A stretch of 34,961 nt of DNA, taken from assembly GCA_964255285.1 (NCBI GenBank), contig CAXUUL010000082.1, positions 1 to 34,961 on the forward strand, read 5' to 3'. The stretch comes from Ionaspis alba. Lineage: Eukaryota. The translations under genes were made by a program, and so were the position numbers. The notes under the pieces were generated by a model that was given only the letters and a program-made list of their open reading frames with translations, had not been told where the DNA came from and did not search any database. Of the stretch, positions 1 to 34,961 are shown one piece after another (position 1 is the first letter of the stretch; each line of letters starts with the position of its first letter).

Positions 1-280
1 TGATGCTCTAGAGTTGAGGAAGGTAAAGCGTCAGAGTGAGCCAAAGGAAGAGGCTACGATTGAAGAAGATGAGATGGAGGATGAGGGTGAGATTGAAGAA
101 TAGTGACCGGAAGCATGCATTGGATGAGAAACTTTGGTCTCGTAAGATGTTATTTCCGCAGTGGTCATACGTTTCCACAATTAGTTGCAGGTCAAGATAG
201 GCCAGCACGCCAAAAATGACAAAAGTAATAAAACGATGCTTGTCATACGTGCATCAAGAGCTCGTGGATGTTAGCCACTA

Positions 281-3200
281 TCATGACAATTTACCATGAT
301 TTTGCTGCTGAAGGTAGTCCTTCAAGACGCGGATGTCCTCTGATATCTCGAACAAGTCTCTCGTCTTCAAGATTTCCAAAACATCGATCTTCTTGAATGC
401 CTTTGCAACGTCAAATGCCGTCTCAAATTTCTCCCCACTAACTTTTATCTTTGCGCCATGGGCCAATAAGGTCTTCACTACGTCGCCCTGCCCATAAGCA
501 CATGCCGCAAATAGAGCTGGACCAAGGAGGTTGGCACGGACTCCACATTTGTCAACCTCTGCGCCTGCTTCTAGTAGCATCTTCACAATGCCATGGTATC
601 CGAACCCAGCCGCAATGTAAAGAGCCGTACTATGCCGACCTCTCCCGCTATTGACAACAGCTTTAAGCTGTGCTGAATCTTCTCTATAAGATAATAATAG
701 CTTCACAGAGTCCTCGTTGCCGCTCCGACAAGCTTCGTACAAAGGTTGTTGGTCGTACAGGTCTTCCACATAGGGATCGCTTCCATGAGAAAGAAGGTAC
801 CGCATTGTATCAGTGACAGCTTTGAAAGCGGACTTGTGCAACGGAGTTTGCCCAATGAAATTCTCTGCGTTGGGATCTGCTCCGCATTCTATAAGCAATT
901 CCACAAGACGGTACGAGGGTTGCTGAGCGGCATAATGAAGAGGAGTCGCATGCCAATCATCGCGGATATTGACGTTTGCTCCATTTTCGATCAGGGCCTG
1001 AACGTTATCTTCGGGGCCCACCTCGGAGGCGATGTGCAGGGCAGTTTCGTGCCAACGATTTCTCTTGTCGACCTCAAATTTGTGCTCAAGAAGTATTTTA
1101 AGGATCGCTGGATAAGGATATTCAGATGCTGTATGTATAACATAGTCGCCGTTTTCATCTGGACATAAGTCTTCATACCCCTTTGACAGCAGTATCCTGA
1201 GAAGATCCGGCTGATTTCTCTTGCAGGCTAGATGGAGCAACTTGCAGACATCTTCCTGAGGCAAAAGATCGTGCTTCAACAAACCCTCGATTAGAGTAGG
1301 ACGATAGGTTTCTAGGTCCTCGAAAGAGAAAGTCCCGTATAGCTCGTGGATGTCTGCATATAGAAGACCTAGATCCATCCAAACAATAGGCTGTGTATCA
1401 ACAATCCAAAGAGCCAGCTTCTTTTTGTTACCATGAGATAGAAGGCTGTGTTCAAGTAAAATGCGAGCGATTTCAGGACTGCGAACAACCGGCAAGGACT
1501 CGGCCAATGGATAGCAGTCAATGCTTTTCATCTCATCAACATCAGATATGGAAAGGATAGAGAGCAGAGTATCTTTATCGGCTGAGGAACAAGCATTTTG
1601 AAGGATAATCCGCCTTTCGTGTATCGATAGACTGGAAAGCTCTGACGGGGCGAACAAGTTAAGCACTTCTTCAAGACCTAACTTAGCCAGTGCTGATGTC
1701 ATGACAGAGTCGCCGCTTGCATTAATCTCGTGGACGTTAGCTCCATACTTCCAAAGAACCGAAACGATATCCCATTGCGAACTGGCGACGGCATGGGTTA
1801 GTGCTGATCGTCCATCTACGCTACAAACTGTGGCGTCGGCTCCTTCTTCAAGAAGTTGTAACACTACTTGAATGTCCTTGAGATGTATTGCAGTTAACAG
1901 ATCCTGTTCTGACAGGACGTCGTTGGGCCGATACTTCAATTGTAGAGTTTGGAAGAGATCCGTTAGCGTAGCAGAAGGATCAGTGCATGAAGCACTCTGA
2001 AAAATTTCTTTGATAAGCTTAAAGACTTCGAGTGTGCAAGAGTCTCGCTCCCATTCTTTGGCCTGCTCCAACACAACCTCGAGACTCGAATGTAATCCAG
2101 AGGTCACACCTGTAGTGGCTGACAGGCTCGCACCACGGGACATGAGATAGGAACATAGCGCAGGCTGTGCTGTAAGGAATGCAAGGCAAAGTGGACTAAT
2201 AGCCGTAAGCATGTAGCCCTTATTCGTATGTTGGATGGACCCCGCCGCGTCGATGTCACCACCTCCCTCTACTAGAAGGTTGACGATTTTAAGTTTGCGA
2301 GAGTCCTCGTCGGGAATAAAGACGACAACGACGCCACGGACAATGAGCGACCAGCGCATAGAATTGTGATATGGATTGATCGCAAGGTGTAAAGCTGTCG
2401 TGTCGTAAGGAGATCTCTCACTTGGATGCGCACCCTCCTCAAGTAGTCTTTGCGTAGTATGGACAAGGAGACAAGAAGCTGCAAGGTGTATTGGAGAGGT
2501 CGCTGCTGCATGAATATAATCCATTAAATTTTGAGCACTTTTTATGTACCAATTCCAAAGCGAAAATGCAAAATTCCGCTTAACTGTGAAAAATCTGGGA
2601 AACAAAGCCGGTTCGGATTCTTGGCCACCACTTTTTAAAAGGTAAGCGTGCATACAGATGGCTGCATGTGGATAAAATGGAAACCTTGCATCGAGATCGG
2701 TGACCGGATGACCATGAACAACACTGCGCAGTATTGACTGGAAGTTGTCCATTGATAGGTAGAGCAAGCATGTCTCCGCAAGATAGAACATGTCCACTTC
2801 TAGATCCACGAGATACTTTCGAGCACTTTGGCTCGAGATCGAATCTTTGTTGGATTCAAGGAATTCCCTAACCGAGAAGTGTGAGAATTCGAGACGGTGA
2901 CTCGACGAGTCCACACGGACCAGGCTGCCACACCATTGGATGATATCTGATTCGCTTGGGATGACGTCAAGATCAAGGTTGGTATGATCAGCCTCGATGG
3001 ATATCGCGTGGGCAAGCCCTCCCAGTGTGAGACTTGCCTCGTATTCGAGGCTTTTTAAGACCAGCCATTTCAAGGTTCGTTGAATCAATTTCTGAGTCTG
3101 GGGAGGATATTTCCACTCAAAACGTTCGAGCAAGCGGATGTATGTGGCAGGAAGGTCTGGCGGAAGCTCTTTCAGGGCTTGCCTCCGCTCACGGTCGTTG

Positions 3201-4746
3201 GGAAGACCGGACAGATAGTCGAGCTGGCATTTGACCCACTGAAACCTGAGGCCCACCATCAAACCAATGTAACAAGATGTCAAGTAGGCTCTCACTCACA
3301 TGCCATCTGCCCCTTGCGTCAAGGCTTCAACGATTTCGCCACGCAGCTTCTCCTCTCTGATCTTCAATGACTGGACCTTACTCGCGACAAATAGCTGCAA
3401 GTCAGAGGATCTTGCAGCAATTGATATGGAAGGAAAAGAAGCCAGAGCTTCATGGATATCTCCTTCTTTCCGGCTGACAATGAGTGTCCGGACGGATCCA
3501 GCATTCTCGTCATGCAGCGAGGAGAGGATCCGAACTAGTTCTGTCCGGTCGATCCCGGGAGCGGATCCGCATTCATCAAGTCCATCAACAACGATGGTGG
3601 CGGCCGCAAAGTTCTTTGACAGGCTTTGCAACAAACTACCGAGTTGCTTCGCTGTTGGGCGTGATGGTGGCTTACCTTTAGGGTGGTGTGCTTCGTAGAA
3701 CGTTGAGGCGTCAATGAGAGCTTCAGGACTTTGCAAGGCGAGCTGGCCGATCAGAGAGCCGAGTACATTCGCTTGATTTTGCGTATCTACGTTCTTGTAG
3801 TCGCAGTAGAAGTAGGCAACCCCAGAGGTCTTAGTAGAGAAGAGCTCCTCAATGATCAAAGATGACAAGATCGTCTTGCCAGCGCCAGGGATACCATATA
3901 TCCAAAGGGCCGAATTAGGCGAATCAACCCATTCCGTATATTCTGGAATGTCAAAGATCCATCGTCCTGTTCCTTCCTGCCAGAGACCCCGAGCGACTTG
4001 ATGGTTATGCGCCGGATTGACTACACTTAGCCAATCAAGTACTATCTTCGCCTCTCGCCCTAGAGGGGAATCAGTGAATAGTTGAAGCATGGTTAGGGGC
4101 TTTAGAAGCACTGACTGTGCTTCTTTTTCATGTTGACATCTAGCATTTTCTTCTGGGTCTTTTCCATCTCAACGACTCGTTCTCCTATCACTCTTGTCTC
4201 TTCCAAAACGTCTCTCATGGACATAAGCTCGCTGGTAGAAAGTGCCAAAATGCATGTGCTTTTGTGGCGCTCTAAGCTAGCAAGGAGCTCCATCGTTTTG
4301 GATTTACTCCATGGCCACTTCAGATCTGATCGAGACAACCGGCGGAAGATGTTCTTCTTAGCAGCTGCTAGTGATGGTTGCACAGCGTGGCTGACATCGG
4401 CGCCTTCGTCGATAGAAGCCAACGCAGCTCTTGAGGCTTTCCGCTCAAATGAGACGAGAACGTTTAGAATTTCATTGAGAGTTCTTTGACATGCGACTAC
4501 ATAGTCTGGAACTTTTGCAACTCGAGTGCCACGCGTATATTCTTCTTCTTCCTCTTCTTCATTCTCCTCAACTGCCCGTGCAAGTCTCTCAATTGCACCA
4601 CAGAAGATGTCCGTTTCGAGAATCAGATTACGAACCTCATGTTCGCATTCCTGAACGGCCTTGAGATACTTGCGGCCTTTTGTGACAACGAGATCAGTGA
4701 GGGAGACCAGTCCGGCAATGCCAGCTGCGAGAGCTAGAGGATCCAT
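281..4746 (-). CDS. Fungal NLR-like STAND protein: HeLo-like/SesA-type N-terminal domain, NACHT NTPase, winged helix, ankyrin repeats (1451 aa, 3 exons)
   Basis: Three ORF-track pieces join through two introns: 4115-4060 (GTCAGT..CTAG, 56 nt) and 3299-3246 (GTGAGT..TCAG, 54 nt). Exons 4746-4116, 4059-3300, 3245-281 total 4356 nt in frame. N-terminus MDPLALAAGIAGLV and LKWPW motif; Walker A GIPGAGKT; Walker B IVVDGLDEC; spliced ADGMFQWVKCQLDYL typical of fungal NACHT proteins; many ankyrin motifs (TALHIA, TPLHYAA, TPLHKSA, TALYIAA). Confidence 0.93.
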
Positions 4747-5412
4747 TGCTGTTGTCTTGTACTATCAGGAAAGCCACAACATTCAGCCTCGTCGATTGCT
4801 ACCATCCGCAAGCATTTGAACACCTTGTTTGTAGAGTATATTAAGTGCGATCGAGGATTCTTTGATTCTGTTCCAATCCGTCCAGCAAGTGAAGCAAAGG
4901 CAGAAGCTGGGAGTATTCCACAGCTTCTAGATAGGCAGACATGATGACACACGACGAGGCAGATCGCCTTATCCCATGCATGTTCTACCACCAATTACAG
5001 AGCTGTGTAGGCTCAGCCGCAGGAGTAATAGGACGATCAAGAAAAGCCTTGCACTTTAGAGCTGTCTGTAGAGCTGTAGCAAGAGATAATATGCAACGGT
5101 GGGAAATAGCCAGAACTACAAGGTCAATCCAATCTCAACATGCTGATCGTTGTTTTGATTGGGATTGCCTGTGGGTGTCACCAAATTAAGGAGTACTTTC
5201 GCGACCGTTGAACTTCTTGCCACAAGCTAGACTTATGACGTAGGGTCTAGAACTCTGATATACCCCGTCGTGTCCACCCATCGATCCACCAGACTGATAA
5301 CCACTTTTTACTTTGCCACACAGAGAATATACTCAACCTCGAAAACCCTGGTCCAAAGCTTCATCGCCCTTTTTTTCTTCTTTGAAACAATACAGTCAAC
5401 CAAACCATCAAG

Positions 5413-6179
5413 ATGAAGGTCCTCGAAAACCAAGTCGTCGACCTCGACATCATGCCCGGCAAGCGCAAGGAGGATCTCCCTGCAGAGGCTCAAGCACAGA
5501 TGGAAGCCCAGATGGGTGAAGCCGGGTGCGTCATTTCCCACTTCTTCACTTTCCTCTCGCCCCGTGCACTGTGCATGCTGACATACCCTAGTCAACAAAT
5601 CAAAGCTGCAACCGACAACCTCCCCGAAGAGCAAAAGAAGCAAGCCTCTGGTTTCGTAGGTGGAGTCTCCAATGTTGCTACAGGCGTTGTAGGGACAGCC
5701 GGTGGAGCTGTCAAGGGTGTGCTTGATACAGCGGGCAATACGGTATGTCATATCCGTCTCCAAACACCGCCTTGCCCCGCGTTCCAATTCTACATCAAAT
5801 GTCGTCACAAATCCACTAACGATGCCTACAGGTCGGCACTCTTGGCGGCGGCCTAGGCAACACTCTCCAAGGCACCGTCACTGGTCTCGGTGACACCGCC
5901 ATGGCAGCCGGTGGTGCGTTCACCTCCAAAGCGGAAGAGTCATCGACCTCCTCCACATCCTCCTCTGCGGCAGATACTGCCTCCAACACAGCCAAGTCTG
6001 GCGCCGAGAGCGTAGGCAGTGGTCTTGAGAGTGCGGGTGAGAAGACGAAAGATGTGGGTAATACTGCTGGGGAGAAAACCACTGGAGCGAGTAGCGAGGC
6101 TGTGAAGGGACTGAAGGATAGTAAGGGTGCGCTGGACTCCCAGGTTGAGGGGTTGAAGGGGAGTTTGGGCGGGGAGTAG
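5413..6179 (+). CDS. Small Gly/Ala/Thr/Ser-rich LEA-like (hydrophilin-type) protein with 11-mer repeats (203 aa, 3 exons)
   Basis: Exons 5413-5525, 5592-5742, 5832-6179. Introns 5526-5591 (GTGCGT..GCTGAC..CTAG) and 5743-5831 (GTATGT..ACTAAC..ACAG); the 612-nt total is in frame. A-rich start context (CATCAAGATG). Product assignment comes from composition and repeat periodicity only. Confidence 0.75.
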
Positions 6180-6280
6180 TTAGGTGCGATGCAGCGTGGG
6201 ATGGCCGAAGGAGGGAGGAGGGGACCGGCACTGGAAGAAAGAGTTAGTTTTGAGGAGGTGCAATATTTGTATTCTACCAT

Positions 6281-6380
6281 NNNNNNNNNNNNNNNNNNNN
6301 NNNNNNNNNNNNNNNNNNNNNNNNNNNNNNNNNNNNNNNNNNNNNNNNNNNNNNNNNNNNNNNNNNNNNNNNNNNNNNNN
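6281..6380. other. Assembly gap (100 N) hiding the 3' end of glfB
   Basis: Run of N. The glfB reading frame is still open at the gap edge (..MIYYKLG). Confidence 0.99.
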
Positions 6381-7505
6381 GCTCCGAGCTTGTAGTAGAT
6401 CATGCCGCCGAGAGCAATGCTATAGCCGAAGAATTGGAGGGCTGAGACGGGGGTACCCCAAATGGCCATGGAGGCGAGGACGAGGAGGATGTCTTTGAGG
6501 ACACCGCAGAGGGTCATGACCAGAGAAGATGTTTTGCCGATCTGATTGAGAGGTTGTGGTTAGCTTTGCTCGAAAAAGTTGCCGGGTGTGGGGTATATGT
6601 ACCAAGAAGACGACGCAGACATTCAAGCCGAATGCGATCATAGCATTGGCAAGCAGGGTGAAGTACCCAACTCTAGCAATATCGGCCAGGTGGAGCGAGG
6701 GGACCTCGAAGAAGAGGGAGACGATGCCGTTCATGATCGCACATACGGGAGCGAAATAGTAGAATGAGACGAGGGGGTCCATCTTGTACTCTGCGGAGGA
6801 GAGGAGGCGCTGGACCATAACAAGACGGATGGCTTCGAAGACAATACCGCCAACTTGGAACAGGAATCCGATGAGCACGAATTTGATTTCACCAAAGGAT
6901 GCGATCACGACTCCGAGCACGATAAAGGAGACGTTAAAGAGGACTTTCATGTTGGGTTGCGCGAGTCCGAGACCCCATGTAGCGAAAAGAACTGCCACTG
7001 GTGTAGTGGCCTATTCCAATGATTAGGCGCTGTCTATTGGATACCATGATACTGGAAATTTTCTCACCTTGAGCATCTGGATAAATGCCACACTGAGATA
7101 GAGGTATGTCAGATTACCGCAGATGAGCGACAAGCTGAAGAACAAGCCAATTGGCACAATAGCCCTCAGATAGACCCTTCCAGTCATTTTGACATTCTTG
7201 CGTCCATCAAGCAGTGTAGTCGTCCTCGCAAGAATCTGCGTCATCAGTGTTCCAAACGCCAAATGCCACGTCGTCAGGATGATCGGAAAGCGGAAATTAG
7301 CGGTATCCAAGATCCACTTGTTGAAGAGAATGACACTGGAGCTCATGGTAATCCATGCTGCGACGTAGACGGCGGGATGGAGGGAGGAGCTTGGGGGTTC
7401 TGGTTTTTCAGTCGCGGGATTGACTGTTGGGAGTAGCGACGCCGACGCCTCTCCTATACGTGGGACCTCGCCCGAGAGTCGCTGCTTCTCTTCGCCGGCG
7501 GACAT
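6381..7505 (-). CDS. glfB: UDP-galactofuranose transporter (TPT/SLC35 nucleotide-sugar transporter), 3' end lost in gap
   Basis: Exons 7505-7068, 7010-6603, 6541-(gap). Introns 7067-7011 (GTGAGA..ATAG) and 6602-6542 (GTACAT..TCAG). TPT-family motifs SSSVILFNKW, FPIILTTWHL, LSVAFIQMLKATTPVAV, IGKTSSLVMTLCGVLKD. Sits head-to-head with UDP-galactopyranose mutase, as known for Aspergillus glfB/ugtA. About 335 aa visible. Confidence 0.9.
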
Positions 7506-8177
7506 GATGCGCGGAGAGATTTGGGAGTCGTAGAAGGTTTGGAGGGAGAACGGGCGCGACCGTTCGAGCTGGCCTACGCCGACCAGGTTGGATGGGTGTT
7601 GAAGAGGTAGATTGTTGGGAGAAGTTCAATCAAGCGCAATAGATCTAGTGCATGAATACAACAAGCTTAACTAGAGTGGAAGAAGAGAAAGACGGTGGGT
7701 CAGATGCCGTCCTGGGAAGACAGGAATTGAAAGAAAGGGCGGTGATAGTCGCTGGGAGCGAAAGGATTGGAGGTTTGGAGCAGGTACGAAGCAGCACAAG
7801 AGAAATCTTAGAGACTTTTAGGCGAGAAATGAGGGATCTGCTCTGCCCCCCTTGCCTTCCCGTCCTCCTCCCATCAACTTTGACACACACCACTACGCCC
7901 AACGCCATGATTCAAGCTTTTGCNNNNNNNNNNNNNNNNNNNNNNNNNNNNNNNNNNNNNNNNNNNNNNNNNNNNNNNNNNNNNNNNNNNNNNNNNNNNN
8001 NNNNNNNNNNNNNNNNNNNNNNNACGTAATTTATTTTTCGAGGCACTTTCACCGATTCCCAACACCTCCCTCTTCTTAACGTTTATACATACACTTTCGA
8101 CACCATCATAGACCTAGACACTCCTTTTTGATAGAAAGATAGCCCGAGTTTTGAAGAGCATTTCCAAGACGGTAAAA
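7506..8177. promoter_or_regulatory. Divergent intergenic region (probable bidirectional promoter) between glfB and glfA; contains a 100-N gap at 7924-8023
   Basis: Lies between two divergent ATGs. Pyrimidine-rich tracts on each gene's sense strand precede each start. No specific binding site is claimed. Confidence 0.6.
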
Positions 8178-10082
<1,905 letters not shown>

Positions 10083-10182
10083 NNNNNNNNNNNNNNNNNN
10101 NNNNNNNNNNNNNNNNNNNNNNNNNNNNNNNNNNNNNNNNNNNNNNNNNNNNNNNNNNNNNNNNNNNNNNNNNNNNNNNNNN
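10083..10182. other. Assembly gap (100 N) between the convergent 3' ends of glfA and the next gene
   Basis: Run of N. Confidence 0.99.
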
Positions 10183-10189
10183 CACTTAC

Positions 10190-12349
10190 CTAATCCTCAA
10201 AGAACCTTCTCTCACCCCTCGGCGGTGTCCTAACCAGCCCCTCCCTCTCCAATCCCCCATGACCAGGTCCAAGCTCCTCATCCCTAGGCACTCTCCTCCT
10301 CTGCTCACTCCGTTCACGCGCCCTCCTCTCCGCCTCCGTCACGATCCCCAGATTCTCTTGTTCCTCATTGGATCCCGAACCTTCGTCACGTCGTCGCCCC
10401 CTCATCCTCCATCGGCCCTGCCTCCTCGTCGGACTGTCCCTGGTCTCCAGCTCAACCCCACGATGCCGTTCTGTGCGGCCGCCTGCAGGAGCCGTGTAGG
10501 CTCCAATCATCGAGTTCATAGGGGGAAGACCGTTGCGAGGGAGACCGATGGGCGTTTGAGGCTGTGAAGATGCGGGCAAGGAATCGTTGTAAACTCGAAG
10601 GCTTCTTCTGGAGGCTGCGGATGGAGGAGGGGATGGCGAAGGTACGTAGCGTCGATGAGATCGCGTTCTGGGTCTGGGAGCAGTGAACGGTGCGGGTGCA
10701 GGGGCTCGGGAAGGTGGAGATAGTGGTGTGCGGAAGGAGTTGGCGGGTTCGCCAAGGGGGTCTGGAGACGATGAATGAGGAGCCGGACGGAAGGGAAGCG
10801 TGAGATGACGAGAGGTCGCGGAACGGTTTACTGGAGAGGAAGGTAGGACCTCGTTGAATGATACTTGGCGTGGGGTTGCTGAGAAGGGCGGCGGTAAGAG
10901 CGGTAGGATAGGTTCTCCGGGTGGTGTTGAATGGTTAGGAGAAGCATCCGTAGATAGCGAGTAGGCCGGCGAGCGTTGAAGTAAGTCAATAGATGGGCTG
11001 GATATCCCCGGTACATTTGGCGGTGGCGACGAGTGTAGGGAGTATGAATCACTTTCGTCGAGGTAGGATGAGGAAACGGAAAACGTGTTATCCTGGACGG
11101 AGAACTGTCGAACTGCATTGTTTCCAACACCACTGGAGTGCTTCGCAGCTGGTTCCTCTTGGGAGGTCACCGAATCATCAAAGGAGTAGGTCTGGCTTCG
11201 CTGTTTGTACTTCGTCGGCCGATTGGAAGGACGAACGAAATGGCTAGACTCTGCAGCATTGTCATTGCGTGTGGATCCATTCGTTGATCTGAAATGTTTT
11301 TCTGGCGAGCTCGAGGCCGCAGCTTGAGATATGTAAAGCCTTGAGCGCGGTAGACCACCAGATCGGCTTCTAGTGTGCTCGAACAGTTGAGCCTGAAGTT
11401 CATTGGATGGCACTGACAGATGATCTGGTTCACTCTTCATCGACGAAGTTCTTTGTGACTCTGCTCCTATACTCGCATTTGTATCAATCTCGAATGTGGA
11501 TGAATCTGTTCTTCTACCCCGCCTCGTTCGATGAGGAAGAACGAGTTGATCATCTGTGTCAACCATTGAGTCTGACGAGATAGATTCCGGTATCTGTGCC
11601 GTACGCCTCGAAACAGCGTCTGTAGAACCATCCAGATCAAGATGACTTGAGATTTGTCGCTGTACGTGTGAGATTTCTTCCTCCGTACTACCATGACGTC
11701 CACGTCGATGGAATCGGAGAAAGGAAAGTCGGCGTCTTGATCCAGGAATTGGGGCAGGCTCAGTCTTGTGGCTCTCTCGATGCTCCTCCTCAACGTCTGG
11801 ATCCTTGGTGTTCTCAGAGGACAGTAGCGAGTCCGTAGAGAAACGGGACTGGAGGACAGGATCCACTTCGACCTGGTAAGATGATGGCTCATGAAGATCT
11901 CCACTTTTGTCAGCATCAATCCGTGAAAGAGAGTTGTCTCCTTCACCTAGCCGTGTGCTCTCTAGCACGTTAGAGTCGTCGAAACTGGCCAAAGAGCCAA
12001 GAGAGGTCTCCTCGTCGACAAAATGACTCTCGTGATCGGTGCTTAACAATGGGGCGGAAGCAGTTGCCACAATATCCTCCCAGAATGCTGCTGAATTACG
12101 CGGCACTGGTTCGTCAGATATCAGACTGTCCTCATAGTTCGTACCCCTTCCTGCGACGACGTCGGACGGGGGTAGAGGGAAATGATAGGGCAAGAGAAGG
12201 GTGTCTCGGGTATCGGCATGATCCTGCTTTGTGGAATCCGCTACCCGCGCTTTTTGCTCATGTTGTAGCTTTCTATTCTGGTAACGATGTGTATGCCAGA
12301 CCAAGTCCCTGGAGCTAAGTTCAATCTTGGTGGAGGGTAGCCGCAGCAT
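10190..12349 (-). CDS. Ser/Pro/Arg-rich, largely disordered protein (719 aa) with N-terminal Cdc26/Hcn1-like motif
   Basis: Uninterrupted 2160-nt ORF from the first ATG (12349) to TAG (10190). The ORF track starts earlier at a TTG, which is unlikely in a fungus. N-terminus MLRLPSTKIELSSRDL. Function is inferred only. Confidence 0.8.
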   Translation of the reverse strand: MLRLPSTKIELSSRDLVWHTHRYQNRKLQHEQKARVADSTKQDHADTRDTLLLPYHFPLPPSDVVAGRGTNYEDSLISDEPVPRNSAAFWEDIVATASAPLLSTDHESHFVDEETSLGSLASFDDSNVLESTRLGEGDNSLSRIDADKSGDLHEPSSYQVEVDPVLQSRFSTDSLLSSENTKDPDVEEEHRESHKTEPAPIPGSRRRLSFLRFHRRGRHGSTEEEISHVQRQISSHLDLDGSTDAVSRRTAQIPESISSDSMVDTDDQLVLPHRTRRGRRTDSSTFEIDTNASIGAESQRTSSMKSEPDHLSVPSNELQAQLFEHTRSRSGGLPRSRLYISQAAASSSPEKHFRSTNGSTRNDNAAESSHFVRPSNRPTKYKQRSQTYSFDDSVTSQEEPAAKHSSGVGNNAVRQFSVQDNTFSVSSSYLDESDSYSLHSSPPPNVPGISSPSIDLLQRSPAYSLSTDASPNHSTPPGEPILPLLPPPFSATPRQVSFNEVLPSSPVNRSATSRHLTLPFRPAPHSSSPDPLGEPANSFRTPLSPPSRAPAPAPFTAPRPRTRSHRRYVPSPSPPPSAASRRSLRVYNDSLPASSQPQTPIGLPRNGLPPMNSMIGAYTAPAGGRTERHRGVELETRDSPTRRQGRWRMRGRRRDEGSGSNEEQENLGIVTEAERRARERSEQRRRVPRDEELGPGHGGLEREGLVRTPPRGERRFFED

Positions 12350-13306
12350 TATGGAAGTGCGGAACGAAAACGACGGAACAAAAATTAGCACAGTCGGAGA
12401 TGAATGCAGATGAAGCGGAAAATAATTCGAGGCTACTGAAAGAAATGGGAGCAAGACGGCCAGCTAAGGTAGCTGGCGCTGTTGTGCTCTTTCCCATTGT
12501 AGCGTGCTTCGACTTAACAGGTTCGACGAGGAAGGAGCAAGTGAAGGTAGAAAACATCGTGGCTACATTGAAGTTACGTCAAACAGGAGAACAGTTGACA
12601 GGAAATAGCTCAATTATCCCAATGTTCAAGCGAATATGGATGGAAGGACCAGCTATCGCATACTTGAAGATCCAACATGGTTTTCAACAATTCGTGAATG
12701 GCCAGCAAGAATTACAGAGGCAGTGGTGAGTGATCTGAGCATTTTGTTCTCTTCGTCGCGAATTCCCTTTCGAAACGGTAAAGGTTCTGCAAGGACACAT
12801 CTATCTCGTCGCTTGGAGAACGTTGGTGATGAAGGCGATGATGAAGAGGCTGACGAGGAGGATGATGAAGGATAGCTCCACTTCGAACACCAGCAGGGTT
12901 TGTTTGTTAGTGCGTGGAGGGTCAGGACTCAGGAGGGTGAGCTATGCTGTGCTGTATTTAGCCTTGAGCCTTGCTTGGCTTCTGCTTTAGATCGTCCCTG
13001 GATTTCCAACCAAAAGCAATGTAAGGCAGATACAGGAGTCCCTCAATTATGAACTACCTTCACCAATCCTTCCTTCCTGCTTGCTGTAGATGTTTGCGCA
13101 TCACTCTTCTGCTCTCCAGGATGTTTGGTCAAGCAGGCATATAACTCCTCTGAGGTGGATCGCCCACCAAAACCATCCCCGTCTCGAATCTCGTACCCCA
13201 GGGCTTCCGAAATTGCTGGAACTAGCTTCGATCCAGCAGATCGTACTCTCCCAGATCTTCTTTCTTTTCTCTTGCTTGCAAGCTCTCTTGGTACACAATC
13301 ATAGCA

Positions 13307-16025
13307 ATGGATGGCGATCTGAGCTTGTCGCAGTCTCTGGGAGGGCTGCGCATTGCCAACCCAGATGACGAATCTCCTGCAGGTCATGCATCTCGAGGTC
13401 TATCTTCAACAGCCGAATTCTCGACATCGTCGCCTTCAGCAACAGGCAATTCCTACCTCCGCGGGGCCCAGATGTCTTCATTGCCCATTGAGAGGCATGA
13501 TGCATCACTATCGCAACTAGACTTCGATCCAAGTTCTTTCTCCACGGAAAGTGTCAAGATCGAGAAAGCTGTCATCCCCACGGACCCGCGACCACCTGTT
13601 TCTCCGAAGCAAGCATCGTCATACTCCCAACGAAAGAACAATCGCCAGTCCATACCACTCACATACCAAGACCAGCAACAAGCTCAATTTCCCCAATACC
13701 CTACCATGGTACCTCAAAGTCTCAGACAAGCCAATCCTTCTGCACGGCCCATGTCTGTTTTGCAACACCAACAATCCCACAAAAATCCACTACCCGTACG
13801 AGACAGCTCATACCGCCTTCACAGAGAGACTTCGCAGTCTTCGATCTCCGGCATGCCTCGACGAACGAGCTCGAGAGGAGCGGCGACCGCGATGCAGGCT
13901 GGCGTTCCGTCGAGAGAAAGTGTCCACACCGACAGGTCATATCGAAATAGTCAGCAGGTGCCTAGTGGGAATGGTCCACTACCGCCACGACGAAGCTCAC
14001 GGGCGCTACGGGACGGTCCTATCACGAATGGCGTGGTACCTCGGGAACCAGTAGGATCCGGGTCGCCTTATGGTATTGAAGGTGGGCCTCTCGCGAGTAG
14101 TGAGGAATGGCAAGAGAAAGGTGCAGCTGACGTGGTACGGCGAGATATCGACGCCGATGGAAGGCTTGTCGCAAGATATACGAAGAAAGGCGTCAAGGAT
14201 TTCCATTTTGGTCGCACACTCGGTGAAGGGTCTTACAGTACCGTTCTCGCGGCCACAGATCGTCAGACCCATCAACAGTATGCCATTAAGGTTCTCGACA
14301 AACGTCACATCATCAAGGAAATGAAGGTCAAGTATGTTAATATTGAGAAGGACACCCTCAACCGACTTACAGAACATCCCGGCGTTGTGAAACTCTACTA
14401 TACATTTCAGGATGAGCGTTCCCTCTACTTCGTACTTGATCTTGCGAGCGGTGGCGAACTTTTGGGCGTGCTAAAAAGAATGAGGACTTTTGACGAGCAA
14501 TGTACTCAGTTCTATGGTGCCCAGATTTTGGACACCATCGAGTATATGCACTCCAGAGGGATTATACACCGGGATCTAAAGCCAGAAAATGTACTTATGG
14601 ATGACCAGATGCATGTCAAGATCACCGACTTTGGCACTGCTAAGATACTAGACATGACCAGAAGGCCGAGAGCAGACTCCAACGGGGTCCCAATTCCTGA
14701 TAGCGGCAGTTTGACGGATGGTGCGGACGATAACAGAGCAAACTCTTTCGTCGGCACCGCAGAGTACGTGAGTCCCGAGTTACTCACAGACAAGAATGCA
14801 TGCAAAGCAAGCGACTTGTGGGCATTCGGATGTATAATCTTCCAACTACTTGCGGGTCGCCCACCATTCAAAGGCACAAACGAGTATCAGACGTTTCAGA
14901 AGATAGTCGGTCTTGAGTACCAATTCCCCGCGGGCTTTCCTCCAGTTGCTAAGGATTTGGTTCAGAGACTGCTCGTACCGGAGCCGTCCCGTCGATTAAC
15001 AATCGATCACATCAAGAGCCATGAATTCTTTGATGGTATCGTATGGGGTCCGGGATTGTGGAGTCAGAAGCCTCCTCCACTAAAGAGCTATACCCCACCG
15101 GCGGCAGAACCGATTAAGCTTAATGGTCATGCCAATGCCTCTAGCAACGGAGACAGCTTTCCTCCTAACATCGCTTCATCTCAGAACAATCACGCTTCCC
15201 GCAATCCTAGCGCTAGTCCGAACCCTGGAGTTTCACGGCCTACACCCAGGGTTATCACTGAACTTCCACCTCCAAGTCAGCTTGATATCGAATGGTCACC
15301 AGTATTGACGAGGACCAACGAAAGGATACTAAAGCTAGGAAATCTTCTCGTACTATCTTCGCAACCATCAAATAGTCCTCCAGGCAAGCACGGTGGAAAC
15401 AACGATGGAAGCAAGCTTTCGAGATTCTTCGGTGGTGGAGCTTCGAAGAAGCGGCAAAGACTCGTAATGGTGACCTCTAGTGGTCGTATAATCATGGCGG
15501 CGGCAGGAGGTGACGAGAAGAAGACCAAGAGCGAGGTCTCTTTGCTGGAACCTGGATGTACTTGGAGGAAGATGCAGGATCCCAAGGGATTGTCGTATTG
15601 GTCGGTAGATACAGTAAGTTCCATCTCTTCCGGGAAAGCTGCATCCACTGATCTATTACCAATAGCGTGATAAGCATCTCACCTTCGAAGATCCCAAAGC
15701 CGCATCGTCCGATGGATCCGCTACCTCAGCAGCAGCCCAAGACTGGATCGATGCTCTCGAACGGGCTCGAGAGTCTGCCCTCTCACAGAGCTTGAGCAAT
15801 TCCTATTGTGAAGATGATGCATACAAAGATCTACATACAGGTTCTCCGAGCCCGGCCAGTACACTCAATCTAGGCACAGAACGGGGATCCGAGACCAACC
15901 TGGCCGTTAGCAGCGGTCGGCATAACTTGAAGAAACATCCATCTAGCAAGGACGTGGACGAGATTAAAGGCTTCAAGCGTTTTAGTAAGCGGCAGTCAAA
16001 GTCTGGATTGCCAGCTGTGTTTTAA
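13307..16025 (+). CDS. ksg1: 3-phosphoinositide-dependent protein kinase PDK1/Pkh/Ksg1 ortholog with C-terminal PH-like domain (888 aa, 2 exons)
   Basis: Exons 13307-15613 and 15666-16025; intron 15614-15665 (GTAAGT..ACTGAT..ATAG). Kinase motifs LGEGSYSTV, YAIKVLDK, HRDLKPEN, DFGTAK and the PDK1-type activation loop RANSFVGTAEYVSPE. Confidence 0.95.
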
Positions 16026-16743
16026 GAAAACTTTCTCCTTAGGACTCCTTCGCTTCCTCCTCTGTGGATGATCGGACCACGCCCAAACTTTGGCCTACGT
16101 ACCAAGAACCGCTTCTCCAACCAACGGATCGGACCGGCCATCGCCTGTAGTTCGGCATGTCAATAATCCTGATTCGCCACCAGATATAATTTTATGACAT
16201 TGTGACGCAGCGTTTGTTTTCTTCTCGCATTTGAACATCTCTTTCCGATCTTGGGACCGCTTGGGGTTTTGTGTTATAAGAATTCTTCATATGCATTTTC
16301 AGGGTTGAGGGTTGAGTGCCTTTTGAGGCGGCTTTTAGATTCTAGAAGAGACGATGCACGTTTCTCATTCTCCGTGAGCTGCTTAGTGACTAGTTTTGGG
16401 GTTCACCCAAAATGTTGCGAATGTGACTTGATACTCTTTTGGTATGATCGAACTAGATTGCTCTAATCTTGTGGCTCCTCTTGTGATCAGAATGTACTCG
16501 GTTTCCAACCTATGTCGTTAACGAGCACAGCCATTGCGAGAGTTTCTCCCACATAACTCCCGTTTACCACAATGCGGAAGTGGTGATATCACACAGTTCC
16601 CCAGGAGCCCAATCAGCCTGCACAAGCTCTAACTTGACTCTCAGCAGTTGCATCCAGTCTCCAGTCAAGTCTGTGCTTAGCGCTAGGGAGCAAGTTTTCA
16701 TTAGGAAGATTGCTCCAACGGTCGAGCGCGGTGTCCCATCACC

Positions 16744-18337
16744 CTAGAATATCCGCCTCCCATTCTTGATCACAATCCGATCTTCCCCAGCATCGCACAC
16801 AATATCCTGCACAGTTCTCCGTCTCCGATAAAGTGGATTTCCCATCCCGTCTTCCTGTATTGTTCCATAAAGCGTGAAGTCAGCTTTATCGCCGACCTTC
16901 AACTCCAACCCGCGTACCTCGCCAAGTCCGATCGCCCGTCTCGCTCCCGTTGAGACGCACCGCTGCGAGAAAGGTAAGCTCCATCTCACGTGACCCTCAT
17001 GAAACCAAGAACTCTAGAGCACTCACGTAAAGCATATCCGCTCCCTCTGCCGTTCCATCTTGATAAACCCCTACTCCAGCTCCAGCGATCCCCAATGGAT
17101 CCGCACTTCCCCAAGGTGTAAACGCATTTCCGACATTATTCACCCCCAGCGCGACTCTCAAGCCCAATTTTTTTGCCATATGCAGAAGCTGCAGCGTACC
17201 TCTCTGGCGGTCCTTCCCTTCCTCCCCTTCTCCCGGCCTGCCCATCATGAACAAATCACTGGTTGGCAGTCCCACGAAATAAACCGGGAGATTCTGAACC
17301 TCCTCCCTCAGCCTCTCCCATTCCCCTGCCGAGAACAATGTCAACCGAGTACAATGCCCCAAACAAACCGTCATCTCGGAACCATCCCTCGCCGTTTTGC
17401 CCTTTCTCCACAGCTCCTTCCTCAACACCTCAAGCACCCACCACACCAGCGCCTCCCTCTTAGCATCAAGATGATAATCCAAATGCAAATCCAGTCCCAC
17501 CTTCCACTCCCTGGCCAACCTGACAATCCACTCCACATTCCTCTCCTCATCCTCCCTACACCCCTCCACATACGGCGTACTTCCCACAGCCCCTACGCCC
17601 TCATACTCCAGTGCCTTCTTCACCAGCGCCCGCGTCTCTTCCGCCTTCTCCCCACTGAATAAAGGATCCTGCGCAAACACGCAAAGCTGGACATCACACC
17701 TACCCTCCCATAACCGCTTCAACTCCAGGCCCACTTCCAGACACTTGAGTTCGACGCCCGCATCGACTTCTACGAAAGCGCGTACAGTTGTACAGCCTGC
17801 TGTAACAGCTTCGGTAAGGAGCCAGTTCCCGCGCTCGAGTAAGTCTGGGTGAGTGAAGCGTTCTTTTGCGCGCGTGGTCAGGGCAAGCGCTTCGGAGAAT
17901 GTGCCGGATTGGGGTTTGAGGTCCGCGTAGGCGGGGTGGGAATGTAGGTGGGCCTTGTCCAGGTGCAGGTGGGGAGAGGCGAGGGCGGGCAGGGCGAGAG
18001 TGGAGGGCGCGTGTAGGGTTGTTGTCCGGAAGAAGGTGCTGGGTTTGGTGAGATGCGACGGGGTTATGGCGGCGATGTGGCCATTGGGGGAGATGTGGAT
18101 GTCCTGGGGGGTGCTGGGAGTAGCGGAGGTGGGAAGGAGGACGGAGGTTATCAGGGTGAGGTGTTGGGGTGGTTTGAGGTGGAGGGAGGAGGGTGAAGAG
18201 GGAGAGGACGGGCGAACGGTCGGTGTAGGTTTGGTCTCAGAGGCCGAAGATCCTGAAGGTGGGTGATCACCGAATTGGACTTTGGACATTTCAGCGTCGA
18301 GGTCGATGCCGTGGGTTGCCAAGAATTCGGCGGCCAT
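16744..18337 (-). CDS. Metallo-dependent amidohydrolase, bacterial cytosine deaminase (CodA)-like fold (509 aa, 2 exons)
   Basis: Exons 18337-17027 and 16962-16744; intron 17026-16963 (GTGAGT..GCAG). Motifs PHLHLDKA (HxH), VQLCVFAQD, LHLDY, LGHCTRL, GVNNVGNAFTPWG and the C-terminal G.KADF..VIKNGR. Confidence 0.88.
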
Positions 18338-18680
18338 TGCTGAGGACTTGATAGAGGGGAGGGTGAGGCAGAAGCTGTGTTATATGGACGCAATGGACAT
18401 CACGGACGAAAGGCAGCAGCACGTGATGCAGAGCTTCTCAACATGTTTGCATAGCATGGCAAGTATGTGTTGAGTTCTACCTATTACTTCATGACAACTC
18501 GAGATGATGGTCATCGTCAAAGGAAGAACGGCGGGTTTCTGTCGCGCATAGCTCAGAATACCCCTGCAAATCTAGTGAAACAACAACGAATCAAGGTCGA
18601 TCACCCGATCCCCTGGGGATGACTGTATATATTGATGAATTTTCTCGAATTTCTATACCATCCTAACTCAAAACCACATC

Positions 18681-19681
18681 TCATACCTCCATCCTCGCCA
18701 TCTCCTCCTCAGCCCTCCCTTTCCATTCCTCCCTCCACCGACTCAATGGCGGCCTCTCCTTGACCACATCCCCTACCGCCCATATCATTCTCCTCCGATC
18801 CTTGTCCACACTAACGTCATTGTCCGGACACAGCACATAAAACACGCCTTCCCCCATCTTCTCTCCCAAGAATTCCGCTACCTGTTCTGGCGCCCATGCC
18901 CCAGCTGGCTTCTCCTTGTTGCTGCCCCCTGTAATGCCAGTGTATGTCCAGCCGGGAATGAGTAAGTGTACACTCGTTGGCGTGTCGCGGAGATCATAGC
19001 ATAAGTGCTCAGCGAGTGTTTTCAGCGCTGCTTTTGAAGCGTTGTAGGCCATATTACCGGGCGGATTGGTAATGCCTTGTTTGGAGCCGGTGATTACAAT
19101 GGAGGTTTTGGAGGAGCGAGATCGGATGAGGGGGAGGAAGGTTGAGATGCCGTTTATGACGCCGAAAAGATTGGTGTCCATTATCTTGAATGCATTTATG
19201 ATCAATAGGAGGATTCGTGGGGTCTCTATCGATACTCACTTTGTGAAAATACTCAATGTCTTCCCACCCACCTTGAAGCCCAATGCCAGCATTGAGCATG
19301 AGGAAATCAATGCCTCCGAACCTGCTCTCGACGCTCTTCTTTAGTGTCTTCCATTCTTCGATCTTGCTGACGTCCATGGTGTATGTCTCCANNNNNNNNN
19401 NNNNNNNNNNNNNNNNNNNNNNNNNNNNNNNNNNNNNNNNNNNNNNNNNNNNNNNNNNNNNNNNNNNNNNNNNNNNNNNNNNNNNNNNNNNTGTATGTCT
19501 CCATTTCTTCGCCATTGCTGATAGAGGATTTTGCCTCTGCTAGGTTCTGGTTGTTGATGTCGCAAAGCGCAAGTTTCATGCCATGCTGGCTGCAGAGCTT
19601 TGCAGTCGCAAGACCGATGCCAGAGGCAGCTCCCGTGATCAGAGCGACGGCTTTGGGACGGAAGACGGGATGGAGAGGCAT
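18681..19681 (-). CDS. Short-chain dehydrogenase/reductase (classical SDR), ~277 aa after closing the false gap
   Basis: TGAASGIG, LNAG and catalytic YNASK motifs. Intron 19239-19185 (GTGAGT..CAAG). The gap at 19392-19491 is flanked by the same 12-mer TGTATGTCTCCA; collapsing it gives the in-frame ..GEEMETYTMDVSK.. Confidence 0.92.
19380..19503. other. False scaffold gap: 100 N flanked by a duplicated 12-nt overlap
   Basis: 19380-19391 and 19492-19503 are identical (TGTATGTCTCCA). Merging them restores the SDR reading frame. Confidence 0.9.
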
Positions 19682-20445
19682 TGTATAGAGGTTATATGAT
19701 GATAGATCAGCGTTGGCTATGGCTTAGGGTCTTTGATCTTAACTGGAGGGGCAGCAAATGGTGGGGCAGGGTCGGAGATTAGGGAGTTAAAGTCGTGCTT
19801 GAAACCGCTGTTCGTGGGCTAAACCAGCAAATTACATCGAAGCGCGGCCTTACATCTGCCATGTTGACAATTCTGTCATGTTTGTCAAGATTCTAAATGC
19901 TATGACTGTATTCTATATAATATCATTATGTTTCGAAGGTTCGCAGAGCACAAATTGTAAACATGCCTCTCTGTCGCATGTGCGGCTGAGCATCGCTGTG
20001 ATTATGGACCAGGACTTTGGTCAAGAGAGACAGATTGAGCCAAAGTTATTTTCTGGCTCTACCAGAAATAAGCTGGGAGTTACATGGTATCATGTCGATA
20101 TCCCGACATGCTCTGCCATCGTTTGATGGTAGCCGGCGGAGACACATGGAGAGAACTTGCGTTCACAAAAGTACACCAAGATCTACAAGGATCAAGCAGA
20201 CTGTGAGACTGTTTCTCGTATTTGTATAGTGCAAGAACATTTTGTTCTGCTCTCTAGTCTTTATCGTATTGCTCAATAGCCAACGCGGAGCTTACACTTT
20301 GACTGCCAACAGATCCGTACCGGTATTCCTCGCCATCAATCAATCCCCGACCATTACTAAATACTCCATGTAGCCGTTTCAGCATTACCCGTTAAAAGAT
20401 TCCGTAGGCAAAAGCAAACCGGCATGTCAGCCCAAACACGACGAT

Positions 20446-21408
20446 TCAATCAATATCCATTACAGAAATTGAAAGGCTCGTCGCATTAGTCGAGACGTCC
20501 GACAGAAAAGGACTTGAACTCCTCATTGGTGACGGTGACCGCTCAGCCTGCAAGATCTGTTCGCCTTCAAAGACAATCGGCGTGACCCGCAAGTTCTGGA
20601 CGCAAGCCTCCCAAGTATGCGCAACCATCTGACCTTGGTTCAAATCCTCACTGAACAAGAAAAAGCCTTCCACGCCATGCGCACTCTCGGCAGCACTTGC
20701 GAGATAGGCATTGTGACTCTTGGACCGGCAAAGCACAGTGACACTGTACAATGAGGGGTAATGATTCTGGATGTATTTCGCCCATCCCTGAGCTGCTTGC
20801 TGGGTATGCGAATCCTTGCTGATCGATGACCATCCAACGCCGAGGAGCTGTGCGACTGCATCGGCATGATCGTCGTTGAGTGATGCGCTGTATCCGTCTG
20901 TTGCGGCTGAGTCGTCGGAGTTGGAAAGAGATGGGCAAGTGGGACTGACGAGACGCTGGCACTTGGCTGGTCGAACAGCAGCTTCTCCAGCACTCCTCGT
21001 CAGCGACTCAGCCGCTTTCTGAGCTTCCAGTCGCTCAAGCTCTAGATGCTCCTCGTACCACGTCCCAGTCTGGCTGTCCGCTCCAATCGCTCGACCGGTC
21101 GACTTGTCGATAAGGGTCATGCCTTCACCGTACTCAGTCACTTTGTCTGGTAGCGCAGGCGTTGTGACTGGTAAGGCCCAGTTGTCGTCGTCGTCCACAT
21201 CGTCGCGTGATCGCTTTCGCGATGGTCTGGTAGACAGAGATGGTCGAGCGGGTGGTGCAATAGGTTGCCATTGAGTAGAATGCGACATGTTAGGATGAAA
21301 TGACTTGAGAGACGCGTGATGAGATAGAGGATCAAATGAGTGGTGAGTTGGTGGATAGAAGATGGTTGATGAATCCGAATATTCGCTGAATGTGAGAGAA
21401 CCCATCAT
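20446..21408 (-). CDS. Hypothetical protein (~320 aa), probably nuclear
   Basis: Intronless 963-nt ORF with a C-rich 5' leader. Basic motif PSRKRSRDD, segment SQTGTWYEE and a globular-looking C-terminal half (LLGVGW..AAQGWAKYIQNHYP..GFFLFSEDL) resemble uncharacterised Pezizomycotina proteins as I recall them. No family name assigned. Confidence 0.8.
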   Translation of the reverse strand: MMGSLTFSEYSDSSTIFYPPTHHSFDPLSHHASLKSFHPNMSHSTQWQPIAPPARPSLSTRPSRKRSRDDVDDDDNWALPVTTPALPDKVTEYGEGMTLIDKSTGRAIGADSQTGTWYEEHLELERLEAQKAAESLTRSAGEAAVRPAKCQRLVSPTCPSLSNSDDSAATDGYSASLNDDHADAVAQLLGVGWSSISKDSHTQQAAQGWAKYIQNHYPSLYSVTVLCRSKSHNAYLASAAESAHGVEGFFLFSEDLNQGQMVAHTWEACVQNLRVTPIVFEGEQILQAERSPSPMRSSSPFLSDVSTNATSLSISVMDID

Positions 21409-21806
21409 GATGAAGGTGATTGTAGGATTGTATAAGTGGAGAGAGATTGTGATGATAGGGTTGAGGAAGGCGTAATGGATGGGAGCAGGTGGGTGGTTGT
21501 TAGTGAGGGAGGGCGTCCGGAGGTGAAAGAGCGATGGCTGGATGGTGCAGCTGGAAAGAGCAAGAAGCGGGAACTGGACAGCCTCTTAACCGTCTTTGCC
21601 CTTAGACTGCCCAGAAGTAGCAGATGCAGCGCTAGTGACGCAGGCCAGCTCAATTCTGACTGGATCGGCACCACTTGCAGATCCGGAGAATCCTGGACGA
21701 AGACTTCCGCGCTAAGACGCGATTCGACTACTGCGACGACCATCAAGTATAATGTCAATGTTCAACTCCCATATGCTGTGAGGGGAACACGACACACGAA
21801 GACATA

Positions 21807-22277
21807 TTAATGTCTGTTTGCCTTCTTTGCTGGAGCGTCCAGTCGTCCAAGGTTCGACGCAGCCATCTTCATCGACTGCTCTGTTCTATCCCAGATTGGA
21901 AACCACAGTGGCAGAGTGAACGCTGCAGCCCTCAGGAATAGTCTCCGCTCATCCCCATACAGCACACGGGAGGCCCCTTGTTCTGGAACTTGAACCATTA
22001 GAAAATCTTGTGCACCGTCCCATTCCAAGTTCTCCGGTTGCAGCGCTGGTTCTCCCAGCCAGATCTCCATCAGCCTGGCTGTTATTGGTACTATTAGAGC
22101 CCAGACGCCTTCCATGATGGCAACTTGGACCATGGTGGCCACGATCACTATGTGCCAATTTTTCAGGGGCTCTCTGTAGCAGATTATTGAGCTTACGAAA
22201 AAGATCGGGACCCAGAACGACAGCCGAAAGCTCATTGGAGTGCACTGCTGCAACTCCTCAAGGAAGCTCGAAGGCAT
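21807..22277 (-). CDS. Possible orphan membrane protein (156 aa)
   Basis: ATG in good context (CAACCATCATG). Two to three hydrophobic segments (FWVPIFFVSSIICY; WHIVIVATMVQVAIMEGVWALIVPI; LFLRAAAFTLPLWFPIW). No recognisable family. Confidence 0.4.
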   Translation of the reverse strand: MPSSFLEELQQCTPMSFRLSFWVPIFFVSSIICYREPLKNWHIVIVATMVQVAIMEGVWALIVPITARLMEIWLGEPALQPENLEWDGAQDFLMVQVPEQGASRVLYGDERRLFLRAAAFTLPLWFPIWDRTEQSMKMAASNLGRLDAPAKKANRH

Positions 22278-23380
22278 GATGGTTGGTGCTTCTCTCTTTT
22301 GAGTTCTTGGCTTCTTGTTTGATGGGTCTGAACAGTATCTGCAAGGTCAACAGCGGTCGAGATCGTGACATTTGTGCGTTTAGGGCTTCTTGCAGTATCC
22401 CATGCCGCTTTATAGAAACCAGGACTGCGGCCAGAATTTCTGGATTGAGAAACTGTAGGAGACCCAGACAGCCGGTTTTGTTCTATAGATCTGTAGCATT
22501 AATGTCCCTAGCTGGCAGATTTGGCATGCAGTCCATAGGCAGAACGCTTACTACTTGAAGACAAAAAGGATATGCAAGCAGTGTATTCTAATAGAGTACA
22601 GCTGATTCTTATATAGAAAATATGAAATGATGCTAGACAAGGAACAAGCGTCATTCGAGATCACCAATTTATCTTCTTAAGTGAATCGAGGCCTTGCCCG
22701 GGAGAAAATGAGATATGAAGGAGACAGATGGAGGTGATCGATGCACAGATAGCGACAACGAGTATGGTATGAGATTGCAGATAGGCTTTCATATTCCGCG
22801 AATGAGTGCCAAAAGAAAGAGGAACGTGACAGTGTGTGGGCTAGACGGTCTGGGAATATCCCTAGGTATTTGCCAGTACCAACCTTGCTTTGGGGCTACT
22901 TCAACGAGGGAACATAGAGTGTCAAGGGCCCCATAGGTGGTCGAGCCTAAGCCGGTCGGTCAATACGGACGTGCTGGAAATGACCTGTTCCTCCAGAGTT
23001 TTGTGCTCGGAACCCGGAGGGAGCTTTCGGGGCTGACTCTATCTGGTTTGTCTGTTAAGGCGCGGATAGAGTGGCATTTGTCGTTCCAGTCAGGCCAAAC
23101 CAGTTTGGTCAGGTTGGCAGAGCACATAAGACAGCAACCAACTGCAAGTGCACCTCGAGCTTTGCATCTGCGCAAATTTGTCCGTAAAAACATGAGAACG
23201 TTATCTCAGACCCTGTACCTGTAATTCGTGAAGTAGTATTGAGGCGTTATGGGAAGAGCATCGCTCCAGACATTTTTAAACTTGGAGCTTCATTGCACTA
23301 CACCAGAGATCTAGCATACAGCTAGCTAAGATGCTTGTACATGTATGTCCCCGATAGCAAAGACGACCGTCGTAATGCGC

Positions 23381-24019
23381 TCAGAACCCTGTGTCTTGTC
23401 AGCCATTGACGTTGAGCAGATCTCGGGTGAAAAGTACGCACTTAATTGAGTGAAGAACCATCTGTTCTTCCCACTGACATATCTCTCCTCCAAAGTCTTC
23501 TTCACCAGCTTCTTTGCCTCCTCCCGCTGTGACACCTCCTTAAACGTATCGTTCGTAACAGTTCCCTTCAATCCTTCCAATTCCAGGGTGTAACGTGTTG
23601 GCATCAGGTGGTTGTAATTGATAGTCTTGATGAATGGTTTAACTTTACTGCGCTTTGCCTGGCGAGCTTTTGACATGCGGCGGGTGACGGTGGATGGATA
23701 TCGTTCTATGCCTGCGACGAGGGCATGCGGGAAAGGATGAGATTTCGAGCCGGTATCTAGAGGTTGGAGGATGACGACCTGGAGAATGAAGAAATGATCA
23801 GTATACTCTGGTAAAACATATGAAGATTACTGTATCCATGTTTCCGTCGCGATTCCTGGCATTCAGAGACCGCGCATAAACGTGAGCTCAGCATACCTTC
23901 TTTCCAGCATATCTACCCCGGGTGATGATAGCTACACGACCAACTTTAAGGACTATCGCATAGAGATCAGTTGACGAACTCTCTCACTATGGTCATAGAA
24001 TGAGATACTTACACTTCAT
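23381..24019 (-). CDS. RPL27: 60S ribosomal protein eL27 (135 aa, 4 exons)
   Basis: Exons 24019-24013, 23952-23897, 23778-23442, 23388-23381 (408 nt). Introns start GTAAGT, GTATGC and GTGCGT and end in AG. Spliced protein [58 protein letters not shown]. Confidence 0.97.
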
Positions 24020-24434
24020 GGTGATTGAGATCCCTGGTAAGGTCGTTATTGCTTATCGTTATTTCGAGGTTGGAATTTGTGTGAGGCTTCAAATGTCCGT
24101 CACGCTAGCATTGGTCGATTTAGCGAATTGCACCTTCCCCGAAGCTCTGTTAGCGTATTCTCAATGTTTACCTTGCTTGCCTCATTCAGGATCCCTGTGT
24201 TTACTATCGGTTTCGACCAACTTCAAACTGCTCCACATTTGCCAGGCCTGCGAGCTTTACGACTTGTGCATCTCTGCGTGCCTCGATCTTGCTGCAATTC
24301 TACCTTCATCGCTCCACGTACGAACGAAGGCTCAGTATACTGATATGTCTGCCTCGAGCTAGTCGCATTCCAGGGCGCATTCCACACATTGCTTCGCAAC
24401 TCGGCTCAATAGGCACAAGAAGCAAGTCTTAACG
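24020..24434. promoter_or_regulatory. Compact divergent intergenic region (415 bp) between RPL27 and the large coiled-coil gene
   Basis: Lies between ATGs at 24019 (-) and 24435 (+). Confidence 0.55.
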
Positions 24435-27400
24435 ATGCCTTCAGTAGACAGAGAAGGCTCTCGCGATCGAGAGCTTGTGTTGAGGCACCAGCCTTCATTT
24501 TCGGAGTCTGGTCGATCATCTGTGCCTATGTACGCATTTCCTCCTATATGTCAATTGCGCGTCAATCGTTCCTTTGTATGAGTGAAGACGTGGACAGGCT
24601 GTTATCTTTCTGTATTATCCAATGAGGCTGACGTCGATACTGAGAAAACGTAGGTGGGACAGCTCTGACCCTGACCGCGCTCCACCGCCATTACCATTGA
24701 ATCCGGGAGGCGCATCAAGCCCGATAACAAAGCCAAACACATCCGCAAATGTAGCAGCCGCAGCAGAAGCGTTTGCAGCAAAAGCACGCGAGAACATCTA
24801 CACTACAAATCCTATGCCAGCAAAGTCTCCAGAAAGATCGTTGATTAAAGGGCAATACCACAAACGCATGCAATCACTGCAGAATCCTAACGGCAATATC
24901 AGAGACCTAAGCAATTACCTGGAGAACTCAAGGTCTCCCGAGAGATCTCCAGAGCGGCTATCTCGATCCTCGTTCGAGTACGAGAATCGGTCTCCAGATC
25001 GAAGTCCAACGCGATCGGGCACGCCTACTCCGAGTGCTAGAGACTTGGGTAAAGATCTACCGAGTCTACGTCCCACAAATCGACCTCCCCCAAAAGCTAT
25101 ACTTGGAGAGAACACACCCCAGTCAGCTACTATGCTAGCATTGCAAAACACTCCTACGCCGAAAGAAATGGATACTTCTCTCTCAAACATCACAAATGGA
25201 GCTTCTGCGCTTGTCCGGACACCACATTCCTTCGATGCGATTTCATCCCAGATATTGAGTCTCACAAGTATTGCAACAAACCTACAACGCGAGATGGCTC
25301 AATTGAGCAGGAGGAGTAAAGACAACGCCACCGATCTCGTCAGTCTCAAGGAGGCTACGAACGCCCGGGATGAGGATATCCGAAAGAGTCTTCGCGATCT
25401 AGTCACCAATCTGACAATTCCCTCCTTAGTGGACAGTAGTAGTCGGAACACCAGTCAATACGTGAGGAGCCCTGGATCTTACCTGCTAGACAACAAACCT
25501 CACGGCTCGCCTCCTAGCATGGGCAAGAGTATATCTCTTCCAAGGATACCGAGCCCTGCAAGTTTTGCTGCCTCACTAGAGCGGGATATCACAAGTTCGC
25601 CATCTCCTTTCTCCATGGACGGTGCTGCGAGTATCGCTCTGCTAGAGAAGATCCTACGAGAAATGGGAACCAAAGAGTGTCAAGATCGACTGATGTCTTC
25701 CCTCTCAGAGATAATCAGCAAGTCCACGAACAAAGACGGTGATCCCCTTGTGACGAAGAAGCTGGAGGAAATTATGAATTTCCTCAAGGACAGCTCAGAG
25801 AGTCGAGCATTAGTGACTCGAAGAGACAATGGCAATCGAGTTGGGGACAAACCTCCAAAGCTGGAGCTGGACTTCGAGCATCCTAGGTCTATGCCATTGA
25901 CACGCAACGCCAGGGACGTCACTCCGTACGGCAATGCCAGTCCTGCCACAGGAGACGACACTCGACAGCAATATTCCGGCTCAAGGGCTGCGGATTTTGT
26001 CAGCGAGGACATGCAGAAGCTGCTCAAAAGAATGAAGGACAGCATCACTGAAAGCGGTGGCCTCACGGCAGAAACCAAAACCCTTGTCCGAGAACTCCGT
26101 GGGGAAGTTCTGGGGATGGGTCGAGAAATCGGCCGCAAGTTAGACCAGGCGGAATCGACACAGAAGCAGTCAAGTTCCAGGGACGATGCTCGGGGACCTG
26201 GCAGAGAAGAGATCGCGCGAATCGTGGAAAATGGCCTGGCTGAACTGAGGGAGCACATGAATCGGGTCATGCAAGAGCGCCGACGCCAATCTTCAGCATC
26301 AGTCGTATCGCGCAGCACAGTTGACAGCCAAGAAATATACCATGCAGTCAAGACTGCATTGAGTGAAATGCCTCCTCAACACCAAGTGGCTGTTCAGCAG
26401 CCAGGGTCTGGAATCGAGCGAGAAGAAATTCTTGAGGCAGTCCGTGAGGCATGGGAGACTTACAAGCCGGAGATCGAACTGCAAAACTTTGGCCTCGAGC
26501 GCGATGAAATTCTTCAGTGTTTGAAGGAAGGACTGCAAGACCATCAATCTCAGGGAGCTTTAAAGGAGCTTGGTGGGGCTAGTTACGAGGAAGTACTAGA
26601 TGCCGTGAAGGAAGGTCTGAAGCACTTCACACCGCCTGCGCCCGTCGAGACCGAAGCAGTGATCACTCGAGAAGAGATACTCACTACTGTGCGGGAATGC
26701 TTGGAATCCTTCGACTTTCCAGTATCAACCCTCAGCCGAGATCGTGAACCAGAAATCACACGAGAGGATGTTCTCGATGCTGTCAAGGAAGGCCTGTCAA
26801 CCCAAGCGCCAATATCGCGCGAAATTGAGTTCAATCGAGACGATCTGTTTGATGCTGTCAAAGCTGGACTTGAGGGTGCTCCCACACCAATGAATGGAGT
26901 GGGCGAGCAAGTCCTAGAGAAGATGCAAGATCTCATCGAAGGTATGAGAGGTGAATTCAAACAATACTCAGCGGCCAATGGCAGGGATACCGAACAGGTC
27001 CTCGATGCCATGAAGGACGGTCTAGAGGTCCTTCGAGCAGGAATCGAGACTTACGTTGATCGCGCTGCTGATGTCACAGGCAAAGACGAGATCATTGAGA
27101 CTGTCAAGGATGGACTTGAGCACTTGAGAATTGATCTTGAAGGTACCATTGCGAGTGCGCCGCGTGCTCCTGAAAACACCAACAGCGGAGAGCTACTTGA
27201 CGCTATGGAGAAAGAGTTCGAACATCTTCGCCAAACAATAGCTACCTCAATGCTCCGAAATAGTGGCTCAACCTCTGACAAGGATGAGATTATGGACGCT
27301 CTCAGAGATGGTCTCGACGACATCAAGAGTCATACGGCACGAGCCAATACATCCGATCTGGGATCCGAGACCATAACTATCGTGAGAGAAGAGCTCGAAC

Positions 27401-30400
27401 ACCTCAGGGAAACCTTGGCGACAACCATGACTCGTGGTGGTCCATCTGTTGATCGTGAAGAGATCTTAGAGGTCATAAGAGAAGGCCTCGAGGGCGTTCG
27501 GACCAACGTTGAGCGGGACAGTGGCAGACCTGAAAGCATTCTATCCAATACCAGTGAGCTCTTGGATGCTTTCAATGAAGGCCTAGACGGTTTGAAGCTG
27601 GACATAGAAAAAATCATCAACAAACCTCTCGACATGACCGTCAATTACGAGATCCTTGACACTCTCAAGGAAGGTCTTTCGGGCGTGCGAGCTGATATAG
27701 ACCGTCTTCATACCACACAGCTTGAGCAAGAGTCAATCAGTGGCAAACGAGGTGGAGAAGTCGTGATTGCAGACGGAGAAGCAAAAAGCCTAGGCCGAAC
27801 CGATATCGAAAACCTGGAGATCATGATAACACAATTAAGAATCAAGGTAGAAGCTCTTGACAACATGCCACCGCCACCTCCTCCGACGCAGACCGGAAGC
27901 GGAGTCGGAAGAGAGGACTTTGAACGTTTGGAAGCCACACTGAGAGCAACTCAAGCGGCAGTCTCCGTGCTTTCTGAGCGTGAGCGAAATCATGACTCAA
28001 CAGCTACAAAGGATGATACCGATGCTATCGAAACTCTTCTTCGAAACACCAAAGCCAAACTCGATGAGATGATCTTCCCCGAAGCTGAAGGGATAGCGAG
28101 AACAGAGCATTTGGATGCCGTAGAAACTATCATGAGAAACACTCGAGATGCGGTTGACGACTTCGCCACTCGCCATGAGACCGAAACCGCGTCGAAAGAG
28201 GACGTTGGTGTTCTCGAAGCACTTCTCAAAGAAGTCCGAGCCGGTCTCGAGGAGATGCGGGATAAGGTTTCGGTGGATGAAGCTGGAGGAAAGATCAACA
28301 AGACCGACATCGAGGCCTTGGAGATTCTGTGTCTAGACACTAAGACACAGCTCGAGGAACTAGTTGTGCCAGCAGTCGAGCACTTGCCATCCAAGGTCGA
28401 TATCGAGGGTCTTAGTGGCATGATCAAAGGATTTCAAGAGAAGGTCGAAGCGGAGGCAGAACTCACGGCACAGGCATTCGAGTCTAGGAAAATTGAGCAT
28501 GGCGGTCTCTTCGACAAAATGGAAGATGTCAAAGGCTTTCTTGATGACATTCGACGGGAGCTTAAGTCGAAGATCGAGGGAAGCGGTCAAAGCATCGAGG
28601 TTGTAGCCAAAACTTTAGAGACCGTTGGTGCAGCCGTTGCAGCTAGCGATGCCTCGTCCTCTGTCAGAGAGCTGGCCGAATTGATCAATCGCGAGTTTGA
28701 GCGCTCCCATGGAAACCACGAAGGAACCAGACTCGAGTTGGAGCAACATCGTGACCTCGTTCTGAACAAGCACGAGGACCACAAAGCCATTATTATCGCT
28801 GACCTGAGTAGCAAGATCGATGCACGCTTCGACGAGCTCATGACGAAATACGACGATGCTCAGATTGCTGCTAATGCAAAGTCAGCTGCTCGCGCTGATA
28901 AGGATGAGCAACACACCGAAGCACTGAACGCCACACGCACAATTGCTGACGATCTTCGGATTCTTGTAGACACTCTTGGATCCACCGTTACAGAGTCTTG
29001 TGACCGCATGGGAGAGGACAGTAAGACCGTCTTCAATCGTGTCGAAGACATCGCCGCAAAAATGGAAGAGTCGACCAATAACATTACTATCGAAGGAAAA
29101 GCAGAGCATCAATTTACTCGAGCAGAAATATCCAAGACTTTAGTGGCTGTGGAAGGAGTCCAAGCACATGCTACAGAATATCATCCCAAGATCATGAATG
29201 CCATTACAGATGTACTGAACATTGTTGGACAACATTATGAACAGGCTCAGAGATCGACCGAGGAGATCAAAACCAGTGTCAATGCAATTCCTTCCGCTAT
29301 ACCTATCCCTGCTATCACAGCTCCTCATCCGTCACCATCCATAGAAGCCATACTTCCGAACGAAAAATACGACGATAAAGAAATACACGCCAAACTCGAC
29401 AGACTCGTCGAACATGCTACAGAAGCAGGCAAGTCTATAGCGCAATTTAGTTTATTGGAGCAGATTAAAGAGCAAGTCGCTGTTACTGCTGCCCAACTGA
29501 GTGCCTTTGTCGCGGTACAGCAAGCTGCCACCACAGAGACGCATGAAAACAGAGCACGAGAAGTAGAGGAAGCTTCGATCGCCCTTGAAAAGCGCATTGC
29601 ACAGAAAAAAAGCGTGGAATCAGAGATAGTCCAGCTTTCCGAGGAGAAGTCCATGCTCACCGGCTCTGTCGAAAATCTCAGAAAAGAGGAGAAAGACCTC
29701 ACCAACCTCAAATCAAGACTACAAGCAGACCTATCTAGCCTGGAGACAGCTTTGGAGATCAGGAGGGAGGAGATGCAGCTCATGGAGGCAAGAGCGGAAG
29801 GCCTAGAAAGAAGAATCCTGGAAGGAGTCCTAGATCATTCTCGCTCCCTCCTGATTACGTCTAGACCGCAATCAAGCCTTAAAGCCATGAATCTCAAGCG
29901 GGTAACCAGCACCGCCTCAAATGCCACAACCGTGACCAAGAATTCGATGGCTGGAAGTAACACGGTTGGAAGCGCAATCAGCAGCGGAGTGGGTATGGCT
30001 CTGAAGAGGAGACCACCAATTCGAAGTCCTGCTGGCAGCCAGGCAGGTACGCCTAAAGGCGACAGACGAATTCTCAGTCTCAGCACCATTGGCGCTAATA
30101 AAGGTCATGGCAATGAGAGATCAATGGTGCTTGCAAATCCGTCCTTGAATGCCAATGGAGCATCTAAAGGCAGTGCCGCGTTCGGATCTGGAGGTCTGAA
30201 GAGAAGTCACAGCGTCAAGTCCAACTTCCCTGTCCGCAAGACCAGCTGGGGCGGTACGAAACAGGTCGGGATGTATGCCGACGACCTTGAAGAAGATAAG
30301 GAAAACAGTGTGTTAGATGAAGAAGATGAAGGTGAGGGTAGTGATGGTGGAACGGAACGAAGGACTAGCTATGGAACAGAAACTGAGAGACGAACCAGCT

Positions 30401-30756
30401 ACAGTGGAACGTACACTGGGACTGGAAGCTACGGGACTGGAAGCGTGGAAGGGGACGAAGAGAGGAGAACCAGCTACGCAACCTCCACCGTGGGAACGCT
30501 CGGAGTGAAAGATGCTGAGTTTGACGAAGAAGACGACCGGTCAGTCTCTGAGGGAGAGCAGTCTGAGCAGCTTGAAAGGAGCATGGTTGGGGCTGGAGAT
30601 CAAAACCTCACCCTCTATCAAGGCGACATTTTGGCAACCAAGGACACCGGCGACCCACACGACCTTGTCTTGTATGGCTTGCCCAGCGACAGCGGCATTG
30701 GCACTGATATGCCAACAGCAGCTCTCGAAGGAGGTAGTGATTACTTCAGGAAGTAA
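24435..30756 (+). CDS. Large helical-repeat/coiled-coil protein (2065 aa, 2 exons) of unknown function
   Basis: Exon 1 24435-24529, intron 24530-24653 (GTACGC..GCTGAC..GTAG), exon 2 24654-30756; the junction reads SSVPM-WDSSDPDRAPPPLPLNP. Long acidic amphipathic repeats, a heptad coiled coil near 29550-29830 and disordered termini. No P-loop seen. Confidence 0.9.
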
Positions 30757-31143
30757 AAGATATATCAGCTCGAACTTCACGACTTTGAAGGGTGCGAGGT
30801 TCGGAGTGCGAGGAGTACACTATGATGTGTTGTCAAGTTTTTTGGCAGAGGTGTTTTATCGGCGCTCTCATACATACCGTAGTACAAGGTGACCTGCTTT
30901 CCACAGTGCATATTTAGGGGTAGTAGTACTCGAGACAAACTATGCATCTTCAACACAATTCTATCGTCCATATCATGAATCTTGAAGAATGAATGCCGGA
31001 GCGGTTTACCTTTAGTCCGACAGAATCTCGTCTCATGTAGGGCTGACAACAACAAGGGCCTGAACGAGTTGTTCTGTCCGACCATTTCTGCGAATACCCG
31101 TTATTGTTGTAATTACTGGGCCGAAGGCCAGGAACTGGTGAAG

Positions 31144-32785
31144 ATGAATCCTCAAATGCAGGCGCAATACCGCAACCTGCAACAGTCGGCACAAAGAAAT
31201 ACTCATACGTCTTCTAGGCGCGGACCCGGTAAGATTGGGCCCTAACCCAACCTCTTCTAATTTGAGCTGATGATGACGCCTCCATTCTCTAAGGCCCCAT
31301 GATTGTTGGTCACAATACTCAATCGGCTGTCTCCCATCAACAGGCGCTACAGATTCAGCAGAGACAGGAGGTCCAGACTCGCGAGATGGAAGCTGCGAAA
31401 CGACGCGCCCGGCGACCTACCGACAAGAACATACCAGAGGGCGTGGAAGACGTGATCATTGGAAATGGTGTCCAGCAATACAAAGATCTAAGGGATGTGG
31501 AGAGAAGGCTAGATGCTGTGATGATGAGGAAACGCTTAGACCTCCAAGATCCGAGGCCACAATCTCACGAGAGAACAAGAACGCTGCGGATCTGGATTTC
31601 CAATACAGCAGAAAATCAACCCTGGCAAGGCAGAGGCTTGGATGAGAACGCTTTTGATTTCTCTACGGGACTAGAAGGGACATACAAAGTTAAGATTGAG
31701 GGCCGCCTCCTGGAAAATGACGGGTCAGGTCCAACCTCGGAGGACGATCTTGTGGAACAAGATGACGATGCTATGGACTATGACAGTCAGAAGAACTCTT
31801 CTGAGAGAGCAAAGATAGCTCCCAAGCGGCAGAGGCAAAAACTTTCACACTTCTTTAAGCAGATCACGGTCGACTTCGATCGTTCCAAGAACCTCCAACC
31901 AGATGGTGTCTCACAGATAGAGTGGAAGAGGCCATCATTCCCGCCCAATATTCCTAGCCTTCCTGCCAGTGCTAACTTCGACTGCCTCGAGTTTGAAAGG
32001 AAAAGCGATGAAAATATCAACTGCACAATCAACCTCTACCGTGATGAGACACCTGAGCGTTTTGCAATAAGTAAGCCCCTGGCCGACATTGTGGATATGG
32101 AAGAGGGAACAAGAGACGCCATAATTATGGGTCTCTGGGAGTATATCAAAGCAATGAAATTACAACAGAACGACGAAAAGCGTCTCATCCAATGTGACGA
32201 TCGTTTACGAACAGTGGGTCCAGGAGGTCCGGTGCTATCGACCAAGTTCCGCTAACAGATCCTCCACAGATTTTCAAATCGGATACTGTCTTCTTTCCGC
32301 ACATGTTCGACCTGATCATATCGCACATCTCCCCGCTCCCGCCTCTGAAGCTGCCTTATACAATTCGCGTGGATCCGGAATACCATGCTTCTCCCAGCCC
32401 CACGGTTTACGACATTCTCGTGCCTGCCGAGGATTCATTGCGTGCTCAAATGCAAGCTATCACACACAGTCCAACTTATCCGGCTACGCTACAGGAGATT
32501 GCCAAGCTGGATCATCATCTGGCAACTATAGTCCAGGGTATCAACCACTCCAAGGCCAAGCATGCGTTCTTCAATAGCATGAGTAAAGACCCAGCTACCT
32601 TCATCAGGAGATGGACAAGCAGTCAGAAGAGAGATCTGGAGATCATCCTTGGAGAAGCAACTAGAGGAGCTGGTGATGATGGTATGGCCGGAGAGTTCAG
32701 GAGAGGCGGTAAAGATGGCGTTTGGGGATCGGACATGGTGAGGGAAAGTGTGGGACTCATGGTTGCCTCTGCTAGCAAACGATGA
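31144..32785 (+). CDS. ssr3: SWI/SNF and RSC complex BAF60-type subunit (Snf12/Swp73/Rsc6/Ssr3 family, SWIB domain), 506 aa, 3 exons
   Basis: Exons 31144-31228, 31294-32213, 32270-32785. Introns 31229-31293 (GTAAGA..TAAG) and 32214-32269 (GTGGGT..GCTAAC..ACAG). Motifs RRPTDKNIP, ERRLDAVMMRKRLD, LRIWISNT, SWIB LWEYIKAMKLQ..CDDRLR, and DPATFIRRWTSSQKRDL. Confidence 0.94.
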
Positions 32786-33231
32786 ATCAGTCCTGTCTAA
32801 TGTATTGCTGGTGAATGGCGCAGAACAACGGCACGGCGCCAAGAGTCGTGATACTCGCATCTCGGAGGATTTTCATGGTGAACAAAGAGCTATGATGGTA
32901 GGAGTCGGTAATTTCTTTGATTGAATGATACCCGAGACTCTATGCAGGACACTGAATCTACCTTCGATTTTCAGTCGCGATTGCCTTCTTTGTGTTCCAT
33001 CTTTGCTACTACGTCGACTCAATATGCTAATACAGTGATGGCGCTGTCAGCTCGACGTCATGAAAACACATATGTCTTATGCTAGGTGCAATTCTTCCAT
33101 GTCACGAACTATTTTCTCAGCTACTGTGAATGCGCATTCACTATTCATGAATCTTGGACTTCAAGGCCAGAATTTTGAGCCTGGCATTAAAATGTGAAAA
33201 CCATAGCGATAGCTGGAGCGACAAACCCTAC

Positions 33232-33441
33232 TGTGATGGTTGCTGCGACAACCTTTGACCGCGTTTTGATGGAGAATGGCTGTGACNNNNNNNNNNNNNN
33301 NNNNNNNNNNNNNNNNNNNNNNNNNNNNNNNNNNNNNNNNNNNNNNNNNNNNNNNNNNNNNNNNNNNNNNNNNNNNNNNNNNNNNNTGTGATGGTTGCTG
33401 CGACAACCTTTGACCGCGTTTTGATGGAGAATGGCTGTGAC
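33232..33441. other. Probable false scaffold gap: 100 N (33287-33386) flanked by an identical 55-nt overlap
   Basis: 33232-33286 is identical to 33387-33441. Confidence 0.9.
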
Positions 33442-33628
33442 TGCTCTTGTCTAATTGTAACCTTTATGATTAGGGTTTCCATCTAAACTCTCTTTCGCCT
33501 GGCCCCTCAACCGCCCTACGCCCTACAAGTGGTCACAAAAAGCCTTCGACACCACGCTTGACGACGTTCATTTTCAACATCCACCAAGCAAGTGGTCCTC
33601 AGTGCTTTAGAGCACCCGTTTGCAGATC

Positions 33629-34728
33629 ATGGCCGAAGTCGATCAAGAGGGCGTCATGGACGAACCACCCGAGTAAGTCTGTCGCATAATCCACACACGC
33701 GCACACTGACTTTCGCTATTCATAGCTTCGACATCGAACTCCCTGAGGATATTCCACTCCACAGGCTTCGTGGAAAGAAGCGTCGCATCACCAAGGATGA
33801 CGAACCATACAAGGTTGGTCGCACTTATCCAGCTCGAAGGATGAGAGCTACTATGCCTTCCAAGTAACGTCACCTATCCAAAATTCATTTAACACAATCT
33901 GGAATCTGATCTCATCGTAGGCCTCTTGTGCTTACTCCGGCTTCGATCGACGAACCTTTCCCCTTCATGAAGCTGTTCCCCGAGATCCGCAACATGATTT
34001 ATCGCTACCTGGTGGTCCAGAAGCCGGATCCGAGGTACCCAGATCGAAAGCAAGGAGTGATTACGATTCTGAATAGCCAGTACTCTGGGCCATTCCTCTT
34101 CTGTGAGACAAACATATTCACTGTCAGTCGCCAAGTTCATGCCGAGGCTTCGAGTATTTTCTACGGTGAAAACACGATCGTCTTGGATCTTTCCTCCTGG
34201 TACACCCCGCTGAACATGACCTTTCGTATGGACAAAAGTTCAGGTGGACGCCGCAGTCTCCGCAGTGGACGTTCTGTCGACACAACGGTTTACTCTGGAC
34301 TGATCTATCCTCATGTCATCAGGCGCTTTCAGAACATTCAACTGACCCACGACTCGTACGACTGCTCCGAAGCTATCCTTCAATACGGCTACTACAAGTC
34401 CACTGGTCTGCCAAACTGCTTGCACAACATTTCGGTGTATTTAACTGAGAACCCCAAGAAAAAGATGCCCAAGCAAGAAAATAAGCCCTCCATCTCGATC
34501 GAGATGGTCCGCCGTTGTGGTTATGGATCTCAAACACATGTTCCACCAGCGAGTTCTGCCTGGAAAGCCCAGGTAGCTAAGTGGTTCCAGGAACCTGTCG
34601 TCGAGGATATTCTGCACGAGTTTCTCAAGACGCGAACCATCAGCATAATAGCCGTGGATCTGGATCCTGAAGACTTGAAGCGCATTCGCGATGCACTCTC
34701 CAAGCATTCCATAACTATCGAGGCTTGA
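33629..34728 (+). CDS. F-box-like (2EXR/DUF7730-type) fungal protein, 329 aa, 3 exons
   Basis: Exons 33629-33672, 33726-33863, 33921-34728. Introns 33673-33725 (GTAAGT..ACTGAC..ATAG) and 33864-33920 (GTAACG..CTGAT..GTAG); the 990-nt total is in frame. Family-type motifs FPFMKLFPEIRNMIYRYLV and VSRQVHAEASSIFYGEN. Confidence 0.78.
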
Positions 34729-34961
34729 TGTTCCATTAGTGGAAGTTTGTGGCAGGTATGCTGACTTGCGAGCTGGCTATCTTTCAGGTTCCACATTGAG
34801 CGATCAAACAATATTGTGGTCCTTTACTGACAGCGTGGGATGTTGGTCTATTTCGGAGACAGTTTGGGGGCATCTCACGAAGCATCTGTATGTAATTTCT
34901 GTCTGCAGCATCGGTCACGTCACCACTGTAGCACATAGTGCACAATTGAGCAAGAATCGAC

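Follow-up and report, generated by a model that had tools for sequence, protein, structure and literature searches.

The window (the whole 34,961-nucleotide stretch of Ionaspis alba DNA that was analysed) encodes on its reverse strand a protein of 719 amino acids (P0001) that, judged by its sequence, is very likely the Pezizomycotina form of the APC/C subunit Cdc26 (Apc12, Hcn1). The reading favoured here, with a probability of about 60%, joins this Cdc26 identity to a regulatory, motif-bearing tail: the extended N-terminus would anchor each of two Cdc26 copies per APC/C, and the other ~680 residues would make up a disordered tail in which about ten short motifs are conserved. An earlier note on this DNA had proposed a long Cdc26/Hcn1-like protein with ABBA-, D-box- and KEN-like motifs; the open reading frame, motifs and disorder that it observed are confirmed, and its interpretation is partly supported.

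The coding sequence and the two elements of its N-terminus are located as follows.
10190..12349, reverse strand: whole coding sequence of P0001, 719 amino acids plus stop, requiring no intron
12314..12349, reverse strand: extended N-terminal anchor, residues 1-12, MLRLPSTKIELS (PF10471 match; Hcn1 PDB match)
12239..12313, reverse strand: helix after the anchor (DLxWHxxRHxxR), residues 13-37 (AF2)

The reading frame is real and unspliced, and its orthologues can be aligned end to end, several of them with 99-100% query cover. The translation begins MLRLPSTKIELSSRDL; an in-frame stop lies 38 codons upstream of the start, at 12464-12466, and no ATG occurs between the two, which makes MLRLP the N-terminus of the reading frame, as the earlier note had it. 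The N-terminal motif likewise stands at residue 1 in 186 of the 269 collected relatives, a frequency that, like those given for relatives below, is partly circular because the profiles with which the relatives were collected contain the main island of the tail and the N-terminus. The motif positions reported earlier are also right: LRVYND is residues 584-589 (10583-10600) and EEQENL residues 662-667 (10349-10366), and QPQTP, SPTRR and RTPPR occupy residues 596-600, 639-643 and 707-711. The relatives, which are 350-830 amino acids long and bear no protein names, belong to Lecanoromycetes, Chaetothyriales, Leotiomycetes and Xylariales; the named organisms among ten distant representatives are Cirrosporium and Thelocarpon. 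The anchor and the main island are found together in 185 of the 269 relatives; among the 231 relatives of at least 400 amino acids, 181 have both. Their co-occurrence spans four named classes or orders.

Evidence for the Cdc26 identity comes from the N-terminus. Residues 1-48 align with positions 1-48 of the 74 in the Pfam family ANAPC_CDC26 (PF10471; E 0.0029), so the Pfam likeness is present from residue 1, but its score of 18.8 bits lies under the gathering cut-off of 24.5 bits. The same family is matched at E<=1 by 23 of 35 close orthologues (best E 2.8e-6) and by 23 of 35 diverse relatives (best E 3.3e-6), with 12 of 35 members missing this value in each set; PF10471 is also the precomputed annotation of two relatives in the database, P0034 and P0180, and a Pfam scan of P0001 and 70 members gave no other recurrent family. 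When a 30-residue profile built from 22 N-termini was compared with 177,635 distinct PDB sequences, the sole chain at E<=10 was Hcn1 of Schizosaccharomyces pombe (E 0.59), aligned from the first Met over residues 2-17 of its 81-residue chain. In the 35-sequence alignment, M1 is invariant, L2, R3 and L11 are conserved in at least 90%, and so are D15, L16, W18, H19, R22 and R26 of the following helix. The AF2 model has residues 1-12 without regular structure, followed by a helix at 13-37 (block pLDDT 90, 94 and 76), which agrees with the architecture described for Cdc26 in the accessible part of PMC11473103, an extended segment and then a helix in the Apc6 superhelix. With matches to both PF10471 and Hcn1 from residue 1 and a start that has no in-frame ATG upstream, the N-terminus is Cdc26/Hcn1-like, as the earlier note had recognized, and residues 1-12 are expected, after the binding mode given in PMC11473103, to thread into the Apc6/Cdc16 TPR groove.

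It is very unlikely that the protein is instead an unrelated disordered fungal protein outside the APC/C, with a Cdc26 likeness over ~16-48 residues that is convergent or due to chance. Such a protein would explain why the Pfam match is sub-threshold and the Hcn1 E-value as high as 0.59, and why the chain has 719 amino acids rather than the 85 given for human Apc12 in the accessible part of PMC5717348, but not why the match begins exactly at Met1 in the query as well as in the profile or chain, why 46 of the 70 scanned members independently show the PF10471 likeness, or why Hcn1 is the only PDB chain found; moreover, an Aspergillus nidulans EST was already counted among Cdc26 orthologues, by its N-terminus, in 2007 (PMC1847674, accessible part). 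When residues 1-48 were used to look for shorter proteins, a single candidate emerged (P0115, 159 amino acids), which looks like a fragment. The closest ESM Atlas clusters consist of unnamed Ascomycota proteins; one of these clusters (score 0.88), in which 12% of the members have PF10471, is taken as a lead only.

The remainder of the chain is mostly disordered, as had been read from the sequence: in the AF2 model, run with the 35-sequence alignment, pLDDT averages 46 and lies below 50 at 563 of the 719 residues, and helices occur only at residues 13-37, 87-97 and 669-686. About ten conserved islands stand out amid the otherwise unalignable tail, with mean top-residue fractions of 0.63-0.79 against 0.38 overall; they include the N-terminus, the VYND..QPQTP block and QEN. 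The elements beyond the anchor and its helix are listed here with the evidence for each.
12065..12121, reverse strand: island I[SV]SxEPVPRxSxxFWDxVLA, residues 77-95, with the short helix 87-97 (conservation; AF2)
11621..11641, reverse strand: acidic island LDLDGS[ST], residues 237-243 (conservation)
11294..11368, reverse strand: island SRSGGLPRSxLYISQAAASSSPEK, residues 328-352 (conservation)
11195..11233, reverse strand: basic island with consensus PPRRRKxYKxRS, residues 373-385 (conservation)
10856..10903, reverse strand: island PLPPPFSxTPRxxSF, residues 483-498 (conservation; R494 invariant)
10529..10603, reverse strand: main tail island SLRVYNDSLPASSQPQTPIGLPRNG, residues 583-607 (D589, Q596, P597 and T599 invariant)
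10481..10498, reverse strand: island YTAPAG, residues 618-623 (T619 and P621 invariant; A620 at least 90%)
10424..10435, reverse strand: full CDK consensus SPTR, residues 639-642 (P640 at least 90%; alignment consensus TPTR)
10346..10366, reverse strand: EEQENLG, a [D/E/G]QEN island, residues 662-668 (30 of 35 aligned orthologues)
10292..10345, reverse strand: charged helix after QEN (E[AG]ERR...), residues 669-686 (AF2, block pLDDT 80 and 67)
10217..10237, reverse strand: C-terminal LVRTPPR with a TPxR site, residues 705-711 (alignment)

The SPTR site reads TPTR in most orthologues, and the C-terminal LVRTPPR is common to many of them as LERTPPR. A whole-length profile compared with the PDB gave two weak, unrelated matches only (3g9g_A, E 0.05; 5zji_D, E 1.2), and a profile of the C-terminal region built from 12 short relatives gave no match at E<=10. 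A fusion of the tail with another small APC/C subunit was considered and rejected, no such Pfam family being found in the 70 members scanned. The LGIVTE that follows QEN, considered as an LxxIxE motif for PP2A-B56, was rejected by eye, as it is not kept in orthologues.

The best-conserved element of the tail is a fixed 17-mer, [F/I/M/L]x[V/I]Y[N/D]D-x6-QPxTP, in which an ABBA-like hexamer (residues 584-589) is followed by a spacer of six residues and by QPQTP (596-600) with its proline-directed threonine; all 35 aligned sequences have D589, Q596, P597 and T599. The island was found in named members of Chaetothyriales, Leotiomycetes and Xylariales, and the spacer is exactly six residues in 235 of 239 relatives. 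The proposal that LRVYND..PQTP is a conserved island is borne out, and the island fits the ABBA pattern position by position across these 239 relatives: at P1, F stands in 106, I in 51, M in 29, L in 25, Y in 16 and V in 9; P2 is free; P3 is occupied by V or I in 237, P4 by Y in 232 and by F in 6, and P6 by D in 235 and by E in 4. The ABBA consensus is thereby met in 191-220 of the 239, the count of 191 being that for the looser form [ILVF]x[ILMVP][FHY]x[DE], which we take to be the ELM pattern. The strict consensus Fx[ILV][FY]x[DE], as given in the accessible part of PMC5717348, is met in 105; LRVYND of P0001, with L at P1, fits the looser pattern but not the strict one. In the AF2 model the region of the hexamer is disordered (pLDDT below 50 at 577-586, ~71 in the 591-600 block), with a 3-residue turn as its only regular structure. 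The motifs of P0001 alone are not above chance; it is their conservation that exceeds chance. P0001 has one ABBA pattern where 0.37 are expected, and at least one turned up in 1565-1598 of 5000 shuffled sequences.

From this conservation it seems possible, with somewhat less than an even chance, that the family-wide 17-mer is a tethered ABBA-type ligand of the WD40 propeller of Cdh1 and/or Cdc20, a step less likely than the Cdc26 identity with a regulatory tail. Tail residues 572-675 were modelled, without the family alignments, together with the WD40 part of a stand-in fungal-type Cdh1 protein from a metagenome contig. The score of 0.58, against 0.15 for the best of three controls and 0.00 when chain 1 was exchanged as a propeller control, was returned by the tool as weak support, and it may reflect memory, because like complexes (Acm1-Cdh1, BubR1-Cdc20) have already been solved. 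Of 78 solved complexes, 51 reach the mark for such predictions, as do 2 of 108 mismatched pairs; at scores of 0.60 or less it is reached by only 5 of the 78 solved complexes and by all 4 of the mismatches (of 180) that pass. At least 21% of the contacts are shared between runs, and the partner pLDDT is at least 36. Docking of the tail to a coactivator is a plausible hypothesis.

The conserved block is 17-25 residues long rather than a hexamer, and both the N/D at P5 and LPxxxQPQTP are kept, although ABBA binding does not need them; therefore the island could fit another pocket. A Cdc26 of this kind might use its islands as assembly elements that run along or into other scaffold subunits, for instance in the TPR groove of Apc3 or of Apc8, and resemble an ABBA motif by coincidence. 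This explanation, which is rather unlikely, would account for the positions of the fixed 17-mer that ABBA binding can do without, for the presence of about ten islands and not three, and for the weak score of the tail with Cdh1, and it accords with the description of the small APC/C subunits, in the accessible part of PMC11473103, as extended irregular chains on large subunits, several of them held through TPR grooves. The same part of that source has human and yeast Cdc26 touching Apc6 only, however, and the explanation is also at odds with the lack of Pfam families of other small subunits among the 70 members scanned, with a conservation pattern at P1, P3, P4 and P6 with P2 free, which is the ABBA requirement, and with a propeller control of 0.00 against 0.58. 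Apc13, Apc15, Apc16 and Apc9 are the subunits to which the tail is likened under this explanation.

The remaining degron-like elements that had been proposed fared less well. RRSL (581-584) is not a conserved D-box: of 34 aligned orthologues, 4 have its R in place, and 4 of 230 relatives show RxxL exactly; P0001 has seven RxxL against 5.95 expected from 5000 shuffles. A separate RSxL lies at 335-338, in the island 328-352, where all 35 aligned sequences keep R335, S336, L338, S347 and S348; this island occurs in 91 of the 269 relatives and in none of 12 named Chaetothyriales proteins checked. Compared with the D-box consensus RxxLx[D/E][hydrophobic]xN[N/S], its RSRLYISQA (335-343) is D-box-like at P1 and P4 only, with I at P6, S at P7 and A at P9. 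QEN is indeed a conserved island within the lichen-fungus group (30 of 35), but a KEN box it is not: downstream of the main island, [DEGNA]QEN is found in 94 of 230 relatives (preceded by D in 37, E in 35 and G in 19) and KEN in 0 of 230. KEN boxes often have D/N in front and P behind; proline is absent after QEN, and most members from Chaetothyriales and Xylariales lack the island. In P0001 itself QEN was seen once against 0.07 expected (5000 shuffles).

The many SP/TP sites that had been pointed out are no more than composition predicts (16 [ST]P seen, 15.2 expected from 5000 shuffles), although several individual sites are conserved. The full CDK consensus SPEK (348-351), which follows RSxL in the same island, [ST]PTR (639-642) and TPPR (708-711) are conserved, QPQTP is invariant, and 125 relatives have [ST]Px[KR] within 80 residues after the main island. 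The proline at -2 of the TP in QPQTP presumably fits the docking preference of Cks1. Together with the basic RRRKxYKxRS island, these sites could suit a Cdc26 whose tail islands serve for docking or modification (CDK-Cks, phosphatases, nuclear import) or for control of its own stability, and so tune APC/C phosphorylation or localisation. This is quite unlikely as the explanation of the tail, as overall SP/TP density is at the level of composition and the invariant hydrophobic-x-hydrophobic-Tyr-x-Asp block is left unexplained, and it is compatible with phospho-switched ABBA docking rather than exclusive of it.

Under the favoured reading of a Cdc26 with a regulatory tail, the ABBA-type ligand would be switched by proline-directed phosphorylation of the invariant threonine downstream of the six-residue spacer, with phosphorylation of the flanking SPxK and TPxR sites as part of the switch, and could either hold the coactivator on the APC/C or compete with ABBA-dependent substrates. 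In the lichen-fungus group, the added RSxL and QEN islands could complete a pseudosubstrate set like that of Acm1. The most far-reaching form of this model, that the APC/C of Pezizomycotina carries its own CDK-switched coactivator ligand, one on each of its two Cdc26 copies (with a full ABBA, RxxL and xEN set in some lineages) and so gates Cdh1/Cdc20 occupancy or substrate choice from within, must be considered doubtful. Should the tail indeed keep a ligand for substrate receptors, a core scaffold subunit would have gained a regulatory role so far not looked for, and the main island would offer a mutable handle, six residues and one threonine, for testing mitotic exit and G1 control in fungi from which the APC/C inhibitors of yeast and animals are not known.

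The usual view of Cdc26 is that of a tiny, chaperone-like plug of Apc6 with a dispensable and unconserved tail. Among filamentous fungi the Pezizomycotina are the largest group, with lichens, black yeasts and many moulds that live with plants among them; here the Cdc26-like protein has a tail of several hundred residues, with a nearly invariant motif that resembles ligands of the APC/C substrate receptors. P0001 resembles Cdc26/Apc12/Hcn1 in its Met-initiated M-L/I-R-x-x-P-T/S-x-I-x-L, the helix that follows and the disorder of its C-terminal part; it differs in length, with 719 amino acids against 85 in human Apc12 (PMC5717348, accessible part) and 81 residues in the Hcn1 chain, and in a tail whose ~10 islands are common to classes of Pezizomycotina. 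No description of a long Cdc26 with a motif-bearing tail was found in the accessible parts of the literature searched, and the tail motif hints at an undescribed built-in regulator of the APC/C.

Disordered segments of the complex's own, such as the Apc1 loop (in the Apc8 groove), Apc13, Apc15/Mnd2, Apc16 and Apc9, offer a second comparison, and built-in loops and small subunits of this kind are described as occupying binding grooves, some under phospho-regulation (PMC11473103 and PMC5717348, accessible parts). None of those named is described with an ABBA-type ligand, however, and no Pfam family of Apc13, Apc15/Mnd2, Apc16 or Apc9 matches the tail of the P0001 family. The ABBA motifs proper, whose site on the coactivator propeller lies between its blades 2 and 3 (PMC5717348, accessible part), include the ABBA-KEN cassettes of BubR1/Mad3 and Bub1 and the motifs of cyclin A and Clb5. 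These have the same six-residue pattern in a disordered region, but their bearers are checkpoint proteins or substrates rather than core subunits, and they lack the fixed x6-QPxTP extension found in 235 of 239 members of the P0001 family.

To our knowledge, none of the APC/C inhibitors of yeast and animals, free inhibitors such as Acm1 or Emi1 included, is known in Pezizomycotina. Acm1, the Cdh1 pseudosubstrate inhibitor of Saccharomyces cerevisiae, combines an ABBA (A) motif with a KEN box and a D box (PMC5717348, accessible part; PDB 4BH6). The two proteins have no sequence-detectable relation; P0001 is similar to Acm1 in being disordered, with an ABBA-type hexamer and CDK-consensus sites nearby and, in the lichen-fungus group, with RxxL and xEN islands that bring the degron-like elements to three per chain. 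It differs in the spacings of these elements, ~250 and ~78 residues, in that its family has QEN and never KEN, in that the RSxL island misfits the later positions of a D-box, and in that Acm1 is a free protein whereas P0001 is predicted to be anchored in the ligase. If the proposed model is right, a ligand built into Cdc26 would take over the task that Acm1, Emi1 and other free inhibitors perform elsewhere.

The minus-strand open reading frame at 10190..12349 encodes a protein of 719 amino acids (P0001) with the N-terminus MLRLPSTKIELSSRDL. Upstream of its start, the same frame contains 38 codons without an ATG and then a stop at 12464-12466; thus, the methionine of MLR is the earliest possible start in the frame. 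The earlier note had placed its motifs correctly, with LRVYND at residues 584-589 (10583-10600) and EEQENL at residues 662-667 (10349-10366), and the QPQTP, SPTRR and RTPPR sequences that it listed are all present. In the AF2 structure predicted from a 35-sequence alignment, pLDDT averaged 46 and fell below 50 for 563 of the 719 residues, in agreement with the description of the protein as mostly disordered. Only three helices were predicted (residues 13-37, pLDDT about 90; 87-97; 669-686), so P0001 consists of a short structured head and a long disordered tail.

Features of the window around the Cdc26-like gene
281-4168, minus strand: two adjacent frames whose Pfam matches are an NTPase domain of the NPHP3_N/NACHT type (E 7.9e-39) and a long array of ankyrin repeats (Ank_2, E 1.3e-57); they look like a fungal NLR-type gene, and are probably one gene divided by an intron or frame change
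9427..10233, plus strand: convergent frame broken by a run of N (translation with a block of X); the portion ahead of the run has no Pfam match at E<=0.001
10082-10181: run of 100 N, which may be an assembly gap or a stretch withheld from the sequence, beginning 8 bases past the stop of the Cdc26-like gene and leaving its frame untouched
13226-15670, plus strand: frame of 814 codons encoding a Ser/Thr protein kinase domain (Pkinase, E 6.2e-66), divergent from the Cdc26-like gene, with ~875 bp between them
24586-30756, plus strand: open frame of 2056 codons without interruption; no Pfam match at E<=0.001
31293-32255, plus strand: frame encoding a SWIB/MDM2 domain (E 1.5e-17)

The Pfam family ANAPC_CDC26 (PF10471) matched residues 1-48 of P0001 along profile positions 1-48 of 74 (E 0.0029), with a score of 18.8 bits that falls under the 24.5-bit cut-off. 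It was the sole Pfam family to recur among the members, matching 23 of the 35 close orthologues in alignment A1 (best E 2.8e-6) and 23 of the 35 sequences in the more distant set A3 (best E 3.3e-6). When a profile built on residues 1-30 of 22 orthologues was compared with 177,635 distinct PDB sequences, exactly one chain was retrieved at E<=10, that of S. pombe Hcn1 in 2xpi, aligned Met-to-Met (MLRRNPTAIQITAEDV; E 0.59, 12.9 bits); the match has a weak score, yet is specific by rank and register. According to PMC11473103, the N-terminal 13 residues of Cdc26 enter the Apc6 TPR groove, the next helix packs within the superhelix, and the remainder is disordered and touches no other subunit; the S. 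pombe crystal shows the N-terminal acetyl group. This architecture of N-terminal segment, helix and then disorder is exactly that of P0001. A 2007 paper (PMC1847674) describes Cdc26 orthologues as alike at the very N-terminus only, and its figure legend counts an A. nidulans EST as one of these orthologues; the Cdc26-like N-terminus was thus already in print for a filamentous ascomycete. Membership of P0001 in the Cdc26 family, although its score is under the Pfam cut-off, is well supported by its sequence, and the Cdc26/Hcn1-like N-terminus proposed earlier is upheld by the Pfam match, by Hcn1 as the only PDB match and by its position at the first possible methionine.

A search of 5.8 billion proteins returned 36 relatives of P0001 (494-826 aa), of which those with names are all 'hypothetical protein' from lichen-forming fungi, including the genera Schaereria, Xylographa, Hypocenomyce, Trapelia and Acarospora, and also Teloschistaceae. 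When 1.84 billion representatives were searched exhaustively with a profile, 391 proteins matched at E<=0.001, of which 202 reached E<=1e-10 and 99 reached E<=1e-30. The A3 profile (P0001 and 34 more distant matches) found 102 proteins in a named collection, all without a protein name, from Lecanoromycetes (Cladonia), many Chaetothyriales (Exophiala, Cladophialophora, Fonsecaea, Capronia, Knufia, Cyphellophora, Phialophora, Rhinocladiella), Leotiomycetes (Rutstroemia, Coleophoma) and Sordariomycetes (one Xylariaceae species, Hypoxylon). Cirrosporium and Thelocarpon also hold relatives (two named of ten clusters examined). Eurotiales, Hypocreales, Sordariales and Dothideomycetes were not among the named A3 matches, which, with 8000 candidates scored, is not evidence of absence. 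The Xylariales proteins are about 340 aa long, those of Chaetothyriales about 450-580 aa and those of lichen fungi 600-830 aa. One protein of 159 aa (P0115, on a 13,259-base contig) matches just the family's first ~134 residues, and its first 22 residues are identical to the MLR segment of P0002, the closest full-length relative; truncation of the gene model or a frameshift in the assembly could explain it, or it is a genuine short form in a near relative.

Within P0001 alone, the motifs are not above chance; the signal is conservation.

Motifs in P0001, and numbers expected from 5000 shuffles of P0001
ABBA regular expression: 1 seen, 0.37 expected
RxxL: 7 seen, 5.95 expected
[ST]P: 16 seen, 15.2 expected
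QEN: 1 seen, 0.07 expected

Alignment A1, which holds 35 of 37 sequences (P0007 and P0009 were omitted), has a mean column identity of 24%, with invariant columns at M1, R335, S336, L338, S347, S348, R494, D589, Q596, P597, T599, T619 and P621. A sliding-window scan found about ten conserved islands, among them the three elements singled out in the earlier note: the N-terminus, VYND..QPQTP and QEN.

Conserved islands of P0001 (residues), from the sliding-window scan
1-22
77-95
237-243
328-352
373-385
483-498
571-574
583-607, the main island (VYND..QPQTP)
618-623
666-668, within EEQENLG (662-668)

The main island, a fixed block, is the one element common to the whole family. Scanning of 269 proteins (P0001-P0269, fragments included) for an aromatic-x-acidic triplet at most 22 residues upstream of QPx[TS]P found the block in 239. 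The scan itself imposed P4 (Y in 232/239) and P6 (D in 235/239) of the ABBA hexamer; in 235/239, P6 and Q are separated by exactly 6 residues. Among the positions not imposed, P1 is F in 106, I in 51, M in 29, L in 25, Y in 16, V in 9 and others in 3, P2 is free (R 58, S 55, P 37, T 35 and more), P3 is V in 176, I in 61 and others in 2, and P5 is N in 183 and D in 47. The ABBA motif is given as Fx[ILV][FY]x[DE] in a review (PMC5717348), where three non-polar side chains occupy the blade 2-3 groove and the P6 acid touches a blade-2 arginine. This strict form is present in 105/239, and is the form of the mostly FSVYNDSLPASSQPQTP main island of Chaetothyriales; the looser [ILVF]x[ILMVP][FHY]x[DE] is present in 191/239, or 220/239 if M is permitted at P1. 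By composite regular expression, the main island and N-terminal motif occur together in 185 of the 269 proteins (181 of the 231 with at least 400 aa), counts that are partly circular because the gathering profiles contain both; the position-by-position pattern is not circular.

The other proposed degrons fared less well. The D-box reading of RRSL was not supported, with R at the required position in 4 of 34 orthologues and exact RxxL in 4 of 230. QEN is kept in 30 of the 35 lichen-group orthologues, and KEN takes its place in 0 of 230. QEN lies downstream of the main island in 94/230 (median 78 residues from P1), with D, E or G directly before it; none of the proteins examined from Chaetothyriales (12, named) and Xylariales (2) has it. 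A candidate that had been overlooked, the island SRSGGLPRSxLYISQAAASSSPEK (328-352), has RSxL invariant in 35/35 with the CDK consensus SPEK ten residues later, is present in 91 of the 269 relatives, and agrees with the D-box consensus at P1 and P4 of that consensus only. Conserved proline-directed sites are S348 (SPEK), T599 (QPQTP), S/T639 (TPTR in most orthologues) and T708 (TPPR).

For coactivator stand-ins, public metagenome contigs were screened with a degenerate pattern for a short family motif. Locus L080 has a 497-codon frame without interruption, with a C-box and an IR tail; among PDB sequences it matches human FZR1 best (E 1.3e-149), followed by S. cerevisiae Cdh1 (8a3t_B, 7.4e-126; 4bh6_A, 3e-115). 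L080, L043 and L010 have in common an N-terminal region and a 'DWG..IR' end, which we take to be Pezizomycotina-like. The frames L010:1447-3489 and L043:2-1429, Cdh1-type kin of L080, have 25-55 extra propeller residues right after the GGGTADRxIKFWN blade; these are either a loop specific to the lineage or an intron that was read through in frame. The predicted complex of L080 Cdh1 residues 165-480 with P0001 tail residues 572-675, modelled independently of the alignments above, scored 0.58 (runs 0.57, 0.60, 0.58; best of three controls 0.15), graded as weak support, with disordered chains and peptides outside the calibration; at least 21% of contacts agreed among runs, and partner pLDDT was at least 36. 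In the benchmark, 51 of 78 solved complexes reached the mark, as did 2 of 108 mismatched pairs; only 5 of the 78 passed at 0.60 or under, and so did all 4 passing mismatches (of 180). The pass could reflect memory of similar solved complexes, such as Acm1-Cdh1 or BubR1-Cdc20. Binding of a coactivator by the tail, the odds of which are modestly raised by a prediction that does not give the docking residues, is tentatively put at about 0.4.

As expected of the Cdc26 family, the head would plug Apc6. If the tail does bind a coactivator, the main island would serve Cdh1 and/or Cdc20 as a tethered ligand of the ABBA type, and the disordered linker of ~550 residues could span from the TPR lobe to the coactivator propeller. 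Since a table in PMC5717348 gives two Apc12 copies per APC/C, there would be two tails per complex. A phospho-switch is suggested by the invariant TP, which follows six residues downstream, and by the full CDK sites nearby. By itself, an ABBA ligand leaves D-box and KEN sites free, so the simplest effects would be additional coactivator retention or competition with ABBA-dependent substrates, S-phase cyclins for example.

The tail has no recurring Pfam family among P0001, A1 and A3 members and no match to PDB sequences with whole-length or C-terminal-region profiles, and it lies outside any described family. No description of a long, motif-bearing Cdc26 was found in the accessible portions of the literature on Cdc26 in filamentous fungi, ABBA motifs and pseudosubstrates; an M. 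oryzae paper (PMC5542705) does no more than name 'the Cdc26 subunit' as one of the misregulated genes. What was already printed in these sources is the Cdc26-like N-terminus of a filamentous ascomycete; what was not found in them is the long conserved tail. The long-tailed Cdc26 offers a sharp and cheap experimental test. The tail could conceivably act as a full pseudosubstrate like Acm1 only in proteins that have the RSxL and QEN islands, and both islands depart from consensus.
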